Shown: positions 1-64,000 of the stretch, piece by piece | Layout: the number at the start of each line of letters is the position of its first letter | How positions within the stretch are numbered: position 1 is the stretch's first letter | IMG/VR virus record: IMGVR_UViG_3300029736_000004 | From: a virus | Taxonomy: Duplodnaviria; Heunggongvirae; Uroviricota; Caudoviricetes | Direction: 5' to 3' (one strand) | Length of the DNA: 64,000 nt | Notes under the pieces: generated by a model | The model's input: the letters and a program-made list of their open reading frames with translations, nothing else | Told to the model about the DNA's origin: nothing | The model's database searches: none | Program-made: the position numbers and the translations under genes

Positions 1-194
1 CAATTACACCAAAAAAACATGCCTGTGGAGCGGACAAGGATTCATCATGCCAACTCCGCGAATCGACGAGTCGTTAGGTGATCCAGACAACCGAATACAC
101 AAGGCACCGCCAGGACCTGAAAGAGCGAATTTTCGTAGCGCAACACCTTACGGTTTTGCAAGAGCTGTATTTGAAGCAAATAAGGAGGGAATCC

Positions 195-1112
195 GTGGCT
201 GATATTGGTGCTAAATTTATTTCTTATAGCGACAATCATCGTCCTGCGGCGGAAGCCACTATCAACCATATGCGACGTATTCGCTCGGAGGACGAATTTG
301 ATCGCCCCGTCTTTAAGTGGGTCGGCGGCAAATTTTCTGCACTGCCCATTATCTTCGAACACCTGCCCCACGGAAAACGGTTGATAGAACCTTTCGTTGG
401 AGGTGGCGCTGTTTTCACTAATGCCGGATTTAAAAGCAACCTGCTGAACGATATCAATAATGACCTGATTAACTTCTATCAGACATTGCAGCGTGAAGGG
501 CATTCTCTTATCACACTGGCATATCGTTTTTTTCAGGATTACAACTCTGCTGATGCATTTTTGAATGTTCGCAATGCATTCAACAATGGTGCTTATGATT
601 CTCTTCACCATGCGGCGGCGTTCCTGTATCTCAATCGTCATTGTTTTAATGGCGTCACTCGCTATAACCGTAAAGGAGAGTTCAACGTCGGATATGGAAA
701 GCAGAAATCTCCCTACTTCCCTCTCGCGGAAATGGAGGCGTTCCTGGATGACGATATTTCAAAGTATTCGGAGTTTGTGTCCGGCGATTTTGCTGGTGTA
801 ATTGAGGCTGCCGGGAATGATGATGTGATTTTCTGCGATCCCCCCTATGAACCATTGCCTGACACTACCGGATTTACAAATTACTCAGGGCATAGCTTTA
901 GGTTTGAAGATCAACAACGGCTGGTGTCACTGCTGGTGGATGCCCACAGACGCGGAGCGAAAATTGTGATAACAAACAGTGGTGCGCCTAACATTCGCGA
1001 ACTTTACGTTGGCAATGGCTTCAAGGTGTATCCTATGCCATCCCGTCGCTCTGTATCCTGTAAAGCATCAACGCGAATGATAGCTAACGACATTATAGCC
1101 ACGCTTAATTAA
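195..1112 (+). CDS. dam: DNA adenine methyltransferase (Dam family)
   Basis: Dam-like motifs FKWVGGK, EPFVGGGAVF and DPPY in ORF 78-1112; AAGGAGG SD 5-6 nt before in-frame GTG at 195. ATG at 78 or 270 are alternative starts. Confidence 0.8.
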   Translation: MADIGAKFISYSDNHRPAAEATINHMRRIRSEDEFDRPVFKWVGGKFSALPIIFEHLPHGKRLIEPFVGGGAVFTNAGFKSNLLNDINNDLINFYQTLQREGHSLITLAYRFFQDYNSADAFLNVRNAFNNGAYDSLHHAAAFLYLNRHCFNGVTRYNRKGEFNVGYGKQKSPYFPLAEMEAFLDDDISKYSEFVSGDFAGVIEAAGNDDVIFCDPPYEPLPDTTGFTNYSGHSFRFEDQQRLVSLLVDAHRRGAKIVITNSGAPNIRELYVGNGFKVYPMPSRRSVSCKASTRMIANDIIATLN

Positions 1113-1117
1113 GAAAA

Positions 1118-1137
1118 GCCCCATATGGGGCTTTTAT
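1118..1137 (+). terminator. rho-independent terminator after dam
   Basis: GCCCCA-TA-TGGGGC hairpin followed by TTTTAT. Confidence 0.5.
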
Positions 1138-1149
1138 AACATCAAACAA

Positions 1150-1240
1150 GCACCGTTACGGTACACTAATAACACCATTCTGGTACTAAAAAGGAACCAA
1201 AGCAGCCTCAAAATAACACATGGAACCAAAACGGTGTTAT
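1150..1240. repeat. repeat cluster downstream of parAG (GGAACCA / ACCAAAACGGTGTT motifs)
   Basis: GGTACTAAAAAGGAACCAAA and ACCAAAACGGTGTT here are mirrored by inverse copies at 2363-2400 on the other side of the operon. Confidence 0.3.
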
Positions 1241-1247
1241 TCCGGCG

Positions 1248-1535
1248 TCATTTTGTATCCTCAGACTCTGCAAGCATGAGGATAGCATGGCGGATCATAT
1301 TCAATTTGCTGCGATTATGCTTTTTGCTTAACGCATCAAGTACCTGGTACTCGTATTCATTGAAGCCAACACGAATGGATTTAAAATCACGTGGGGCGTC
1401 CTTATCGAGCACTTTGTTGTCTTCTGGTTGCTCACCCGGCACCAAATCAGCTTTGCTGGCAAAAGCCTCAATTCGGCGTTCAAGATCGAGGTCTTTTACT
1501 TCGGGGGCTTTTACCGATTTACGAGGCTTAATCAC
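1248..1535 (-). CDS. ribbon-helix-helix partition protein (ParG-like centromere binder)
   Basis: 95 aa; C-terminal strand-helix-helix pattern (KSIRVGF...EYQVLDALSKKH...LNMIRHAILMLAE); start overlaps parA stop by 8 nt. Confidence 0.5.
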   Translation of the reverse strand: MIKPRKSVKAPEVKDLDLERRIEAFASKADLVPGEQPEDNKVLDKDAPRDFKSIRVGFNEYEYQVLDALSKKHNRSKLNMIRHAILMLAESEDTK

Positions 1536-2169
1536 TTAATAACTCCTTAACCAACATCTGGATTTCACCTTTAGCTTTCCCGTTGTCCATCTCAACAACG
1601 CCCTTCCCTTCAGCCATACAATCGCGGTAAACCTTGCGATCGCGAATGATGGTTTTCAGCAACTTCAGTTGCGGATATTCAGCAAGGTACTCTTTGGCCT
1701 CATTGGCTTCATTCACAACCGGATTGGATGGGGCCATTGTTAAGACTGCGCACGCCTTAATGCTAGGATTAGGCATCAGATCCAAAGCCTCTTCAAAGAC
1801 TTCAACAAAATGCGCCAGCGTGTCTAAATCTGGCTGAGATGGCCTGAATGGAACAAGCAAAACATCCGCCGCAGTAATACCGGTGCGCATCTCTTTGCTA
1901 TCACGACCAGCGGTATCAACAACCACAAATTCATAACGCTTGTCCAGATCAAGAAGTGTTTCACGAATATTCCCAAACTTCTGGACGCAATGAATTACTG
2001 GAGAAACCTCTGCCGCATTACGGTCCGATGCCCAACGGGCAGATGTTCCTTGCTTATCTGCATCAAGTAGAACTACGTCCTTATTTGCGCGGGCAAGCTC
2101 CGCACAAATGTTTACGCTGGTGGTTGATTTGCCACAGCCACCTTTTTGGCTGGCTACCAATATAATCAT
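1528..2169 (-). CDS. parA: ParA/ParF-type partition ATPase (small, type Ib)
   Basis: 213 aa; deviant Walker A KGGCGKST near N-terminus; VVLLDADKQG motif. Confidence 0.8.
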   Translation of the reverse strand: MIILVASQKGGCGKSTTSVNICAELARANKDVVLLDADKQGTSARWASDRNAAEVSPVIHCVQKFGNIRETLLDLDKRYEFVVVDTAGRDSKEMRTGITAADVLLVPFRPSQPDLDTLAHFVEVFEEALDLMPNPSIKACAVLTMAPSNPVVNEANEAKEYLAEYPQLKLLKTIIRDRKVYRDCMAEGKGVVEMDNGKAKGEIQMLVKELLSD

Positions 2170-2194
2170 ATCCGTTCCTCGGTGTTATTTTGGT

Positions 2195-2410
2195 ATCAAA
2201 ATGGTTCCAAACAGAAGCCTTATTGATGCGGTTTTGGCTCTATAGTGGAGTCACTATGCTTTGCAAAAGTATAACACTAAACACTCTAAATTTGCCCTCT
2301 GTTGCATCCTGTTTAACACGAAATCAGCCTCAAAGTGGAACCAGACACAAAACAGCACCATAACAACACCGTTTTGGTACTAAAAGAACACCAAATTAGA
2401 ACCATAACAG
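2195..2410. repeat. repeat cluster upstream of parAG (candidate centromere/operator)
   Basis: TGGTTCCAAAC, GTGGAACCAGAC, AACACCGTTTTGGTACTAAAAGAACACCAAA; related motifs at 1150-1240. Confidence 0.3.
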
Positions 2411-2440
2411 TATAAAAAAGGCTGCAAATTGCAGCCTTTG
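2410..2440 (-). terminator. rho-independent terminator after parMR (minus strand)
   Basis: GGCTGCAAATTGCAGCC hairpin; minus strand reads hairpin then TTTTTTAT. Confidence 0.45.
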
Positions 2441-2454
2441 AAGATGTAGATTTG

Positions 2455-2820
2455 TTAATCAGGGAGTGAGTTTGCCAAATTCTGTGCAGAGCGGCTTTTC
2501 GAAACGCCAGGTTTTTTAACATCCGCTGAGGCAGAGGGGTTTCCTTCAGGGTTTTCCCGAACTTCAGGCGAAATTTCAAGAAATGAAACCAGCATTTTTC
2601 TGATCACTTCAGGGCTATTATCACCGGATAAAAGCGATGCCAACATGGGAGGTAATCTGCTATCAACCTCGCCAAGAGCGATACCTGCAAGCATCGCTGT
2701 GCGCGCCATATCATTGCGATCTCTTAATGGATGGCCCTCAAGTTTTGCATCAGCATATTGCTCACTGGCGTTAAGACCAGGACGAAGATAAAACAATACT
2801 TTTCGACGTTCCTGAGACAT
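2455..2820 (-). CDS. parR: ParR-like centromere-binding protein (type II partition)
   Basis: 121 aa directly downstream of parM; N-terminal RRKVLFYLRPG...MARTAMLAGIALG resembles R1 ParR KRRTIAFKLNP...NRAALTAGLAL (recalled). Confidence 0.6.
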   Translation of the reverse strand: MSQERRKVLFYLRPGLNASEQYADAKLEGHPLRDRNDMARTAMLAGIALGEVDSRLPPMLASLLSGDNSPEVIRKMLVSFLEISPEVRENPEGNPSASADVKKPGVSKSRSAQNLANSLPD

Positions 2821-2830
2821 GGCAACCTCA

Positions 2831-3790
2831 TCAACCGATAGATTTTAGACCATAGACAAGAGCAAGTTGTGGATCATCAGCAACGAAAAACCTATCGTCA
2901 CGAATGTTTACCTGCTCACGGATAGCATCAGCAACAAGCGGCGCGCCGCCACCAATGACCATAACATGCGTGTATCCTTTGAAATCACTGATCACATCCA
3001 GTACGCGTGTACGGAGTCGTTCTATGCTTGACGAAATGGCTTTCTTAACATCATCAATAGCAGACGGATCGTTAATATTGTCGGTCAAATAATCCTCATC
3101 ATCACGATTAATGATTAATTGATCGACATTATAATTAGAGGTTTCGGTATTCGCTTTTGCAAGTGCCTGTCTGACCTCTTTAGTTACCAGCGAAACGCCG
3201 AGATTAGAATCGCCAAATACGCGAGAAACGGCGGTCATTTGCCCGGCGACCATCGACACATCCAGAGTAGTCCCACCAAGATCAACAATAAGCACAGAAT
3301 GCGCTGGCACAAGGCTGTCGCACAGACCGATCCCTGCGGGTATTGACTCCGGGCGCACAGTCACTTTTTTGATAGTAAAAACCTGACCTTTGTTAAGGGT
3401 GACTGGTCGCATCAGGCTGGCCTTTTTCCGCTCAATATTTTTCATGTTGTATTGTGCGTCGTCGTCATAAAACTCTGCCAGTGGCAACGTGACAACTATT
3501 TCCACTTCTTGAGGCTCAATGCCACTTGTAAGCAGGGCATGATGAACAGCAAGCACATTAAGCGGGCTGTATTGCCATTCAACGTTATTCGTCGGCAGCA
3601 CATCCGGCGAGATCAAGTCATATGAATATTTTTCGTCATCAATGATGTAGTTAAACGGCTTTCCTGCGCCAAATGTGGCGGACCATCCACGTTTAAAACT
3701 GTTCGGACAGATATGGGTTCGAGTTTCCCCGTCTTGTTCCCACAGCATTTTGATATTGGTAGAACCATCGTCGATAAAAATGCGCATCAT
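2831..3790 (-). CDS. parM: ParM/StbA actin-like segregation ATPase
   Basis: MRIFIDDGSTNIK phosphate-1 motif, VLIVDLGGTTLDV, VMVIGGGAPL; start set at ATGATG 3790 with GGAG SD rather than upstream ATG 3847. Confidence 0.8.
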   Translation of the reverse strand: MMRIFIDDGSTNIKMLWEQDGETRTHICPNSFKRGWSATFGAGKPFNYIIDDEKYSYDLISPDVLPTNNVEWQYSPLNVLAVHHALLTSGIEPQEVEIVVTLPLAEFYDDDAQYNMKNIERKKASLMRPVTLNKGQVFTIKKVTVRPESIPAGIGLCDSLVPAHSVLIVDLGGTTLDVSMVAGQMTAVSRVFGDSNLGVSLVTKEVRQALAKANTETSNYNVDQLIINRDDEDYLTDNINDPSAIDDVKKAISSSIERLRTRVLDVISDFKGYTHVMVIGGGAPLVADAIREQVNIRDDRFFVADDPQLALVYGLKSIG

Positions 3791-3799
3791 ATTGCTCCA

Positions 3800-3990
3800 C
3801 TTCTGAGACACATTTGAGAAAGAATTGAATTTTATATGAGAAAACAAAATAAGACCAGAAGTTAGATAGCGTAAAAAGCATCAAACTAGAGACGTAAAAG
3901 AGACACAAAAGAGACTTAGATGATACATGATGTACCCACGATACCCATTTGAGACAAATCAGAGACAAATATGAGAAGTAAGAAATCTGA
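3800..3990. repeat. parC-like centromere: phased 11-bp AGAGACA repeats
   Basis: AGAGACgtaaaAGAGACacaaaAGAGACttaga at 3888-3920 and GAGACAAATCAGAGACAAATATGAGAAG at 3950-3978, immediately upstream of parM. Confidence 0.5.
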
Positions 3991-4039
3991 AGAGTGAAAA
4001 TCACAAAGTGGAGAAGATTTAAGAAAAAGGAGGTGTTAG

Positions 4040-4324
4040 ATGAGTGCAATAGCGACCAGTGACACAGTTTGTTCTGGTCATGGAGGATTCCCTCCGCGAC
4101 CTGTAGCAGAAACAGTTTCCTGGTTTACCGTAAATGGAAAGCCAGTGGTTGTAGATGGGGGAGCGTTCCCCAGCCATACAGACGGAAATAGCGCGCACCC
4201 CGGATCAGCCGTATCGACGCGCTCATGGTTTGCAATAGGCGGAAAAGGAGTTGTTTGTGTGGGAGATCCCCTTTCTTGTGGCTCAGTCATCGCCAATGGT
4301 GAGGCAATTTTTCAGGTGTCATAA
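4040..4324 (+). CDS. PAAR-like spike-tip protein (putative)
   Basis: 94 aa; TVNGKPVVVDGG and VGDPLSCGSVIANG segments resemble PAAR repeats; AAGGAGG SD. Confidence 0.4.
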   Translation: MSAIATSDTVCSGHGGFPPRPVAETVSWFTVNGKPVVVDGGAFPSHTDGNSAHPGSAVSTRSWFAIGGKGVVCVGDPLSCGSVIANGEAIFQVS

Positions 4325-5118
4325 TGCTTGATTCAATCGCTGAAGTTAATGCATTCAAAATTCTAAATGCATCAGGCACAACTACGCCTGCATCTATCAC
4401 GCTAAGTAAAACAGCGTCATCCAATGCCAGTTCTCTGGAAGAGAATATCCAGGCTCTTATCCTGAAGGATAAAGCATACCCGGCGTCGGTGGTTTCATGG
4501 GTCAATCAGCTTTCTGTCTTTTCAGAACAACTGAAAACTGTCAGTGCAGAAGCAACCAATTTAGCCGACTCGCTGTCTCCGTATACTTCGCCAACTGAAT
4601 TACTTCAGATGAAAATTGGCTGGGAATGTTACGTCAAAGGTAATGAGTTATCTCCTGCGCCAGAATTTGCTCTCGTAACAGTTATGGGAGATACCCTGCA
4701 TCCGCAATCGCTTATTGACGCGTTGGCTGCATTTGAACTGGTGCCAATCACTTCAGCCATGGCCGCTATAAATGCAAAAGTTCAGGCGTCAAGCGGGGAG
4801 GCTTCAGGCAACGGAAGTTCCACCGGAACAACACAGCAACCAGCACTAACAGAAGAAGAGATCAAAGCACTAAAAGACGCTGTGGAAGCAGCAACAGAAC
4901 AAATAAATGCAATAAACAACACGAGCAGTAGTCTCTCAACACTTGCACAGCAAGTTAAGGACTCTACCGGAAAAGCCAAACAGGGACTGGAAAATGCTGT
5001 AGCTATTACGTTAACCGGTTCTCTACTGGGCGATGAAGTAATGAGTCCGGCAATCAGTTTGATCATGCCACAAGGTGTAATCGATGCGCTCCAAAGCAAC
5101 ACTAAAAAGGAATCATAA
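4324..5118 (+). CDS. hypothetical protein (Ser/Thr/Ala-rich)
   Basis: 264-aa ORF; start overlaps PAAR stop (TAATG). Confidence 0.5.
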   Translation: MLDSIAEVNAFKILNASGTTTPASITLSKTASSNASSLEENIQALILKDKAYPASVVSWVNQLSVFSEQLKTVSAEATNLADSLSPYTSPTELLQMKIGWECYVKGNELSPAPEFALVTVMGDTLHPQSLIDALAAFELVPITSAMAAINAKVQASSGEASGNGSSTGTTQQPALTEEEIKALKDAVEAATEQINAINNTSSSLSTLAQQVKDSTGKAKQGLENAVAITLTGSLLGDEVMSPAISLIMPQGVIDALQSNTKKES

Positions 5119-5188
5119 CCACACCATTTAAGCCCATAAATGGTTACAAATTGGTACACATATCACACCAACAAAAAATCTGAAGAGG

Positions 5189-5647
5189 ATGGTTTTGAAA
5201 AAGATAATTTTGATAGTAGTTGCGCTTTTAGCCATTTATGGAATTTACCGTACTACGGCGGCAGTTATCGATCACATCAGGTATATCCGTTCCCTGGAAG
5301 ACTCAAAATCACAACTTGAAAGCGAGAACAACACGCTTTCTACCGCATTGCAGTTAAGTGAAAAATCGCGATCTGCCATGATGGCTGAAAACGAAAGAAT
5401 TAAAACACTGGAGAAGGAGTACCAGCGCAAAACAGCAGAACTGAATACCAGCCTGATCAAACAACGGGAGGAAAGCCAGAATGAAATCAATCGTCTTGAA
5501 ACTGCGTTACGTAATGCCGGGGTTAATGATGTGCGTGTGCCTGATGACGTTATCAGGATGCAGCGGGAACGGGCAAAAGAAATCAATCAGCGTGCCAATG
5601 CAAATTACCGTAGAAGCCACCAGCAAACCGCAGGGAAATCTGATTGA
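5189..5647 (+). CDS. i-spanin (Rz-like)
   Basis: N-terminal TM (KKIILIVVALLAIYGIY) followed by a long coiled-coil periplasmic domain. Confidence 0.5.
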   Translation: MVLKKIILIVVALLAIYGIYRTTAAVIDHIRYIRSLEDSKSQLESENNTLSTALQLSEKSRSAMMAENERIKTLEKEYQRKTAELNTSLIKQREESQNEINRLETALRNAGVNDVRVPDDVIRMQRERAKEINQRANANYRRSHQQTAGKSD

Positions 5648-5813
5648 TTATACCCCTTGCATAGTGCCAGAGGACACACCTGTGCTGTTAAACAAGTATC
5701 CGGCATACACTGAACAGTTATTCAGCACTATCGATGAATGCAACCAACGAAATGCACTGAATAACCAAAGGAACAGGGAAATTTGGGAAGGGAAGGGGGA
5801 TCACGGCTCCTGA
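5481..5813 (+). CDS. o-spanin lipoprotein (Rz1-like), +1 frame overlapping i-spanin 3' end
   Basis: Signal peptide with lipobox LSGC, Pro-rich mature part; overlapped with the Rz-like gene. Confidence 0.45.
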   Translation: MKSIVLKLRYVMPGLMMCVCLMTLSGCSGNGQKKSISVPMQITVEATSKPQGNLIDYTPCIVPEDTPVLLNKYPAYTEQLFSTIDECNQRNALNNQRNREIWEGKGDHGS

Positions 5814-6283
5814 AGCCAGATATCCTGGCTGTCAGCTTCTTCAAAACCGTGACAGACGTTAAAGTCACTCAAGCGATACTGGCGCTGACGGCCTCTATTT
5901 CGCTCATGCCAATGCATATATCCACCGGCAAATGCCAGCGGACAATCGCTATAGTCGATGTAGCCAATACCATTACCCAAACGCGCTTCGCGCGCCCCGG
6001 CTTTCCAGGACAGTAGAAAAGAGTCACGATCTGCCAGCATGACTACAAAATCATCTGGATCGCCTATGCAGTGAAGAATGCCTGCCTTGCATAACTGTTT
6101 GAGTGCCTTAGACTGGCTCAGGATGTCTTCACCGTAATACTGAAAACAATCATCAACAATAGCGGGATAGCCAGCGGGTGGATTCAGGCTGGTTGGTATA
6201 GCTGACGCGATAGCCAGCATTAAACGATATTGTGTTTTCGATGGGTTCGCGTGACTCATGTTTCCTCTACTCACTGTCTCCAT
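5801..6283 (-). CDS. hypothetical protein
   Basis: 160-aa ORF, second gene of a two-gene minus-strand operon (13-nt overlap with upstream gene). Confidence 0.45.
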   Translation of the reverse strand: METVSRGNMSHANPSKTQYRLMLAIASAIPTSLNPPAGYPAIVDDCFQYYGEDILSQSKALKQLCKAGILHCIGDPDDFVVMLADRDSFLLSWKAGAREARLGNGIGYIDYSDCPLAFAGGYMHWHERNRGRQRQYRLSDFNVCHGFEEADSQDIWLQEP

Positions 6284-6663
6284 GCATTTTTCAGCTCCGG
6301 AATATCAGCCATTTCCACTAACTTCCGAAGCCCCGCGCTGACCTTCCCATTACCAACCGCAGCAAGCCAATCCCTTACTGACTTCGGCATATAAAGAGTG
6401 GTCGTTACAGGATCTTCCACTCTTACAGGCGTGCCAATTTGAGGCCACTTAACAGATGCCAAAACGTCAGAAGGCGGGGTAAGCGCGGGAACATTAAGAA
6501 TAGCCTTTCCTGAATGGAGAATCACGATTCGTTCAGCCAGGGAAAGAATGTCTCTTTCAGTAAGGATTGATGACAGTTGAGCTTCTACAAGGCATCTGCT
6601 GCTTGTATTCAGAGAATGGCTTTTAGCACCATTTTTGTATGAAACGAAGATCTTGTACGCCAT
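6271..6663 (-). CDS. hypothetical protein
   Basis: 130-aa ORF, first gene of the minus-strand pair. Confidence 0.45.
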   Translation of the reverse strand: MAYKIFVSYKNGAKSHSLNTSSRCLVEAQLSSILTERDILSLAERIVILHSGKAILNVPALTPPSDVLASVKWPQIGTPVRVEDPVTTTLYMPKSVRDWLAAVGNGKVSAGLRKLVEMADIPELKNAWRQ

Positions 6664-6679
6664 TTGTTCTAATGTTTTA

Positions 6680-6742
6680 TGTTAGAAAATTAAGATTAAA
6701 ACATACTAACACAAGATTGTTAACGAAAATTATTTTTCTAAT
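6680..6742. promoter_or_regulatory. operator-like motif cluster (inverted pair plus extra half-site) upstream of capsid gene
   Basis: TGTTAGAAAATTAA at 6680-6693 with inverted partner ACTAACA at 6705-6711, plus TTTTTCTAAT at 6733-6742. Confidence 0.45.
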
Positions 6743-6822
6743 GCTATTGACTAAATAACAAAGTGAGTATTGTCACCTCGTCAAAAGAATCTTCACGCCG
6801 CGCCCGAATTTAGGGTTTAACC

Positions 6823-8520
6823 GTGAACAAGAACATTGAGCCAGCTCGTAAGCGCGAGCGCGAGATTATGAATCGGGCGGCAAGCGTCATGGCTATGACC
6901 GTCGATCCAACCACTGATGCTGCCGGTAACATGATTGCCGACAACGAAGTGATGATGGCTAACCTGGAAAAAGCTATCCAGAAAGAGCCTATGTTTGAAG
7001 GCGTTGAACCAGAAGCAGCTCGCCAGATCATTGGTAGCTGGGCCATGTCTATTCATGAATACAAACGCCAGTATGGGCATTATCCGGCAAGCGATGTATT
7101 AGCCAACGCCCATGTAGCACTTGAGCGCCTGATGATGGAGTCCGCTAAAGAGACTCATGAAGGCGCTGGCAAAGCCATGTTTGAATCAGTAGCCAAGGAC
7201 ATGCGCACCTCCGATGGTGTAATGAAGGTTGCACAATATGCCGCACTGATCCTGCCTGCTTCTCTCGGCGCAGCCACCAGCGACGCATGTACGTTTATCC
7301 CTTGTGATCGTGATGAAACCAATATTTACGAGCTGACCAACGTTGCTGGTACAAAATTCGGTACATTCGAGCAGGGCGATGAACTGAACATGCAGTCTGC
7401 TGGAGTGTATTCGCAGATGAAACGCCTGTACATCCTGACCGAAAAAGGAGATGGCAGCAAAACCACCTTCCAGTTTGATATCCAGAACTTCGAAGGCCAG
7501 GCCTGCCCACTGCGCCAGGGCTACAACAAACTGCTGATTAACCGCAAACCGTCCAAAGTAGATGATGGTGACGGCAACCTGTATTTCAACGACAAAGACG
7601 TCAACGGCAACTCTTTCTCTGTGACGGCAAAGGTTCGATACGATACCGGCGTTATCGATATCACCTTTAATGAAGCACCAGCAGAAGGCACAGAAATCGC
7701 TGTTCAGGTTGAAATCAACATTGAACGCAATCCGAACCTGATACCTGTCATTAACCAGTCCATGCGCAATTACGCCCTGCGCCCGTCGGAGTACGTGATC
7801 GCATCCGAACATACGGTTATGGCTGCATCTGACCTGAGCCGTGAACACGGACTCGAACTGGCAGCATTGCAATTCTCTGCAATGCGCAACTGGATTTCCC
7901 ACGAAATCGATATGATGCGCCTGCGCACTCTGGTATTCCACACCGTTTACGGTCGTGAATTTGATGTGGCACTGCCAGAAGCGCAGAACTACGAGTCGTG
8001 GGTTGGTTTAATTCGCCATGTTGTGAACGCGCTGTCACAGGAGATGGCTGACCGCACCCTGACTACCGGTATCCGTGGTGGCTTTGCTGGTGGCGATGCT
8101 GCTAACTTCCTGCGTTCCTTACCGCCGCAGCACTTCCAGTTGGCACCGGGCTATGTACAGTCGCCGTACATTCAATACATCGGCACCCTGTTTGGTTCCA
8201 TTCGTATCTACGAAGTGCCGAAGCCTATCTGCAAACAATTCCAGAAATATGGCTACGACTTCGGCCTGGACGACATCTATTTCTATGGTCGTGGCGAAGG
8301 CATTGGTAAAGCAGGCCTGGTCGCAGGTGATGCTGTGCCTGCTATTCCGTATGTCCACGAAACAAATCCAGCCCTGGTGAACCGCACCACTTTCTGGGGC
8401 AAAGCAATCAACGATGTGCATCCGCGCAACGGTGAGAACTATTTCACTCGCCTTCGCCTGACACGTTCGAAAGAAGGTGCGATTGACATGTTGAGCGGGC
8501 AAATCAACGAAAAAAAGTAG
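6823..8520 (+). CDS. major capsid protein precursor (putative, P1 gp23-like)
   Basis: 565 aa (~62 kDa), size and position next to sheath/tube genes as in P1 genes 23-22-21; assignment versus sheath not certain. Confidence 0.45.
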   Translation: MNKNIEPARKREREIMNRAASVMAMTVDPTTDAAGNMIADNEVMMANLEKAIQKEPMFEGVEPEAARQIIGSWAMSIHEYKRQYGHYPASDVLANAHVALERLMMESAKETHEGAGKAMFESVAKDMRTSDGVMKVAQYAALILPASLGAATSDACTFIPCDRDETNIYELTNVAGTKFGTFEQGDELNMQSAGVYSQMKRLYILTEKGDGSKTTFQFDIQNFEGQACPLRQGYNKLLINRKPSKVDDGDGNLYFNDKDVNGNSFSVTAKVRYDTGVIDITFNEAPAEGTEIAVQVEINIERNPNLIPVINQSMRNYALRPSEYVIASEHTVMAASDLSREHGLELAALQFSAMRNWISHEIDMMRLRTLVFHTVYGREFDVALPEAQNYESWVGLIRHVVNALSQEMADRTLTTGIRGGFAGGDAANFLRSLPPQHFQLAPGYVQSPYIQYIGTLFGSIRIYEVPKPICKQFQKYGYDFGLDDIYFYGRGEGIGKAGLVAGDAVPAIPYVHETNPALVNRTTFWGKAINDVHPRNGENYFTRLRLTRSKEGAIDMLSGQINEKK

Positions 8521-8661
8521 CAGTGGCGAACGTGTCAGTTTCACCAACGGCAATTGAAGTAAACGAAGGTGAAACTATCGCCGCGAGCACTTCAAAGACA
8601 CGAAAAACACCCAAAAAGAAGTAAAACCAGCCCCTGAATAGGGGGCTATATGGAGGAAAAA

Positions 8662-8940
8662 ATGGCTGATATCAAAGTAACTATTACCCCACCAAATGCG
8701 ACAGATAAAACTTTCACTGTCGAATCCGATCATCCGGAAATTGTGAGAGTTGATGGAACCACATGCACCGCAGTATCTGCTGGTACTGCGGTACTAACCA
8801 TCAAAACTACAGATGGAAATAAAACCGCAACGTGCACTGTAACGGTTAATGAAGCCGTAGTAAGTGTCGACTCTGTCAGCGTTGATCCGTCAACCAAAGA
8901 AGTGACGGTAGGTGACAGCTTCACGGTCGGCGAAGCCTGA
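8662..8940 (+). CDS. Ig-like (Big_2-type) domain protein, probable virion decoration
   Basis: Beta-rich T/V repeats (VTITPPNATDKTFTV...AVLTIKTTDG); GGAGGA SD before ATG 8662 (ORF track start 8650). Confidence 0.45.
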   Translation: MADIKVTITPPNATDKTFTVESDHPEIVRVDGTTCTAVSAGTAVLTIKTTDGNKTATCTVTVNEAVVSVDSVSVDPSTKEVTVGDSFTVGEA

Positions 8941-8944
8941 TAAA

Positions 8945-8976
8945 AGCCTCCCCATGCAAATGGGGAGGCTTCTCTC
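8945..8976 (+). terminator. terminator-like hairpin between Ig-like and sheath genes
   Basis: AGCCTCCCCA-TGCAAA-TGGGGAGGCT stem-loop followed by TCTCTC. Confidence 0.35.
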
Positions 8977-9005
8977 ATCCGCTCGATAAAGAGGAAAAGA
9001 GCAGC

Positions 9006-10661
9006 ATGAATAAAATTGGTTTTTCTGTTGGTCAGGCTGCGGGCGTTGCGGTAGCGGACGTTAATGCCGATGCTACTCTGACTAACACATCTGGCGGTGC
9101 TTCCGTCTTTGCCGGGCTGGTCATTTCCCGCAGAGGGGCGCCAGGTAAGGTTTTGCAGGTTACAGCAGCCAACTATCAGAGCGTGTTAGGTTCACCTCTT
9201 CACCCGCGCACCGGGGCCGCATTTGAACCATATCGCCACGTTGAACGCGCAGTAAAAGGCGGCAGCGGTTATGTGGTTCGCGTATGCGCAAAAGACATGA
9301 AAGTACCGGGCATTGCCGTTTCTGTTCAGGCCAAGTCGAAAAGCACTAAGTCTGCAAAAACTCTGCAAATTGCTCCGACCGAAGCAACGGTAAACATCGG
9401 CGATACACTGACCGTTCGTGCCGTTTCTGGTGCCACTTCTACGGTAACTTTCGCTGCAAGCGAAACACCTGAAATTTCCGGCAGTGAACTGGCTATTTTC
9501 TACATAAAGGACGGTGATGCTTCGACAAACCGCACGTTATCACTGACCCGTGAGGACGAAGAAAATGACCTGTTCACTCTGGAACTGAAAGAGACACAGA
9601 CCGATGGTTCTGTAGAAACTCTGGAAAGCTACCAGGTTTCTTTCGATCCGGATGCAACGAACGATATGGGCCAGCCAGCATGGATTCCTGCGTTGTTAGA
9701 AAGTCAGTCCACCAGGCTTGGAGCTGTACTGGCTGATGGTGCCGAAGACTCCGCTCACTTGCTGACTTTCGAAGATGTAGCGTTTGAAGGCGGTACAGAT
9801 GGCGATCTGTCCTCAATTGACGCTGATGATTATCTGAAAGCGTTAGAGGTTCTCGAAGCGTCAGAAGTTAATTATACCGCGCTGCTTTCTCTGGGCTGCT
9901 ACGACGCATCCGTGCTGGCAAAAATCAATTCGCTGGCAGAAGACGTTCGCGTGGATATGTTCTACGACCTGAAATGTGCTCAGACTGGTGAAAACGCTAT
10001 CGCAGAAGCTAAATCACATGGTTTCGGCAAATCCCACCAGGCTGCACGTTATCACTTCCCGTACTCATGCCGTGACACTTTCAGCGGTATGAATGTGGTT
10101 TACGGAATCAGTTGCGACGCATTTGTGGCAAAAGCGAAAGGCGTTGCGCTTGTGTCTGATGTAGGCGGCTGGCATTACGCCCCGGCTGGTCTGTCTCGCG
10201 CAATCATTGATCGCCAGAACATCACCAGACTCTCCGGGATTGGCACAATCGATCGTGAAGCGTATGTAACCGCTCGTATTAACCCTGTAAGCGTTGCAGC
10301 GGATGGTTCTGTCTACATCGACGACTCCCTGACGACATACAGCAAAAATAACCATCTGCGATTCCAGCACGTTTCATCACTGATGAATGCAATTGCCCGC
10401 AATTTCTATGAAGTTGCTCAGGCAATCAAGCATGAACCTGATGGCGTAACGCAGGAAAGTCTGACTAACGCACTGACAGATCTTCTGGACCGTTTTTATG
10501 CGGCTGGTGCGCTGGTTACACCACGCGATGAATCTCAAGGTTCAGACCCTTATGTGGTCAAGGTAACTCAAAAAGACATCGACTTGTGGGAAGTGGAATG
10601 GTCCGTGTGCCCAACAGGCACTGCTCGTCGAATCCTCGGCAAACCAATCCTGATGCGTTGA
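9006..10661 (+). CDS. tail sheath protein (putative)
   Basis: 551 aa (~57 kDa), acidic, with an Ig-like segment near the N-terminus; followed by tube-like gene; contractile-tail context. Confidence 0.45.
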   Translation: MNKIGFSVGQAAGVAVADVNADATLTNTSGGASVFAGLVISRRGAPGKVLQVTAANYQSVLGSPLHPRTGAAFEPYRHVERAVKGGSGYVVRVCAKDMKVPGIAVSVQAKSKSTKSAKTLQIAPTEATVNIGDTLTVRAVSGATSTVTFAASETPEISGSELAIFYIKDGDASTNRTLSLTREDEENDLFTLELKETQTDGSVETLESYQVSFDPDATNDMGQPAWIPALLESQSTRLGAVLADGAEDSAHLLTFEDVAFEGGTDGDLSSIDADDYLKALEVLEASEVNYTALLSLGCYDASVLAKINSLAEDVRVDMFYDLKCAQTGENAIAEAKSHGFGKSHQAARYHFPYSCRDTFSGMNVVYGISCDAFVAKAKGVALVSDVGGWHYAPAGLSRAIIDRQNITRLSGIGTIDREAYVTARINPVSVAADGSVYIDDSLTTYSKNNHLRFQHVSSLMNAIARNFYEVAQAIKHEPDGVTQESLTNALTDLLDRFYAAGALVTPRDESQGSDPYVVKVTQKDIDLWEVEWSVCPTGTARRILGKPILMR

Positions 10662-10704
10662 TTTATCTTCCCCGCTGAAACGCGGGGATGAATGAGGTTT
10701 CCTA

Positions 10705-11451
10705 ATGAAAAACTATTCTGTTGTTGATCCATTCATGCGCGCGCTATTTGCAGGCAAAACAGCCGATAACGCAGATACAGCCATACTGGAAAGCGCCAAA
10801 GATTCTGGTTGTTTTGAAAGTGGCGATAACGCCATCCTGGAAAGTGCCAAGAATGGAACCGATGGCGCGGATATCGAAGCCGCAATGATGGAAGCGGTGG
10901 AATCCCGTGCACAAAGTGACATCCGCAGTCTGGCAGCTTCAATGCTGGCGAGCTGGGTAGAAGATGGCGACCCTGAAGCGGATTCATTTGATGCGCTGGC
11001 AATCACAATGGCTGGCCTGGCCGACATTGACGAAGACACAGAACTGACCGACGAACAGGTTGACGCATATAACGACGCACTCGCGGCGTTGGCTAACGCG
11101 GCTGTGGCCCTGGGCGCTGATCAGGACGACGTCACCGAGATGATCGATGACGAAGATGACGCGGCAGCAGAACGCGTATTTGACGCACTGTCAGAAAGCG
11201 ATAGCGAAATGATGGAAGAAGCCATTGCAATTTACACCGTTGCTGGTGGCAATACAGCAATGCTCGAAGCTGTAAGCAAAAAAGTCGTCCGTGATGGCAA
11301 GGTTACTATCATCCGCAAACGCCCGCGCCCGCGTCGCATGACGTCCTTACAAAAGCAGGCGCTGAAAAAAGCGCGCCTTAAGGCGCATACGTCGATAGCT
11401 AACACTCGCCGCCGGAAGTCTATCCGCATTCGCAAAAAACGCGGCCTGTAA
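10705..11451 (+). CDS. hypothetical structural protein (acidic, basic C-terminal tail)
   Basis: 248 aa, very acidic body and Arg/Lys-rich C-terminus; GAGG SD. Confidence 0.45.
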   Translation: MKNYSVVDPFMRALFAGKTADNADTAILESAKDSGCFESGDNAILESAKNGTDGADIEAAMMEAVESRAQSDIRSLAASMLASWVEDGDPEADSFDALAITMAGLADIDEDTELTDEQVDAYNDALAALANAAVALGADQDDVTEMIDDEDDAAAERVFDALSESDSEMMEEAIAIYTVAGGNTAMLEAVSKKVVRDGKVTIIRKRPRPRRMTSLQKQALKKARLKAHTSIANTRRRKSIRIRKKRGL

Positions 11452-11469
11452 TTATGTAAGCCACCTGTA

Positions 11470-12087
11470 ATGGTGGCCTGTTTGGGAGAAATAGCAGTGA
11501 TTTGCGGCGCGATCATGGCAGACGGCATAAGCCCGCTAATGAAAGCCTACATCAAGTCAAGTGAGGATATGGTAGTCGGATATATCGGCGAAGGTTCCTC
11601 TGCCGAACTATCGTCTCTGTGGCAGTCGCCATTTGAAGATAAAGCGATGGGCAGCATGTTAGGCGCTATTAGCGAGGCTGCATCATCTCTTGCAGGCATC
11701 GTGCAGACATCATCAGGGTACACGAGTAAAAGCCGGTTCAACTCCACCCTCGTGTGGGAAGGGCAACAACCGCCGGAATTTACCCTTGTCCTGGATTTTT
11801 TAGCTACATCCAGCGCAAAAATTGAGGTGAATGACGCCATCACGACGTTGCTGAAAATGGCATCGCCAGAACTAAACGACATTACGCCTTTTGGTCGAGT
11901 CCCGGAGGCCGTAACGATAAATATCGGCAGGAACGTGATGTTAACGAACGTTGTGATCAAAAGCGTCAGCTATCAGCTTGACGCCCCGCGCACATCGGAA
12001 GGCTATTTCACCCACAACACGGTCACTCTGCAATGCAGTGGCAACACATCTATTAACCGCAGCAATATCTCATCTGTTTTTGTTTAG
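11470..12087 (+). CDS. hypothetical tail-associated protein
   Basis: 205-aa ORF inside the structural block. Confidence 0.45.
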   Translation: MVACLGEIAVICGAIMADGISPLMKAYIKSSEDMVVGYIGEGSSAELSSLWQSPFEDKAMGSMLGAISEAASSLAGIVQTSSGYTSKSRFNSTLVWEGQQPPEFTLVLDFLATSSAKIEVNDAITTLLKMASPELNDITPFGRVPEAVTINIGRNVMLTNVVIKSVSYQLDAPRTSEGYFTHNTVTLQCSGNTSINRSNISSVFV

Positions 12088-12095
12088 GAGTAATT

Positions 12096-12587
12096 ATGGC
12101 CGGTTTTTCAAACACAAAAGCCGATCTCGCCTTCCTGAAAGCCAGATTCAACAAGAACCTGGCAGCAGGCGAAAAATTAATTGGCACTGAATACTGGATG
12201 ACCATTAAGGGATACGAAAATCTGTCAGTGCTGATCCGCACTGCGCAGTTACCGGAAATGACGCGTGAAGACGTAGAAGATTACGCACCAGGCGGTATGA
12301 AGTTCAACCAACACGGTCCGCTGCGTAACTCAGGTGAATTTCAGGTTACCTGTGCGGAGACGATTGAAGGTGTTGTACTCGCTGCCGTCAAAGAGATGGT
12401 TTATCAGAAGAAATATCTGGATATCTCTTTCCAGGCTGCCGCTGAATCTAACAGCGGTGACAGCAAAGGTCTGTCACGTACTTACTCACACTGCAAAGTG
12501 TATTCCGATGCCGTTGATTTCTCATCAGAAGATGTAACGGCGGTTGTCAGACCGACCCTGCGTATTGTGTACAACTGGGTTGAGTAA
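12096..12587 (+). CDS. tail tube protein (putative)
   Basis: 163 aa, same length as T4 gp19 and similar C-terminal ending (RIVYNWVE vs LDYWE, recalled). Confidence 0.45.
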   Translation: MAGFSNTKADLAFLKARFNKNLAAGEKLIGTEYWMTIKGYENLSVLIRTAQLPEMTREDVEDYAPGGMKFNQHGPLRNSGEFQVTCAETIEGVVLAAVKEMVYQKKYLDISFQAAAESNSGDSKGLSRTYSHCKVYSDAVDFSSEDVTAVVRPTLRIVYNWVE

Positions 12588-12638
12588 TACCGATCCCGCT
12601 CAAAAGAGCGGGGTTATCCCCCTCCGTCCGGAGCATCT

Positions 12639-13190
12639 ATGACACCTTCTGAACTATTAGAAAGCGTTAAAGCGCGATTCAATCCTCTTCTTGTACGGGA
12701 AGAGGAGACACTGAAAGCATTCCTGATCAAAGCATTGACTACTTACCAGGACAGAGCGGGAGTAGTGAAGGCATTAAAGCTGGAGAAAGCAGACGGTACG
12801 GCGATCCCTGTTCCGGATGATTATCTGTCTCTGGTCCACGTCACTGACCACAACGGACTTCTGGTTTACGCCGACGAGATTGCCGGTTTTGTCGAACTTG
12901 AGCTTACCGGTTCTGAACGCTGGCCTTTCAAGATGCAATACCTTGTAAATCTCCGCGATCGCAACCTGGATGAGTGGCAAGTTCCACCTGCGATTATCGG
13001 AATGCTTGAGGAATATCTTGAAGCACTAATCAATGTCCGCAACGTTGCCCGCCAGCGAAGGGCGTCAATTGATGGCAAGTTTGATTACTCCGATCTTCCT
13101 GATGAGGCGACGCTCTACGCGCGTGTTCAGGAGATAGAAGAAAAAATGGCAGCCAACCGGGCCATTATCCCTGGTGCCACCATTTTTTAA
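12639..13190 (+). CDS. hypothetical protein
   Basis: 183-aa ORF in the structural block. Confidence 0.45.
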   Translation: MTPSELLESVKARFNPLLVREEETLKAFLIKALTTYQDRAGVVKALKLEKADGTAIPVPDDYLSLVHVTDHNGLLVYADEIAGFVELELTGSERWPFKMQYLVNLRDRNLDEWQVPPAIIGMLEEYLEALINVRNVARQRRASIDGKFDYSDLPDEATLYARVQEIEEKMAANRAIIPGATIF

Positions 13191-13203
13191 CACGGAGGGC
13201 TAC

Positions 13204-13911
13204 GTGAGTATTTTTAGTGCTACAACGCAAACGCTAGCCAGTGCGGTATCGTTTAGCGCGAAATCGTTCACCAGCAACCTTATCAGCGACATTCTGGATA
13301 GAGCGGTGTCTGGCAGTGGCGTTAGTGGGAGCTACGGCAATGACATCGCTTACGGAAAGAACGTAGTTGCTACGGCTATGCGTATCCGCTATGCCCAGGG
13401 CTGGCAGTGGACGGTAGACGTAGACGGATTAAGCGGCTTTGATATGTTCGTTAAGGACATCACTTACAGTAGCGGGAATATTGAAACAGAAAGCAAAATC
13501 ATTGGTAGCGTCGAGTTCAATAAGCCAACGCACGTAACCGCCGGACCGGTAACAATGACGGTCAGAGACACAGAAGACGGCAAAATAATGAATTGGTTCA
13601 AGGAGCGCCGCGCCCGTGTAACCAATAGCGATGGTACGCTAAACCTGCCGCCAGATTATCTCATGAATATCAGGCTATACCGCGTTACACAGGAAGGCGG
13701 GAAAGAGCTGGAAGAGGAAATGCGTGTATTTCCGACTCAGATAGGAGAGATCAGCCGCTCACGTGATCAGGTGTCCGAATTCTTGTCCTATCCGATCACG
13801 TTCCAGCGATACACATCTGCTGGTTCCGGCCTGTCCGCATTAGTCAATGGAGCTGCTGGTTTAGCAACAAGCGCACTTAAAAGCGCCGCCAGCAACGTGA
13901 TCAAGTTTTGA
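13204..13911 (+). CDS. hypothetical protein
   Basis: GGAGGG SD 4 nt before GTG 13204 (ORF track start 13174). Confidence 0.4.
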   Translation: MSIFSATTQTLASAVSFSAKSFTSNLISDILDRAVSGSGVSGSYGNDIAYGKNVVATAMRIRYAQGWQWTVDVDGLSGFDMFVKDITYSSGNIETESKIIGSVEFNKPTHVTAGPVTMTVRDTEDGKIMNWFKERRARVTNSDGTLNLPPDYLMNIRLYRVTQEGGKELEEEMRVFPTQIGEISRSRDQVSEFLSYPITFQRYTSAGSGLSALVNGAAGLATSALKSAASNVIKF

Positions 13912-13952
13912 AATGCAATATTAAAGTGCGAGAAGGAGAGGAAAGGACAAAC

Positions 13953-14245
13953 TTGAGGGCAATTTTTACACCAGCTATTTACACCAGTGATGGCATTTTT
14001 TACACACCACAACAAAATCAATGAGTTACATTCAAAAAACACTTAACAGGTGTGCTATAAAAATAGCTATAACATACGATGCTATCTGAGGGTGATTTTT
14101 ACACATTACTTATTAATCAATAAATTACAAATGATGTTAGCCGTTAAAGCTCCAACCAACTCACTAATGGTGTAAGAATTGCCCTCAATCTCCCATCTTT
14201 AAGGGCAAATCCTACACCTACAGAGAGGTGTAGAAATTGCCCTTA
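13953..14245. repeat. iteron cluster downstream of repA (inc/control-type locus)
   Basis: TGAGGGCAATTTTTACACC-type 19-bp repeats at 13953, 14087, 14200 plus inverted copies at 14169 and 14227. Confidence 0.6.
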
Positions 14246-14998
14246 AGACTGCTGATAGGTGAATTTTATTTTTGTAACTCTGCCACCTTCTGTAACCTCT
14301 GAGAAAACTATTTTCATTTTTGTGTTTTTTTCGATTTCAGCTACAGCTTTTGCCAGAAAGCTTCTCTTAAATTCGGCGTACCGTTGATAGCTTTTGGGAA
14401 GACCATAACGCTCCCGCATCCATTCAACGCCAAGTATAGCGAAGCCGCTCCCATCATCCTTTCTATACTGGCATAAGGACTCATAAAGCCGCATAGAATA
14501 AGGGTTTGTCAGGCGAGACACTTCAGTAAAATTCAGCCTCGTGAACCTCTTATCAAGCAGAGTAAAAAACGGCATGAGATATGGATTCAGATGAATAATG
14601 TAAGTCCCCCGGCGTGGTGAGTAAGCATCCTTAATCATCCAGGGATAAGACTCATAACTGTCTTCTGATTCGGTTGATTCATCAGGGTTATATATCGTGA
14701 CTTTCTTCTCACTAAGTCCGGAGATAGCTTTACGAATATCCTTGCTGGCTTCAGCAGAGGGCAAATTATACATCTCTGCATATTCGTTGACCGTCAACTC
14801 ACAGGCTCCTGAACCAAGAACGCCATCCTTAGAAGCATAGCGAAGTCTTCCCACCACAATAAACAACAGTCGCTTTTGGTCGCGTGTCAGGTGATAAGCC
14901 GCCTCTGTGATCTCATTGGCCTGCGCCAAGCTACGGCTAATTGGTGTCGCTGATTCAATCAGACTGACGGCTTTTGCCGTTAATTCCGCTCTGTTCAT
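14243..14998 (-). CDS. repA: iteron-binding replication initiator RepA
   Basis: 252 aa flanked on both sides by iterons; start set at ATG 14998 (MNRAELT) because the upstream ORF extension would be encoded by iteron sequence. Confidence 0.7.
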   Translation of the reverse strand: MNRAELTAKAVSLIESATPISRSLAQANEITEAAYHLTRDQKRLLFIVVGRLRYASKDGVLGSGACELTVNEYAEMYNLPSAEASKDIRKAISGLSEKKVTIYNPDESTESEDSYESYPWMIKDAYSPRRGTYIIHLNPYLMPFFTLLDKRFTRLNFTEVSRLTNPYSMRLYESLCQYRKDDGSGFAILGVEWMRERYGLPKSYQRYAEFKRSFLAKAVAEIEKNTKMKIVFSEVTEGGRVTKIKFTYQQS

Positions 14999-15020
14999 AA
15001 CCCTGTGTGATCCTTCAAAT

Positions 15021-15140
15021 GGTGAGGGCAATTTTTACATCACTTTGAGGGCAATTACTACACCTTTTGAGGGCAAATCTTACACCTGCTGAGGGCAAAT
15101 CTTACACCTCAATAGCTTAATTGAGGGCAAATCTTACACC
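15021..15140. repeat. origin iterons: five direct 19-bp repeats upstream of repA
   Basis: TGAGGGCAA(A/T)T(C/T)TTACACC at 15023, 15046, 15068, 15090, 15122; three spaced 22 bp apart. Confidence 0.7.
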
Positions 15141-15235
15141 TTGGTCCTCTACAAGCCCCGCCACACCTGACCTCCGCGATGCCTAAAAAGGATCTAAAAA
15201 GGATTAAAAAGAGAAAAAGGTTTATAAAAATACTC

Positions 15236-15244
15236 TGTGGATAT
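15236..15244 (-). promoter_or_regulatory. DnaA box in A-rich origin segment
   Basis: TGTGGATAT = ATATCCACA on the minus strand (8/9 to TTATCCACA) beside AAAAAGGATCTAAAAAGGATTAAAAAG; extra inverted iteron at 15262-15283. Confidence 0.4.
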
Positions 15245-15384
15245 GTGAATTGCGTCACTTAAGGTGTAAAAATCACCCTCAATAGTTGCTGTTCGATCGA
15301 CAAAGATCCTTATTCAATACTCCCACAAATCACACACTCCCTATCCTCTGAAAAACTAACTGAACCTAGCTTTCGGAGGAATCC

Positions 15385-16209
15385 TTGAACATTCCCAAAT
15401 TCCCATTGCCTTCACAGCCTGAAATGGAAATTCAGTTTCATGCACCTACTGTGAAAGATGCCCTGAAATATTCAGACATCAATCCGGCAGAAGACGAGGC
15501 AACCACAACAGAATACCTCAATGCCATGCAAGACGGCGAAATTAACGACAGCTCAAACTGGACAGTTCAGGATCGCAGAACCGCACTTTGGTGGATCTTT
15601 GTCAATTCCAGACCAGATGCCGTAATGACTTACTCATACGAGTGTGGTCACTGTGGAAGCGTTCATCACGCAGATATTAACCTTTCCGACCTTGCCGAAA
15701 CGGTAGAAATCCTGACTGTTCCGCCGTTTATTAAAACTATGGTCCCAATAAACGGAGTACCAACCGAGTGGACGCTTAAACCACTAACAGGGAAAGGCGC
15801 TGAATTGCTTGAGCGTATGCGCGCCACTCTGCCTGATATGAAAACTCCAGAGTACAGTGCTAAGGTTGCTCGTCTCCGCATAGCTGAGTTGGCCTTGTGT
15901 ACATCTCTGAACGACGATCCAGAAGACTTCACACAAGCTGCAAACAGACGATTCGATATCATTGAAAACATGGCACTGGAAACCGAGTTTACCCCTCTGG
16001 TAGCTCGCATTCAGCTCATGCAGAAAGACCTTCGCCACGGCTTAAAAATGGCTATTGAACGAGGCACAAGCCGCCTGATCCTACCGCCACAACGTTGCAA
16101 AAACGCTAAGGAGGGTGCAGACGTGACTACCACGCTGTACGCCCCATTTCTCAATAGAGAGTTTATCCCATCAATTAGATCTGAATGGATGGCTAACCAT
16201 TATCAATAA
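15385..16209 (+). CDS. hypothetical protein
   Basis: 274-aa ORF; TTG start with GGAGGA SD at optimal spacing. Confidence 0.5.
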   Translation: MNIPKFPLPSQPEMEIQFHAPTVKDALKYSDINPAEDEATTTEYLNAMQDGEINDSSNWTVQDRRTALWWIFVNSRPDAVMTYSYECGHCGSVHHADINLSDLAETVEILTVPPFIKTMVPINGVPTEWTLKPLTGKGAELLERMRATLPDMKTPEYSAKVARLRIAELALCTSLNDDPEDFTQAANRRFDIIENMALETEFTPLVARIQLMQKDLRHGLKMAIERGTSRLILPPQRCKNAKEGADVTTTLYAPFLNREFIPSIRSEWMANHYQ

Positions 16210-16260
16210 CCTGACGTTATACGGCTACCAGCCAGTTAGTGACGTTGAACAATTACCGCA

Positions 16261-19200
16261 GTGGCGGGCACTCCATATGGAAAAAGCACTGGAAGAGAAA
16301 TACAAAGCCCACGCCAAAAAAACAGGGTGATCACCGCCGATGTAAGTGAGGTTATTTTGAACGATAAAAAAGACCGAATAGCGATAATCGACGCAATACA
16401 AACGGCAAACGCGAAAGAGCTAGCTGCGCTTTCAGAAATAAAAAAAGCACTTGAGTCTTACGGACGCAATCCTGATACCAGCGACGCACCACAAGGACGC
16501 GTAAGTCGTCGCCTGGCCCGAACAGGGAAAGCAGGGGCGCAACGCAACAGTTTCACACAGGGGCCGTATAAAGACCGGCTCCCTGCCAAGAAACAGAGAT
16601 TACGTATAAACAACGCTAGCGAGATAGATAATCCGCAAAAAGCAGCAGCAGATCACCGCACCGCTCATTCGGAATCAAAAACAGCACCGCTGGCTGAAGG
16701 CAAAGCCACGAAGTCATCACCTGAGCGCATTCAGTCGCTCACTTCTGACATTCAGCCTGCAAGGCAAGAACAACCAGTTAGAGAAAACCAGAGTATCGCT
16801 GGTGCACCGTTACGGGATAGCAACGGACGATTTGCCTCTCAGAAAAAAAACGAGGATCTCGCACGCCAGAATGAGCTACGCGCACAGGCAAAACTACAGG
16901 TTGGGTTCCTGCGAAAACTCGGTTCCATTATGGGGGTTGATGGTTCAGGGAAAGTCGACGATGGAGCTGTAACCGATGCTGCTGGGGTAGGTGCTGGTGG
17001 TCCACTATGGATGGCAGCACGGGGCGTATTTGATATCAGCCGCGAGATTACTGGTAAGGCTAAATCATTGAAAGAATGGATAGATAATGGCAACGACAAG
17101 GCGGCTGGCGCACCGGTGGTCGCAAAATCCCCCGCCATTACTTACCCGGCACCTGACAATGAAAGGAAGACTCCAGATAACGCGCCCGGTTCAGCAAAGG
17201 CATTTACTGAAGCCGTTAAAGAAAAATCTGTACGTGCGATCGAAGAACAAACGAAAGTTCTTCAACGCAACGACAGCCAGATAATTGATGAGCTGGAAAC
17301 TGTATCCGAAGAGATCCGGAAACTACGAAAGTCGCAGGAGAGTGGGCTAAAACTGAGCGACCTCCTCGGCGGTGGCGGATTACGTACCAAAATATCCCCT
17401 ACACGCGGTCGTAGCAGTGCACGTGGTGGCAACACGGGCCGCACTGGAGACAGTAAAGAAAACAAGGGCAAGAAGGGAAAAAACACCAGCAAACCTACTG
17501 AGACGGGCAGGAGTCAGGAAGGCAAAGAGGGGAAAAAAAATCAGCCAGGCAAAAACAACAGTGCGGGCGAGGAAAAAAATCGGACAAAAAATGCTGGTGG
17601 GAACGAGGGTAGTACCTCACCAAAATCATCGGGTGATAAATCTTCAGTTAAAACCAGAGCAGGTAAGGTCACTGAAGAAAGTGTAGCCAAAACGGTGACT
17701 GGTGGAGCGGCAGGGAAAGACGCTGGTAAAGCGGCAACTTCCGCTGGGGAAAGCCTTACCAGGAAAGAGGCGGGTAAGGTTGCCGTTGCCACTGGTGAAA
17801 ACATCGCGAAAAAAGAAGCTGGAAAAGTGGCTCTCAAAGCTGCCGGAGGTGTTGCCGCAAGGGCCGGATTCAGGGCGATTCCAGTCATCGGCCAGGTGGC
17901 TATGGTTGGTTATGATGCCGTAGACGGCTACAGCGACACAGAAGCGCAGAGGGCGACTTATAACCTGAAGGAAGGGCAGGACGTTACAACACAGCAAAAG
18001 AGCGCCTACGCCGCTGCTAACGTCCTGGATATGGGCGGTCTGGTGACGGGAGCGGCTAACCTCATTGGCGAGGGGATGTCCGCGCTAGGCTTTGAAGGTG
18101 TCGGACAAAAACTTCAGAGTCTTGATACCAGCAATATCGCTCGCGGCATAAATAGTTCTATCGACGCGTCGAAGAACGCATTCAGCAGCCTAAAAGAATC
18201 GTTCTCATCAAGCAGCGAAGGCACTGCGCAGGTTAAGAAAGCCGTTGAAGATGGCACCAAGCAAACGGTAGCCGCAATTAATGATCTGGCCCGACAGCTA
18301 CAGGGCGGGCGCAGAGGTGAGGATGGCGTGGGTGAACACGGCTACAAATCGCCAGACGAATTTAAAGCGCCTGAAAAAAATACAATAACGGCTGATCTGA
18401 ATATAGGCGGAAGCAACGCCAAGAACAGGAATTACCGGAATAACAACCTGGGGAACCTGGTTTTTGCAAATCAGGAGGGGGCGGTACTGGAAGCGCCGAA
18501 CGCGAAAGGCGAACAGCGTTTTGCGCGGTTTAATACGCCCGAAGAAGGGATTCGGGCATTGGCAAACCAGGTATCGAGTTATTACAACGGTACAAGTGCT
18601 GCCGCCGGGTATCAGAAGCTGCAAACAGTATCCAGCATCATTTCAAAATGGGCACCACCAACAGAGAACAACACCAATCAGTACATTGAAAACGTCAGCA
18701 AATATCTCGGGGTATCCCCCAACGATAAAATAGACGTTAGCAACCCTGAAGTTATGACGCACCTTGTTCGCGCCATTGCGACGAAGGAGGGGGGTAACCC
18801 GGCGGTTAACAACAATTTCATCAAAACAGCTCTTGGTTCATTCAACGCTAAAACTGGGCGTTGGGAAGGGCAATTCAATGATGAAACGCTGGAACACATT
18901 AATAAAATCCAGAAGGAAAAGGGCGGTCCTCTAATCGCTCGCAACTCCCAATATAGTGTCGGTAGCAAAGTCAAATACGCCAACGGCTCATCTTCTGCTA
19001 TTCCTGCGTCAAGCGTAGCCCAGGCTGTAATGCCTAGCCCTACTGACGTGGTTCAACACGCACAGGCAGCTAAAAAACCGAAGGCAGCTCAACAGGAAAA
19101 TGCCCAGGCGATCAGCCACGCGAAAGCTAGTGGCAATTCTTCCGCCGCAGCCGGATTGACGGAGCGGTTAATGAGTGCAGACGGTGTTGGGGGCGTCATC

Positions 19201-20124
19201 GCCGGGATAGTTGGGGGAGATCCCAATATGGGGCTAAATCTCGGCCCTGTCAGTTCTCCGGAAGAGATGTCCTCGTTAGCAGCAAAAGCCAAGCAATTGG
19301 ATAAGTTTCTTGTTGAAAAAATATCCAGAGCAACGGGCAAAAACTTTAGTTTCCAGAAGGCGGAACAGATCGCCGATATCACTACGGCTATACAGCAAAA
19401 GCGCAACGTTAACCGCGATACAGAAACCATTGGCCTGCTTCCGGAGAGTCCGGCAACCATCAGCGAGAAGCGTGCCACATCGACACCGGCGGGTGTGCAG
19501 ATGTACGACAACGGCTACAAGGTGGTTGAAGGTGAGGACAGGGGCTTCTTTGGCTCGCTATTTGATTCAACTGTGTCAGGGCTTAACCAGGTAGGCTCCG
19601 CCGTCCTCCCCGCCGTTGGAGATAACCTCTCGCGACTTGTGGGCGGTATTGATAGCACCGGAATGTTAAATGACTTTGTATTGCAGTCCTCTGGACAGAA
19701 TACCGATGTTGCTCGCGCTATTAGTCCGTTAACAAGGAGTGTTGGCGGTTGGCTGAATGGTGGCATACAGAAAACGGCGGATACGATCAGGGACACAACT
19801 GGCGCAATCAATCAAAGCCTGTTTGCTTCGGGCGTGGCTGCTAAAGAACCGTTCCTTGCAATGCCTCCGCAGCTACCAATCGTCACGGACCTCGCACGAA
19901 GCGGAATAAGGCAGATGCTAACAACAGATACCGCAAATAACGATCCGGCTATGTTGAAAGCACTGGAGAACGTTTATTCCGTTCTCAAAGAGATTCTTGG
20001 CGTAAGCAAAGACAACCGAAAAGGCGATCAGGACAAAGTTGTGAACACATCACAACCACAACCTCGTCAGCGTGCCAGCACGACTATCAATGACCCATCT
20101 CTTGACAAATTACTGGAGGATTAA
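16261..20124 (+). CDS. tail tape-measure / injection protein (Sit-like)
   Basis: 1287 aa, Lys/Gly/Ala-rich, directly upstream of baseplate genes; start uncertain (GTG 16261 or GTG 16327 coupled to a 17-codon upstream ORF). Confidence 0.5.
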   Translation: MAGTPYGKSTGREIQSPRQKNRVITADVSEVILNDKKDRIAIIDAIQTANAKELAALSEIKKALESYGRNPDTSDAPQGRVSRRLARTGKAGAQRNSFTQGPYKDRLPAKKQRLRINNASEIDNPQKAAADHRTAHSESKTAPLAEGKATKSSPERIQSLTSDIQPARQEQPVRENQSIAGAPLRDSNGRFASQKKNEDLARQNELRAQAKLQVGFLRKLGSIMGVDGSGKVDDGAVTDAAGVGAGGPLWMAARGVFDISREITGKAKSLKEWIDNGNDKAAGAPVVAKSPAITYPAPDNERKTPDNAPGSAKAFTEAVKEKSVRAIEEQTKVLQRNDSQIIDELETVSEEIRKLRKSQESGLKLSDLLGGGGLRTKISPTRGRSSARGGNTGRTGDSKENKGKKGKNTSKPTETGRSQEGKEGKKNQPGKNNSAGEEKNRTKNAGGNEGSTSPKSSGDKSSVKTRAGKVTEESVAKTVTGGAAGKDAGKAATSAGESLTRKEAGKVAVATGENIAKKEAGKVALKAAGGVAARAGFRAIPVIGQVAMVGYDAVDGYSDTEAQRATYNLKEGQDVTTQQKSAYAAANVLDMGGLVTGAANLIGEGMSALGFEGVGQKLQSLDTSNIARGINSSIDASKNAFSSLKESFSSSSEGTAQVKKAVEDGTKQTVAAINDLARQLQGGRRGEDGVGEHGYKSPDEFKAPEKNTITADLNIGGSNAKNRNYRNNNLGNLVFANQEGAVLEAPNAKGEQRFARFNTPEEGIRALANQVSSYYNGTSAAAGYQKLQTVSSIISKWAPPTENNTNQYIENVSKYLGVSPNDKIDVSNPEVMTHLVRAIATKEGGNPAVNNNFIKTALGSFNAKTGRWEGQFNDETLEHINKIQKEKGGPLIARNSQYSVGSKVKYANGSSSAIPASSVAQAVMPSPTDVVQHAQAAKKPKAAQQENAQAISHAKASGNSSAAAGLTERLMSADGVGGVIAGIVGGDPNMGLNLGPVSSPEEMSSLAAKAKQLDKFLVEKISRATGKNFSFQKAEQIADITTAIQQKRNVNRDTETIGLLPESPATISEKRATSTPAGVQMYDNGYKVVEGEDRGFFGSLFDSTVSGLNQVGSAVLPAVGDNLSRLVGGIDSTGMLNDFVLQSSGQNTDVARAISPLTRSVGGWLNGGIQKTADTIRDTTGAINQSLFASGVAAKEPFLAMPPQLPIVTDLARSGIRQMLTTDTANNDPAMLKALENVYSVLKEILGVSKDNRKGDQDKVVNTSQPQPRQRASTTINDPSLDKLLED

Positions 20125-20129
20125 GACCG

Positions 20130-20504
20130 ATGCTTTATGAGATTGATGCCCGCCTTCAGACAAACGAGAGCGGGGTGGTGATCGCTGAAGGCGACACAAA
20201 CGCCTGGATAGCCCGACTCGATGAATGGCTACGGACACCAAATGGCAGCGTTTACGGATTGCCGTCATGGGGGAATCCGATGGAGGAGTTCAAACACGAA
20301 CCCTTCGGTTCTGATACGTCACACATTGTTGAAGTGGCGATTGAAGCGCGAATGATGACGAAGCTACAGCAGGACTTACCAGGGCTTGGACTCCAGGCGA
20401 TCCGCTGCGCGACTGTCTCTGAAGACCAGTTACTAATTAGCTTCCAGGCAAAAGGAGGCACCGTGAATGTTGTTATGCAGAAAGATAGCGGAGATACAGC
20501 GTGA
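20130..20504 (+). CDS. baseplate protein (gpW/gp25-like)
   Basis: 124 aa immediately before the J-like gene, matching the P2-type W-J-I order; GGAGGA SD. Confidence 0.4.
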   Translation: MLYEIDARLQTNESGVVIAEGDTNAWIARLDEWLRTPNGSVYGLPSWGNPMEEFKHEPFGSDTSHIVEVAIEARMMTKLQQDLPGLGLQAIRCATVSEDQLLISFQAKGGTVNVVMQKDSGDTA

Positions 20505-21931
20505 GTATTACCGAATTACTGGACAAGTTTAATGCCAAGCTGAACGAAAACCCCTGGTGGGCGCGATTTGTAAACAGCCAGTTTATTCAAATGCAGTCCG
20601 TTTTGGGCGCGCAGATTGTTTATATTGCGCGTACATTTGCAAGCCGTGCACTTACAGAAGGATTCATTTCCACCGCGACGCGTAGAGCAAGTATTCTCGC
20701 GGCAGCGGAAGACCGTGGCTATGTCGGTCGTTTGGTCGATGCGTCATACGGCACTGTTTCCATCACCAACAAAACCGACAGGGATATTACTCTACCCGGA
20801 GGGGCTGAATTACTGACAAGTGACCAGACACCAATTGCAACCAGCAGTAGTGTTGTTATCCCTGCTGGTGAAACAGTACCCGGCATAGAAGTAAAACAGC
20901 ATGAAGCAGTCAGCGTAACGTTCGACGTGGTGCAAGAAACACCATTCTTGACGCTGTTACTTTCCCGTGAGTTAACAGCAGAAGTCGCCAGCCTGGAAGT
21001 TGTCGTGATAACTAATGGTGTCGAGGAAAAATGGACACATAACCCCCTGTTCCGCATGTCCAGGGATAACAGTAAACATTATGTGTTGGTTTATAAGCCG
21101 ACAGAACAGATCGGCGTGCGCTTCGGTGATGGATCAATGGGGATGATGCCAGCGGCAGGGAGTCAGGTACGCATTGACATTATGGCAAGCCTCGGTGATT
21201 ACACGCTGGCTGAAGGCCAGAAACTTGAACCAGCAGGGAACATCTCCGGGTATGTCGAATCACTGGAAGTAAAAACCGATTCGATCATTTCTGGCGGTGG
21301 TGGCATGGAAACTACCGAGGAAACCCGAAACAGGGCGCAGTATTATGTGGCCTACGATGAGCAGGTTGTTTGGGGCGGTGATTACCGCCAGTTCATTCAG
21401 AACGTGGTCAGTGGCACGTCATGGCTTAACGTGTGGGGGGAGGCGCTACAGGAGAAAATAACGGGCTTTGATGTGCGTAATATCAACAAAATTTTCTTTT
21501 GTGGGCATAAGCCCGGCGTAACACAGGAAGCTCTGAAAACAGAGATATTATCAGCCCTTGAGAGTATCCCTAATGAGCTGAATAAGAAGTTCGAATACGT
21601 CGCCACCAATGAACAGCCGTTCAATATCAAATTTACCGGTATCGTAAAAAAGAGTGTGCTGGTGGATGACGCGCTAACTGCAATTAAAGCGGCACTGGAG
21701 GAGAACTTCGGTAAAGACTCCATGTCATTTAACCAGCTATTGCAGAGTGATGACGACTCACAGCAATGTTATGCACAGGTCAAAGTAAAAGATATCTGGC
21801 GAGTAATCGAATCGCTGGATATGTTCCTGTCTTATGACGTGGCTACGCAGAACATGAAAGAAGCAGTGTACTTTAATGATTTTGTTTATCTGGACGTGGA
21901 ATCATCAACGTTCAGCATAACCTATCCGTAA
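20501..21931 (+). CDS. baseplate J-like protein
   Basis: 476 aa; GTG start overlaps upstream stop (GTGA); position between W-like and I-like genes. Confidence 0.5.
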   Translation: MSITELLDKFNAKLNENPWWARFVNSQFIQMQSVLGAQIVYIARTFASRALTEGFISTATRRASILAAAEDRGYVGRLVDASYGTVSITNKTDRDITLPGGAELLTSDQTPIATSSSVVIPAGETVPGIEVKQHEAVSVTFDVVQETPFLTLLLSRELTAEVASLEVVVITNGVEEKWTHNPLFRMSRDNSKHYVLVYKPTEQIGVRFGDGSMGMMPAAGSQVRIDIMASLGDYTLAEGQKLEPAGNISGYVESLEVKTDSIISGGGGMETTEETRNRAQYYVAYDEQVVWGGDYRQFIQNVVSGTSWLNVWGEALQEKITGFDVRNINKIFFCGHKPGVTQEALKTEILSALESIPNELNKKFEYVATNEQPFNIKFTGIVKKSVLVDDALTAIKAALEENFGKDSMSFNQLLQSDDDSQQCYAQVKVKDIWRVIESLDMFLSYDVATQNMKEAVYFNDFVYLDVESSTFSITYP

Positions 21932-21940
21932 GAGGTCACA

Positions 21941-22783
21941 ATGCAGAATAACTGGCTAAAAGAGCGTCTGACGCAATTTAAACAGGATTCTAAATTGTGG
22001 GCCGCCTTTGTTGATACGATTCAGGACGTGTGGAATGAATCGGTTGAACCTATTCTCACGCGAATAAGCAACCGTAAATCGTTTTTCACAATGGCAAGCG
22101 AGGATATGGACACTCGCATTGCTGAATATGGTCGTTTCTTTGTTATCACAGAAACGGACAAAACACGCAGGCCAATGCTATTAGCTCAACGACTGGATGA
22201 GGTGCACTTCAAAGGAACAGTAAGGCCGATAGAGCAAACGTTCTGGCGTGAATTTGGCACAATCCCCGTCTCATGGGAACCTTTGTATGCGCCTGTCGAT
22301 ACAGAAAAACATCCCTATGGTTCATTCTTCGCGACTGCAAATGAAATACCGACTGCTCAGGCACAATATGGTGAGTTTTTCCTGACATCCAGAGGGCTGG
22401 TTGTCGTCAACCAAAATAAGCTGTATCGAGCTTATGATAGCGATGACAGAGACGTTGCTGTACAGAAGCTACTTGCTGATTTTGATACGGTTATAGCGCC
22501 GCTATTGCCATTGCATATCGTGTTTGATGGTGTTTCTTTCCAGTTGAGCGCAACATTGCCGGAAATGGCGGAGATCCTGAATTGCTTATCTGCGGAAGTG
22601 TCCTTTATTGAGGGGGTGTACACGACGCAAGAGATGGTCGATGAACTATCTATTAGCGATACGATCATTCAATTAGACGGCATCCAGTTCGCAGGAAGGC
22701 CAGACCGGACGACGGAAAGAGTGCTTCATCTCGATGAACTCCCGCTCGACGCCTGGGCGCTGGATTATAATTTTGCACCTTAG
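21941..22783 (+). CDS. baseplate/tail protein (gpI-like)
   Basis: 280 aa following the J-like gene; hairpin terminator at 22791-22820. Confidence 0.4.
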   Translation: MQNNWLKERLTQFKQDSKLWAAFVDTIQDVWNESVEPILTRISNRKSFFTMASEDMDTRIAEYGRFFVITETDKTRRPMLLAQRLDEVHFKGTVRPIEQTFWREFGTIPVSWEPLYAPVDTEKHPYGSFFATANEIPTAQAQYGEFFLTSRGLVVVNQNKLYRAYDSDDRDVAVQKLLADFDTVIAPLLPLHIVFDGVSFQLSATLPEMAEILNCLSAEVSFIEGVYTTQEMVDELSISDTIIQLDGIQFAGRPDRTTERVLHLDELPLDAWALDYNFAP

Positions 22784-22790
22784 CAAACCA

Positions 22791-22820
22791 GGCCCCACCA
22801 ACCTGGGTGGGGCCATTTCT
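22791..22820 (+). terminator. rho-independent terminator
   Basis: GGCCCCACC-AACCT-GGGTGGGGCC hairpin followed by ATTTCT. Confidence 0.45.
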
Positions 22821-22899
22821 CAAAACAAAAGACCACTGGAAATCACAAACTGAACATACTGCCCTTCGATTTATTGCTTGTTAAAGGGGCTATGTTCGT

Positions 22900-23346
22900 A
22901 TGGCTGAAACTTTAAAATCCCAAAGCGATTCAAGTATTTACAAGGCGCAACTCCTTTCTTACTACTACTCTCGCCGTGCAGAGTCTGCAATCGGCAGGGG
23001 TGAGCGTTTTGTTATGACAAAGGCTTATTGGTGCAAGTCCGATCTTGTGACGGTAAATAGTGCTGGTGGCTGGACTATTTCTGATATTCCGCTCGACTTC
23101 AAGTTAAGTGATGCACAGCATTTTGCTGAATCCAATCTCATTCTTTCCAGCCTCGATGGTGTCATTACGATTAATGCCGCTTTTCCACAAGAAACGATGC
23201 CGGACGATACACCTTACGATTTCAATACGCTGGTTCTCGTAGATGCAGAGGATCAGGCTTTTGGGGTTGTTTGTACTCAACAGGACACCTTATTCAAAGG
23301 TAAGCGATACAGCTTGCTCATGACCATTGAACAGGTCGAGGGATAA
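22900..23346 (+). CDS. hypothetical tail-fibre-associated protein (P1 R position)
   Basis: 148-aa ORF immediately upstream of the tail fibre gene. Confidence 0.35.
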   Translation: MAETLKSQSDSSIYKAQLLSYYYSRRAESAIGRGERFVMTKAYWCKSDLVTVNSAGGWTISDIPLDFKLSDAQHFAESNLILSSLDGVITINAAFPQETMPDDTPYDFNTLVLVDAEDQAFGVVCTQQDTLFKGKRYSLLMTIEQVEG

Positions 23347-23348
23347 TT

Positions 23349-26300
23349 ATGTGCGCAGATAAAGTAAAGAATATTGTCACCTTATCTTCGGACATTTCCG
23401 CTCCACTAATTGCAGACATGCAATACTTTGAGCTGTATAGCACCGAAGCTCTAAACAGGAAGATGAAAAATATCGTTCTGCCCGGAGTGTACTGTGGGTT
23501 TGAACCGGTGCCAGGGGATGGTCTGTTTGTGCGTATTACATCCGAGAAAACAGAGGGAAGAGGGGCGGCTTCAATTGACGTGGGTAAATGTCAGATATCC
23601 GTGCAGCAAGTCAGTGATGTTCTTGTTCCTGTAGAAGCTGGTGTAACGACAATCATCGTTCTTGAAGCTAATTACGAACATGGAGTGAAAACCAGCCAGG
23701 TAGATAGCTCATCGGATATTAGCGCAGCGAGAATTATTGCTCTCGTTGATGAGGAAATAGCATCTAACCAGATTGAGCTATGCCGCGTGATCGTGCCTGA
23801 CAATGCTCAAGCCGTTACCGCAGATATGATTAGCACTGAATATCGTGCTAATCGTGCTGTTGGTGTTGAGTTTTCCAGTGCTTTGGATAGTGACGAAGAA
23901 TATAAAGCCGCAACACCTCTTGCTATCAGCACGTTAAACAAACTAAAAGCTCCGGTTGATAGCCCGGAGTTTATTGGTATACCTAAATCTCCAACTCCGG
24001 AACAAGGTACAAACAGTACACAAATCGCAAACACTGCCTTTGTTCAGGCCGCAATAACCGCCCTTATTGATGGTTCTCCTTCAGCGTTGGATACGCTGAA
24101 AAAAATTGCAGATGCAATTAACAATGATCCTCAGTTTAGCCAGACGATTAATGCTGCTTTAGCTCTTAAAGCACCGTTATTAAGCCCGGCATTTACAGGG
24201 GTGCCAACAGCGCCTACAGCGTCACAAGGTACGAACAACACTCAGATTGCAACAACCGCTTATGTTCGTGCCGCTATTTCTGCATTGGTCGGCTCATCAC
24301 CAGAAGCTCTTGATACTCTTAATGAGCTTGCTGCGGCGCTGGGCAATGACCCGAACTTTGCGGCTACAATGACAAATGCCCTGGCAGGTAAGCAGCCTCT
24401 CGACGCAACCTTAACCGCGCTCGCTGACCTGGCGACGGGGGCAAATAAATTACCGTACTTTACCGGAACAGACACTGTAGCCCAGACTGATTTAACGTCA
24501 GTCGGTCGCGATATTCTTGCTAAAACAAGCACACTGGCTGTTATCCAATACCTTGGTTTAAGAGAACTCGGAACCAGCGGAGAAAAGCTCCCCCTGTTGA
24601 GCACAGCTAATACCTGGAGTGCACGCCAGACTTTCAGCGCGGGGATCACTGGTACGCTGACCGGGAACGCCGATACTGCGACGAAATTAAAAACAGCCAG
24701 AAAGATTAACGGTGTGGCATTTGATGGGTCGGCAGATATTACTCTGACCCCTGAAGATCTTGGCTTAACGGATATTGCTTCTCAAGCTGGTAACGCAGTT
24801 CAGCGTTCTGGCGACACAATGGGGGGGCAGCTAAAAATTGGCACAATAAATGCCCTTCGAATATTTAACCAGGACTTTGGCCTTATCTTCAGGAGATCCG
24901 AGGAATATCTTCATCTTATCCCGACAAATGAAGGTGAGGGAGAAAATGGTGACATCGGCCCATTAAGACCTTTTGCTATAAATTTAAGAACCGGGTTGGT
25001 GTCCATCGGTAATGGGGTAACAGTTAGTGGTGGCATTACAGGTAATTTGACGGGAAACGCAGATACTGCCACAAAGCTCAAGATGGCCCGAACGATCGGC
25101 GGGGTGGCATTTGATGGCACCGCCAATATCGACCTGCCGGGTGTGAACATTGCCGGTAACCAGAACACAACAGGTAATGCTGCAACCGCTACAAAACTTC
25201 AGACGGCACGCACAATCAACGGTGTTAAGTTTGATGGTTCTGCGAACATTTCGATACCAACAATTACGTCCAGAGGGCGTGTTACTGCGCTCACCGGTAC
25301 AACGCAAGGTGCTGCTGCTGGATTGCAGATGTATGAGGCGTACAACAACGGCTATCCTTCTGCTTACGGGAATGTGCTTCATCTTAAGGGCGCAACGGCA
25401 GTTGGTGAAGGCGAGTTGTTCATAGGCTGGAGCGGTACAAGTGGCGCTCATGCCCCGGCTTTTATTCGCTCTCGCAGGGATTCAACAGATGCTGCATGGT
25501 CTGAGTGGGCGCAGGTCTACACATCGAAGGATTCCATCCCTGGTGTAAATACAACAGGCAACCAGAACACAACCGGAAACGCAGATACTGCCACAAAGCT
25601 CAAGATGGCCCGAACGATCGGCGGGGTGGCATTTGATGGCACCGCCAATATCAACCTGCCGGGCGTTAATAAAACAGGTAATCAGAGCACAACCGGTAAT
25701 GCTGCAACCGCAACAAAACTTCAGACGGCACGCACAATCGGCGGGGTGGCATTTGATGGCAGCGCCAATATCAACCTGCCGGGTGTGAACATTGCCGGTA
25801 ACCAGAACACAACAGGTAATGCTGCAACCGCTACAAAACTGCAAACAGCCCGCACAATCAACGGTGTTAAGTTTGATGGTTCTGCAGATATCACATTAAC
25901 GGCAAGTCATGTTGGTGCGTTACCAACAACAGGTGGTACTGTTACCGGTGAAATTATATCCAGCAGCCAAAATGCTATACGCCTAACTTATAATAATAAC
26001 TATGGATTCCTAATAACTAATACTGGATATAGTTTCCAGATATCAACCACTGGGCAAAATGTTAATGGTGATGTCGTTTACACTCCATTAAAGATAGATG
26101 GCGGTGATGGTCGCGTAGAATTAGGACGTGCTGATGGTCATGTAAGGGTTATGGGGAATTTATCTGCCGCTGGTCAGATTACCCCTGGTAACTATAGTAA
26201 TTTCAACACGAAATATCAGGCTAAAAACACAGCATATGCCAACATTCATGGATGGCATAAGGATACATCAACTAAGGTGATGATGCAGTGGGGGATTATA

Positions 26301-26498
26301 GCGGCTGTTACTCCAGGAAGCGTAGTTAAATTTCCGACTGCTTTTCCTGAGGCGTGTGCGGTAGTTGTGATTTCACCTAATAGCGGGAATGCTGTTAATG
26401 CAATTCTTTATACATACAACAACTCAGCCACTGGTTTTACAGTAAAAAGTAGCTCTACTGATAAAGTATATGCACAGTATGTTGCTTATGGGTATTAA
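23349..26498 (+). CDS. tail fibre protein with internal repeats
   Basis: 1049 aa; repeated TGNQNTTGNAATATKLQTARTI(N/G)GV(K/A)FDG(S/T)ANI and GNADTATKLKMARTIGGVAFDG units; followed by Tfa gene. Confidence 0.75.
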   Translation: MCADKVKNIVTLSSDISAPLIADMQYFELYSTEALNRKMKNIVLPGVYCGFEPVPGDGLFVRITSEKTEGRGAASIDVGKCQISVQQVSDVLVPVEAGVTTIIVLEANYEHGVKTSQVDSSSDISAARIIALVDEEIASNQIELCRVIVPDNAQAVTADMISTEYRANRAVGVEFSSALDSDEEYKAATPLAISTLNKLKAPVDSPEFIGIPKSPTPEQGTNSTQIANTAFVQAAITALIDGSPSALDTLKKIADAINNDPQFSQTINAALALKAPLLSPAFTGVPTAPTASQGTNNTQIATTAYVRAAISALVGSSPEALDTLNELAAALGNDPNFAATMTNALAGKQPLDATLTALADLATGANKLPYFTGTDTVAQTDLTSVGRDILAKTSTLAVIQYLGLRELGTSGEKLPLLSTANTWSARQTFSAGITGTLTGNADTATKLKTARKINGVAFDGSADITLTPEDLGLTDIASQAGNAVQRSGDTMGGQLKIGTINALRIFNQDFGLIFRRSEEYLHLIPTNEGEGENGDIGPLRPFAINLRTGLVSIGNGVTVSGGITGNLTGNADTATKLKMARTIGGVAFDGTANIDLPGVNIAGNQNTTGNAATATKLQTARTINGVKFDGSANISIPTITSRGRVTALTGTTQGAAAGLQMYEAYNNGYPSAYGNVLHLKGATAVGEGELFIGWSGTSGAHAPAFIRSRRDSTDAAWSEWAQVYTSKDSIPGVNTTGNQNTTGNADTATKLKMARTIGGVAFDGTANINLPGVNKTGNQSTTGNAATATKLQTARTIGGVAFDGSANINLPGVNIAGNQNTTGNAATATKLQTARTINGVKFDGSADITLTASHVGALPTTGGTVTGEIISSSQNAIRLTYNNNYGFLITNTGYSFQISTTGQNVNGDVVYTPLKIDGGDGRVELGRADGHVRVMGNLSAAGQITPGNYSNFNTKYQAKNTAYANIHGWHKDTSTKVMMQWGIIAAVTPGSVVKFPTAFPEACAVVVISPNSGNAVNAILYTYNNSATGFTVKSSSTDKVYAQYVAYGY

Positions 26499-26529
26499 AA
26501 ATATAGTTAATTAGAATGAAGGCTTTTAA

Positions 26530-26952
26530 ATGGCAAAGTATTACAGCAAAGATACTGGTGGTTTCTACGACGATAGACTAAAAGAAGATTACGATAAAAA
26601 CGGTTCATGGCCGTCCGATGCTGTACATATACCTGATGACTTATATGATGAATTGTTATCAGGGTATGGCAATGGGAAAATAATAATTGCAAATGGCGAT
26701 GGTTATCCAATGTTATCTGACCCACAACCTATGAGCTTAGAGGATAGAGTCAGCATTGCTGAAAACACCAAAAGTAGTCTTATGAATGATGTGAGCATAA
26801 AAATATCAACGCTTCAGGATGCTGTTGATATGGATATTGCCACTGATGAGGAAATAGAAATGTTGACAAAGTTAAAGAGGTATAGAGTTCTTCTTAATAG
26901 AGTTGACACTTCTGTTGATGCAGATATCTCATGGCCTGAGATGCCTGCATAA
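26530..26952 (+). CDS. tfa: tail fibre assembly chaperone (Tfa)
   Basis: C-terminus KSSLMNDVSIKISTLQDAVDMDIATDEEIEMLTKLKRYRVLLNRVDTS matches lambda Tfa C-terminal region (recalled). Confidence 0.8.
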   Translation: MAKYYSKDTGGFYDDRLKEDYDKNGSWPSDAVHIPDDLYDELLSGYGNGKIIIANGDGYPMLSDPQPMSLEDRVSIAENTKSSLMNDVSIKISTLQDAVDMDIATDEEIEMLTKLKRYRVLLNRVDTSVDADISWPEMPA

Positions 26953-26996
26953 ACAATCATAACAATCCAATCAGCACTGCTTTTTTGATATTTCAA

Positions 26997-27021
26997 GCCC
27001 TCTTTTGTTGAGGGCTTTATT
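26997..27021 (+). terminator. rho-independent terminator after tfa
   Basis: GCCCTC-TTTTGTTG-GAGGGC hairpin followed by TTTATT. Confidence 0.55.
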
Positions 27022-27412
27022 AGTGAGTGCTTTTGTGACCTTTTTTAGTAATACAATCCTTTGGTACAAAAAAGCCGCCGTCCAGTCAATGACGGCGGGC
27101 AAAATGAACACTCAGTTAGTGGTATCTGAGAGGGGGGCATTATATTCACTGAATGACGCTTGTGAAGACTCACATGTCATCATTTTGTCCTCAAGAATCA
27201 GCTCACATCTTGCGCATTCAAGCGTATTTCTCTTTAAAGCCGTGTTTGGACCATTTTGTTGATACGCGAATTTGGCATCCTCCACGCTCTGAGTGACGAG
27301 GTTTACGGACCACCGGGCCATCATATGCATCCATTTTGTGTGAATGGCATTTAGTCGGGAAATAACAAACTGGATAAGTTGAAGCCGCGTTAAACGTCAT
27401 TTCTGGAGGGGT

Positions 27413-27739
27413 ATGTTTGCAGATTATGAAAATCTGGCTGTAGCAGTCATAACATCCCTGCTGAGTGGAACCGGCGTATTCCTTCTCGGAGTTAGAGACG
27501 GGCGCATTTCTGCGTCACTGCTCAACCTCGCGAGTGAATTGTTTACTGCGGTAACTGCCGGGCTTGCGGGGTTTTGGGTGGCTGATAGCTATGAATGGCC
27601 GGAAGGCATCATTTACTGCGTTGTTCTGATTGCCAGTAACAACGGAAGTGAAATTTTACAGGGCTTGAAGTCCAGAGCTAGTAACGTCTTGAATCTCTTA
27701 AGCGTAATAGCGAGTGGGGGAAAAGGTGGAGAGAAGTAA
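27413..27739 (+). CDS. holin-like small membrane protein (P1 LydA position)
   Basis: 108 aa with two or three hydrophobic helices; GGAGGGG SD. Confidence 0.4.
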   Translation: MFADYENLAVAVITSLLSGTGVFLLGVRDGRISASLLNLASELFTAVTAGLAGFWVADSYEWPEGIIYCVVLIASNNGSEILQGLKSRASNVLNLLSVIASGGKGGEK

Positions 27740-28185
27740 TGGGTGACTTTGGAAATTATTTCATTTTTATCATGGCATTTGTTGCCGTTATTGACCGTTT
27801 CTTATTTCGTCGCAAGAGTGTTGATATTTTGAGCATTGGCGAAGCTGTAGTGAAAGAGTCTGCTATAGCGTTTCCTGTGTCGCTTCGCGTTAAACGAAGC
27901 TGGGTAAGCAATGCACAAATCGAATATTGGTTGCAGGACTTGAAAAATCCATCTGTGGTTATTTCGGGGAAAACCAGACCAGTTGACGCGTCAAAACGCG
28001 GTGAGAGAGAAGAATATTTGCTCATCGACACGAAATATCTTGAGCCAGCGAAGTGGGATCTAAAGGTCACATTGACTAACGGTAATTGCCGCCTGAATCC
28101 GCTTTATCGCATTTTCCCTATCAATGACTGCATAGAACGTCAGTTTATGATTGAAAAGTGTGAAGGAGACTGGAATGTCAAATAA
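27739..28185 (+). CDS. hypothetical protein (P1 LydB position), N-terminal TM
   Basis: 148 aa; start overlaps upstream stop (TAATG). Confidence 0.35.
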   Translation: MGDFGNYFIFIMAFVAVIDRFLFRRKSVDILSIGEAVVKESAIAFPVSLRVKRSWVSNAQIEYWLQDLKNPSVVISGKTRPVDASKRGEREEYLLIDTKYLEPAKWDLKVTLTNGNCRLNPLYRIFPINDCIERQFMIEKCEGDWNVK

Positions 28186-28792
28186 GTCTAATTATGTTCT
28201 TCTTAATTATGATGAGTTAAACGAAAAGGGGCTGGCAAAACTCGTCAAAGAAATCGGTAAAGGAGGCTACAAGATAGCGAGGGTGATCCCCGCCAGTAAT
28301 GGCAGGAAGAAAGACGGGATCATGACGCGCACGTTTACCCTTATCGGAATCGATGAGCAGACGATGGACGTTCAGGTTAATGATACTGGTGATATTTCTG
28401 GTGTAAAACTGAACGGAAAAATTGTTCCTTTCAAGCCAGTTAAAACGCTGATGGCTTTAGGGCAATCACTGGCTGCTTTATTTAATAAAGGCGCATCATC
28501 ATTTCAGAAATCATTGGCGCGTAAGTTAGCTCGTGCGGCGAAAGATATTGATGATGGGAATAAGAAAATAAAAGGCGTTAAGTCCAATGCGCAGAAACTA
28601 GCAGAGGCAAAGGAATCTCGCGATGCGATCCGCGAGGATATTGAAAGGGCCAAAGAAAAATTAAATCAGGTGCAAGGTAATTCAGACCGCGCAACAAGAG
28701 AAACTGAAATCATTAGAACCGAGATGGCGCAGGAACTGGCGAAAACTCGCGTATTGAAAGAAGAAATAGCGCGCCTGGAGGAAGATGCATGA
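28175..28792 (+). CDS. coiled-coil protein of Dar-operon-like block (Hdf-like by position)
   Basis: GGAGAC SD before ATG 28175 (ORF track TTG start 28151); Lys/Glu-rich coiled coil. Confidence 0.35.
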   Translation: MSNKSNYVLLNYDELNEKGLAKLVKEIGKGGYKIARVIPASNGRKKDGIMTRTFTLIGIDEQTMDVQVNDTGDISGVKLNGKIVPFKPVKTLMALGQSLAALFNKGASSFQKSLARKLARAAKDIDDGNKKIKGVKSNAQKLAEAKESRDAIREDIERAKEKLNQVQGNSDRATRETEIIRTEMAQELAKTRVLKEEIARLEEDA

Positions 28793-30741
28793 TAAAGAAA
28801 CCTATTCGAATAAATATCCAGTCCACTTTTGCAGATACGCTCACTGGATATACGCCTAATCGTTGGGTGGCGGAAGATATCACCGAGGATGATTTACTTA
28901 TCGAGCCTGCGACGCTGGAAGATATCGAGCTGGCCTATATGGGCAACGAAATTTTGGTAACTACCAATGAGGCAATGTTCGAAGCCATAACCACAACAAA
29001 ATTGCGGTTAGCGCAAACAATGCGAGCATTTGTCCGGGCGCTTAATCGCGGCCTGAATGGCACTGACATTGCTGCGGGTACGGATGAGGCAGGTGAATAT
29101 GAAGACGGACGTAATAGTATCGGTGGGGCAATCATTGGGCGCGTGCGCCGGGTTGCTAATATCCCTGTTGTAACAGCACAAATACCTCTAACCGATGGAC
29201 AAACGACAAGCATAATTTTCCATTCTCCAACCGCAGACGGCACAAGAATTAAAGGGGATGACGAGCTGGTTGCGTTTCAGTTTCTTCTTAACAAAAGAAA
29301 CGTTACGCATGTTGTTGCGCCAATCGGTGGGCGTGATGTATCTCTGAGCCAGGTGTGTCAGGCGCTTTCTAACCTCATTGAGCGTAACAGTGCAAAATTC
29401 AAAAAAGCAAAGGAGCGCCAGGACAAAATGAAGGCTGATATTGAGGGGTATCTCAATGAAGCCGACAAGCTGGCAGAAGAACGTTCTGTGCTGATTGAGC
29501 AGGTTGAAGACGCACAGCGGGGGCTGGCAGAGAAACGCTCAACACTCAATGATATGCAGAATAAATTAGACGCACAAAAAGCCCTTAACGCGGAATTGCA
29601 GGCTAAACGCGATAATTTATTGTCAGCTAAGAGCCAAGGAACTAAAGAGCGTGCCTTCAATGATCAACTGCGACACATAAAACATAATCTTGCTACAGAA
29701 GGCCAAACAACGCTGGATAATGGTGCTGTAGTTAAGTATGTCACGTCAGGCAGTGATAGCTTTGTCACGATTGAGGCACCAGAAGGCAATTTCAGTATTG
29801 ATGTCAGTGCTGTTAAAGGTGGGAGTTCAGCGGACGCTGCAACCAAATTACTTAAAGCCTATCGTGAACATAATGCTGATCAATACAAAGTGGATGTGTT
29901 GCCGGGCCAGCCTGAGCCAACTGATCAGCCGCAGCCTGAACAGGAGCCACAACCAGCATCACATCCTGATCCCCTGGAGGTTGGTAAATATCGCTATGCG
30001 CTCCAATCTCGCCCGGCGGGTGTTGGTGCGGTTCCTGAAGGAAATAAAGCTGTACTTGACCGTCCTGATCAGGCTGATCCGTATTACGAATATGCTCGTC
30101 ACGGAATCATTACGTATGACCGCAAACTGACAGACGAAGAAGTCAGTCAGTACGAGTTGCTATATCTCCCTGGTGACGATGAATTGAAAGAGATTGCAGG
30201 CGAATTGGTTGCGTCCAGTATGTCGAACCATATTGATGGCTATGTTGATCTGTTTAGAAGCGACTTGAAAACCTTTAAGGCGCAGATAAAAATCCTCTTC
30301 CGCAAAGCATTTCCTAACGTCGCTTATCCACTTGGAGATGGGGAGAACCTTTTTATAATGGATATCTATGACGCGCTTCAGAATCAATCAGAAGTAGTCG
30401 AAGCTGAACAGACATTAGATCAGGCACCGGAAGCAGTACAAGAACCAGAACCTGAGTCTGAACCTGAATCCCCCCAAGAGTCTGATACAGGTTCAGATGG
30501 GCCAGTAGTTAGTGAGGCTGATCAGGAGGCGGACAGTGCGCTGGAATATCTGAAATCCGTGCCGTTGCAGTTTACGTCCCGTGATTTGACGGTGATTAGA
30601 GCGGAGTTTGATCGCATTCAGGAGGCAGCTAATGTTCTTATCAACGCAGGTCGATATGATGAGAACGAGTCACTTGTTGGTGCGGCAGCCGATCACCTGA
30701 TCAACATTCTGGCAGAGATACAACAAGGGGGCGTGTGGTGA
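28789..30741 (+). CDS. DarA-like internal head / antirestriction protein (by size and position)
   Basis: 650 aa (P1 DarA is about 640 aa), acidic Pro/Glu-rich C-terminal region; GGAGGA SD. Confidence 0.35.
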   Translation: MIKKPIRINIQSTFADTLTGYTPNRWVAEDITEDDLLIEPATLEDIELAYMGNEILVTTNEAMFEAITTTKLRLAQTMRAFVRALNRGLNGTDIAAGTDEAGEYEDGRNSIGGAIIGRVRRVANIPVVTAQIPLTDGQTTSIIFHSPTADGTRIKGDDELVAFQFLLNKRNVTHVVAPIGGRDVSLSQVCQALSNLIERNSAKFKKAKERQDKMKADIEGYLNEADKLAEERSVLIEQVEDAQRGLAEKRSTLNDMQNKLDAQKALNAELQAKRDNLLSAKSQGTKERAFNDQLRHIKHNLATEGQTTLDNGAVVKYVTSGSDSFVTIEAPEGNFSIDVSAVKGGSSADAATKLLKAYREHNADQYKVDVLPGQPEPTDQPQPEQEPQPASHPDPLEVGKYRYALQSRPAGVGAVPEGNKAVLDRPDQADPYYEYARHGIITYDRKLTDEEVSQYELLYLPGDDELKEIAGELVASSMSNHIDGYVDLFRSDLKTFKAQIKILFRKAFPNVAYPLGDGENLFIMDIYDALQNQSEVVEAEQTLDQAPEAVQEPEPESEPESPQESDTGSDGPVVSEADQEADSALEYLKSVPLQFTSRDLTVIRAEFDRIQEAANVLINAGRYDENESLVGAAADHLINILAEIQQGGVW

Positions 30742-31106
30742 AAATATCAGTAACGGAGCGCCTTAGCTTAGGCAAAGAACTGTCTGAGCTGATGTCAGCG
30801 CAAAAAAGCGCGACTGCGGTACAACGTGTCACTATTGGCGTGCGGATAGTTGAAGTGATGATGAAGCTGGGGCTTGGTTCATCGAATAATCCAGCACAAC
30901 AGCAAGAAGAGGAAGTGCAACCGGCGGCACAAGAAACGCCTAAAATTGTTGCTGACTTCCTTAGTGGTGCATTTACTAAATCATCACAAATGGAGTTCAT
31001 CGATGCTTTGAGAGGCATATCTCAATATATTGGTGAATTTTTGACACTCGACCAGGCCAAAGAACAGACCGTAAACTGGGTTTCAGCTAACGGGTATGCA
31101 GCGTAA
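30735..31106 (+). CDS. hypothetical protein (DdrA position)
   Basis: 123-aa ORF overlapping upstream stop; terminator-like hairpin follows. Confidence 0.35.
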   Translation: MVKISVTERLSLGKELSELMSAQKSATAVQRVTIGVRIVEVMMKLGLGSSNNPAQQQEEEVQPAAQETPKIVADFLSGAFTKSSQMEFIDALRGISQYIGEFLTLDQAKEQTVNWVSANGYAA

Positions 31107-31112
31107 AAGAGA

Positions 31113-31136
31113 GGGGCAGAATGCCCCTTTCTTCTT
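31113..31136 (+). terminator. terminator-like hairpin
   Basis: GGGGCA-GAA-TGCCCC then TTTCTTCTT. Confidence 0.4.
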
Positions 31137-31197
31137 AAAATAGTCACCGAAATAACACACTTTTTACACTGCCTTTTTTACAGAAAGGTGGTTAATT

Positions 31198-32583
31198 GTG
31201 ACTCAAAACGTAACATCAGCACTTCTGGCCGCAGCGAACATTGAGGGGGTTATCGCTGTGGTGTCATCTCTTGAAAAGCAAGAGACGAAGTTGGGGCGTA
31301 GCAGCTATGTCGTCACCAGCAAAGGCGACGAAGTTAAAACAGCGTTCAAGGTTATTGATGCCAAAAAGCTCATCATTTCTAACAACCTGGACGGAAGTAT
31401 AAATCCGTCATTTCCGGAGGAACTCCAGCCTCGCGATCGCACCCGACTGTCAAGTAAGCTCCAGGTTAACCGTATCGCCGCCAATTTACGCCCGGCACAG
31501 CTCACTGATTCGGGTATGAGTAGTCATGGTTCCCCGATTGTTGGTCCGGATAATGTCGTTGAGTCTGGTAATGGTCGAAGCATGGGAATCTGGCGTGCTT
31601 ATGAACAAGGACAGGCTGAAGATTACCGACAATATCTTATCGATCACGCTAAAGAGTTTGGCCTTAATCCCGAAGACGTCAGGGCAATGGTGATGCCTGT
31701 ACTGGTTCGCGAGCGCCTCACTGACGTTGATCGTGCTCAATTTGCACGCGACTCAAACATCAGCGATCTGCAAGAGATGGCTGCAAGTGAGAAAGCGTAT
31801 GCGGATGCGCAATTTCTCACTGAGAGCGTCATGGCGCTATTTAATCCTTCAGATGATGGAAATCTACTGGCGCGGTCCAATGATGCGTTTATTCGTGCGT
31901 TTTTGCACGAAATAGGCGATACCGCGACGGCAGGTTTGCTTACAGCCGATGGACGTCCAACGAAACAGCTTATCGATCGCATTCAGAATGCGATTTTTGC
32001 CAAAGCCTATAAGGATGAGCGACTTGTTCGGCTTGTGGCGGAAGAACCGGATCCGGAAATGCGCAATATCCTGACCGCGCTTAATACAGCAGCCAGTGAC
32101 TTTGCGCAAATGCAGTCGATTTCTGGCGATGCACATCATGATGCTGTAACTGGTCTGGTTGATGGTATAGAGCAGGTGAACGGTCTGGATAAACAGGCTA
32201 TAGCAGCACTCCAGGACGCGATTAACCTTGTTCGTGAAGCCAAAGACAACGGTCAGGCAGTGGAAGAGGTGATAGCCCAGCGCGGACTCTTCGGTGATAG
32301 CACGCCGGAAGCCGAGGCGTTGGCGCTATTCATCGTGGCAAATAATCGAAGCGCGAAGCGCATGGGGGCTGCATTCAAAAAAATGGCACAAAAAATCAAC
32401 GACGAACTGATTCATAAACAGCAGGCGTTGGGCGATATGTTCGGCGGTGGAGATGTCGATCTACGTAGTATTTTGACCGCTGTTTCTAATGAGATTGAAC
32501 TGGAACATGGAGAGGGGAAAGGGCTTAACTTCACGATGTTCGAAGCCAAAACAGAACAAAGCGATTTTGGGCTGGAAACCTGA
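31198..32583 (+). CDS. hypothetical protein (DdrB position)
   Basis: 461 aa; GTG start with AAAGGTGG SD. Confidence 0.35.
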   Translation: MTQNVTSALLAAANIEGVIAVVSSLEKQETKLGRSSYVVTSKGDEVKTAFKVIDAKKLIISNNLDGSINPSFPEELQPRDRTRLSSKLQVNRIAANLRPAQLTDSGMSSHGSPIVGPDNVVESGNGRSMGIWRAYEQGQAEDYRQYLIDHAKEFGLNPEDVRAMVMPVLVRERLTDVDRAQFARDSNISDLQEMAASEKAYADAQFLTESVMALFNPSDDGNLLARSNDAFIRAFLHEIGDTATAGLLTADGRPTKQLIDRIQNAIFAKAYKDERLVRLVAEEPDPEMRNILTALNTAASDFAQMQSISGDAHHDAVTGLVDGIEQVNGLDKQAIAALQDAINLVREAKDNGQAVEEVIAQRGLFGDSTPEAEALALFIVANNRSAKRMGAAFKKMAQKINDELIHKQQALGDMFGGGDVDLRSILTAVSNEIELEHGEGKGLNFTMFEAKTEQSDFGLET

Positions 32584-32695
32584 CCTGGCGACCGGACACC
32601 CCGGATAACCTCCGGGGGATTCGGTATTTCTTCTTTGAATAGAGCGTTTTTAACAAATACCCCGTAAATCCTCGCCCAGCCAGGGCGGGGAGCAG

Positions 32696-33127
32696 TCACC
32701 GCATTGGTGTGACAGATACGGCGATATTTTTATTCAGTTGATGCAGTGCCAGCTCGACAGTTTCAACTTTCGATGAATGTTCGACGTCGAGAAGCCGATC
32801 AATCTGTGTTCCATTTTTTCCGAGTTTGCGCGCCAACTCTGCTTTGCGTGTGCCGGTTTCTATCATCGCGTTGTGGAGTGCAGCCTTCATTGCTGGTAGC
32901 ACTGGCAAAGAGACAACGTACTCACCTTCTTTTGGCTCGCTACCAGTGGGAACAGGTCGGCGTTCTTCAATCTCAATCGCAACCGCTGCGACCAATCCAT
33001 AACCAGCCTCAAGCAACGCTTCTTCAACTGAGTCACCCACGGAATTAAACAATGGTAGGTCGCGGCATGATACGACATACGCGCCGGTTTTGTCGTCGCG
33101 CTCCAGTTTTACCGGATAGTTAAACAT
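32696..33127 (-). CDS. hicB: HicB antitoxin
   Basis: 143 aa immediately downstream of the HicA-like gene; C-terminal HTH-like segment (TRKAELARKLGKNGTQIDRLL). Confidence 0.7.
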   Translation of the reverse strand: MFNYPVKLERDDKTGAYVVSCRDLPLFNSVGDSVEEALLEAGYGLVAAVAIEIEERRPVPTGSEPKEGEYVVSLPVLPAMKAALHNAMIETGTRKAELARKLGKNGTQIDRLLDVEHSSKVETVELALHQLNKNIAVSVTPMR

Positions 33128-33157
33128 AGAGAAGCTCCTAGTGAAAAAGGCTGGGGC

Positions 33158-33340
33158 TTAAAGCCCCAGGTCCTTCATTATTTTCTTGCGTAGCGGTTCA
33201 GGCATTTCCTTTGAACCGTGGTCCGGGAAAACCGACCGCTTTCCGTTCAGGTTCACTTTCTGATGACTGCCGCCACCAGGCGCTTTCCTGAACTCTGCCC
33301 CTTGCTGGATTAACCAGCGTTTGAACTCTGAATACTTCAC
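33158..33340 (-). CDS. hicA: HicA mRNA-interferase toxin
   Basis: 60 aa; MKYSEFKRWL...GGSHQKV...RSVFPDHG...PLRKKIMKDLGL matches the HicA pattern. Confidence 0.8.
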   Translation of the reverse strand: MKYSEFKRWLIQQGAEFRKAPGGGSHQKVNLNGKRSVFPDHGSKEMPEPLRKKIMKDLGL

Positions 33341-33572
33341 AAGTTTCCTTATGCAATTTATCCATCATGGGCGATAAGAATAGTAACACAAAAGATATAA
33401 AACACAACAAAAATGTTTATAAACATAACTTCCTTGTTTGGTGGTTGCGTTTTTGGAAAAGCATTTCCGCATATGAAAAAACATCAGCATATGGTGAAAA
33501 CAACGAAAAATTACTGATGAAATCACACACTGGATAAGCTGCCACGAAATCGGAAACCTTTTGCGGTGAATC

Positions 33573-35258
33573 ATGGCAACGAAAGACAAAAACAAGGGCT
33601 TTCTGTCGGCATTGAAGAAAGCCTTCAGCGGTGGTGATGTTACGCCTGCCGATCCGGTCGTATTTGCGAGCGGGCATAGCGTCGTTGCTCGTTCTGGCCT
33701 GTCCGCCTTGCGTCCTGGCATCCTGGGGAGCAATAGCGATGGCATGACAAGCGCGGCGGATACTGTATCTATATCGGCAGAATTACCGAGTGACCGCCTG
33801 CAAAAATACAACATACTGGAGACGATGGCGAAAAGTCCGACTATCTCCACAGCATTAAACATTCACATTGCGCATTCTCTGGCTCCATCAAAAAAAACAG
33901 GCCTCGCATTTATTCTCTCTCCGAAAAATGGGGCGGATAAGGAGGCTGTAAGTCGATGTGAGGAATTGACCGCTGATTTAAGCTCAATGATTAATGATGG
34001 CCTGCCATCGTGGGCCATGATCATGGCTATTTTCGGTGTGTCGTATATCCGTCCATATGCAGAGCAAGGGAAGGGGATAACTGGAATTGAGTCGAGCTAT
34101 TACACGCTCCCTCATTTCGTTCAGGAGTTTTATCGCGGTAGCCAACTTGTCGGATTCAGCGGTGATTATATTCTGGATACGCATACTTTGCGCAGAGTTA
34201 TAACCGAACCGTGGAATCTGGTTTCCATGAAAAACCCGTACTGGATGCCTCAGCATAAAGTAATGCCAGTAACTTACGGCACTAACGGCTATTCCTTGCT
34301 TAGTGAACAGCAGGACAAGCCGTTAATGGAGACGCAGAACTACGGTACGTCGTTTCTTGAATACAGTTATGAACCCTACCTGAATTTATGTGCCGCGCTT
34401 GCTGCGCTGAAAGCAACGCGAAACAACGCTGCAAAAATTGATCGCCTGATTGCACTCACAACGAACACGATAGATCCGGTAAACGCGGCGAATTATACGC
34501 GCGGGGTCAGCCAGGCACTGAAGCGTCATAGCGACCTCGTAGCGCAACGGTCGATTAATTCTAATGCTCTCCCATCTGTACTTAACCATCTGATACCCGT
34601 CATGGGGGATGGGAAGAACGGGATCACCATTGATACGCAATCTATACCCGCAGATATCAGTGGTATCGAAGACGTTATGTTTCATCTCCGACAGCTCGCG
34701 GCAAGCCTCGGTATTGACGCAACAATGCTTGGCTGGGCTGATCAGATGAGTGGTGGACTTGGAGAAGGCGGTTGGCAGCAAACAGCTATCCAGGCCGCCT
34801 TACGCGCGAACTGGATCAGACAGGCCGCCCAGCGGACTATTTATCGGCTTCATGACATTCACCTCGCTTATAAATACGGGAAGGTTTACACCGAAAAAAA
34901 CCGTCCTTATGACGTGCAATTCAACTCAATGAACACAGCTATCCAGGAAGAGGAAAACCGAGAGCTGGATGCGCGCGCCAACTTCGTAGCTGTCATCTCG
35001 CAAATAATGGACCAGATCCAGAACAACCCGAAACTGGCGGGTAGCGACGCGTTTATGCGTTATCTGTTCACCGAACAGCTTCGTATCGACGATGACACTC
35101 TCAACGTAATGATCAAAGAGTTTAAGGCGAATGAATCAGAGCAAAACAACGAGCATGGTATGTACGAATCCGCGCCGTTGTCGTCCGGTGACGATCCGGA
35201 AAACTGGACGCAAGAACAATTAATCAACTTTGCAAAATTTGTGATGAGCAATAATTAA
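33573..35258 (+). CDS. portal protein (putative)
   Basis: 561 aa immediately upstream of the prohead protease/scaffold gene. Confidence 0.5.
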   Translation: MATKDKNKGFLSALKKAFSGGDVTPADPVVFASGHSVVARSGLSALRPGILGSNSDGMTSAADTVSISAELPSDRLQKYNILETMAKSPTISTALNIHIAHSLAPSKKTGLAFILSPKNGADKEAVSRCEELTADLSSMINDGLPSWAMIMAIFGVSYIRPYAEQGKGITGIESSYYTLPHFVQEFYRGSQLVGFSGDYILDTHTLRRVITEPWNLVSMKNPYWMPQHKVMPVTYGTNGYSLLSEQQDKPLMETQNYGTSFLEYSYEPYLNLCAALAALKATRNNAAKIDRLIALTTNTIDPVNAANYTRGVSQALKRHSDLVAQRSINSNALPSVLNHLIPVMGDGKNGITIDTQSIPADISGIEDVMFHLRQLAASLGIDATMLGWADQMSGGLGEGGWQQTAIQAALRANWIRQAAQRTIYRLHDIHLAYKYGKVYTEKNRPYDVQFNSMNTAIQEEENRELDARANFVAVISQIMDQIQNNPKLAGSDAFMRYLFTEQLRIDDDTLNVMIKEFKANESEQNNEHGMYESAPLSSGDDPENWTQEQLINFAKFVMSNN

Positions 35259-35271
35259 CCGGAGGGAAATA

Positions 35272-36270
35272 ATGCAATCACTGAATACCGTTACGGATCG
35301 CTTCTCCCTGGTAGAGAAAATCCGCAAACACACACCTCAGAACAATCGCAATTACGTTATCCAGTCGGTACGAGACACATTCAACTCGCCAGAAACAAAA
35401 GAGCGTATCGCACTGGGTGAGATGTATGGTTATTACGGTCATGGTCGCCGGGCGATGCACTATAACAAAACGAAAAGCCTGGACTTGCCGGAAGTCTCTG
35501 TTGTGATGGTAGATGGGAAGCCTGTTGTATTGGAGAACGTGCCGTCAAACAGGACTATCGACATTTCAATTGACGACAACGGCATTGTTACCCATACACA
35601 GGAAATACTGGATACGGACACCGGACGTATTGTTCAGGGTATGATTAATTCTGGCGCAGGTGGTTGGTCATGGGCTACATCTGGTCCAGATTACTCTGTA
35701 TCCCTGGTAAAGTCTTTTCACGGTTTTGATTACGTAACTGTGCCTAACTATATCAGCCTCGACAAGAAAAGCCTGATGCTTGAATCAGCAGAAGAACGCG
35801 ACGCGGCGATTCATGCGGCACTTATCGAACAAGGTTTTACCGATAATGCTGCTACGGATCTGGTTCACCACTTTTCAGCAATGAAGAGTCAGCAAGCCAT
35901 ATTCGAATCAGCACAACGTGAAGTTCTGGAGTCGGAACTGATACATCTTGAAGTGGAAAATATGCAGCTTCGCGACAAACTACGCGACCAGGCCGCGATG
36001 ATGGAAAGCCAGGGGGAGAACGCGAAGAAATGCCGCCGTATTTTGCGTGATGCTATCCAGGAAATGCCTGTTTTTATCAGCGCAGAACAGCGCCGGGCGC
36101 TCTGCCGTATGCAGTCAGAGGATGATGCACGCATTGTCGCAGCGATGCTTGAATCCCTGGGGGCTAATGCCACTTATGGTCTGCCAATATCAGCCAATAA
36201 ACAACAAGAAATACCGGTGAAAGAGAACAAGACGGTGACTCCGCTGATCTTTGTGTCTAAGAGGATGTGA
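35272..36270 (+). CDS. prohead protease / scaffold (putative)
   Basis: 332 aa; N-terminal domain followed by C-terminal coiled coil; GGAGGG SD. Confidence 0.45.
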   Translation: MQSLNTVTDRFSLVEKIRKHTPQNNRNYVIQSVRDTFNSPETKERIALGEMYGYYGHGRRAMHYNKTKSLDLPEVSVVMVDGKPVVLENVPSNRTIDISIDDNGIVTHTQEILDTDTGRIVQGMINSGAGGWSWATSGPDYSVSLVKSFHGFDYVTVPNYISLDKKSLMLESAEERDAAIHAALIEQGFTDNAATDLVHHFSAMKSQQAIFESAQREVLESELIHLEVENMQLRDKLRDQAAMMESQGENAKKCRRILRDAIQEMPVFISAEQRRALCRMQSEDDARIVAAMLESLGANATYGLPISANKQQEIPVKENKTVTPLIFVSKRM

Positions 36271-36283
36271 GCTAAAAGATAGC

Positions 36284-36297
36284 TTAATTTTCTAACA
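36284..36297. promoter_or_regulatory. operator-like site (TTAATTTTCTAACA)
   Basis: Reverse-orientation perfect copy of the TGTTAGAAAATTAA 14-mer. Confidence 0.45.
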
Positions 36298-36385
36298 CAG
36301 TGTGTTTTTATACACTGTTGATCCGACGGCGCGTGATCGAGTAGGATCGCGGTCACTGCTCCGGTAGCGACTGCCAAAAAAGCAA

Positions 36386-36409
36386 AAGCCGCTGAGAAGC
36401 GGCTTTTGG
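36386..36409 (+). terminator. rho-independent terminator
   Basis: AAGCCGCT-GAGA-AGCGGCTT followed by TTGGG. Confidence 0.4.
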
Positions 36410-36468
36410 GTGTATAAATCTCCGGACATAGATTTATACGGTAGATAGATTTTTCACGGTACTATCTG

Positions 36469-37428
36469 GTGAGTATTTTAAATTCAGTTTCAGTAACTTT
36501 CAACACTTCTGAGTATAAAAACAACACTGAATACCACAAAAAAATCAAAGGTCATCAGTTGAGTTTTTTTGCTCGTCATAGCGGTTTTCTTTCCCCTTCA
36601 CATAGCGCCATTATTGCCGAGTTCGCCAACCTGGCAGGAGCTACCGATGAATACATGATCCGTCGCTCATATGCTGATATGTCCGAGATTACAGGACGCA
36701 GTATTTCTACTGTGCGCCGGGCATTTACCGAAGCGACGAAGTGCGGAATGCTTGTTAAGCAGCATCAGGTAGCGAATAACAATGCTCAGGTGTGTAACGT
36801 GTACCGGTTTACAACACAATTTCTCCACTTCATTCATGTAGCAATGGAGATAGGGAGTAAGCAGGGCATCAAATTTGCCAACGCCACAAAACTGGTTAAG
36901 CAGTTGATTTCAAAGGTTCGTTATTTTTTTGAAACTGGGAACCCCCTGTTCAAATTGAACAAGTCCCCCCATGTTCAAAATGAACAGCCAATAGAAAATA
37001 AGAGTCACTCTATAGCCAAAAGAAGAGAAAGATCATGCGCGGTTCAGCCAAAGGCTTCACCAGCAGATAGTTCTCAAGCGGATAATGGCTTGCTGGATAA
37101 AAAAACAGTAATCAGGGAAGAACATACCAACCACTGCCTGGCGGCAGCAAAAGCGAGAGCTGCAAAGCGTCGTTCAGACGAGGGGTACGCAAAACGGCAG
37201 GCTCTGTATCGTACCGCTGAAAAACTGGCAAAAAAATTTGCATGGTTACGTAGTGCTACCACAGTGAATAAGCCCAAACGATCCAGCGCCCTGGATTTCT
37301 CTATGGATTATTCTGCTTCCCAGGGATGTGCAACCATCAATGAAGCATTTGACCTGATGAAACAGCGTGGCTATCGGTCTGAATTTGACCGGGAAGACTG
37401 GTCAATTCCGGAGGGCTTTCGGGGATGA
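36469..37428 (+). CDS. HTH DNA-binding protein, possible RepL-like replication initiator
   Basis: 319 aa; HTH-like ISTVRRAFTEATKCGMLVK; preceded by operator-like site and palindromes. Confidence 0.3.
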   Translation: MSILNSVSVTFNTSEYKNNTEYHKKIKGHQLSFFARHSGFLSPSHSAIIAEFANLAGATDEYMIRRSYADMSEITGRSISTVRRAFTEATKCGMLVKQHQVANNNAQVCNVYRFTTQFLHFIHVAMEIGSKQGIKFANATKLVKQLISKVRYFFETGNPLFKLNKSPHVQNEQPIENKSHSIAKRRERSCAVQPKASPADSSQADNGLLDKKTVIREEHTNHCLAAAKARAAKRRSDEGYAKRQALYRTAEKLAKKFAWLRSATTVNKPKRSSALDFSMDYSASQGCATINEAFDLMKQRGYRSEFDREDWSIPEGFRG

Positions 37429-37485
37429 TGTTGCGATTGACTGTACAATAACCGTGCGGCGGGAATTTCATCGCTCGAAAATGTA

Positions 37486-37514
37486 TGTTAGAAAATTAAA
37501 TTGATGTTTCTAAT
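37486..37514. promoter_or_regulatory. operator-like inverted pair
   Basis: TGTTAGAAAATTAAATTGATGTTTCTAAT; additional half-site CTTTCTAATGTT at 37574-37585. Confidence 0.45.
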
Positions 37515-37599
37515 CAAGAATGTATGATTTATATCGTCACTAAAAAACAGCATCTGATAAAAATTCTGTTGATCTTTCTAATGTTCAGGCTTATATTCA

Positions 37600-37830
37600 T
37601 GCCGTCGTAGCAAATTCTGCGACCGGGTTTAGCAGCCTGAATGTTAGTGCGGACAACCGCAGATATCCGATATTGCGGTATTTTTGTGTCCGTAAAACCG
37701 CGTTACGCCCAAATTATGGTGGGGCGTGATGGGGAGGCTTCGGCCTGCTGGTTTCACTAACGCCAGTCTGCTAACCCCGTCACGTCCTGCCACCTGTTTA
37801 GCAGCGGGTAGCAGGTTGTTAAACCTGTTA
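37600..37830 (+). ncRNA. candidate c4-like antisense RNA / structured leader
   Basis: TTTAGCAGC at 37628 and 37798 is complementary to CTGCTAA at 37768; GAGGCTTCGGCCTGC tetraloop hairpin; lies upstream of icd-like and Rha-family genes. Confidence 0.3.
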
Positions 37831-37844
37831 GTGAGGCCGTAACT

Positions 37845-38069
37845 ATGGTTAATGCCAATCCTTGCTCACGTCCAGAATTCATCTGGCGTTTTCACTCCCT
37901 GCAAAAACACTGCGATCACTTCGCAATTGCCGCAACTGAAAAAGAAGCCCGTTCTCTGATCCCGGATCAGTATGGCGTTCTCACTGGTCGTTTCTCTACT
38001 TCCCCACAACCAAACACCAATCCCTGGTATCGCAATATTACCAATCCCGGCATTGTGGAGGCTCACTGA
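37845..38069 (+). CDS. small protein translationally coupled to antirepressor (icd-like position)
   Basis: 74 aa; stop overlaps the start of the Rha-family gene (TGATG). Confidence 0.35.
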   Translation: MVNANPCSRPEFIWRFHSLQKHCDHFAIAATEKEARSLIPDQYGVLTGRFSTSPQPNTNPWYRNITNPGIVEAH

Positions 38070-38776
38070 TGGATATCTGCATTCTCGAAAAGCCATCAAT
38101 GACAAGCATTGAGATCGCGGAGCTGGTGGGAAAACGTCATGACAATGTGAAACGCACTATTGAGACATTAGCCAAAGGTGGCGTTATTGTTCGTCCTCAA
38201 ATTGAGGTTTTCGAAAAAATCAATAACTTAGGACTACGACGTAGTGTTGAGGCTTACGTCTTCGAAGGCGAGCAAGGCAAGCGCGATAGCATTATCGTCG
38301 TCGCGCAGCTCTCTCCCGAATTCACCGCCCGGCTGGTGGACCGCTGGCGCGAACTGGAAGAACAAGTACGCCAGCCGTTGACCGAAATAGAGATGATCGC
38401 TGCAATGGCTGCAAATGCAGTTCAGCAGCAAAAGCGGCTTCATGTTGTTGAGTCAAAGGTTAGCCAGGTTGCTGAAACCGTCGAGCAGATCAAGAAAGGC
38501 AATATTCCGGAAGGCTACATTGGCTATCGCCAGTTGGCGGCAAAATGCGGCCTGACTGAAGCCAAATGCCGCAACCTGGTCAACGCTTACCGGATACCCA
38601 CTGATACGCATGAGTTTTTGACGCCAGAGGGGGTATTGTCGCGTCGTACTATTGTGGCCTTATCTCCCTTCATGAATGCCTTTACCCTGATGATGTCGGA
38701 GGCTGAACACCGAGGAAAACGCTGGTATCACCCAAGGATGGGACAATTCCAGGTGATCGGTTGGGGAGGCGAGTGA
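38069..38776 (+). CDS. Rha-family phage regulatory protein / antirepressor-like
   Basis: N-terminus MTSIEIAELVGKRHDNVKRTIETL matches the Rha-domain signature. Confidence 0.6.
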   Translation: MDICILEKPSMTSIEIAELVGKRHDNVKRTIETLAKGGVIVRPQIEVFEKINNLGLRRSVEAYVFEGEQGKRDSIIVVAQLSPEFTARLVDRWRELEEQVRQPLTEIEMIAAMAANAVQQQKRLHVVESKVSQVAETVEQIKKGNIPEGYIGYRQLAAKCGLTEAKCRNLVNAYRIPTDTHEFLTPEGVLSRRTIVALSPFMNAFTLMMSEAEHRGKRWYHPRMGQFQVIGWGGE

Positions 38777-38973
38777 TGGACATCATGCAGGCGGTAAAAA
38801 AAATCAGGGAAGGACAGGCTGAAGTGTGCCGCCGTAAAGCATGGAGTGTTGGTATATGGATCTGGCCTGATAATTGCTCTACTACCGGATGGTTTTGTAT
38901 TAATGGATGCCAGATCCGGGAAGTCGATTTATCGATGGCGGATGCAGTCGGTAATGATTGGATCGTAACTTGA
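38776..38973 (+). CDS. small protein with W..G..V.RR..W and C-terminal DWIV signature
   Basis: 65 aa; GGGGAGG SD; start overlaps upstream stop; one of four paralogous domains in the window. Confidence 0.4.
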   Translation: MDIMQAVKKIREGQAEVCRRKAWSVGIWIWPDNCSTTGWFCINGCQIREVDLSMADAVGNDWIVT

Positions 38974-38982
38974 AGTGTGATG

Positions 38983-39005
38983 CCCCGGCCTGGCCGGGGC
39001 TTTTT
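38983..39005 (+). terminator. rho-independent terminator
   Basis: GCCCCGGCC-T-GGCCGGGGC hairpin followed by TTTTT. Confidence 0.6.
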
Positions 39006-39490
39006 CATGCCTCATTAGTTGAGGTTGCTGCGTCTCCGACAGGTAACAGAGCTGTATTGCGTGGTTCGCCAGCAGGCCAGCGATAGCCAGACACTCTTGA
39101 TGTTGGGAATGCGCGAATATTAACAGCATCCCCCTGGTTCCCACCCAAGACAAGCAGATCGCCATTGGCGCGGCGTCCGACAACAAAGCCTACATGCCCA
39201 CCGCCTGCGCGAGTAAATACAACGATACATCCGTATGCCGGTGTATCTAATTTCTCGCCCCAATCCAGATAGGATTTTGCCGACTCAAATCTTGTTGAGC
39301 GGATACCTACACGTTCCAGCATTGCACCAACAAATGCAGCGCACCACGGCGTTTCGTCGTCTTTAATTCCGCTGCGCTTAATATCCCGCCAGAACTGGAC
39401 GATCTCAGGATTGTGTTTCGCTCCTTTTATTTCGGTGACTCCAATATTTTTACGGGCCTCAATAAGCCAACGAGGTTCATTGTTTGCCAT
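39005..39490 (-). CDS. peptidoglycan hydrolase (CHAP/NlpC-P60-like, TIGR02594-type)
   Basis: 161 aa; conserved Cys (ETPWCAAFVG) and His (GGHVGFVVG) spaced as in cysteine-peptidase cell-wall hydrolases; GGGAGA SD. Confidence 0.45.
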   Translation of the reverse strand: MANNEPRWLIEARKNIGVTEIKGAKHNPEIVQFWRDIKRSGIKDDETPWCAAFVGAMLERVGIRSTRFESAKSYLDWGEKLDTPAYGCIVVFTRAGGGHVGFVVGRRANGDLLVLGGNQGDAVNIRAFPTSRVSGYRWPAGEPRNTALLPVGDAATSTNEA

Positions 39491-39627
39491 ATATTTCTCC
39501 CGGTCATGGGTTAATAAGTAGGCAAACTATGGTGAGTATATGATTTTGACGGTAGTATCGTTCATCCCTGAAAATAACATTCTCCATACCCTCTCAAACC
39601 GTACCGCTTAAGGCGGATTTAACGGTT

Positions 39628-42600
39628 TTGAGGGGGCTTCCTTTGGACAAAATAATTGATTCAATTAGCCAGGCCACCAGCATTGGGGCGCTGATTGAAA
39701 TTGTTAGTCGGTTGCATAAACCGCGAGCTGTAGTGACCTTTGGCGTTAAGAAAGTCGATGGCGTCAGTATTCAGAAAACACGCCGGGCAGCAAACAACGC
39801 CGCAGTAAATCTTCTTAATTCCCTTCCGCCTGGCTTCGATGGGGCGAAATTAACTGACGAACAGCGTCAGATTCTTGCCGGGTATACCGGTGAAGGCGGC
39901 CTGACAGATGGTGAGGGCAGCCAATACGAATACTATACGCCACAGTTTATGGCAGAAGGTATATGGGATCTCTTCGGCGACTACGGTATTGATAGCGGTC
40001 ACGTACTGGAACCGTCAGCAGGCACAGGTATTTTCCAGGAGACAAAACGGCAGGGCATGATAATGACCAGCGCCGAACTGTCTCCGATCTCCGGTCGAAT
40101 AAACCAGCTTTTGCACCCGGAAGATGATGTGAATATCGGGGCGTTTGAGGCGCTGGCGGCGAAAGATGCAATGTATGACCACGCAGTTGGTAACGTACCG
40201 TTTGGCGAAGGGCGTTCCGGCGTCGCCGGGCTTGATCCGGCATATGCAAACGAGAAGAACGTTGGCAATTATTTTGTGCTGCGCACGATCGACAAGGTTA
40301 AGCCTGGTGGACTAATTGTATTGGTGGTGCCGAATGGCATGACCGATGGTACGAAATACAAAAAATTGCGCGATAAAGTCAGCCGTAAAGCGGAATTTTT
40401 GGGCGCGCATCGTATGCCTTCTGGTACGTTCAGCGAATCCGGTACAGATACCGTGGTGGACGTATGGGTATTGCGTAAACACCCGGAAACCTTCCTGGAG
40501 ATGATCCCCGACACGGATGATGCAACGCTCAAATCGGCAAACGTCCTTTGGGATACCTTCCTCAAAGGGAAATGGTTTACAACCGAAGGGAAGCGATTTG
40601 TTTACGGCGACATGGAACGCACCAGCTTCCGCAATACCCTGGTGGTGAAAAAGGACGGTCGTGTATCCAATGAGTCGATGAAAACCGCGTTATCACGCCG
40701 CTTTGAAAGCCGTATTAATTGGGATTTGCTCGGAGTAACTACCCAGGCATGGCAGGGCGCAAAAGTAGGGGATAAGCGTCTTGTAGGCGGTATCTGGCAT
40801 GAGTTTGATGGCCTGAAATGGGTTAAGGACACGACAACCAAATCCTCCGCGCTTGATGTAAGTCGATATGGTGTTTCGACGTTTGGCGATCTGCAGATCG
40901 CGTTCCAGTCAACAAACGGGATTCTGGCTTTGTCATGGGACCAGATATCGGCGATCGCGTCCGACTATCCATCGGTTGTCAGTGATGAAGTGGCAGCAAT
41001 GATTCGCTTTGCTGGCAAACAGCGAGAAAAAGACAGGGAGCGCGTTATGCGCGGTGCACTGATAGGTCAGTTGATCAACAAGGCACTTGATTTGCGTAAC
41101 CTGGGGGGGAACGTTGATGACAAACTGGCAGATGCATCCCGCCTGGCGGCAGCAGAAGTTGCGAAGTATGGACCACCGCACGCGATTAAGCTGAATGGGC
41201 TTGCAGAAGCTGGAGCTAAAAACTGGATGACGTTCACTGGCAATGTGAAACAGGATGGTTCCACTTCTGACCTTCTGGCAGGGCGACTTGATGTAACGGA
41301 TGGTGCTGCCGGTATTGACTTTACACGTCCGGAACAAGTGATAGCACATCTTTTCAGTGATGTAGCCCTTAATCCTATAACGCTGGGCGACTTTCGTGAG
41401 GCGTTTGCTGGTGAACTGCCAGAGGACGACGACGCGGCCCTTGAATACCTGGCGAAATTTGATGATATCGCTATTGATGGGTATGGCTGCCTGCTGCCGA
41501 TGGACCGCGCCACCAGCGGCGATATTGCAACCAAAACAACATTGCTGGTGGGCTGGCGTGATGCGTCAACAGGTGAACAGAAAGCGAACTTTGAGCGTCA
41601 GTTGGCGAAAATCGAAGAGAAACGCATTTTCACGCCACTAAATAAAGTCACCGTTAATCTGAACGCCCGCTGGCTGGATCGCCGCTTGATAAAAGAGTTC
41701 CTGGCAGAGCAGGGCTATGACGAGTTTAAGTACACTGAACCTGATCTGAAGGTCGTCGATGGCATTCTGGTATCTCCGGACGATTACGAAGGTAAGGACG
41801 GGGTATTTACCGGCTATCAGCTACGAACCGTAAACGGCAAAAACGGGAATGAGTTCAAGAAGGCCAACAATAAAGACGGCTTCCTGAACCAGTTAGAAAA
41901 CTACCTGAACGGTGTTAAACCGCGTGGGCAGAACGCTAACGAGTACCTGGATAAAATTGCTCAACTGGAAGTTAGCTTTAACGACTGGTTACGCACCCAC
42001 CCGCAGGCGGATCAGATAGCCCGTGACTATAACGACGCATTCAATGGCTTCATTCCGTTCACGCACTCTAACGCACCGCTTGGCCTGGAAGGGATTAGTG
42101 GAAAGCGCATTCCTCTGACTTATCAGAATGAAGAAGTTCGTCGCTTGTCAGAAGATGGGCGCGGCATCATGGGATTTGGTACCGGGCTGGGTAAAACCAC
42201 GACCGCGCTTGCGCTTGAGGCGTATAACTTCGAAACAGGTCGTACTAAACGCACGTGTATTGTTGTTCCGAAGGCGGTTTATCAGAACTGGTATCACGAG
42301 GCACAGAGCTTCTACAGTGCTGATGCCTTCGCCAATATGATGTTTATCGGTCTGGATGAAGTTCGTGATGAAGACGGCAATATTCTGACCGCGCCGGTGC
42401 TTGATGAAAATGGCGAACCCCGCCTCGACAGTAACGGGCAGCCTCTTACCAGAAATGTTGTGAAAGAGTCCGCCAGCGCCGTTATCGTTCAGCGCATGAA
42501 CATGATCCCGTCGTCAAATTGGCGAACGGTCATCATGACAAAAGAACAATTCGCGTCTATCCCGCTACGAGAAAAAACCATCGAGGAGAACTCACAGCAA

Positions 42601-45600
42601 GCTGTCTTTAATGCTGTGGAAATGGGGCGTCTTGACCTGGCGTCTGGTAAACACCGTGATGCGCAGAAGAAGAACAAGATTAAGGATCAGGCCGCGAATA
42701 CCGGTACAACGAAGAAGCAGAATATCCCGTACTTTGAGGATATGAACTTCGATAGCGTGATTGCCGACGAGGGGCATAACTACCGCAACTCCTTTAATGC
42801 CGGGCGTGAAGCGGGACAACTGGCATATTTGCCTAACCCGGCAGTATCCAAGATGGCCCGCGACATGGCTGTAAAAGCTGCGTACATGATGAAACGCAAC
42901 AACGGGCGTGGTGTAGTCATGCTGACGGCAACTCCGCTGGTGAACAGTCCGATTGATGCCTTCAACATGCTGTCTACTGTCATTCCGCAGGAAGAGTGGA
43001 TGCGCATGGGCATTATTACGCCGGATGATTTCGTTCGCGTGTTCGGCAAAACAGCCACAGTTCAGGTTCAGAAAATTTCCGGTGAGGTGGAAGAGAAGCA
43101 GGGGCTGGTGGGCTTCCAGAACCTTGATGGTCTGCGTGGTATTTTCCACCGTTGGACCACTCTGAAGACTGCCGCAGATGTCGGAGCGACGGTTAAAATT
43201 CCCGACATCATCGAGAACACCTTGCAGATCCCGATGACAGGGGAGCAGGAGGCTGCTTATGAAGAGCTTCGTAAGCGTGCTCAGGAGTTAAGTCGCAATG
43301 ATGAGCTGACAGTCGATGAAAACGGGCATATCACTAACGACAAACCGGATGATTTCATCTTCTCCATCATCCGCGACATGGATAAGGTTGCTATAGATCC
43401 GGATCTGTATGCCAGTGCGATTACATTCCAGTTCCCCGTTGAGCTTGCAGACAAGGTAAAAGCTATTGCGGATGCCCTGCCAAAAGTCGCAGGCGGTAAA
43501 GTGGCAGATGATGCAGACGAGGCCGAAGAAGACGGCGCTGGTGGACTGGTCAGTACGCGTACCAGCAAGGTAGTGAAGACCACCTTTAGTGAACATCCGG
43601 CGCATGTTGAAATACGCGCCAGCATTGAACTGGAAGCTGAAATACTGAAGGCCATTGCTGCCGCCGGGATTGATCTGCAGCAGGTATCACACCCCATCCC
43701 GCCGAAGTATGCCGCGCTGATCGAAAACCTTCGTGAAGGTTTGAAGAACGGTAAACAAATTGTCTTCATTGATGAAAAAGCCCAGCACCAGAAGCTGCGC
43801 CGTATTATCGCCAGTGCACTGCAAATGCCGGAGCAGGAGATAGGCATTATCAATGCGACGACCGTTAGCCAGGCTGGCGGCATCAAGCTGAAGAAGGTGA
43901 ATAAGCCGACTGAACCTACTCCGAATAAAAACGGTGAATACAAAGAAGGGGCATGGGAAACCTACTACAGCAAACTTGCCCAATATGAGGATTATCTCTC
44001 AGCTAAAAATGATGCTGGCCTTGAGGGTATGGAAGGCATTGCCGCCGACTATAACGAAGGGCGCACGCGCATCATTATCTGTAACAAGAAGGCTGAAGTA
44101 GGTATTAACCTGCATATCGGGACAACCGATATCCACCACCTGACACTACCCTGGACACCAGCCAGTATCGACCAACGAAATGGGCGCGGTGCGCGCGTAG
44201 GTTCACCGCAAGAGAAGGTCAATGTTCACTACTATTGTGGCAAAGGCACATTCGACGACTTCCGTCTGGATACGCTGAAACGTAAGAAAGACTGGATCAA
44301 GATGGTGATGACCTCCGACATGTCAGAGATCGCCAATGGTGATGCGGATGATGCTGATGAACGCGCCATTATGCTGGCGGCAAACCCGGAAGAACGCCGC
44401 GCAATCATGGCTCGCCAGGCGCAAGAGCGCGAAGAACGTCTGAAACTGAAAGCACAGCGCGAGGCCAACAATGCTCTCGATATCTACCTGAAAGCGGCAA
44501 ACGCCGCTGGAAAAGATATCGGCATGATGGAGACAGAACTGAAAAGCGCGATGGAACAGATAGAGTATTACCAGCGAAATCTTGACGACCTGATAAAAGC
44601 GGGTACGAACAGGAATGGGCAAAAATTCGCGCTTGAGCAGTTGAGTAGCTACAGAAAACGTGCGCGGGTGCTGCGGTTTGCGATCACCAGGGCAAAAGAC
44701 GCGGATACCATAATGAAACGCTCTCGTGGTGATGTGGAGCGAGCTATTAAGTCTGGTGTGCTGGATATCAGTATCGATGTTATTCAGAACCCACAGGAAT
44801 ATATGCGCACTGACAAGAATATCCTGTTGCATAAAGGTAGTTATTACCGTGCAGTCATTGATGATCGCGAAACAACAGCGATTGTCCGGGTGGAAAAAAT
44901 TGACGGTGAAAAAGCACAATACCTCTGCCGTATCGCCTGGCTGGATAGAGCAAGTCGTTACGCTCGATCACCGGGGTCAATCGTTACATTGCCGTTTGAC
45001 TCTGTGATTGAAGCGGTAACTTTTGAAGAGGGGGTAGCTGAATCGCGCGCAACGGCTGCGCGTGGTGTTCAGTGCCACCAGCTATCAACAATACTTACTC
45101 GCGATCAGTTCTATGATGCTATTCGCAATGGGGTAATGAATGTTATTGCTGGTAAACCTGGTAATGCATGGGGCGGTGGGTCAGCTATTAAATACTGGGC
45201 ATATCGCACAGATGATGGTCAGATCGCGCTGTCATCGGCCTATGATGGCGTGATAGGCCAAAAAATCGGGCGAGCATCGGATATAGCACCTGAACGATGG
45301 ATATATCCAGATGGCAACGATGAGGCGCTGAAGCGTGAAGTGGCAAAAATACAAGCCAGTGATAACCCGCTGAATATCGTGGACGGCGAGGGATTCCTCC
45401 AGGCATTGTATGGGTATGATTACATCCAGGGAATGCAGGCATGGGGCGCACAGGCAACGATGGATGATGTTGTCCAGGAGTTCGAAAACTGGATGGCTGG
45501 GCGTGGTCTGTCAGGTCGTTCGCTTAATAAAGTCACTTCTGAAGATATTCTTAGCTTGTTCCGCAAACCGTCCGGAGAAGGTCTGGAATCATTCTGGAGG

Positions 45601-46479
45601 ACCGTGCTGGCATACCGTTTATTCAAGGGCAGAATGAAAGCCTTTAGCAATATCGATGATATTGAACGGATGTTTAATCAGGTCAAGATCGCGAAAATTA
45701 AGACGAAGATCGAAAAAACACGTTCTGCGCTGGTGGCCTGGCGCGATGCATTGTTTGAGCAATATAAATCACTCAGTGATGCAGATGGATGGGCGGCATT
45801 GGAACAGTTGGCGAATAATGGGGTAGATGGAGCGAAACTCGCCATAGTCCAGGCTGATAACCCCCTGGAATCACCGGCAGCACAGTGGATTAAGGTGGGG
45901 GCTGTCATCAATGCATTTGATGAAAAACACATTAGTAAGGACGATTTTGCTGATGCTGTTTCTGTTAATCGCCTGGTAGAAATGGCTACCCGCCGCGCCC
46001 GTGAGTTGAAAGACGGTGACTATGTGAATGAGTTGCCGGATGCGCTCAAATCAGCAACGTGGCAAGACTATGTATCGCTGAAAAACGGCGGGGCCACCGA
46101 ATCAGAGATCGCGGAAAGGCTTGAACAGGCTGAAAGCAAAAGAGAAGAGCAGGCGGCAGTGGCTGAAGCCAGAGCTGATGAAGCGGCGAATGATGACTAT
46201 ATCATTGTGGTTAATGATAAGCCGATTCGCGCTAAGGCGCGTGTTCGCGGGCGCTGGTGGAGTGTCAGCGAGGACGTCGGTGCGGTTTATCTCATTGCCG
46301 ACCAACCTGGTTCCTCGACAATACGGAACGCCAAAGACGCGATTAAGAAGATTGGCGGGCGTTTCTGGAATTTTGAAGCAAACCCGGTTGCTGATGTGAA
46401 CTTTGACCGTCCGGCATGGATGGTATCTACGCGTTACTCGGTAGATGAACTGCGTAAAATAATCGCCGATGCGGCCTAA
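39628..46479 (+). CDS. DarB-like N6-adenine methyltransferase / SF2 helicase fusion
   Basis: 2283 aa; MTase motifs EPSAGTGIF and GNVPFGEG; helicase Walker A GFGTGLGKTT, DEGH box, motif VI QRNGRGARVG; start may be TTG 39628 or 39643. Confidence 0.7.
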   Translation: MRGLPLDKIIDSISQATSIGALIEIVSRLHKPRAVVTFGVKKVDGVSIQKTRRAANNAAVNLLNSLPPGFDGAKLTDEQRQILAGYTGEGGLTDGEGSQYEYYTPQFMAEGIWDLFGDYGIDSGHVLEPSAGTGIFQETKRQGMIMTSAELSPISGRINQLLHPEDDVNIGAFEALAAKDAMYDHAVGNVPFGEGRSGVAGLDPAYANEKNVGNYFVLRTIDKVKPGGLIVLVVPNGMTDGTKYKKLRDKVSRKAEFLGAHRMPSGTFSESGTDTVVDVWVLRKHPETFLEMIPDTDDATLKSANVLWDTFLKGKWFTTEGKRFVYGDMERTSFRNTLVVKKDGRVSNESMKTALSRRFESRINWDLLGVTTQAWQGAKVGDKRLVGGIWHEFDGLKWVKDTTTKSSALDVSRYGVSTFGDLQIAFQSTNGILALSWDQISAIASDYPSVVSDEVAAMIRFAGKQREKDRERVMRGALIGQLINKALDLRNLGGNVDDKLADASRLAAAEVAKYGPPHAIKLNGLAEAGAKNWMTFTGNVKQDGSTSDLLAGRLDVTDGAAGIDFTRPEQVIAHLFSDVALNPITLGDFREAFAGELPEDDDAALEYLAKFDDIAIDGYGCLLPMDRATSGDIATKTTLLVGWRDASTGEQKANFERQLAKIEEKRIFTPLNKVTVNLNARWLDRRLIKEFLAEQGYDEFKYTEPDLKVVDGILVSPDDYEGKDGVFTGYQLRTVNGKNGNEFKKANNKDGFLNQLENYLNGVKPRGQNANEYLDKIAQLEVSFNDWLRTHPQADQIARDYNDAFNGFIPFTHSNAPLGLEGISGKRIPLTYQNEEVRRLSEDGRGIMGFGTGLGKTTTALALEAYNFETGRTKRTCIVVPKAVYQNWYHEAQSFYSADAFANMMFIGLDEVRDEDGNILTAPVLDENGEPRLDSNGQPLTRNVVKESASAVIVQRMNMIPSSNWRTVIMTKEQFASIPLREKTIEENSQQAVFNAVEMGRLDLASGKHRDAQKKNKIKDQAANTGTTKKQNIPYFEDMNFDSVIADEGHNYRNSFNAGREAGQLAYLPNPAVSKMARDMAVKAAYMMKRNNGRGVVMLTATPLVNSPIDAFNMLSTVIPQEEWMRMGIITPDDFVRVFGKTATVQVQKISGEVEEKQGLVGFQNLDGLRGIFHRWTTLKTAADVGATVKIPDIIENTLQIPMTGEQEAAYEELRKRAQELSRNDELTVDENGHITNDKPDDFIFSIIRDMDKVAIDPDLYASAITFQFPVELADKVKAIADALPKVAGGKVADDADEAEEDGAGGLVSTRTSKVVKTTFSEHPAHVEIRASIELEAEILKAIAAAGIDLQQVSHPIPPKYAALIENLREGLKNGKQIVFIDEKAQHQKLRRIIASALQMPEQEIGIINATTVSQAGGIKLKKVNKPTEPTPNKNGEYKEGAWETYYSKLAQYEDYLSAKNDAGLEGMEGIAADYNEGRTRIIICNKKAEVGINLHIGTTDIHHLTLPWTPASIDQRNGRGARVGSPQEKVNVHYYCGKGTFDDFRLDTLKRKKDWIKMVMTSDMSEIANGDADDADERAIMLAANPEERRAIMARQAQEREERLKLKAQREANNALDIYLKAANAAGKDIGMMETELKSAMEQIEYYQRNLDDLIKAGTNRNGQKFALEQLSSYRKRARVLRFAITRAKDADTIMKRSRGDVERAIKSGVLDISIDVIQNPQEYMRTDKNILLHKGSYYRAVIDDRETTAIVRVEKIDGEKAQYLCRIAWLDRASRYARSPGSIVTLPFDSVIEAVTFEEGVAESRATAARGVQCHQLSTILTRDQFYDAIRNGVMNVIAGKPGNAWGGGSAIKYWAYRTDDGQIALSSAYDGVIGQKIGRASDIAPERWIYPDGNDEALKREVAKIQASDNPLNIVDGEGFLQALYGYDYIQGMQAWGAQATMDDVVQEFENWMAGRGLSGRSLNKVTSEDILSLFRKPSGEGLESFWRTVLAYRLFKGRMKAFSNIDDIERMFNQVKIAKIKTKIEKTRSALVAWRDALFEQYKSLSDADGWAALEQLANNGVDGAKLAIVQADNPLESPAAQWIKVGAVINAFDEKHISKDDFADAVSVNRLVEMATRRARELKDGDYVNELPDALKSATWQDYVSLKNGGATESEIAERLEQAESKREEQAAVAEARADEAANDDYIIVVNDKPIRAKARVRGRWWSVSEDVGAVYLIADQPGSSTIRNAKDAIKKIGGRFWNFEANPVADVNFDRPAWMVSTRYSVDELRKIIADAA

Positions 46480-46515
46480 CAGATAAGGAGCGGCCCCAAC
46501 CGGGGCCGAATTTGA

Positions 46516-46950
46516 ATGACGACATTAATTGACACTGTAAAACCGACGGAATCCTACCTTGAGGACATTTTGCCGCAGGCGCTCAATGGCAGGAGTGAAG
46601 AGGCGTTTCTGGATGCATATCTGGATGGCATGGCGGAAAGGCTGAAAAGAGATCCACAGCTTTATCATCTTTATGGGCCGTGGTGGCCTGCGCTTAAAAC
46701 GTTATTGCTGGAGCGCGGCGACATATCATTTGGACAAGTTGTAGATAGTGATGTGGCAGAAATCTACAAAATGAGTCGCCCGGCGCTTACGGTTTTAGCC
46801 GGGCATCTGTATTCGAGCGATCGCCTGGAAAATGACGCGGTATACAATCCCGTTCATGCTCTGGAAGTCGCGCCTTATGCTGATGATACAGAGCCATACG
46901 TATACACAAGTTACGACGAGTCTATAGAGAAATATCGAATCGTGGGGTAG
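46516..46950 (+). CDS. hypothetical protein
   Basis: 144-aa ORF. Confidence 0.45.
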   Translation: MTTLIDTVKPTESYLEDILPQALNGRSEEAFLDAYLDGMAERLKRDPQLYHLYGPWWPALKTLLLERGDISFGQVVDSDVAEIYKMSRPALTVLAGHLYSSDRLENDAVYNPVHALEVAPYADDTEPYVYTSYDESIEKYRIVG

Positions 46951-46952
46951 CC

Positions 46953-47213
46953 ATGCGAAAGAATCGTAGGTTTACGATCGACGACTTAAAAGCGTACTCA
47001 CAAGGGAAGGGATACGCCCTTGAATACCACCGTTATAAGCGGGTATTTACCCTGCGGCATATAGAAAACCCTTCGAAATGGGGATGGATTTATTTTCCGC
47101 ACACTGACGATAAGCTGGTGGGGCTTGTTGATGATTTATCCTATGAAGGATGGATGATTGCTATCGACAAGGCGGTTACGGAAATTAACGAACCGGATAA
47201 AATAAACCATTAA
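46953..47213 (+). CDS. hypothetical protein
   Basis: 86-aa ORF, tightly spaced after the upstream gene. Confidence 0.4.
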   Translation: MRKNRRFTIDDLKAYSQGKGYALEYHRYKRVFTLRHIENPSKWGWIYFPHTDDKLVGLVDDLSYEGWMIAIDKAVTEINEPDKINH

Positions 47214-47389
47214 AAATAACAAGTTGGGTAAATGACATACAATTTACCCGGCTTGTTGACCCGCATCACCATTTACTCTAAAAACAAGTCCGACCTGTTG
47301 CATCCGCTTATCTCTTCAGTAGTATTCCCCTCGGTTTTGATAAAACTAACGCTCTTGTTATTATCGTTTTCATGATTTCAGGAAGTTTG

Positions 47390-47400
47390 TGTTAGAAATT
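47390..47400. promoter_or_regulatory. operator-like half-site (TGTTAGAAATT)
   Basis: Overlaps the start region of the VRR-NUC gene. Confidence 0.4.
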
Positions 47401-47402
47401 TG

Positions 47403-47846
47403 ATGCGAAGACGCAGGCATCATAGTGCGTATTCTGAAATATCCCCGCACGCTGCTGCACTAAGAGAGTTAGAAAGAAATCCTGACTTATTAAAACGGAA
47501 TTACGAACATTACGAACAGGTTCGCGTTCTGGATTGGCTGTATCGCAACATGCGATACGTGTATGAGCACACACACTCAACACCGAACGGCGGCCTGAGA
47601 GGCAAAAGGACAGCCATTAAGATGGTGGCAGAAGGTCAGAAGAAGGGCTATCCGGACCTTTCTATTGACCTTGCTCGTGGTGGGTATCACGGAATGCGCA
47701 TTGAGATGAAGCACGGGAGAAACCGTCTGACTCCCGAACAGCTCGTCTGGATGACCCGCCTCACGGAAGCAGGCTATTACTGCTTTGAGGCGCGCAGTGC
47801 CGATGAAGCCATAAAAGCTATCACGGAATATGTAAATCTTGATTAA
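47403..47846 (+). CDS. VRR-NUC domain nuclease
   Basis: GYPDLSIDLARGGYHGMRIEMKHGRNRLTPEQLVWMTRLTEAGY matches the VRR-NUC signature. Confidence 0.5.
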   Translation: MRRRRHHSAYSEISPHAAALRELERNPDLLKRNYEHYEQVRVLDWLYRNMRYVYEHTHSTPNGGLRGKRTAIKMVAEGQKKGYPDLSIDLARGGYHGMRIEMKHGRNRLTPEQLVWMTRLTEAGYYCFEARSADEAIKAITEYVNLD

Positions 47847-47860
47847 ACGGAGAAATAGTT

Positions 47861-48061
47861 TTGCGTTTACTTAACGTGGCTGAACTTATCCCTGCCGGTG
47901 CTAACGTTGTTGCTCGTCGCTGCTCATGGCCTCATTCTTTCTGTATAGAGCTTAAAAAGATGGATGATGGGGCATTAGAAGCCCGAAACATAGTTACCGG
48001 CGACAAGGTATGCATTACCCCGGAAAGCGCGAAAGCCAATGATTGGGAGTTTGTTCATTGA
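47861..48061 (+). CDS. small protein with W-domain signature (AGANVVARRCSW ... NDWEFV)
   Basis: 66 aa; paralogous to 38776-38973. Confidence 0.35.
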   Translation: MRLLNVAELIPAGANVVARRCSWPHSFCIELKKMDDGALEARNIVTGDKVCITPESAKANDWEFVH

Positions 48062-48369
48062 GCAGAAAACACCACGTAAATCTGACGTTTGCTGATGACG
48101 CCGGAAGAACCAGAAGCATAACCATGAAAGTTGCTTCCAGGAAAGTAACCGCTCCACTTATACGAGAGGCCGTAAGTGAACTTGATATGAGTGAGAATGC
48201 AGCTCTGTTATCGGTAAGCTGGCTTGGGAAAATGACGGATCAGGAATACTCGGATGGTATACCCCACGGTGAGCGGCAGATAGTAAAGCGCGCGTTTAGA
48301 ATTTCAGAGGTAGTTGTCGTACTGATAGCTTTGATTTATATGGCATACATGCTACTCCAACACGTCTAA
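48043..48369 (+). CDS. hypothetical tail-anchored membrane protein
   Basis: C-terminal hydrophobic helix VVVVLIALIYMAYMLL; start uncertain (possibly ATG 48124); terminator follows. Confidence 0.3.
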   Translation: MGVCSLSRKHHVNLTFADDAGRTRSITMKVASRKVTAPLIREAVSELDMSENAALLSVSWLGKMTDQEYSDGIPHGERQIVKRAFRISEVVVVLIALIYMAYMLLQHV

Positions 48370-48380
48370 ACGGTCATAAA

Positions 48381-48404
48381 CCCGCCAGTTGGCGGGTTTT
48401 TTGT
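48381..48404 (+). terminator. rho-independent terminator
   Basis: CCCGCC-AGTT-GGCGGG followed by TTTTTTGTT. Confidence 0.6.
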
Positions 48405-48444
48405 TGCCTGAGTCTTTTTATTGAAATTGCATACTAATAAAATA

Positions 48445-48458
48445 TGTTAGAAAACTAA
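48445..48458. promoter_or_regulatory. operator-like site (TGTTAGAAAACTAA)
   Basis: 20 bp upstream of the 48479 gene; ATACTAATA variant half-site at 48431. Confidence 0.4.
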
Positions 48459-48478
48459 TTTCAAGAAAGGGAACAAAC

Positions 48479-49687
48479 ATGAGTCAGCAAGTAGAATCAT
48501 CAAGCCTGGAGATCATCTCAACCGCAATTGAAACGCTGCGGACACAAATCGCGCTTATACAGAAACGAAATCCGGGCGATGACCTGTCAAAGCGACTGCA
48601 TGAGAGCGTCATTGCCACTACAGATAACCTGGTGGCGGAAATCAACCAGCTCCTTGATGATGGGGCAGTTGATTACAATAAGCTGGTGGATCAGTTTGAG
48701 GAGTATCAGCAAGCCGTTAATGATGGCTTGATCCGTTTTTCTCAAGTCACTGGTGTATCAGCGACAGTTGAAAGCCTGGGGGATGCAGTTAATCAATTTG
48801 CCGCGAATATGCGTAATGAGATCGGCAATCTGGAGGCGCGTCTTGAGCAGGCAAATACACTGCGCAAATCTGCTGAAGTCGATTTGAGTCGTTACAAAAA
48901 AGACTATCCGCCAAGCCTGACAAAACGACTGGATGTTGCGGAGAAAGATAACCGCACGCTGAAAAGAGAGCGTCGCGAACTAAAAGAGCGTTTAACCAAG
49001 CTAAATCAGCAATGCGTTGAGTATCAAGGCGAACTCGTCACACTGCGTAAAAAGTTAGCAGCGGCGCAGAGCATTATTGAAACATTGAAACGAGAGTGCT
49101 CAGAGCTTGGTCATGATCTGAATCGCGCCTGTGGCATGGGGCAAAGGCCAGAGACATTCCCGCTAATGTATGACGGAAGAGAAGCTATTGCCTATATCCA
49201 TGAGTTTCCGCATGGTCTGGTCGCGGAGACTGGGCAACGTGGCGAAGCGTTGCTGACGGCAAATTACCATCAGCAAATCAGAACCAGCCGCCTGCTGACG
49301 ATGGATGTGATCCCGTCAGTATGGGGAACGCCGCTTTACTACCGAATTCCTGGCTTCGAAACTGACTGGAATACCGACATAGACGAATGTCTGGCAGATA
49401 AAATTATGGCGTACCTTGAAACGGATTTTCCACGCTTGCATCGCCGGATTATGGACTCTAAGGATGCACCGATCGACGAATTGAAAATGCGTCCAGAGAC
49501 GTTGGAGGCAATCAAGCAGACTGAGTTTGATACAGTGTTCAGTGTGGCCTGCATTCCAAGCAGCTTTCATGAAAGCATTCCGTTCATGCAGGGCGATCGC
49601 CGTCAGGAAATAATTGATGCTTGCCGGGTATGGGCGAACGAGTGGGATAAGAAGAACGGTGGAGTTGAAAATCTTTACGGGAAATAA
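48479..49687 (+). CDS. hypothetical coiled-coil protein
   Basis: 402 aa; N-terminal half predicted coiled coil, C-terminal globular part. Confidence 0.45.
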   Translation: MSQQVESSSLEIISTAIETLRTQIALIQKRNPGDDLSKRLHESVIATTDNLVAEINQLLDDGAVDYNKLVDQFEEYQQAVNDGLIRFSQVTGVSATVESLGDAVNQFAANMRNEIGNLEARLEQANTLRKSAEVDLSRYKKDYPPSLTKRLDVAEKDNRTLKRERRELKERLTKLNQQCVEYQGELVTLRKKLAAAQSIIETLKRECSELGHDLNRACGMGQRPETFPLMYDGREAIAYIHEFPHGLVAETGQRGEALLTANYHQQIRTSRLLTMDVIPSVWGTPLYYRIPGFETDWNTDIDECLADKIMAYLETDFPRLHRRIMDSKDAPIDELKMRPETLEAIKQTEFDTVFSVACIPSSFHESIPFMQGDRRQEIIDACRVWANEWDKKNGGVENLYGK

Positions 49688-49688
49688 T

Positions 49689-49720
49689 ATGTTAGAAAAT
49701 TAAAATTGTTTTTCTAACAT
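49689..49720. promoter_or_regulatory. operator-like perfect palindrome
   Basis: ATGTTAGAAAATTAAAATTGTTTTTCTAACAT; another site TGTTAGAAAGTAAA at 49840-49853. Confidence 0.5.
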
Positions 49721-50548
49721 ATTGATTATGGGGTTAACTTAACATAGAATTTTTCGTGCTGGTGGGGAGCTTCCCATGTCGCTTGCGGGTTTGATAGTCA
49801 CTTCATTGTCTTTCCCCACCAGCATCAAACAAATTTAAGTGTTAGAAAGTAAATTTTAAGGTAAGGGAAAGCTCCGGCACCGTGCAAATACATGCCCGGC
49901 AGGTTTAGTGCGTAAAGTGGCTTCAGCGAGAGCATTTTACGGAGTAAACGACAGTGACTTGAGCCACGGAAGGTCTTTTTATGGTGTTCATTGATGATGA
50001 TCTGGCAGTGAGTATGTTAAGTGGGCCAGGCTGCATCGGGTCATCATCAGTGCACATCCTCAACGTTAAGGAGGCGCAGAGTTGGGTTTTCCTCTTATTT
50101 TGCTGACTCTGAGTCTCCTTAACGTTGCGGTAATGCACCTATGCGGATGTGGCCTTGCATTGTGTCTTGAAAGAATGGGGTAAGGCCGGGGATATCCCCA
50201 GGGGGAGGCACCCCCGCTGCAACGAACAGCCACAGACGGCAGTCGAGTGATGGAAACGTGCAAAGACTTTAAACCTCGTTACGGCTGGCGTGGCAAACGC
50301 GACAACCGAGACAGAGCGGTGACGGGCGGAGAGAGAGCCGCTTCAAGATAAAAGCCGACTATGGATTCCTTTCTGCGGGCCTTTGAAAGTGAATCTTGCT
50401 CAGGCAGTCGGCTTTTATGTTGATACGTAGCGATAGCCGCGACAGGCGCGGCGGCAAGTATGGCGGGGTAGTGACTCCTTCCCCCTTATGACGCCGATTT
50501 GCCAGGCTGGCCATACGCCTAAGTGGCAATACCGCGAGTGGGATATTT

Positions 50549-50574
50549 GCCCACCTTCGGGTGGGTGTTTTTTC
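50549..50574 (+). terminator. rho-independent terminator inside non-coding region
   Basis: GCCCACC-TTCG-GGTGGGT followed by GTTTTTTC. Confidence 0.6.
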
Positions 50575-51034
50575 AGGGTTTTCGTCATGGTTAGCGACTT
50601 TGCGGCGGTTTAGAACCCGACCATTAAAGTAAATGCAAACGATGATCTGATGATGGTAGCGGCCTAAGAAGCCTGACGCCACGGGGTATGAGTCGTCCCC
50701 CGTCAAAAAATCGACCGCAGAGTGTCCCCGTCTGTGTATTAGGGAACGGGGAGGCATAACAGGCAAGGGCGCTGGTGTGATTAACCAGATGAATGAGAAG
50801 GGTCAGGTCTTTCTGGTCAGCGCCCTTACCTGTTACGTCCTTACCGCGTAACAGCCATTGGTTAATGGCTTTCTGGAATAATGTCTTGTAACGGGTATAT
50901 CCCGTCATGCTGAAGGCGCTAATCACGCTGGAAGCCAGGGTTATGCATCCCCTGTTACCGAATTGCAGCCAGGGCGCGGTGCGCCGAAAAGCATACGGAG
51001 GTGGAAGCCCTCGCCGGAGACGTACCCGGCAAGT

Positions 51035-51111
51035 GATGGTGTAGCTCAGTAGGATAGAGCAGCAGCCTTCTAAGCTGTCGGTCGGTGGTTCGAATCCACC
51101 CACCATCGCCA
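51035..51111 (+). tRNA. tRNA-Arg (anticodon TCT)
   Basis: Cloverleaf: acceptor GATGGTG/CACCATC, D-arm TAGCTCAGTAGGATAGAGC, anticodon loop CTTCTAA, T-arm GGTGGTTCGAATCCACC, CCA end. Confidence 0.85.
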
Positions 51112-51116
51112 ATTTA

Positions 51117-51203
51117 GGGGAGTTAGTCCGTAGGGGTAGCGGGGTAGACTGTAAATCTACTGTCATTGCGACTCGGATGGTTCGACTCCATCACTCCCCA
51201 CCA
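51117..51203 (+). tRNA. tRNA-Tyr (anticodon GTA)
   Basis: Acceptor GGGGAGT/ACTCCCC, anticodon stem-loop GTAGA-CTGTAAA-TCTAC, long variable arm, T-loop TTCGACT, CCA. Confidence 0.8.
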
Positions 51204-51207
51204 AATT

Positions 51208-51283
51208 GCCGGTTTAGCTCAGTTGGTAGAGCAGTCGCTTTGTAAGCGAATGGTCAGCGGTTCGATCCCGTTAACCGGCACCA
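51208..51283 (+). tRNA. tRNA-Thr (anticodon TGT)
   Basis: Acceptor GCCGGTT/AACCGGC, D-arm GCTCAGTTGGTAGAGC, anticodon loop TTTGTAA, T-loop TTCGATC, CCA. Confidence 0.8.
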
Positions 51284-51296
51284 ACACAACAGGTAA

Positions 51297-51361
51297 GGGT
51301 ATTTTGCGACATCGGAGATCGCCGAGCTTGGCAGAGGGTTCGAATCCCTACGAAGTACCCT
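51297..51361 (+). other. tRNA-like element lacking a canonical anticodon arm (possible degenerate tRNA)
   Basis: Acceptor-like GGGTATT/AGTACCC, D-arm-like GCGA...TCGC, T-arm GAGGGTTCGAATCCCTA, but only 11 nt between D and T arms; extended outer stem CACAACAGGTAAGGG/CCCTTGCCGTTGTG. Confidence 0.25.
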
Positions 51362-51471
51362 TGCCGTTGTGATGAATGCACAGGCTGATGTGCCGCAACT
51401 ACAGTAGTGCGCGCTTTGCGGGGCTTGCTACAACCCTGTGTCGGAGTTCAGCACCGACCATCACAATCACT

Positions 51472-51558
51472 GGAGAGTAGGGAGCATGGTGCTCAAGCGG
51501 TCTTGAAAACCGTCCCATTGCGCAAGCGATGATGGTTCGATTCCATTACTCTCCGCCA
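51472..51558 (+). tRNA. tRNA-Ser (anticodon TGA)
   Basis: Acceptor GGAGAGT/ACTCTCC, anticodon stem-loop GCGGT-CTTGAAA-ACCGT, long variable arm, T-arm GATGGTTCGATTCCATT, CCA. Confidence 0.8.
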
Positions 51559-51849
51559 GCGCAACGTTAAGAGTATTTGGCTAATTAAGCGAATGCCGGA
51601 AGCAGAACCGGATCACCAAATGCGTACAGGCGTCATCGCCGCCCAGTCAGCCAAATGCTCTTACCATTGCGGTGAATGCGGCTAAGCGCACGCGGAACAG
51701 TTAAAACAGTAAAGGTGGTCTTTTTACTGGCGTAACGAGCATCCATAAGTGATCCGGCGTTAATTGTTAACTGGTTAACGTCACCGGGAGGCACCCGGCA
51801 CCGCAACCTAACAGCAATGGCGTTTTGTCTTAAAAGGTGGCTGCAAGTG

Positions 51850-51978
51850 ATGGATTTTTGGGCGTTTGCCGATAAAAACCCGGAGTGGACATTATTGTTT
51901 CTGCTGGTGGTTGCATACGGGGTAGAGCAAGCGGCAAAAGCCTTACGCGGTTCTGGCAAAAAGCGTAAGCGTAATTAA
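51850..51978 (+). CDS. small hydrophobic ORF (42 aa) between tRNA genes
   Basis: MDFWAFADKNPEWTLLFLLVVAYGVEQAAKALRGSGKKRKRN; not in the ORF track (under 60 aa); AAAGGTGG upstream. Confidence 0.25.
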   Translation: MDFWAFADKNPEWTLLFLLVVAYGVEQAAKALRGSGKKRKRN

Positions 51979-51987
51979 CAGTAATCT

Positions 51988-52063
51988 GGCCCTTTAGCTC
52001 AGTGGTTAGAGCGGGCGACTCATAATCGCACGGTCACCGGTTCAAGTCCGGTAGGGGCCACCA
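51988..52063 (+). tRNA. tRNA-Ile2-like (anticodon CAT; Met not excluded)
   Basis: GGCCCTTTAGCTCAGTGGTTAGAGCGGGCGACTCATAATCGC...GGTTCAAGTCCGGTAGGGGCCACCA closely resembles E. coli ileX-type tRNA (recalled). Confidence 0.8.
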
Positions 52064-52517
52064 CATTTGGTTGTAACACGGCGTATGGCACATGCGTCGT
52101 TAGCGGTCTGGTGTAGCTGTTAGGTGCCTTACTAACACTGCATGGGCACACCAGGTAGCCGGAATGTGCAAGTCACCGTTGGAGGGATAGCGGACTCAGG
52201 GACTCACCATCCTGGCGATTCGGTGTGACAGCCGGAATAGCACGGCGTACAACAGGAAAAGGTGTTTAATTAATACGAGCGCCTTCTCCGTTGTGGTAAT
52301 TGCGGCTATGCGCTCGTGACGAAGCCATTTTCATTCACTACGTTCTGATAAGTGTCGTCGCCGGGCGTGGCTAACCTGGCAGGTGGAGGCACCACCGCCA
52401 CAACTCCTTTCAATTCATCATATAGCCGCTCAGGCTGTAACCCTTAATTAATACGAAGTTACGACGTCACTACCGGTTCAGCCGGGGGATAGTCGCGCGT
52501 GTAAAAAAGGAGACGTT

Positions 52518-53093
52518 ATGTTAACGGCGAACGATAACGCGTATTCAGAAGATGATCTCGTTTTGAGTGACTTTATAGGGCGACGAGAATGCTGGACGCA
52601 AAAGCGCGAGGAGCTTTATGCAGCGTTAGTTCGTAAAGGCGTCAACATCGAAACCGCACAGAACGGTGATATGACAGTGGTAAGTGTTGGACTGCACGGC
52701 GTAAGCGTGTCAGCAATCAATCATGAGCCGTACATTGCGTTATCCGAGTCAATGGTAAGGTTAGTTAAGTTCCTGAAGTACACAGAAGCGAATAACGTGC
52801 TCATCGCCAAAAAGAACATCCCGTTCTCATCGGCCTTTTACTGGATGATGAAGGGGCTTGATGCCCGGCGAACATCATGGCCTAAAGGGAGCTATATATC
52901 GATGCTCCGTGGCAGTGTTGGCAGCAAAGAAAAGCTCGTCGAATTCCTGCCGGAAGAGGCATTCGATATTGTTGAAGGTTGTGATGTGATGGTTATGCCT
53001 CGCCTGGTAATGATGAATGGGGATTTACAGGCACAGACAGACTGGTTTGCAACTGGTGTTGATATTATCGCTACTGACTGGGAGGTTTTTTGA
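52518..53093 (+). CDS. hypothetical protein with C-terminal W-domain (FYWMMKGLDARRTSW ... TDWEVF)
   Basis: 191 aa; GGAGAC SD; same signature as 38776, 47861 and 60733 proteins. Confidence 0.45.
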   Translation: MLTANDNAYSEDDLVLSDFIGRRECWTQKREELYAALVRKGVNIETAQNGDMTVVSVGLHGVSVSAINHEPYIALSESMVRLVKFLKYTEANNVLIAKKNIPFSSAFYWMMKGLDARRTSWPKGSYISMLRGSVGSKEKLVEFLPEEAFDIVEGCDVMVMPRLVMMNGDLQAQTDWFATGVDIIATDWEVF

Positions 53094-53473
53094 TGTACGA
53101 GGCTACTAAATTACGCATTGAGGATGCGATGCACATTGGTTGGGACATCATCACCTGCAAGATAACATCATGCAAGGCTACACGCACAGACGCCGGACAC
53201 AAGAGCACAATATCAGGTTATGTCGTGATGTCAGTCAGGAGTGTGCGCATACGCTTCAGATGGAAAGCCTGCCAGGTTACATCATCAATGCCGCTTACCG
53301 TCGAGCAGGATTACTTATGCTTACCTGAAATAGACGGAGCGTTGCTGGTGGGTAATAGTGGTCGAAAAGCCGATTTTGAAGCCAGTCTGAAGATGGCCCA
53401 GACGGTGATCAACAAACATAAAGGGAAGTGGGAGGCAAAAGTTAAGCATGTTGTTCGTTTATCCCGCTGGTAG
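53090..53473 (+). CDS. hypothetical protein
   Basis: 127-aa ORF overlapping upstream stop. Confidence 0.4.
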   Translation: MMYEATKLRIEDAMHIGWDIITCKITSCKATRTDAGHKSTISGYVVMSVRSVRIRFRWKACQVTSSMPLTVEQDYLCLPEIDGALLVGNSGRKADFEASLKMAQTVINKHKGKWEAKVKHVVRLSRW

Positions 53474-53505
53474 TGTTAGTAAATTAATATTAATTTTCTA
53501 ATACA
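53474..53505. promoter_or_regulatory. operator-like inverted pair upstream of Lpa-like gene
   Basis: TGTTAGTAAATTAATATTAATTTTCTAATACA. Confidence 0.45.
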
Positions 53506-53580
53506 TCATGTTTTTGACAGTCTTCTCAGTATTAACAAGCTGATTATCATCCCCTCGGTCTTTTTCTATCCGGGGGATAA

Positions 53581-53973
53581 ATGGAGCAAATCAGTAGCGC
53601 CGAAATAGCGGATATCATGATCAGGGCTGACTGCTATCTGACGGTCACCGAAATCACCAGCCGTGCAAAAGCACAATATCCTCACCTTCATGTGTCGCGC
53701 GTAAACGTAAATAACATCATACGTTTTTTTGTTCGTTCCAGTCGTGCCATTTGCGAAATAGACGACCGCGTATACCCCCGGAAATATTGGTTACATGGCC
53801 TGAATGGATACCAGTTCAAGGTGCGCGGGCGCACTCCTGAATTCGGTCGGCTGTTGGTGAAAAACACCAACCGAAAGATAGAAGCTCAATTACGAAAGGA
53901 GCAGCGTCAGTTGGTGGCGATGACTAACCAGCTATGGAACGCCGCTGTGAAAAAACGTGAGGCTTCCCTATGA
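53581..53973 (+). CDS. putative late-gene activator (Lpa-like, by position)
   Basis: 130 aa immediately upstream of pacA with an operator-like palindrome in its promoter region; no motif-level support. Confidence 0.3.
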   Translation: MEQISSAEIADIMIRADCYLTVTEITSRAKAQYPHLHVSRVNVNNIIRFFVRSSRAICEIDDRVYPRKYWLHGLNGYQFKVRGRTPEFGRLLVKNTNRKIEAQLRKEQRQLVAMTNQLWNAAVKKREASL

Positions 53974-55334
53974 CGTTAATTAACTGGGAAGCGCATCGAG
54001 CTAAGTTCCTGGAGTTAAGAGAAGAAACCGGGATCACCATAAAAGAATATTGCGAGCAGCATGACCTCAGCTTTAACACCGCCAGAAAGCATCTCAATAT
54101 GAAAAAAAATGAGGTTAAGGCGAAAGCAAAGGCTGCCGGGAAAAGTACAAAACAGCGCGCAAAAAGCAGCGCCACCGGCTCAAAAAAAGAGCAAAAAAAG
54201 GCTGATAAAAGCACAGAATTTACAAAAACTGACAAATCGTTAGCTGGTGGACGGTTCCGCGCCATGCCGCAAAAACAAAATGCGGATCACAAAGAAAAGC
54301 CAAGTAATAACAACAAGATACACAAGGATGTGAAGGGATCATTTTGTGATGAAATGGGAGAAATGATCCCTAAAAGCAGCGAAAAAGCCCAACGAAACAA
54401 GGGATCATTGCAAATGATCCCTGACTCATCAGCTCAAAGCGCCACTTTGCCTGCCACCAACGTCGCCCGTGAGATGATGAAGAACGGCGCGACTGAACAT
54501 TTACGACTTGCGATACAGATGGCGCAGGAACGAGCAATTCAGTATCAGGCCATCGTTGACCAGGAAGCGGAGCGACTACAGGAAGAGATTGACGCCCTCG
54601 GCGATACACAGCCAGAGGGGATGCACCCAGGGCAGCGTCTTCTCGGCCTAATAAGCGATGCGGCCTACTACATGAATGACTTTATCAGTAGGTTGGCAGC
54701 CATCTACCAGACCGAGCAGAAGCTACGCCAGGGGGATGAAAAACTTGCGCAGGGCGCGCGTCAGCAGGCATTCAGGGAGGCTGAGGCCAGAGAAAAACTG
54801 GCGATTGCCCGCCTGCAGGCCGAGCAGCGTGGCAAGGAGATTGAGTATCGCATTGGCGCTGACGCACGCGCCGCCAGGGTTATCGCCGCCGCTATACGTA
54901 TGCGTGAGCGCGAGGAGCTGGACGATATAGGCGTAGCTGAATATATCGAGCGGCAGGGCGTCAGTGTCCCAGCTATCCTGGCGGCACGAGCGGCAAAAGC
55001 GATCTCACTTCTGGAGCCTCCGGTTTCTGACGTTAACGATGTTGATGATGAGCAACTGGATAAAGAGGCGAAGCAGTTTGCCGAGCAACAAGCTGGACTA
55101 CCACAATGGCTTGCACAACGCCGGGCTGAAGTAGCGAAAATCGTTGATAGGCTTGGGATGGGGGATTACGACCGGAACGGAGAACGTAAAGCCGGTGAAT
55201 TTGAGGCCAATGATGAAGACCTGAATATAGACCCTTCCGCCACGGCTGATATCTACGGTGATTATGACGCGGGGGATACCGGTTTTGATGCTGTAGATGA
55301 CGAGATTGTGATAGACCAGCCGGAGGATGACTAA
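53970..55334 (+). CDS. pacA: terminase small subunit (PacA-like)
   Basis: 454 aa directly upstream of the large terminase; N-terminal HTH-like region, Lys-rich linker, internal GATC-hexamer cluster. Confidence 0.6.
   Translation: MTLINWEAHRAKFLELREETGITIKEYCEQHDLSFNTARKHLNMKKNEVKAKAKAAGKSTKQRAKSSATGSKKEQKKADKSTEFTKTDKSLAGGRFRAMPQKQNADHKEKPSNNNKIHKDVKGSFCDEMGEMIPKSSEKAQRNKGSLQMIPDSSAQSATLPATNVAREMMKNGATEHLRLAIQMAQERAIQYQAIVDQEAERLQEEIDALGDTQPEGMHPGQRLLGLISDAAYYMNDFISRLAAIYQTEQKLRQGDEKLAQGARQQAFREAEAREKLAIARLQAEQRGKEIEYRIGADARAARVIAAAIRMREREELDDIGVAEYIERQGVSVPAILAARAAKAISLLEPPVSDVNDVDDEQLDKEAKQFAEQQAGLPQWLAQRRAEVAKIVDRLGMGDYDRNGERKAGEFEANDEDLNIDPSATADIYGDYDAGDTGFDAVDDEIVIDQPEDD
54333..54422. 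other. pac-like site: four GATC hexamers as two inverted pairs inside pacA
   Basis: GGGATCATT...AAATGATCCC at 54335-54370 and again at 54401-54420; GATC at 54337, 54365, 54403, 54416. Confidence 0.45.
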
Positions 55335-56842
55335 TGGCTGGTGGTCGTAAGATTAAGTGCGTCACCAGTGATCCACGTTGGCGCGATATGGTTATCAGGT
55401 ATCGATACAACTTTACCCAGGCGGTTGTCGATATTTTTGGGATGTTCCCCTCCCATCAGCAGCAGCAGATCATTCAGTCAGTGCAGGAGACGGGGAGCAG
55501 GACGACCGTTACGTCCGGACACGGAACGGGTAAGTCATCCCTTACCGCGATGTTGCTACTAATTTTTATGATCCTGTTCCCCGACGCCCGCGTCATTATT
55601 GTTGCGAACAAAATAGGCCAGGTAAAAACAGGCGTATTCAAATACGTGAAACAGTTTTGGGCGAATGCTGTTAAGCGCCACGGCTGGTTACAGACCTATT
55701 TTGTCCTGTCTGACACCATGTTTTATGAGCGTTCCCGTAAAGGGATATGGGAAGTGCTCTGTAAAGGTTATCGACTCGGTAACGAAGAGGCACTGGCGGG
55801 GGAGCACGCGGAGCATTTACTGCTAATCCTTGATGAAGCATCGGGCATATCCGATAAGGCGATTAACGTCATGACGGGGGCGTTAACGCAGAAAGATAAC
55901 CGTATGCTCATGCTTTCCCAGCCTACGCGTCCAAGCGGTTACTTTTATGAATCCCACCATTCAAGGGCAAAGGCAGAAGGCAATCCGGAAGGAGTCTGGA
56001 CGGCAATAGTCCTTAACTCTGAAGAATCTCCATTCGTTGAACCGAGCTTTATTCGTGAGAAATTGCTGGAGTACGGCGGCAGGGATTCGCTGGAGTACAT
56101 GGTTAAGGTGCTGGGCCAGTTCCCGCGTGCAATTAACGGGTATTTGCTTGGTCGTGATGAGTGCGACCGCGCCGCACGGCGTAAAGTGTTGCTGGAGAAA
56201 GATTGGGGCTGGGTAGCGACCGCTGACGTCGGTAATGGTCGCGACAAATCGGTGCTCAATATATGCAAAGTATCCGGTTATCGTGAGAAACGACGCGTTG
56301 TGAACTTTAAGATACTGGAGATGCCAGGCACTATGGACCCGTTGGCTTTTGCCGACTTTATCTATAACGAATGCACTCCTGATAAATACCCGAACATCAC
56401 CATTGCTGTGGATGCTGATGGCTTTGGTTCAGATACGTGTGCGCAGCTTGTCCGCCGTGGTGCTAATCCCGTTCGCATCCGTTGGGGTAAGCCTATGTTT
56501 GCGCTAAGAGACAGAGAACGCTTTGTCAATCAGCGTGCTTACGCCAATATTATGGCAGGGGATGCCATTAAATCAGGGCGTATGCGTATCGATAGTGACC
56601 CCAAAACCGCAGATCAGGCATCAAAAATCCCGTATATGCTTAACGAAGAAGGGAAGGTAGCGATGATGCGCAAGGAGCACATGCGGCAGAAGTTAAACAT
56701 CAAGTCGCCGGACAGATGGGATACCTACTGCTTCACTATGCTGGTGGATTACGTGCCTGCTAATGAAGACATTGGCGCAGAACTCGCAACATTCCGCGAT
56801 CAGGTGTTGGCAGAAGTGGATATTCCTGATATTGACATTTAA
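55334..56842 (+). CDS. pacB: terminase large subunit (PacB-like)
   Basis: Walker A SGHGTGKS, Walker B LLLILDEA, C-terminal nuclease-like acidic residues; GGAGGA SD. Confidence 0.75.
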   Translation: MAGGRKIKCVTSDPRWRDMVIRYRYNFTQAVVDIFGMFPSHQQQQIIQSVQETGSRTTVTSGHGTGKSSLTAMLLLIFMILFPDARVIIVANKIGQVKTGVFKYVKQFWANAVKRHGWLQTYFVLSDTMFYERSRKGIWEVLCKGYRLGNEEALAGEHAEHLLLILDEASGISDKAINVMTGALTQKDNRMLMLSQPTRPSGYFYESHHSRAKAEGNPEGVWTAIVLNSEESPFVEPSFIREKLLEYGGRDSLEYMVKVLGQFPRAINGYLLGRDECDRAARRKVLLEKDWGWVATADVGNGRDKSVLNICKVSGYREKRRVVNFKILEMPGTMDPLAFADFIYNECTPDKYPNITIAVDADGFGSDTCAQLVRRGANPVRIRWGKPMFALRDRERFVNQRAYANIMAGDAIKSGRMRIDSDPKTADQASKIPYMLNEEGKVAMMRKEHMRQKLNIKSPDRWDTYCFTMLVDYVPANEDIGAELATFRDQVLAEVDIPDIDI

Positions 56843-56843
56843 A

Positions 56844-56870
56844 AGCCCCGGCGATTCGGGGCTTGTGGGT
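56844..56870 (+). terminator. terminator-like hairpin between convergent pacB and c1 candidate
   Basis: AGCCCCG-GCGATT-CGGGGCT hairpin. Confidence 0.4.
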
Positions 56871-56879
56871 GGTTTGCGA

Positions 56880-57917
56880 TTACCAGAGTTTTGCCGCGTA
56901 CATCGTTTGTGTGAATGTGTACCCATAGCGTTCTTCAACGCTTTTACCGTATTTTTTCCTGGCTTCAGTAAGGCGGATGCCTGTCAGGTCATCGCCGGAG
57001 GCAATCATAACTTCCAGTAGTTCCAGGTCCATTTTATCCAGCCTTGCCATTGCATCTTTAGCCTCTTGAATTTTCCGGCTAACGATCTGGTGTATGGCTG
57101 GATCGGCTTCGGCCAGCATTTTATCTGATTTGTTTTTTAAACTCTGATTGCGGATATCAATGTTTCTCAGGATATATGACTTCACGACATAGCTTGGCTG
57201 CTGCTTTTCCAGATCACGAACCCGATAAAGGTCAAATTCGCCGAGAAGTCCGCACGGAAGCGGTTTAATGCCAGTGTAAATGGTAAGGGTACGGCGCTCA
57301 CCAACGTTGTTAACAACGGGAATCTCTGTGTTTGCTTTTCTTGCAAAGATCAGCGCACCGTGCGCACCCACTCGGAAGCGTGAAAGTCCATTGTTGCCCT
57401 CGATATTGGTGGTAATCACCACATCGGTATAACCTTCTTTTCTTGCGCGGTATACCTCGCCCTCACGTTCAGCGGCGAAGAATCTGCGTTCTTCTTCAAG
57501 CGCACCGACAACCTGTGAAAATATCCTGTTTTTCATGCTTTTCTTTATAGTTTTATCGTATTTTTTCAGCAGGTCTTCGCGCGTAAATGTTCTCGTTGTG
57601 GTTGCGCTTTGCATAACGATATGCGTACTCTGATTAGTATCCTCAACAATGAATGGGATCGGTAAATAAACCGACTCAACAATGTTTGAGGCTTTGTCAT
57701 CATCCTTGCGACACAGATCAACAAAGGCTTTCCATTCGGCTATGCATTTTTCAGCTTCTTCTAATACAGCCGGATCATGTGTTAATGCAACATGGCGAAA
57801 TTCCTCGCCAACATAACTGGTATCATGGAAAACAGAGTTTGCGACCACCAGCTCTTTCCACCGTTCGGCGGTTTGCAGGAACCGTTTGTACTCATTCTCG
57901 ATCGACTTCTTACTCAT
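56880..57917 (-). CDS. candidate immunity repressor (c1 position)
   Basis: 345 aa between pacB and the rox-like site, as c1 lies in P1-family pac-c1 regions; operator-like sites at 57936-57946 and 58021-58030 in its upstream region. Confidence 0.35.
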   Translation of the reverse strand: MSKKSIENEYKRFLQTAERWKELVVANSVFHDTSYVGEEFRHVALTHDPAVLEEAEKCIAEWKAFVDLCRKDDDKASNIVESVYLPIPFIVEDTNQSTHIVMQSATTTRTFTREDLLKKYDKTIKKSMKNRIFSQVVGALEEERRFFAAEREGEVYRARKEGYTDVVITTNIEGNNGLSRFRVGAHGALIFARKANTEIPVVNNVGERRTLTIYTGIKPLPCGLLGEFDLYRVRDLEKQQPSYVVKSYILRNIDIRNQSLKNKSDKMLAEADPAIHQIVSRKIQEAKDAMARLDKMDLELLEVMIASGDDLTGIRLTEARKKYGKSVEERYGYTFTQTMYAAKLW

Positions 57918-57931
57918 TATTCCTACTCGAT

Positions 57932-57946
57932 TTAGTTTTCTAACAT
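57932..57946. promoter_or_regulatory. operator-like site (TTAGTTTTCTAACAT)
   Basis: 15 bp upstream of the c1-candidate start; variant ATTAGAAAAT at 58021-58030. Confidence 0.45.
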
Positions 57947-58102
57947 AAAAGTCCTGTGACAAATTTATGCTGAATAACAAGGTGAGTAAAGGATAAAACC
58001 GCTTTTTTTTGATTGTTCCTATTAGAAAATGTAGCCAGGAACGGCTACCGCATGGCTGACGGATTTGCGAAGTGATCTGGTCGGTGTTTTTTTGGGAAAA
58101 AA

Positions 58103-58134
58103 GCCCCGATTCCAACTTTAAATAATTGGCATTA
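58103..58134. other. rox-like site-specific recombination site
   Basis: CAACTTTAAATAAT-TGGC-ATTATTTAAAGTTA: 14-bp inverted arms with 4-bp spacer; 31/32 identical to the reverse complement of the D6 rox site as I recall it. Confidence 0.65.
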
Positions 58135-58296
58135 TTTAAAGTTAGGCTATAATCTCCAGTAAACAGGTAGTATTGACAAGGATGAAAAATCATGCCTCGA
58201 ATCAAAGGCTTGAATTTTGAAAATTAACTTATAACTACCCTGTCAGTTTTCTATTTTTCATGTAGCGTTATCTGTATATAGAGGTTTAATAGTTTC

Positions 58297-59325
58297 ATGG
58301 GTGAACTAGTTATCTCCGGCGGTTCTGGTGGTTTTCTGCGCGATATTGGCACCGAATACCAGGAAGCTGCAAAAAACTTTATGCAGTTCATGAACGACCA
58401 GGGAGCTTATGCCCCAAATACGCTTCGAGATCTCCGTCTGGTGTTTCATTCCTGGGCGCGGTGGTGTAACTCGCGCCAGCGCCCCTGGTTCCCGATTACG
58501 CCGGAAATGGCCCGCGAGTATCTTCTCCAGTTGCATGAGGCCGATCTGGCTTCGACCACCATTGATAAGCACTATGCCATGCTTAACATGCTGCTTTCGC
58601 AATGTGGCCTCCCGCCGCTCTCGGACGATAAAAGTGTGTCTCTGGCCATGCGGCGCATCCGGCGCGAAGCGGCAACGGAAAAAGGCGAGCGAACAGGCCA
58701 GGCTATACCGTTGCGGTGGGATGATCTGAAATTGCTCGACGTGTTGCTGTCCCGTTCCGAGCGGCTGGTGGACCTGCGCAATCGGGCGTTTCTCTTCGTG
58801 GCATACAATACCCTGATGCGTATGTCAGAAATCTCGCGCATCCGCGTCGGAGATCTGGAACAAACAGGTGACACTGTAACGCTGCATATTTCACACACGA
58901 AGACCATCACGACCGCCGCCGGACTTGATAAGGTGCTTTCTCGTTACACTACCGCCGTACTGAACGACTGGCTGGAGGTGTCCGGACTTCGAGAACATCC
59001 GGACGCGGTGCTATTCCCGCCAATACACCGCAGTAATAAGGCCAGAATCACGACAACGCCCCTTACTGCACCTGCAATGGAGAAAATATTCAGCGATGCC
59101 TGGGGGTTGCTGAACAAACGAGATGCCACGCCGAACAAAGGAAGATACCGGACGTGGACAGGCCATAGTGCGCGTGTTGGTGCGGCAATTGATATGGCTG
59201 AGAAACAGGTGTCAATGGTCGAGATCATGCAGGAAGGCACATGGAAAAAGCCCGAAACACTTATGCGATATTTGCGCCGTAGCGGGGCATCCGTTGGTGC
59301 AAATAGTCGCCTGATGGATTCATAA
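58297..59325 (+). CDS. dre: Cre-family tyrosine recombinase (Dre-like)
   Basis: WARWCNSRQRPWFPITPEMAREYLLQL...LPPLSDDKSVSLAMRRIRRE aligns with Cre WAAWCKLNNRKWFPAEPEDVRDYLLYL...SNAVSLVMRRIRKE; C-terminal WTGHSARVGAAIDMA catalytic region; rox-like site 160 bp upstream. Confidence 0.7.
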   Translation: MGELVISGGSGGFLRDIGTEYQEAAKNFMQFMNDQGAYAPNTLRDLRLVFHSWARWCNSRQRPWFPITPEMAREYLLQLHEADLASTTIDKHYAMLNMLLSQCGLPPLSDDKSVSLAMRRIRREAATEKGERTGQAIPLRWDDLKLLDVLLSRSERLVDLRNRAFLFVAYNTLMRMSEISRIRVGDLEQTGDTVTLHISHTKTITTAAGLDKVLSRYTTAVLNDWLEVSGLREHPDAVLFPPIHRSNKARITTTPLTAPAMEKIFSDAWGLLNKRDATPNKGRYRTWTGHSARVGAAIDMAEKQVSMVEIMQEGTWKKPETLMRYLRRSGASVGANSRLMDS

Positions 59326-59326
59326 A

Positions 59327-59340
59327 TTAATTTTCTAACA
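59327..59340. promoter_or_regulatory. operator-like site (TTAATTTTCTAACA)
   Basis: Perfect reverse-orientation 14-mer just after the dre stop. Confidence 0.45.
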
Positions 59341-59397
59341 ATCTTTTTAGACAGTGCATTTTAATGTAAAGTACCCTCGCCTATTGCGGAGGGTACT

Positions 59398-59742
59398 TTG
59401 CACAATCGTATTACGGAATCAAAACGCTTCACTGTTGACGGTTACACCATAACCTTCACTGCGGGCGTTAAGCGCGACCAGGCGGTCGTGGTGTTCGGTG
59501 TTATGACCGGACTTGATGCCGTTCCCGTATTTACCCTCGAAAAAAACTGGCGAAATCTGGAGGAAGCTGAACGCTACGTCCGGAAAGTAACCGTCATTGC
59601 TGCTGAAAAACTCCTGGCCCACTATCAGGAAAATTATCGCGCTATGACCGAGAAAATTAACCATGTTTTCACTCGCCCCACCAGCGGCTTCATTGCCCCT
59701 GATGCGAATGCCGGGCGCTATCCGGCAAGGGGGCGCAAATGA
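59398..59742 (+). CDS. hypothetical protein
   Basis: 114-aa ORF. Confidence 0.45.
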   Translation: MHNRITESKRFTVDGYTITFTAGVKRDQAVVVFGVMTGLDAVPVFTLEKNWRNLEEAERYVRKVTVIAAEKLLAHYQENYRAMTEKINHVFTRPTSGFIAPDANAGRYPARGRK

Positions 59743-60227
59743 AAACTTACTACCCATCTCTGAACTGCTATCCAACCACTAATCCTGAGCTGTCAGGGAA
59801 ACTTCTGTCCCTCCTGGCTGATAGTCCTGATGAATGGCATAAGCCTGGTGATATCAACACACAGTTCCCTGAGTACGGGTGTATCCGCACCCGAAATGAG
59901 CTGAAGAACCTCATTGCTCACGGTTTTGTCCGTCACCGTAGCGGGAAAGGCTATCAGTTGGCTATCCCACAAGGAGAGGCAAGAGAACTCTTTGGCTATC
60001 GAGAAAGCCAGACGCAAGCGCGGGTGATCGCAGAAATTATCCGTAATGGCAGCGTCTATGCCCGCAAATTCTGGCTGTCTGGCGGTGGCGATGCATCACA
60101 GTTCTTGCGTGCTGTGCGATCGCTGGAGGAACAAGGTGTAATCGAGAATACCTGCGTCTCCGTTCCGACCGCTCCGCATATCAAACGCCGGATTTATACA
60201 TTTACCCGGAGAGCTAAAAAGCAATGA
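59739..60227 (+). CDS. hypothetical protein
   Basis: 162-aa ORF overlapping neighbours by 4 nt. Confidence 0.45.
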   Translation: MKTYYPSLNCYPTTNPELSGKLLSLLADSPDEWHKPGDINTQFPEYGCIRTRNELKNLIAHGFVRHRSGKGYQLAIPQGEARELFGYRESQTQARVIAEIIRNGSVYARKFWLSGGGDASQFLRAVRSLEEQGVIENTCVSVPTAPHIKRRIYTFTRRAKKQ

Positions 60228-60718
60228 TTAACGTGAAAGTGAAACGCCTTCATCCGGCGGCAAAACTCCCCGTTTACGCCACCGCCGGATCGGCGGCGAT
60301 GGATTTTGTTGCTGTTGAAATAACGCCTGGTATCGATAGCAATGGCGCTATTTCCTCAAGCTGGTGGGTGCATACCGGCCTCGCTATGGCGATCCCTCCT
60401 GGCTGGTGTCTGAAACTTTATCCTCGTTCCGGATTGGGCTGCAAAAAGCATACGCGCCTGGCTAACTGCGTAGGAATTATCGACGCCGATTATCGCGGTG
60501 AAATCATGGCAAAACTGATTACAGATCCTGGTGGTGAAGGTGTTTGCCTCAAGCCTGGAATGGCGGTCATGCAAGGCATTTTTGAGCGTGTTGAACCGGT
60601 ATCGCTGGTAGAAGTTGATGAACTCGATGAAACAGAGCGAGGTGCTGGTGGCTTTGGTAGCACATCGGAAGACCGCATTGAAATCAAGCGTACACCGCTT
60701 CAGTACGAAAAGTTTTAA
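60224..60718 (+). CDS. dut: dUTP diphosphatase (dUTPase)
   Basis: dUTPase motifs AGSAAMD, GIIDADYRGEI and RGAGGFGSTS. Confidence 0.75.
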   Translation: MINVKVKRLHPAAKLPVYATAGSAAMDFVAVEITPGIDSNGAISSSWWVHTGLAMAIPPGWCLKLYPRSGLGCKKHTRLANCVGIIDADYRGEIMAKLITDPGGEGVCLKPGMAVMQGIFERVEPVSLVEVDELDETERGAGGFGSTSEDRIEIKRTPLQYEKF

Positions 60719-60732
60719 GTAGAGGAAAGATT

Positions 60733-61419
60733 ATGGCCAGCACTTTTCAGGTGTTCCCCAAATACAAAAGCCACAGCATCATTCGGGCATCGAAAATCAA
60801 AGATATTGTTATTGTCGGCGAAGCTTATGCGCCCATTTTTGGCAGTATCGAAGTCGTGGAGCCAAAAGGAATGACGCTTCGTGTTGATGGTGTGTTCTTG
60901 GAAAAATTCCGACCGCAAATAGGAGGATATCTCGTCACTGCTGAAAATGGCTATCTGGTCTATGTGCCAGAGAAAGCATTTGAAAAATGCTATAGCCGGG
61001 TTAACGACGCCTCCGAAAATGGGGTATCGCTCAGCATTGAAGGTCACAATGGGGTGACATTCATTACAGCCAGGGACGTAACTATTTCTGCAGGCGGTAT
61101 CGCTACTCTACAAGAAGAAATCGACCTTGAAGCAGCCGACTTTTCTGACGCGCTGATGTGGCTGAAGGATGGCAAGAAAGTTGCCCGGCGCGGGTGGAAT
61201 GGCGAAAACCAATTCTGCTGGCTGGTTCCAGACAAACAGGGCGCTTCAAGACTAACCCCTATAAAACATGCCATCAATGGAGAGCTTGAAATCAATTTCG
61301 ACTCTCCTCTTGCTCCTTATGGTACGCATTTCGCTTTGAAAAATGCACAAGGTGTAGTTGTTCCGTGGGTGCCTTCAGTTGGCGACCTGCTGGCCTGTGA
61401 CTGGTTTGTTGTGGAGTGA
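60733..61419 (+). CDS. hypothetical protein with C-terminal W-domain (MWLKDGKKVARRGW ... CDWFVVE)
   Basis: 228 aa; C-terminal domain shares the signature of three other proteins in the window. Confidence 0.45.
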   Translation: MASTFQVFPKYKSHSIIRASKIKDIVIVGEAYAPIFGSIEVVEPKGMTLRVDGVFLEKFRPQIGGYLVTAENGYLVYVPEKAFEKCYSRVNDASENGVSLSIEGHNGVTFITARDVTISAGGIATLQEEIDLEAADFSDALMWLKDGKKVARRGWNGENQFCWLVPDKQGASRLTPIKHAINGELEINFDSPLAPYGTHFALKNAQGVVVPWVPSVGDLLACDWFVVE

Positions 61420-61425
61420 TTTAAC

Positions 61426-62223
61426 GTGGAAAATACCAAGAACATTCAATATCGCCTGCGTAACGGCCTGCTGGTGGATGTAAACGATGATATGTCCCTG
61501 CCCTTTGCCACCATTGAGCGAACCATCCTTACATACCTGGGTTTAGACGAAGAGTTAGATAGTGAGAATGGCATTGCTATCTGGCGTGACGGAAAAACGG
61601 GAGTCAGACGTTTTATTACGGCAAGAGGCATTCAGTGCACACAGGAAGAATTGTTTGAACTGGCGCAGTCTTATGGATGCATCGCGTTAGATCCCCTGCA
61701 TGACCCAGCCATAGCGCAACAACTCATTCGAGAGCTGTCGCTTTCGGTCACGCCAATAATCTTCCGCCAGGGAACCTTAACCGGCACATGGCGTGTAGAA
61801 CGCATCTCTAAATATCAGCCATATAATATCCATTTGAACGGCACTATTACTGGTGTGGATCAACCAGTAGCAGGTGAAAACAAAGACCTGGAACTTGCAG
61901 TAATGATGGCTGCTTGTCGCGTGCTTGGCCTGGGCAAGCAGATGTTTATCCATTTCCCAAACGGCGCGGAAGGCGAAGTAGAGCTGATTTCCTGCGACTT
62001 TTCCTTAACCTGGATGCTTGATGAATTCCTGGACAAAACAGTATTCCGTGCTGAAGAACTGGATATGTATGTCACCTCAAGTATTCCTAATGACGTGAAA
62101 GTTGAGGCCATCGCTACAGCCAGGGCGAAATGCCGTGCGGCGATTGCAGAACAGGCCAAAGAAGAACAGTCCGATGAAGTCGCGGCAGATGTGGAAGCAG
62201 AGGATGCTGATGCTGACGCCTAA
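61426..62223 (+). CDS. hypothetical protein (acidic C-terminus)
   Basis: 265-aa ORF; hairpin terminator follows. Confidence 0.45.
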   Translation: MENTKNIQYRLRNGLLVDVNDDMSLPFATIERTILTYLGLDEELDSENGIAIWRDGKTGVRRFITARGIQCTQEELFELAQSYGCIALDPLHDPAIAQQLIRELSLSVTPIIFRQGTLTGTWRVERISKYQPYNIHLNGTITGVDQPVAGENKDLELAVMMAACRVLGLGKQMFIHFPNGAEGEVELISCDFSLTWMLDEFLDKTVFRAEELDMYVTSSIPNDVKVEAIATARAKCRAAIAEQAKEEQSDEVAADVEAEDADADA

Positions 62224-62273
62224 AAGCAAGAAATTAGCTGGCTGACAGCAGAAAAAATCATTGAGTGATAGTA

Positions 62274-62305
62274 GGAAGCCCGCTTGGTTGAGCGGGCTTC
62301 TTTTC
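62274..62305. terminator. bidirectional terminator-like hairpin between convergent genes
   Basis: GGAAGCCCGC-TTGGTTGA-GCGGGCTTC followed by TTTTC. Confidence 0.5.
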
Positions 62306-62684
62306 AAATATTGGAACCATATAGTTCACGTAGTTTTTCCGCTACTGAAGATACGGGGATTTCACCAGTTGCAGCCCCCACCGCAAGTTCCACCAGCACG
62401 GGAGAATCATATACCTGTATACCGTTACGGCGTAGAAATAGCAGCGCACTGTTTAGCGCGGTACGCTTATTGGCATCATTGAATATATGCCCTCTCGCAG
62501 TAGCCACCAGGTAGGTGGCGGAGACTTCGAAAAGGCCGGTGATCTCTTCGTAGGCAACTCTGGCCTGAACTCTCCCGATAATGGCCTCTGCCCTACCCGG
62601 ATCTGACATTCCCGGCAGGCCGCCGTAGCGGTTTATATTCGCATCATGAAGCGCAATAAGTTCTTCCGGTGATATATGCCTCAT
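62304..62684 (-). CDS. doc: Doc toxin (Fic/Doc family)
   Basis: [11 protein letters not shown] Fic/Doc motif; sequence near-identical to P1 Doc as I recall it; start overlaps phd stop. Confidence 0.85.
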
Positions 62685-62905
62685 TATCGGTTAACCAGTT
62701 CCTTGTTAGTGGAGTCCAGGGTGTCAAACAGGGATGCAAATTCAGCATCCAGCGCCGCTTTTTTGTAGGCTTCGAAAGTAGCCTTGCTGACAATTACTGC
62801 TGGCTCACGGCCTCTGCGGGTGATTTCAACCTCTTCACCGGCTTCAACATTGTTGAGCACTTCAGAAAGGTTGCCACGCGCGGTACGGAAGTTAATGGAT
62901 TGCAT
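62684..62905 (-). CDS. phd: Phd antitoxin
   Basis: [49 protein letters not shown]... matches P1 Phd as recalled; GAGGTG SD; start set at second Met. Confidence 0.85.
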
Positions 62906-62977
62906 AAACACCTCGTGTACTCGTTATGTGTACACAATTATAAACTTCACAGGCATAAAGCACCAGCACTTTGCAGC

Positions 62978-63367
62978 TTAAATAACCGGACAATCATCAA
63001 ATTCCCCACTCCGGGCATCATTGATGATGTGAGTGATCACGCCAAACACAGCATTGCTACCAGTATATCCATCATCATCCACTGGCAACGCCTCTTTCTT
63101 CCCGGTGCTTAAATCTTCCAGGTGCTGGCTCGGATGCTTCCGGTATCTCTTTATGCGATATTCCCCCTCTATAGCGCATACAAGCAGTGAACCATCAACC
63201 GGAGTAAGTGAGGAATCAACCACCAGCAAAGCACCTTGCAATATTCCCTCACGGTGATGGCTGTCTGCCGCCCGCATGAAGTAGGTCGCTGAAGGATGTC
63301 TGATTAGTTGCTGATCAAGAGAAATACGGCTCTCTGCATAATCCGCCGCAGGAGAAGGGAAGCCCAT
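62978..63367 (-). CDS. humD: UmuD-like SOS protein (HumD-like)
   Basis: 129 aa, GFPSPAADY N-terminus, S24 peptidase-like; LexA box directly upstream; humD-phd-doc order as in P1. Confidence 0.7.
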   Translation of the reverse strand: MGFPSPAADYAESRISLDQQLIRHPSATYFMRAADSHHREGILQGALLVVDSSLTPVDGSLLVCAIEGEYRIKRYRKHPSQHLEDLSTGKKEALPVDDDGYTGSNAVFGVITHIINDARSGEFDDCPVI

Positions 63368-63387
63368 AGCGTTTTACCTCAATGATA

Positions 63388-63403
63388 CTGTTTATTCATA
63401 CAG
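63388..63403. promoter_or_regulatory. LexA box (SOS operator)
   Basis: CTGTTTATTCATACAG = CTGT-N8-ACAG, ending about 20 nt upstream of the humD start. Confidence 0.65.
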
Positions 63404-63466
63404 TATACATTGAAAAGGCATAGTTTGTGAAAGCGGGGTTTGTACGCGCGCCACGCTGGGGGCTAA

Positions 63467-63817
63467 TCACATTGGTGGCGTGAACGTGCCATTCATATAT
63501 TGCAAAATGCTTGACTCGATTTTTTCATTAAAATCAGAATGATGCTCCTCAAGGACAAAGCGCGCCTTATTGTTGCGCACAATAACCTCCGCCAACGGCT
63601 TAACCAGAGATGTGGAGTTAGAGATTTTCTCGGCGCGCTCTACATCGCTTTTAAACGTTACGATGAAGTGCTGGTGGCCTGGTGACCGGCGACACAACAT
63701 GCGTCGCACTTCCACGGTATCTTCACGGCCTTGAGTATGTACAGGAAAGCTATCGACCACCGCTGTATTGGTGCGGATTGTCTGCATAGAACGCGTGTTG
63801 TCGTGATAGTTAAGCAT
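63467..63817 (-). CDS. hypothetical protein
   Basis: GGGGGAG SD before ATG 63817 (ORF track lists a longer 63467-63964 frame). Confidence 0.4.
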   Translation of the reverse strand: MLNYHDNTRSMQTIRTNTAVVDSFPVHTQGREDTVEVRRMLCRRSPGHQHFIVTFKSDVERAEKISNSTSLVKPLAEVIVRNNKARFVLEEHHSDFNEKIESSILQYMNGTFTPPM

Positions 63818-64000
63818 GTTTAATGTCTCCCCCATCTTGCCGTTATTTTTTTGGTGCATCCTCGTTCTGATACACCGGATCGCTCCCTTTTGGCAACTGG
63901 AGGGGGTTCCGTGGGAATTTCTGCGATAACACCCGCTAAGCGATTCCTCCCTGACGGAAATCACTTGTTTTCCGTCAGGTCCTGCAGTTGAAGAAAATTG

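What the first reader, a model, noticed from the sequence alone, without database searches (positions are those of the whole stretch)
58103..59325. rox-like 32-bp site 160 bp upstream of a Cre/Dre-family recombinase
CAACTTTAAATAAT-TGGC-ATTATTTAAAGTTA has perfect 14-bp inverted arms around a 4-bp spacer and differs at one position from the reverse complement of the D6 rox site as I remember it. The adjacent 342-aa protein aligns with Cre over the N-terminal and catalytic regions. The pacB - c1 candidate - site - recombinase order matches P1-family pac-c1 regions. This points to a heterospecific Cre homolog and places the element in the D6 branch.
Basis: partly seen in the sequence, partly recalled or inferred. 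Interest (0 to 1): 0.6.

Follow-up and report, generated by a model that had tools for sequence, protein, structure and literature searches.

The report
Dre recombinase with its rox site
This is the already-known Dre/rox recombination module of a phage D6-like plasmid prophage of E. coli (a Cre/loxP relative widely used as a genetic tool), here as a 94%-identical allele whose target site has one base changed at its outer edge, so it is correctly identified but ordinary.

Summary
The 32-mer is real, at 58113-58144, and is far beyond chance. It is the published rox site read in the direction of the recombinase gene, with one change: T to C at the outermost base of the left arm. The adjacent 342-aa protein (58297-59325) is 93.9% identical to Dre of phage D6 and 41% identical to Cre. 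It keeps all the catalytic residues (R175, K202, H290, R293, W316, Y325). The gene order pacA-pacB-c1-site-recombinase matches D6, and the whole 64-kb window is collinear with D6.

Forty-seven other natural copies of the site all carry T at position 1, including four next to the identical protein. The C is therefore a private variant, not a new specificity. The exact protein is already in public databases.

The likely function is the same as for Cre/loxP: resolving plasmid-prophage multimers and circularising injected DNA.

Side observations:
- A strong sigma-70-type promoter is built into the site, with a conserved TATAAT beside it.
- The spacer varies in nature (TAGT, TAGC, GGGG).
- A recurrent 16-bp motif looks like the operator of the C1-like repressor.

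The parts
58113..58144 (+). rox-type recombination site: left arm 58113-58126 (CAACTTTAAATAAT), spacer 58127-58130 (TGGC), right arm 58131-58144 (ATTATTTAAAGTTA). It matches D6 rox at 31 of 32 bases; the difference is T to C at 58113.
58297..59325 (+). Dre-type tyrosine recombinase gene, 342 aa, 93.9% identical to D6 Dre and 41% to P1 Cre. Catalytic residues R175, E178, K202, H290, R293, W316 and Y325 are present.
58126..58153 (+). Sigma-70-type promoter-like element overlapping the site and pointing at the recombinase gene. The -35 hexamer TTGGCA (58126-58131) is the last base of the left arm, the spacer and the first base of the right arm. A 16-nt spacer follows, then the -10 hexamer TATAAT (58148-58153). 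It matches 11 of 12 consensus positions.
   Evidence: TATAAT is kept at the same spacing in 47 of 48 natural copies while the 3 nt before it and the roughly 14 nt after it vary. Function is inferred, not shown.
58154..58296 (+). Leader between the promoter-like element and the ATG. Long blocks (for example AACTTATAACTACCCTGTCA and GTAGCG..TATAGAGG) are conserved even beside a recombinase that is only 70% identical. The cause is unexplained.
   Evidence: There is no homology to the region upstream of P1 cre, and the RNA fold is no better than shuffled sequence (z = 0.01).
56880..57917 (-). c1-type prophage repressor gene, 345 aa, 81% identical to D6 C1.
   Evidence: A precomputed Pfam hit to PF27008 (Phage_P7_repressor_C1) is on record for the same gene. 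My own Pfam scan found nothing.
57932..57947 (+). Candidate C1 operator (TTAGTTTTCTAACATA) about 19 nt upstream of the c1 start codon. It is one of 7 copies of this motif in the window.
   Evidence: P1 has an autoregulatory operator in the equivalent position. This is inferred.
59327..59342 (+). Operator-like copy (TTAATTTTCTAACAAT, 2 mismatches in the 12-nt core) directly after the recombinase stop codon and ahead of the next gene.
   Evidence: This is inferred.
53970..56842 (+). pacA (53970-55334) and pacB (55334-56842) terminase genes, in the same order as in D6 and P1.
54284..54420 (.). Five copies of GGATCA/TGATCC, each containing a Dam methylation site, within 137 nt inside pacA. This is the densest GATC cluster in the window and a candidate pac site, about 3.8 kb from the rox site.
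   Evidence: P1 pac lies about 4.0 kb from lox and has TGATCA/G hexamers. This is inferred.

Best explanation
The window is part of a phage D6-like plasmid prophage of E. coli. Positions 58113-59325 are its Dre/rox module: a Cre-family tyrosine recombinase gene and, 152 nt upstream, the single 32-bp site on which the enzyme acts.

Mechanism, inferred from the Cre/loxP and Dre/rox literature. One recombinase monomer binds each 14-bp arm. Two sites synapse in a tetramer. Y325 attacks the DNA next to the spacer, and strands are exchanged through a Holliday junction. The asymmetric TGGC spacer gives the site its direction.

Biological role, inferred from P1. The module resolves head-to-tail multimers of the low-copy plasmid prophage so that copies can be partitioned. 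It also circularises terminally redundant DNA after injection. The site lies about 3.8 kb from a candidate pac site, as lox does in P1, which fits that second role.

The T to C change at the outermost base of the left arm is a lineage-private polymorphism. It most likely has little or no effect on recombination.

What is shown here: sequence identity, catalytic residues, gene order, conservation of the site and its uniqueness in the window. What is inferred: activity, specificity and biological role.
For: - Site: 31 of 32 bases match the annotated and published rox.
- Protein: 93.9% identical to Dre. It aligns with Cre structures at E = 4e-72, hits the Phage_integrase and SAM-like N-terminal domains, and has all catalytic residues.
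- Specificity: none of the 21 differences from Dre falls at positions equivalent to Cre K43, R259 or G263, or at other DNA-facing positions I checked (PMC4957104).
- Context: gene order pacA-pacB-c1-rox-dre is as in AY753669, and the window is collinear with D6.
- Relatives: similar DNA occurs in 193 plasmids and in 155 of 5,426 complete E. coli genomes, with 154 of 159 places on plasmids.
- Selection on the site: the arms are identical in 47 other natural copies, although the left flank has at least 5 unrelated versions and the neighbouring proteins diverge to 70% identity.
- The C variant: four assemblies that encode the identical protein have canonical T.
- Tolerance: Dre tolerates 2 to 4 half-site mismatches (PMC10250229) and recombines pox, whose arms differ from rox at one base (PMC4957104).
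- Copy number: there is one site per window, as expected for a resolution or circularisation site.
- Role: Cre/loxP resolves P1 plasmid multimers (PMC2409434).
Against: - Nothing here measures recombination.
- The C at 58113 breaks the 14th pair of the arms. No published data that I could read address that position of rox.
- This allele has 21 substitutions relative to Dre and has not been tested.
- The two primary papers, Sauer & McDermott 2004 and Gilcrease & Casjens 2018, are not in the library. What they say about the minimal site or about dre expression could not be checked.
Confidence: 0.9

Rival explanations
1. The pair is a new heterospecific system. On this reading the protein's 21 substitutions and the C at site position 1 have co-evolved, so the enzyme prefers its own site and no longer cross-reacts with Dre/rox.
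For: The site differs from rox at one base. The protein differs from Dre at 21 positions, 15 of them in the N-terminal 102 residues of the DNA-binding lobe.
Against: - The identical protein sits next to canonical T-rox in four other assemblies. Proteins 99.4-99.7% identical do so as well.
- Only one arm is changed, so any new preference could not apply to both half-sites.
- The arms are unchanged even beside recombinases that are 88% and 70% identical.
- The positions equivalent to the Cre specificity residues are the same as in Dre.
- Dre is tolerant of half-site mismatches.
Confidence: 0.03
2. The C at 58113 makes a weakened left arm, comparable to the engineered lox71-type left-element mutants (this comparison is from my own knowledge). 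That would lower Dre affinity and slow or bias resolution in this lineage. Alternatively, the C is simply an assembly error.
For: T is invariant at this position in 47 other copies set in several different flank contexts, so the position is under constraint. The change sits beside a small indel in a homopolymer-rich flank.
Against: - The same C is present in a second record, the ENA gut-metagenome contig L031. That contig's coordinates cannot contain the whole window, which argues against a one-off error.
- The position is the outermost one.
- Dre accepts sites with several half-site mismatches.
Confidence: 0.15
3. The palindrome is mainly a transcriptional element for the neighbouring genes, either a hairpin terminator or a repressor operator, and not a recombination site.
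For: - A promoter-like element overlaps it.
- An almost identical AT-rich palindrome in a Clostridia genome lies between convergent genes like a terminator.
- The other long palindrome in the window is built from an operator-like motif.
Against: - The sequence is the experimentally validated Dre target (PMC4777119; D6 annotation).
- It has no G+C-rich stem and no T-run.
- It does not contain the recurrent operator motif.
- A regulatory role can coexist with recombination, so it is not a true alternative.
Confidence: 0.02
4. The protein is a conventional phage integrase that inserts the element into the chromosome at an attachment site.
For: Databases name it 'tyrosine-type recombinase/integrase'. 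Five of the 159 matching places in E. coli genomes are on chromosomes (not examined further).
Against: - 154 of 159 places are on plasmids of about 90 kb.
- The protein aligns end to end with Cre and has no extra arm-binding domain.
- The site is a simple 32-bp palindrome-plus-spacer next to the gene, as in P1 and D6.
Confidence: 0.02

Closest known systems
Dre/rox of Escherichia phage D6 (GenBank AY753669 and MF356679; described by Sauer & McDermott 2004, cited through PMC4777119 and PMC4957104)
   Same: The protein has the same length and is 93.9% identical, with the same catalytic and specificity-position residues. The site matches at 31 of 32 bases with the same TGGC spacer and orientation. 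The 152-nt distance to the ATG is the same. The gene order pacA-pacB-c1-rox-dre-orf-orf-dut is the same.
   Different: There are 21 amino-acid substitutions. Site position 1 is C, not T. The roughly 100 nt left of the site are unrelated to those in D6. DNA identity is about 87% over 57900-59400 and 82% across the window.
Cre/loxP of phage P1
   Same: Both belong to the same protein family (41% identity, E = 4e-72 against Cre structures) and share the catalytic residues. Both have a single site upstream of the recombinase gene, next to c1 and about 4 kb from pac. Both presumably resolve multimers and circularise DNA.
   Different: - loxP is 13-8-13 and rox is 14-4-14, and there is no loxP in the window.
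- P1 has the cra gene and three promoters between lox and cre, plus a C1-controlled promoter upstream of lox. Here a promoter-like element overlaps the site itself and there is no intervening ORF.
- The leader sequences are not homologous.
Panto/pox (Pantoea sp. aB) and other Cre-type recombinases (YR series)
   Same: All are Cre-type enzymes with lox-like palindromic targets. The pox arms differ from rox at one base, and Dre and Panto each recombine the other's site (PMC4957104; PMC10250229).
   Different: Panto is only 52% identical to Dre. The window protein is a near-identical Dre allele, not a separate system.
Resolvases that also repress their own promoter: Tn3 resolvase at res, and the D protein of mini-F at rfsF (from my own knowledge, not checked here)
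   Same: If the promoter embedded in rox is real, recombinase bound to its own site would sit between the -35 and -10 elements and limit its own synthesis, as in those systems.
   Different: There is no evidence of repression here, and Tn3 resolvase is a serine recombinase. This is an analogy of logic only, not of family membership.

Membership tests
Dre/rox (D6-type Cre-family system) | Tyrosine-recombinase catalytic residues at the Dre positions R175, H290, R293, W316, Y325, plus K202 | tested here: met
   All are present in the alignment with Dre and Cre. The numbering agrees with PMC4777119.
Dre/rox (D6-type Cre-family system) | Close sequence identity to Dre over the full length | tested here: met
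   321 of 342 residues are identical and there are no gaps.
Dre/rox (D6-type Cre-family system) | 32-bp target with 14-bp inverted arms TAACTTTAAATAAT and a 4-bp asymmetric spacer | tested here: met
   31 of 32 bases match, and the spacer and orientation are identical. One arm carries C for T at its outermost base, so arm symmetry is 13 of 14.
Dre/rox (D6-type Cre-family system) | Location in a D6-like phage-plasmid with the gene order pacA-pacB-c1-rox-dre | tested here: met
Dre/rox (D6-type Cre-family system) | The enzyme recombines two rox sites and does not recombine loxP | not testable with these tools
   This is an experimental property. It is reported for Dre in PMC4957104 and is only inferred for this allele.
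Cre/loxP (P1-type) | Near-identity to Cre | tested here: not met
   41% identity
Cre/loxP (P1-type) | A 34-bp loxP site (13-8-13) next to the gene | tested here: not met
   No match within 3 mismatches anywhere in the window.
Cre-type tyrosine site-specific recombinases (broad family) | Cre-like two-domain protein alignable end to end with Cre, plus a lox-like palindromic target upstream of its gene | tested here: met
   Residues 22-341 align with Cre residues 21-340. Pfam domains PF00589 and PF02899 are found. The site lies 152 nt upstream.

The most novel reading that the evidence does not exclude
The rox site may serve as the core of the dre promoter as well as the crossover site. Its spacer and the two bases flanking it form a -35 hexamer (TTGGCA). 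Its right arm fills the 16-nt promoter spacer. A strictly conserved TATAAT follows 3 nt after the site. Dre bound to its own site would then shut off its own transcription, which would be an autoregulated resolvase arrangement not present at P1 loxP.

A corollary concerns the natural spacer variants (TAGT, TAGC, GGGG). They would both retune this promoter and create naturally incompatible rox classes among co-resident D6-like elements and the IncFIB resistance plasmids that carry dre relics.
Probability: 0.3. Interest if true: 0.35.

Novelty: already known. Interest (0 to 1): 0.15.

Why it matters
For genome annotation, the value is modest. This gene and hundreds like it are labelled only 'tyrosine-type recombinase/integrase' in RefSeq, although they are Dre orthologues with an identifiable rox site. 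The module also marks the element as a D6-type phage-plasmid.

For tool builders, the natural census may be mildly useful. The arms are invariant across recombinases down to 70% identity, position 1 is almost always T, and the spacer occurs naturally as TGGC, TAGT, TAGC and GGGG.

The promoter embedded in the site, if real, would explain how dre expression is kept low. It is cheap to test.

None of this changes the current understanding of Cre-family recombination.

Tried and rejected
1. Late promoter in the leader. The conserved leader contains AACTT-ataac-TACCCT, which resembles P1 LPpac (ATGTGACTT-tcgt-TACCCT). The motif occurs nowhere else in the window, so the idea has no support.

2. Structured RNA in the leader. 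The fold energy equals that of shuffled sequence (z = 0.01).

3. Homology of the leader to the region upstream of P1 cre. None was found. Part of that alignment used wrong coordinates for L013 and is uninformative for that row.

4. One-genome-per-species scan for rox-like palindromes. The only hit was an AT-rich hairpin between convergent housekeeping genes in a Clostridia MAG, with no recombinase nearby. It is a chance look-alike.

5. Primary papers. Sauer & McDermott 2004, Gilcrease & Casjens 2018 and Lobocka et al. 2004 are not held. Statements about them rest on secondary citations or on GenBank annotation.

6. rox as a visible mosaic breakpoint.
- One locus (L030) has a D6-identical right flank (97-100%) but a left flank only 74% identical, with the switch at the site. 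This is consistent with crossover at rox but is equally explained by homologous exchange nearby.
- In the IncFIB plasmids L004, L005 and L044 only about 23% of the 600-nt left flank still matches pK91, roughly 140 nt. I place the break about that far to the left of the site, where IS5 and IS26 copies are annotated in L004 and L005, so it is not at rox.

7. A second sigma-70-type promoter at the conserved TTGACA (58172-58177). Its best -10 candidate is TCGAAT with an 18-nt spacer, which the scan did not call. This is left open.

Full report
**Observation**

The 32-mer CAACTTTAAATAATTGGCATTATTTAAAGTTA is present once in the window, at 58113-58144 on the + strand. No second copy exists within three mismatches. 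The only other half-site-like match has two mismatches and is at chance level.

The inverted repeat is perfect over 13 nt per arm (58114-58126 and 58131-58143) with 4 nt between the arms. The 14th, outermost pair is C against A and so does not pair.

The repeat is far beyond chance. Only two perfect inverted repeats with arms of at least 13 nt and gaps of at most 10 nt occur in the 64 kb, and none occurred in 30 dinucleotide-preserving shuffles.

The neighbouring ORF is 58297-59325 and encodes 342 aa. There are 152 nt between the site and its ATG.

**Identity of the site**

The published wild-type rox is 5'-TAACTTTAAATAATGCCAATTATTTAAAGTTA (PMC4777119). GenBank AY753669, the D6 immC region, annotates the 'region of crossover (rox) site for Dre recombinase' upstream of dre. 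In the dre direction it reads TAACTTTAAATAATTGGCATTATTTAAAGTTA. The window copy is that sequence with T to C at position 1 and nothing else changed.

**Identity of the protein**

- It is 321/342 (93.9%) identical to D6 Dre, with no gaps.
- It is 41% identical to P1 Cre (42% by tblastn).
- It matches Cre crystal-structure sequences over residues 22-341 at E = 4e-72.
- It has the Phage_integrase and SAM-like N-terminal Pfam domains.
- In an alignment with Cre and Dre, the residues R175, E178, K202, H290, R293, W316 and Y325 are all present. These are the positions given for Dre in PMC4777119.
- Of the 21 differences from Dre, 15 lie in the first 102 residues. None falls at the equivalents of Cre K43, R259 and G263, the positions shown to discriminate loxP from rox (PMC4957104). 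None falls at the other DNA-facing positions I checked from my own knowledge of the Cre-loxP structures.

**Context**

- pacA (53970-55334), pacB (55334-56842) and a minus-strand 345-aa gene that is 81% identical to D6 C1 (56880-57917) precede the site. Two small ORFs and dut follow the recombinase, exactly as in D6.
- The entire window is collinear with the D6 genome: 88% is aligned at a mean identity of 82%.
- Similar DNA occurs in 193 PLSDB plasmids and in 155 of 5,426 complete E. coli genomes. Of the 159 matching places, 154 are on plasmids, typically about 90 kb and non-mobilizable.
- Three identity bands appear. The window's own sub-lineage is at 97-99%. The D6 clade is at 84-87%. A band at about 78.5% consists of dre copies inside IncFIB conjugative or resistance plasmids, often flanked by IS26 and IS5.
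- The exact 342-aa protein is already public: 17 contigs from E. coli, named only 'tyrosine-type recombinase/integrase'.
- Karimova et al. had already noted Dre and rox in E. coli strains H252 and DEC12A (PMC4957104). D6-like plasmid prophages are well described (PMC6799933).

**Is the C at position 1 meaningful?**

I read 47 other natural copies. These were 5 from GenBank and PLSDB records, 23 from viral contigs, 4 from assemblies encoding the identical protein, and 15 from metagenome contigs. Not all are independent. All have T at position 1. They sit in at least five unrelated left-flank contexts, so T belongs to the conserved site.

C occurs only in the window and in one ENA gut-metagenome contig (L031). 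That contig is identical to the window over 4,029 nt, and its coordinates cannot contain the whole window. Four assemblies encoding the identical protein carry T.

The C is therefore a lineage-private variant and not part of a co-evolved new specificity. An assembly error is less likely but is not excluded.

Dre recombines targets with two to four half-site mismatches (PMC10250229). It also recombines pox, whose arms differ from rox at one base (PMC4957104). A single change at the outermost base of one arm is thus most likely tolerated. That is an inference, not a measurement.

**Mechanism**

By homology with Cre/loxP and from the published work on Dre/rox, the mechanism is as follows. One monomer binds each arm. 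Two sites synapse in a tetramer. The catalytic tyrosine cleaves next to the spacer, and strand exchange proceeds through a Holliday junction. The asymmetric spacer sets the direction of the site (PMC4777119).

The natural job of Cre/loxP is to resolve multimers of the low-copy P1 plasmid prophage (PMC2409434). From my own knowledge of P1 biology, it also circularises terminally redundant DNA after injection.

The geometry here fits. A cluster of five Dam-site hexamers (GGATCA/TGATCC, 54284-54420), the densest GATC cluster in the window, lies inside pacA about 3.8 kb from the site. The P1 pac cleavage site, flanked by TGATCA/G hexamers, lies about 4.0 kb from lox.

The single copy of the site per genome is what a resolution or circularisation site requires.

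**Conservation pattern around the site**

- To the left there is a hypervariable stretch.
- The 32-mer itself is invariant except for its spacer and for position 1 in this window.
- Three variable bases follow.
- Then comes TATAAT, kept in 47 of 48 copies at the same spacing. The exception is L004, which has TATGAT.
- About 14 variable bases follow, and then a leader with long conserved blocks.

The promoter scan calls TTGGCA (58126-58131), a 16-nt spacer and TATAAT (58148-58153) as an 11-of-12 sigma-70-type match directed at the recombinase gene. The -35 hexamer is made of the last base of the left arm, the spacer and the first base of the right arm.

P1 has nothing comparable next to loxP on the cre side. 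Its annotated cre promoters lie at least 100 bp downstream, and one C1-controlled promoter lies upstream of lox.

I infer, without a test, that this is a dre promoter and that Dre bound at rox would occlude it. I give that reading a probability of about 0.3. I could not check whether the primary D6 papers already describe it.

**Things seen on the way**

- Natural spacer variants exist: TAGT in several IncFIB plasmids and metagenome contigs, TAGC next to a recombinase that is 70% identical, and GGGG in one viral contig. Both TGGC and TAGT occur next to nearly identical proteins of the IncFIB clade. PMC4777119 reports that changes confined to the central four bases have only a mild effect on compatibility with wild-type rox.
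- The motif TTA(A/G)TTTTCTAACATA recurs seven times at one mismatch or fewer, against 0.33 expected. One copy lies about 19 nt upstream of the c1 start, and two copies form a palindrome at 49687-49722. Two-mismatch copies lie in the region upstream of the lpa-like gene and directly after the recombinase stop codon. By position, and by its shared CTAA core with the P1 operator, it is a candidate operator for the C1-like repressor. No copy lies between rox and the recombinase ATG, which suggests that dre is not under C1 control.

**Verdict**

It is the known Dre/rox module in a D6-like phage-plasmid, carried by a publicly known protein allele, with a private single-base variant at the edge of the site. 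Novelty: already known. Interest: low.

Noticed in passing
window 58126-58153 (+): A sigma-70-type promoter-like element is embedded in the rox site. The -35 hexamer TTGGCA is built from the spacer, the right arm fills the 16-nt spacer, and the -10 hexamer TATAAT lies 3 nt past the site (11 of 12 consensus positions). TATAAT is kept at the same spacing in 47 of 48 natural copies while neighbouring bases vary. P1 loxP has nothing comparable. This suggests autoregulation of the recombinase gene.
   Followed up: partly
L003 4004-4035, L004 4004-4035, L039, L045, L051 (TAGT); L013/L040 (TAGC); L020 (GGGG): Natural rox spacer variants occur with unchanged arms. Within the IncFIB-plasmid clade, both TGGC and TAGT occur beside nearly identical recombinases. 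These are possible naturally heterotypic rox classes.
   Followed up: partly
window 6678, 36288, 37484, 48443, 49688, 49710, 57936 (12-nt core); weaker copies at 53494 and 59331: The motif TTA(A/G)TTTTCTAACATA recurs 7 times against 0.33 expected. One copy lies about 19 nt upstream of the c1-like start codon, and two copies form a perfect palindrome at 49687-49722. Weaker copies lie in the region upstream of the lpa-like gene and right after the recombinase stop codon. It is a candidate operator set of the D6-type C1 repressor.
   Followed up: partly
window 54284-54420: Five GGATCA/TGATCC hexamers, each containing a Dam site, lie within 137 nt inside pacA. This is the densest GATC cluster in the window. 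It resembles the P1 pac site with its TGATCA/G hexamers and lies at a similar distance from the recombination site (about 3.8 kb, against about 4.0 kb in P1).
   Followed up: partly
window 58154-58296: The leader of the recombinase gene has long blocks conserved even next to a recombinase that is 70% identical (for example AACTTATAACTACCCTGTCA and GTAGCG..TATAGAGG). It has no homology to the P1 cre leader, no stable RNA fold and no conserved small ORF. It includes TACCCT, the -10 hexamer of P1 late promoter LPpac, but the motif is unique in the window. The conservation is unexplained.
   Followed up: partly
L003 (pK91, Salmonella Typhi), L004 (pSa76-CIP), L005 (p1079-IncFIB-N): About 80 plasmids, many of them IncFIB conjugative or multidrug-resistance plasmids, carry a dre gene (88% identical at the protein level) with its rox site. 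It is often isolated between IS26 and IS5 copies next to integrons or mer genes. These look like relics of D6-like phage-plasmids captured by resistance plasmids. pK91 still has c1, dut, phd/doc and humD around it.
   Followed up: partly
L030 2149-2178 and flanks: This is a mosaic junction at the site. The right flank is 97-100% identical to the D6 clade, while the left flank (c1 side) is only 74% identical and not alignable near the site. The pattern is consistent with exchange at or next to rox between different immunity types.
   Followed up: partly
window 62304-62911 (-) and 62978-63367 (-): The phd/doc addiction module and a humD (umuD-like) gene lie downstream, as in P1 and D6. The gene at 60733-61419 carries a precomputed Pfam hit to PF11195 (Tad2-like) in the equivalent loci.
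   Followed up: no
L007 6381-6412 (Clostridia MAG OZ007016): An almost exact rox-arm palindrome (ATAACTTTAAATAAT TAAT ATTATTTAAAGTTAT) lies between two convergent housekeeping genes in an AT-rich genome, with no recombinase nearby. It is a chance, terminator-like look-alike and a caution for motif-only searches for rox pseudo-sites.
   Followed up: yes
E. coli genome search: Five of the 159 places matching the site-plus-gene stretch (window 57900-59400) in complete E. coli genomes are on chromosomes and not on plasmids. I did not examine whether these are integrated elements, relics or assembly issues.
   Followed up: no

Follow-up and report, generated by a model that had tools for sequence, protein, structure and literature searches.

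A conserved five-gene cluster between dre and doc of a D6-like phage-plasmid includes a putative Tad2-family sponge gene

In D6-family phage-plasmids, the region 3′ of the recombinase gene dre is occupied by a conserved, co-oriented and largely translationally coupled cluster of five genes. A role in counter-defence is supported for one of the five, which encodes a 228-aa Tad2-like protein. The reading favored here, to which we give a probability of about two in three, is that the block is a mosaic of three layers, with the Tad2-like gene as a signal sponge. The first layer would be an old backbone of ORF1, ORF2 and an IsaA homolog, which appear to travel with Dre even in a distant relative. 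The second would be a dUTPase gene that was inserted between ORF2 and isaA and came under strong purifying selection, and the third a gene of the Tad2 family that lies directly upstream of isaA. The window, that is, the whole stretch of 64,000 nucleotides that was analyzed, belongs to a D6-like phage-plasmid.

Organization and conservation of the block

An earlier note on this DNA, made from the letters alone, had described five tightly packed plus-strand genes between dre and doc, and the list of open reading frames places them at exactly those coordinates, 59398-62223, with intergenic spacings of -4, -4, +14 and +6 nt in order. The flanks are dre itself (58297-59325), coding for a Cre-like tyrosine recombinase, and the convergent doc/phd pair. 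The block is already annotated in phage D6 and its relatives. In D6 (NC_050154/MF356679) the five genes recur in identical order, as orf117 to orf113, between dre and doc, and the D6 record AY753669 gives the order dre-orf3-orf2-dut. Nucleotide identity to D6 is 84% over 88% of a 5.2-kb query and amino acid identity ranges from 65 to 94% per gene; D6 carries in addition a pdcA-like gene ahead of doc.

Among the plasmids of PLSDB, dre is present in 190, genes 1-3 are present at a coverage of at least 80% in 126, and the whole block at a coverage of at least 80% in 102 (megablast). Among the matches to genes 1-3 are 125 non-mobilizable records, and the dre-positive plasmids include just as many. 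Presence of genes 1-3 in 126 plasmids indicates that the block is part of the lineage core and not the variable cargo that the earlier note had supposed at this position. Gene content does not differ between syntenic relatives as it would at a cargo hotspot, the recorded differences being limited to the Tad2-like gene, pdcA in D6, one additional gene in pE2863-2 and, in pCUVM3.3, an IS26/AMR insertion. Nor does the block hold several recognizable defence or anti-defence genes: the Tad2-like gene alone qualifies, and the PADLOC models gave zero defence-gene matches among the five proteins. When the junction is compared across P1- and D6-like genomes, as the earlier note had proposed, genes 1-3 are conserved in nearly all D6-like elements and variation is confined to the distal end, where the Tad2-like gene may be present or absent, may have lost its OB domain and occurs in three insert alleles, and where there has been mosaic exchange with P1-like elements.

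A further comparison is with a distant relative (L008), in which a Dre of 59% identity is followed by proteins resembling ORF1 (43%), ORF2 (29%) and IsaA (35%, 2e-55). Neither dut nor a Tad2-like gene is found in this dre-ORF1-ORF2-isaA array. Such a pattern is that of a backbone and not of a hotspot, and it makes it improbable that all five genes form a counter-defence island in which ORF1, ORF2, Dut and IsaA each inhibit a host defence. Co-oriented, tightly packed genes beside a proven anti-defence family would be expected of an island, as would the clustering of sponge genes with other anti-defence genes that is seen elsewhere (contig L012, below). However, hardly any D6-like plasmid lacks ORF1, ORF2 or Dut, conservation within the block is highest for Dut, and no family or fold match ties ORF1, ORF2, Dut or IsaA to known anti-defence proteins. 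The genes are near-universal in the family, as the earlier note would have expected had its cargo reading been wrong, but the essential lytic function that it named alongside finds no sign, since P1 lacks genes 1-3, P1 isaA is non-essential, pK91 lacks the Tad2-like gene and D6 has lost the OB domain.

ORF1 and ORF2

ORF1 (59398-59742, plus strand; 114 aa, TTG start, pI 9.8; D6 orf117) and ORF2 (59739-60227, plus strand; 162 aa, pI 9.7; D6 orf116) are basic, lineage-restricted orphans, and the start of ORF2 overlaps the stop of ORF1 (ATGA). ORF1 matches PHROG 1968 (4e-44), a family of unknown function, and gave no PDB or Pfam match. D6 is its sole match among GenBank phages, and a word-index search of 5.8 billion proteins found only 8 close clusters, none of them annotated. 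The ORF1-like protein of the distant relative is identical at 43% of positions starting at residue 1, which supports the TTG start. ORF2 matches PHROG 6669 (2e-86), likewise of unknown function, and an exhaustive phmmer search of 1.84 billion representatives returned a single remote full-length homolog (P0142), unannotated and 29% identical. In a PDB profile search, residues 18-74 of ORF2 aligned with the C-terminal domain of EutK at a non-significant E of 0.37, a weak lead to a possible helix-turn-helix domain. In phmmer searches of the PDB, ORF1, ORF2 and the IsaA-like protein found nothing significant. Both ORF1 and ORF2 are small basic proteins and possibly bind nucleic acids.

This basic character, together with the helix-turn-helix lead, is what one would expect if the block served DNA metabolism and maintenance of the plasmid or phage, through a dUTPase and small DNA-binding proteins beside a dimer-resolution recombinase, and the Tad2-like gene were a recent passenger without a role. 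The setting between dre (multimer resolution) and phd/doc and humD, the high conservation of Dut and the dispensability of the Tad2-like gene in pK91 and L008 all fit such an arrangement. Nevertheless, the Tad2-like ORF is unbroken, and the residues expected to contact the ligand do not vary among 29 homologs. The gene is kept in 93% of D6-like elements, and it is exchanged and diversified instead of decaying. The reading as a whole therefore seems quite improbable.

The dUTPase

The third gene, dut (60224-60718, plus strand; 164 aa), encodes a trimeric-type dUTPase by its matches to Pfam PF00692 (7e-13, 48.9 bits against a cut-off of 22), the NCBIfam equivalog NF001862 (116.8 bits, cut-off 103), TIGR00576 (116 against 102.55) and 59 dUTPases in the PDB (best 2e-23). 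Of the five motifs of the family, motifs I (AGSAAMD, at residue 21), II (PRSG, 67) and III (GIIDADYRGE, 84) are found, as is V (RGAGGFGST, 139). In motif IV the sequence is MAVMQ, against RIAQ in both best PDB alignments; the glutamine remains, and alanine stands in place of the arginine, a change common to four relatives. Motifs I, II, III and V and the motif IV glutamine are shared with E. coli Dut, 7n56 and 8y1q, whereas the alanine and a conserved C-terminal tail of about 16 residues past motif V set the window protein apart. The protein had been called a canonical dUTPase, which holds for the family match and four motifs and fails for the motif IV arginine, on which a review gave no detail. 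A trimeric dUTPase is the probable identity and its activity is assumed, given a motif IV lacking the arginine. The gene is the most conserved of the block (88-92% amino acid identity to relatives). It most likely serves to hold dUTP low, which would keep uracil out of phage-plasmid DNA during replication.

The start of dut overlaps the stop of ORF2, and a mainly regulatory, moonlighting dUTPase, perhaps acting with the translationally coupled ORF2, would recall the staphylococcal phage Duts and the SaPI repressor Stl; the earlier note, too, had pointed to regulatory side functions of phage dUTPases. The replaced arginine and the conserved 16-residue tail would accord with such a function. It is nonetheless very improbable here: the other four motifs are intact, the score lies above the NCBIfam equivalog cut-off, no sign of a partner came to light, and L008 has an ORF2 but no dut. 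A literature search for dUTPases as anti-defence factors returned nothing relevant.

The Tad2-like protein

The fourth gene (60733-61419, plus strand; 228 aa) encodes a putative Tad2-family sponge, as judged from homology, fold and conserved ligand-contact residues. Residues 136-227 match PF11195 (Tad2-like/DUF2829; 77.7 bits, cut-off 25, E 1e-21), and the "W-domain" that had been noticed in this protein is this family. The sponge domain, in a long-insert allele, makes up residues 133-228 (61129-61419). It is preceded by an N-terminal domain (residues 1-92, 60733-61008) with an OB fold and sequence similarity to phage L Dec, and by a linker (residues 93-132, 61009-61128) of three short β-strand-like repeats (VSLSIE, VTFITA and VTISA; pLDDT <50 in the monomer model). 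The family members compared are SPO1 Tad2 (8sme), ModTad2 (9eib), HgmTad2/AcrIIA7 (8kbi) and SptTad2 (8wjd). Tested Tad2 proteins are single-domain proteins of approximately 90-105 aa, in contrast to the window protein with its 132-residue extension of OB domain and linker, and the family forms homotetramers with the pockets at protomer interfaces. Dec of phage L (6e3c) is a free-standing, capsid-binding trimer of 134 aa. Here the Dec-like domain is instead fused to a cytoplasmic sponge domain and is dispensable in D6, and capsid binding is not expected. According to the Dec report, the C-terminus of Dec is a three-stranded spike in the trimer only (PMC11398494). By analogy with this spike, the linker may be an oligomerization element.

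The pocket residues of SPO1 Tad2, W25, N26, W73, D79 and S76, align with W155, N156, W212, D218 and S215, and 29 homologs all keep W155, W212, S215 and D218. Secondary contacts are substituted (T78 to G, H71 to V, D67 to Q, T65 to N, I63 to L); the adenine-side contacts are among those altered (the first four). Between the WNG and WxPS anchors lies an insert of 54 aa, as compared with 57 in SptTad2 and 45 in SPO1 Tad2 and ModTad2. Its sequence is distinct from that of the solved Tad2 proteins, and it is modeled at pLDDT <50.

Proteins of the Tad2 family act as sponges for signals of Thoeris, CBASS and Pycsar; sequestration is known for 3′cADPR, His-ADPR, N7-cADPR, cGG/cGAMP and cUMP/cCMP. Because the known ligands are so diverse, and because the insert that sets specificity in other Tad2 proteins is modeled at such low confidence here, the ligand of this protein cannot be named from the family alone. 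Under the mosaic reading, the C-terminal domain is most likely an oligomeric sponge that binds and sequesters an immune signal of nucleotide type, most probably a Thoeris ADP-ribose derivative made by TIR, so that the host effector would stay inactive upon infection by the element or its induction. The extension of 132 residues, the altered adenine-side contacts and the poorly modeled insert are caveats to this. Homology, fold, conserved contact residues, distribution and mosaicism are shown by the analysis, whereas ligand binding, the ligand's identity, oligomerization, what the Dec-like OB domain does and when the gene is expressed are inferred.

The same insert raises the question of whether the sponge takes a cyclic mono- or dinucleotide instead of a Thoeris signal: cGAMP or cGG of CBASS, cUMP or cCMP of Pycsar, or c-di-GMP of the host. 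HgmTad2 and SptTad2 bind cGG and cGAMP via a long insert between β2 and β5, and in length the window insert comes near that of SptTad2. In addition, MoTad2, the closest solved relative, sequesters cUMP and cCMP too, and the CBASS and Pycsar systems used in those studies stem from Escherichia. However, the gcADPR-pocket residues are all conserved, which makes an ADPR-type ligand the simplest expectation, while the window and SptTad2 inserts align without recognizable sequence similarity and insert length is by itself weak evidence. A cyclic nucleotide thus appears rather unlikely, though conceivable, and a Thoeris-type signal is preferred.

Variation and exchange of the Tad2-like gene

In its variation the Tad2-like gene resembles a counter-defence gene: its conservation is the lowest in the block (61-71% amino acid identity), it can be present or absent, it has three alleles, and it is exchanged between P1-like and D6-like lineages. 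It is lacking in pK91, and in D6 the corresponding orf114 encodes 146 aa, with an in-frame deletion of the OB-fold core and a 46-aa insert allele. The insert alleles are of 37, 46 and 54 residues, and in the 37-residue allele the pocket Asn is replaced by Lys. Identity to SJ46-like P1-type plasmids is mosaic, 94-99% vs. 60%, the linker segment 61009-61128 being of the 94-99% class at the nucleotide level. P1 itself has no Tad2-like gene. Among phage-plasmids, a 2025 preprint puts the frequency of Tad2 at 93% for the D6-like and 56% for the P1-like group. In the unrelated contig L012, a full-length OB+Tad2 homolog adjoins an Acb2/Tad1-hairpin sponge gene. Natural variants comprise forms with or without the OB domain, a Dut-Tad2 fusion and the three insert alleles. 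The counter-defence cargo that the earlier note had suspected is supported for this gene, whose family has experimentally shown counter-defence activity; among the other four, no family or fold match points that way.

A more far-reaching proposal is that the fusion of OB domain, linker and Tad2 domain is a previously undescribed multivalent sponge, in which the 37-, 46- and 54-residue alleles would have different signal specificities, the 54-residue allele would accept both ADPR-type signals and cyclic dinucleotides, and the gene together with isaA would be a mobile counter-defence cassette swapped between the P1 and D6 families. We regard this as speculative and distinctly unlikely in its entirety.

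The IsaA-like protein

The last gene (61426-62223, plus strand; 265 aa, GTG start) encodes a full-length homolog of P1 IsaA (P1_gp017; 46% identity, 5e-65, 85% of the query) and a homolog of D6 orf113, and matches PHROG 2326 (1e-125). Since the Tad2-like protein also has a family, the earlier statement that none of the four proteins other than Dut could be assigned was wrong for two of them. The description of this protein as acidic is confirmed (pI 4.46, acidic tail), and its C-terminal helix is long. An alignment of 16 sequences has 50 invariant columns. The fold model is confident, yet the fold yields no functional assignment.

IsaA proteins of SJ46 and RCS47 are homologs, and in SJ46-like elements an OB+Tad2 gene directly precedes isaA, as here. 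In the P1-type elements this pair follows ssb, whereas here it is preceded by dut and lies 3′ of dre. A defence-related function of IsaA, as part of a five-gene island, would agree with several of these observations: the IsaA-like gene is always immediately 3′ of the Tad2-like gene in D6-like and P1-like elements, it is the second fastest-diverging of the block (65-73% identity), and P1 isaA is non-essential by CRISPRi, as expected for an accessory gene. Its place in the array of L008, which has no Tad2-like gene, argues for the backbone layer of the mosaic.

Signals at the two ends of the block

Immediately 3′ of the dre stop codon, a conserved RNA hairpin (59365-59402, plus strand) has a minimum free energy of -26.7 kcal/mol and a z of -4.2, and 0 of 200 shuffles fold as well (RNAfold). 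In the model, the hairpin would sequester both the TTG start codon of ORF1 (59398) and its Shine-Dalgarno sequence GGAGG (59388-59392). It is kept in D6 and pE2863-2, and in pK91 with changes. The consensus scan made no intrinsic-terminator call on it, because the core stem is trailed by UUU only. No promoter was found in the dre-ORF1 interval, and the hairpin lies over the ORF1 ribosome-binding site; with regard to when and how strongly the block is expressed, both count against the favored reading. A candidate P1-type late promoter in this spacer was rejected; the stretch is not conserved in D6 or pE2863-2. P1 ssb sits behind the C1-controlled promoter Pssb. The consensus of the P1 C1 operator occurs nowhere in the window (0 matches, up to 3 mismatches allowed), and therefore control by C1 as at Pssb could not be shown.

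At the distal end, a GC-rich hairpin with a 12-bp stem (62274-62301, plus strand; z -3.3) followed by UUUUC probably acts as the intrinsic terminator of the block; 3 nt separate it from the stop codon of doc, which is convergent. The earlier note had seen here a bidirectional terminator shared with doc; the hairpin is real, but the T-tract and the terminator call are on the plus strand only.

Significance

The question posed by the block is narrowed to one gene, as among the five only the Tad2-like gene has a testable role in counter-defence. The natural variants (with and without the OB domain, with three inserts, and the Dut-Tad2 fusion) form a ready series on the roles of the extra domain and the insert, and for IsaA, a puzzle in P1 for two decades, there is now a confident fold model. 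Clinical E. coli, Shigella and Salmonella commonly carry phage-plasmids of the D6-like and P1-like groups. If the mosaic reading is true, a near-universal signal-sponge gene would help to explain how these elements establish themselves in hosts with TIR-, CBASS- or Pycsar-type immunity.

Organization and conservation of the cluster

Between dre and doc, the five plus-strand reading frames described in the earlier note recur exactly in the ORF list of the 56-64 kb region: ORF1 (59398-59742, 114 aa, TTG start), ORF2 (59739-60227, 162 aa), dut (60224-60718, 164 aa), a Tad2-like gene (60733-61419, 228 aa) and an IsaA-like gene (61426-62223, 265 aa, GTG start). The spacings from 5' to 3' are -4, -4, +14, and +6 nt, and the first three genes are thus overlap-coupled (ATGA). 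Upstream lies dre (58297-59325), encoding a Cre-like tyrosine recombinase (Phage_integrase, 9e-17), and on the 3' side doc (Fic/DOC), phd and an S24 peptidase gene (humD) are convergent with the block. Phage D6 matches 88% of the length of the 5.2-kb region at 84% identity, and its RefSeq order is dre, orf117, orf116, orf115 (dUTP diphosphatase), orf114 (DUF2829), orf113 (annotated as "similar to P1 isaA"), a pdcA-like gene, doc and phd. The nearest plasmids are 98.8-99.1% identical over the block region. Because of the D6 match, the shared annotated gene order and these plasmids, the window is classed on sequence grounds as a D6-like phage-plasmid, with a block that had previously been deposited and annotated. 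The doc/phd/humD end is also 93-94% identical to P1, P7, SJ46 and others.

The block had been proposed to be variable cargo, a description that does not fit its distribution. Among PLSDB plasmids, 238 match the block by megablast, 102 of them at 80% or more of its length, and genes 1-3 alone are found in 126 plasmids at a coverage of at least 80% (sensitive blastn; 143 hits, 125 non-mobilizable), with the same order in D6. The dre gene occurs in 192 plasmids, of which 125 are non-mobilizable; the two values of 125 are separate counts, one for each search. The dre-positive records devoid of the block include IncY plasmids with IS26 and resistance genes directly 3' of dre; in pCUVM3.3 (locus L007, 6493-7700) the block is replaced by IS26 and a multi-resistance region immediately after the dre homolog. 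True variation is limited to the distal end. Plasmid pK91 of S. Typhi runs from dut to the IsaA-like gene and doc, with the DUF2829 gene absent, pE2863-2 carries an additional 364-aa gene 3' of the IsaA-like gene, and D6 has a shortened orf114 and the added pdcA-like gene. The latter encodes 65 aa and lies between the IsaA-like gene and doc (D6 locus L001, 3818-4051); its counterpart in the window (62224-62303) is only an 80-nt spacer with a terminator hairpin. Amino acid identity of the window to D6, pK91, pE2863-2, and a further relative (L009) is 87-94% for Dre, 88-92% for Dut, 76-82% for ORF1, 73-75% for ORF2, 65-73% for the IsaA-like protein and 61-71% for the Tad2-like protein.

A distant relative (L008, 1-3604), a metagenome contig from SRR17509926, encodes, in a row, homologs of Dre (59% identity), ORF1 (43%), ORF2 (29%) and IsaA (35%, 2e-55). 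Neither dut nor a Tad2-like gene is present, and nothing lies between the ORF2-like and isaA-like genes. This order points to ORF1, ORF2 and isaA as an old backbone linked to dre, into which dut and the DUF2829 gene were inserted. The ORF1-like frame of this contig is only 81 aa long and may be frameshifted.

Regulatory signals

The only strong sigma-70-like site nearby is located 5' of dre (58126-58153, 11/12 matches), and none was found on scanning the dre-ORF1 interval. In the 72-nt spacer just after the dre stop, both the GGAGG ribosome-binding site and the TTG start codon of ORF1 are base-paired within a stable hairpin (59365-59402, z -4.2) whose conservation extends to D6, pE2863-2 and pK91. 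No U-tract follows it and the window scan did not call it a terminator; it resembles a translational occluder or attenuator more than a terminator. At the 3' end of the block, the terminator previously described as bidirectional does comprise a hairpin (12 bp, GC-rich), but the U-tract (UUUUC) follows on the plus strand only. Upstream of dre, a divergent c1-like repressor gene (56880-57917, minus strand) encodes 345 aa. Its product is 69% identical to one with a precomputed PF27008 Phage_P7_repressor_C1 hit, and a direct Pfam search of the protein gave no match. No P1-type C1 operator was detected in the 64-kb window.

The dUTPase, ORF1, ORF2 and the IsaA-like protein

For Dut, the assignments by Pfam, PHROG and NCBIfam (an equivalog scored above its cut-off) are concordant, and there are 59 PDB hits. 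By the motif definitions usual for the family, four of the five motifs (I, II, III and V) are canonical. In motif IV, MAVMQ (residues 113-117, 60560-60574), the glutamine is retained and alanine replaces the arginine of both best PDB alignments; D6, pK91 and pE2863-2 share this alanine, as well as the tail of 16 residues that follows motif V.

ORF1 and ORF2 are basic (pI 9.8 and 9.7) and each matches a PHROG of unknown function, D6 being the only GenBank phage with either. ORF1 is represented by 8 clusters among 5.8 billion proteins. For ORF2, the 1.84 billion representatives searched yielded a single remote homolog, and its sole lead is an alignment with the C-terminal domain of EutK that falls short of significance (E 0.37).

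The IsaA-like protein is 46% identical to P1 IsaA (5e-65) and 73% to D6 orf113, in a narrow family of 11 clusters. Its AlphaFold2 model is good (pLDDT 83.7, pTM 0.78) and shows two alpha/beta units plus a C-terminal helix of 40 residues that runs out into an acidic tail. In P1, isaA is non-essential by CRISPRi (efficiency of plating 0.86). The P1 gene (L005, 3324-4286) is annotated with a 57-residue N-terminal extension; since all other family members lack it and begin at the equivalent of an internal Met, the P1 start may be mis-annotated.

The Tad2-like protein

PF11195, "Thoeris anti-defense 2-like," matches residues 136-227 of the 228-aa protein (1e-21; 77.7 bits, cut-off 25), and phmmer against the PDB recovers ModTad2 (2.8e-13), Tad2 8v3e, SptTad2, AcrIIA7/HgmTad2 and SPO1 gp34.65, the original Tad2. 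The AlphaFold2 model (29 homologs, mean pLDDT 70.7) is confident for an N-terminal domain (1-92) and for the C-terminal domain (133-228) except an insert at 168-196. In SPO1 Tad2, 1''-3' gcADPR is held by W25, N26, W73 and D79, and S76 coordinates water; these align with W155, N156, W212, D218 and S215, and W155, W212, D218 and S215 are invariant across the 29-sequence alignment. The adenine-side contacts differ from those of SPO1 Tad2. Membership in the Tad2 family is well supported by these comparisons. Tad2 proteins are tetrameric sponges, and because the ligands that family members sequester are diverse (3'cADPR, His-ADPR, N7-cADPR, cGG/cGAMP, cUMP/cCMP), that of the present protein is not readable from sequence. 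The suggestion that the block carries counter-defence genes appears to hold for this homolog alone, in elements where its presence is already on record: a 2025 preprint, in a screen of 1592 P1/D6-group sequences, lists "Tad2 AcrIIA7 (anti-Thoeris)" for 93% of the D6 elements and 56% of the P1 elements. The block itself is real yet largely ordinary, an annotated, family-conserved gene cluster.

The N-terminal domain resembles the OB domain of Dec, residues 57-98 aligning with Dec 59-100 in an independent phmmer search (E ~1e-3). According to a study of Dec (PMC11398494), its OB domain precedes a C-terminal segment that adopts a three-stranded spike solely in the trimer. In the Tad2-like protein, too, the OB domain leads into a further segment, 40 residues long and beta-strand-like, which the monomer model gives with low confidence and which by analogy may have a role in oligomerization. 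In D6 orf114 the OB core has been lost through an in-frame deletion, so the domain is dispensable for the phage. Some other homologs have a different domain at the N terminus, or a crAss001_48 domain at the C terminus. In one cluster of 241-aa proteins (P0058, E. coli, 15 member sequences, contigs up to 88.6 kb), Dut residues 1 to ~144 are fused in frame to the linker and Tad2 domain, presumably by a deletion that took out the 3' end of dut along with the OB domain. An unrelated contig encodes a full-length OB+Tad2 homolog (43% identity) directly 3' of an Acb2/Tad1-hairpin sponge gene (PF24729, 5.8e-18), placing two signal-sponge families side by side in a phage-like setting (L012, 3598-4648; L013, 916-1966).

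Among the 120 homolog clusters listed, the insert between the WNG and WxPS anchors occurs as three main alleles: 48 clusters have 46 residues, 22 have 37 residues together with WKG in place of WNG, and 10, among them that of the window, have 54 residues. Counted from the PDB phmmer alignments, the same stretch is 45 residues in SPO1 Tad2 and ModTad2 and 57 in SptTad2, which binds cGG. SJ46-like P1-type plasmids carry the same OB+Tad2 gene after ssb, directly 5' of isaA, whereas in P1 itself ssb is followed by isaA and the gene is absent. Sliding nucleotide identity to one such plasmid, p14076B (L002), is 94-99% at 61000-61199 but only 60% across the insert, and isaA stands at 61-66%; within 61000-61299, a 200-nt near-identical stretch thus adjoins the divergent insert as an intragenic recombination mosaic. 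These steps in identity indicate recent intragenic exchange between the P1-like and D6-like phage-plasmid families. What may be new here is variation on a known theme: an OB extension resembling Dec, an insert in three allelic forms, and a mosaic produced by exchange with P1-like elements.

Follow-up and report, generated by a model that had tools for sequence, protein, structure and literature searches.

The locus raises the question of whether a umuD-like gene of a phage genome is placed under the SOS response of the host, and whether this control could extend to the toxin-antitoxin genes that follow it. The window, meaning the complete 64-kb stretch of DNA analysed here, carries the three genes concerned on the minus strand. 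The gene humD (62978..63367) encodes 129 aa and was assigned to Peptidase_S24 (PF00717, E 2.3e-9) and to phrog_811, annotated as 'UmuD-like' (E 2.5e-54). It is followed by the antitoxin gene phd (62684..62905), whose product of 73 aa matched PhdYeFM_antitox (PF02604, E 2.8e-13) and phrog_375. The toxin gene doc (62304..62684) encodes 126 aa with matches to Fic/DOC (PF02661, E 8.8e-9) and phrog_577 (E 1.7e-45). The phd stop codon TAA (62686..62684) and the doc ATG (62684..62682) have one base in common. With these reading frames, the profile matches and the sequence TAATG at 62686-62682, the preliminary description of humD, phd and doc as neighbours on one strand with a 1-nt overlap between the last two proved accurate. 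A LexA (SOS) box, TACTGTATGAATAAACAGTA on the gene strand, was located at 63386..63405 (minus strand). Its CTGT-N8-ACAG core lies at 63388-63403, which places the motif where it had been described, about 20 nt 5' of humD. The distance to the humD ATG is 18 nt from the 20-mer box and 20 nt from the ACAG core, and a GAGGT ribosome-binding site is present 8 nt 5' of the ATG.

In principle, the palindrome could have arisen by chance or be a relic, and regulate nothing. For the core this objection holds, as CTGT-N8-ACAG is expected 0.75 times per window and occurred at least once in 53 of 100 shuffles, and is not significant by itself. The complete box, however, is perfect at all 12 outer positions when compared with TACTGT-(AT)4-ACAGTA. 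It matches the consensus at 17 of 20 positions, and seven of the eight spacer bases are A or T. The 12-base motif TACTGT-N8-ACAGTA has a single occurrence in the window, and 0 of 100 shuffles contained it. The box also held the highest score in the 64-kb window with a position weight matrix. Its 25.6 bits lie at the upper end of the range of the training sites and equal the best Escherichia coli SOS boxes, in an exploratory matrix derived from 16 SOS boxes of E. coli known from the literature. A candidate box with two mismatches at 25937 was dropped for its poor matrix score. The inverted-repeat search, which requires longer arms, did not report the LexA palindrome or the Phd palindromes discussed below. 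A umuD homologue has the box at its promoter here, exactly the arrangement of E. coli umuDC, and this adds weight against chance. The umuDC operator of E. coli K-12, TACTGTATATAAAAACAGTA, lies 19 nt before the umuD ATG; 17 of its 20 bases are shared with the box of the window, and the spacing is nearly the same.

Conservation was assessed in 84 related loci, comprising P1, P7, D6, one Escherichia marmotae plasmid and, from IMG/VR, 80 contigs whose HumD has 93-96% identity. An intact CTGT-N8-ACAG motif precedes humD in 84/84 of them. The box occurs in 11 distinct variants, all with invariant CTGT and ACAG cores. Variation is mostly found at spacer positions 7-10 and 13 and occasionally at the outer positions 2, 19 and 20. 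Invariant cores with a drifting spacer are what selection on a LexA operator would be expected to leave, and the alignment lends modest support to such an operator. Taken with the shuffles and the location, these data make a chance or relic origin of the palindrome extremely improbable.

A second alternative is that the box chiefly serves another gene, either as an operator shared with a divergent gene or as a LexA roadblock to co-oriented transcription arriving from upstream, where a 116-aa ORF and a remnant of hot are found. The record of P1 (AF234172) gives some reason for this: its LexA site, located 20 nt 5' of humD and followed by Pphd, phd and doc, is assigned to 'the regulatory region of lxr and humD'. 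In the window, 61 nt separate the end of the co-oriented ORF from the box downstream, and no terminator was predicted in this interval. Lxr is divergent from humD in P1, whereas the window lacks lxr and has no divergent gene adjoining the box, its upstream neighbours being the co-oriented 116-aa ORF and the hot remnant. Upstream neighbours were highly variable among the 84 loci and consisted of hot, divergent lxr, the 116-aa ORF or none of these. The box is nevertheless kept, and its distance to the humD ATG was always 18-19 nt in the 83 extracted sequences, which include the window (L039 and L081 fell outside the extraction pattern). Retention at a fixed distance next to such different neighbours ties the box to humD, and a main role for another gene is considered improbable.

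The 116-aa ORF itself (63467-63817, minus strand) belongs to phrog_2594, has no Pfam match and is located just upstream of the humD promoter, where P1 has lxr. Few of the 84 related loci have it. Homology to relatives with hot, which encodes a theta subunit homologue, ends at 63903 and only the last ~20 codons of the gene are left. The final ~100 nt of the window match, at 97-100%, DNA directly before a resolvase and a Tn3-family transposase on the E. coli plasmid NZ_OZ546927. The same ~100 nt are also present in two Yersinia phages. These 100% phage matches had led to a provisional assignment of 63903-64000 as an IS element, which was revised in view of the neighbouring resolvase and Tn3-family transposase. 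These last bases are probably one end of a Tn3-family transposon that has inserted into hot.

A sigma-70 promoter for humD was predicted at 63402..63431 (minus strand), with the -35 element TTCACA at 63431-63426, an 18-nt spacer and the -10 element TATACT at 63407-63402. It has 10 of 12 consensus matches in a consensus scan, and its -10 hexamer overlaps the left half of the LexA box. The promoter scan found two promoter-like sites against 2.5 expected from shuffles, i.e., no excess. TATACT and a -35-like hexamer 18-19 nt upstream persist across upstream alleles that are otherwise diverged. The -35-like hexamer is TTCACA in the window and the D6 type and TTGCAC in the P1 type. In the P1 record, a 'predicted' PhumD is placed differently, ~480 nt further upstream and inside lxr, which counts against a start site at the box. 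The persistence of both hexamers suggests that humD is in fact transcribed from a promoter overlapping the box, of the kind known from classical SOS genes, and not from one ~480 nt upstream. At the -10-like hexamer, the laboratory P1 c1.100 reference (L001, AF234172, locus 4041-4070) reads TGTACT, as against TATACT in P7 and nearly all the other relatives. Of the two hexamers overlapping the LexA box, TATACT is the better -10-like sequence, and the humD promoter of P1 c1.100 may be weakened by TGTACT.

Comparison with the known phages showed that P1 (AF234172) and P7 (AF503408) share the three genes of the window, with order and strand unchanged, and have the same LexA box position and TAATG overlap. 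By alignment, the box of the window is the homologue of the LexA sites annotated in P1 and P7. The P7 record has its LexA site at the same place, labelled 'regulation of humD expression'. These annotations agree with the preliminary description in linking humD to the SOS response. The box spacer is ATGAATAA in the window compared with ATAAATGA in P1, and the distance from box to ATG is one base shorter than in P1. The box of D6 (MF356679) is identical to that of the window, TACTGTATGAATAAACAGTA. In the literature, humD has been named as a LexA-regulated SOS gene (PMC9603915, 2022, citing McLenigan et al. 1999). The same paper lists the humD-phd-doc cluster among the few regions that P1-like phage-plasmids of a second subgroup have in common with P1 (PMC9603915). 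A cassette of SOS-controlled humD with phd-doc is thus already known from P1 and is ordinary here, in its usual D6-type place.

The HumD protein of the window shows 95% identity to its P1 counterpart and 43% to UmuD of E. coli. The UmuD' structures 1umu and 1i4v matched HumD with E values of 1e-22 to 2e-23. Compared with E. coli UmuD, HumD is without the 24-residue N-terminal tail and begins at the Cys24/Gly25 cleavage site. Residue 2 of HumD aligns with Gly25 of full-length UmuD (8gmt_B 25-136), the first residue of processed UmuD'. The Ser-Lys dyad is conserved in the UmuD alignment as HumD Ser36 and Lys73, corresponding to UmuD Ser60 and Lys97. By this alignment, HumD is a predicted stand-alone UmuD'-like protein that is already 'processed', and since it starts at the cleavage site it would need no RecA-mediated processing. 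No UmuC homologue was found in the 64-kb window in a tblastn search with E. coli UmuC (best E = 1.9), so HumD would have to work with host UmuC, as for P1. Compared with the umuDC operon of E. coli, the place of umuC after humD is taken by the toxin-antitoxin pair. P1 HumD reportedly complements umuD' in SOS mutagenesis with host UmuC (McLenigan 1999). The HumD of the window would be expected to do the same, given its 95% identity to P1 HumD.

The phd gene, encoding an antitoxin of the Phd/YefM type, lies directly 5' of doc, which encodes a Fic-fold toxin, and the two are translationally coupled by TAATG at 62684. Phd is 100% identical to P1 Phd (tblastn). Doc shows 89% identity to that of P1 and 99% to the copy of the E. 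marmotae plasmid, with differences clustering in the C-terminal third. The catalytic motif of Fic/Doc proteins is H-x-F-x-[DN]-[AG]-N-K-R. It was found in Doc as HIFNDANKR at residues 66-74 and is invariant in the copies of the window, P1, D6 and E. marmotae. The stop of humD and the start of phd are separated by 72 nt that are base-for-base identical to P1. This gap therefore carries the annotated Pphd together with two palindromes (62914-62936). The addiction operon promoter, Pphd, is located at 62937..62965 (minus strand), with -10 TATAAT at 62942-62937 and -35 TGGTGC at 62965-62960, in coordinates transferred from the P1 record. The two adjacent palindromes at 62914..62936 (minus strand), read in the sequence as TGTGTACACA at 62927-62936 and CGAGTACACG at 62914-62923, we take to be Phd/Doc operator sites from the P1 work of Magnuson and Yarmolinsky. 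As read from these elements, phd-doc is a predicted separate type II toxin-antitoxin operon with its own promoter and putative Phd operators.

At the other end of doc, a GC-rich hairpin, GAAGCCCGC-N-GCGGGCTTC, occupies 62274..62302 between the convergent doc and isaA-like genes. A terminator-like site was detected on the plus strand at 62282-62297, followed by TTCTTTT, and the minus strand of the hairpin is without a T tract. The hairpin is the predicted terminator of the plus-strand gene, and likely also marks the end of the doc transcript. The Rfam scan of 62000-64000 gave nothing near threshold. Weak matches to Leu/Trp leaders at 62233-62305 were rejected, as they merely represent the terminator hairpin.

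The separate promoter bears directly on the question of whether SOS control could extend beyond humD. If humD, phd and doc formed one SOS-inducible unit, transcripts from the humD promoter would cross the 72-nt gap and DNA damage would raise phd-doc, a read-through that had been put forward in the preliminary description. The three genes lie on one strand and no intrinsic terminator was predicted in the 72-nt gap between humD and phd. Folding of the humD-phd intergenic RNA against shuffles gave no unusual structure (z = 0.5), and thus no hidden terminator or riboswitch in the gap. Most of the 84 loci retain the spacing of 72 nt. The phd-doc pair, however, has its own promoter and operators identical to those of P1, and bound Phd/Doc repressor could block elongation of transcripts reading through from humD. 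D6 has the additional gene orf109 between humD and phd, giving a gap of 665 nt, and a pdcA-like gene after doc, whereas the window has the compact P1-like gap of 72 nt. As orf109 separates the two genes in D6-type loci, tight coupling of humD and phd is not required. Read-through would moreover raise toxin and antitoxin together, with an unclear effect. In the literature searched, no report or data on SOS read-through into phd-doc were found. The mRNAs of humD, phd and hot have been measured after thermal induction only (PMC4713147); since this is not SOS induction, the study is silent on read-through. On balance, a single SOS-inducible unit is a possibility that we regard as rather doubtful, and separate control of humD and phd-doc is the preferred reading.

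The position of the cassette in the genome was compared with D6 and P1. A tyrosine recombinase encoded at 58297..59325 is 94% identical to Dre of D6, and five genes lie between the Dre recombinase and doc. Gene order follows the D6 record, with dre, two ORFs, dUTPase, a DUF2829 protein and the isaA-like gene, then the convergent doc-phd-humD. Downstream of doc, P1 has pdcA-pdcB-lpa, in the place of which the window has the convergent isaA-like gene. The 94% identity to Dre and the gene order uphold the placement of the module after dre and not before lpa. From the comparison, phage D6 and D6-like plasmid prophages normally have the module at this position, which is no peculiarity of this element. 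Among the 84 loci, most contexts were of the P1 type with pdcA-pdcB-lpa downstream, and roughly a fifth were of the D6 type with the convergent isaA-like gene. Unlike in D6-like relatives, hot is cut in the window at about 63903 by foreign DNA. The E. marmotae plasmid NZ_CP099353 is 98.2% identical over 96% of the region, and this best plasmid match has the same replicon type as other D6-like plasmids. Judged by these matches, the window is a D6-like plasmid prophage carrying a P1-type humD-phd-doc cassette.

Two further features of the window were recorded. Between the dUTPase and the isaA-like gene, 60733-61419 (plus strand) encodes a protein of 228 aa with a C-terminal Tad2-like domain (Thoeris anti-defence 2 / DUF2829, E 1e-21). 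This may be an anti-defence gene. Another palindrome resembling a LexA box, TGCTGGATAAAAAAACAGTA, was found at 37091-37110 inside the repL-like 'lytic replication protein' gene at 36469..37428 (plus strand). Its score with the exploratory SOS-box matrix, 21.2 bits, lies among those of genuine E. coli sites. The counterpart in D6 and three other plasmids reads TACTGGATAAAAAA[C/A]CAGTA, and the codons just 5' of it vary more. This palindrome might hint at a LexA input into lytic replication, or it may have arisen by chance within the coding sequence.

Altogether, one arrangement is considered very probable, in which humD is expressed from a LexA-repressed promoter that overlaps the box and is relieved by damage, HumD acts in a pre-activated form with host UmuC, and phd-doc is an independent, autoregulated addiction operon. 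Host LexA would bind the strong SOS box overlapping the -10/start region of the humD promoter and keep humD off. After DNA damage, RecA-stimulated cleavage of LexA would free the promoter and HumD would be made. As a UmuD' homologue for which no self-cleavage is needed, HumD would join host UmuC to form an active translesion polymerase. Pphd and the operators bound by Phd/Doc would control phd-doc, and post-segregational killing would stabilise the plasmid prophage. For LexA binding, SOS induction, HumD function and Phd-Doc autoregulation, we infer these steps from the work on P1.

The result amounts to a correct annotation, by which the window belongs to a D6-like plasmid prophage with a P1-type humD and a P1-type Phd-Doc module. 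Spill-over of the SOS response into phd-doc is a further, rather doubtful possibility at this locus. If it occurs, SOS transcripts would pass the Phd/Doc-repressed Pphd and boost phd-doc during DNA damage, and the dosage of plasmid addiction would be coupled to the SOS state of the host.
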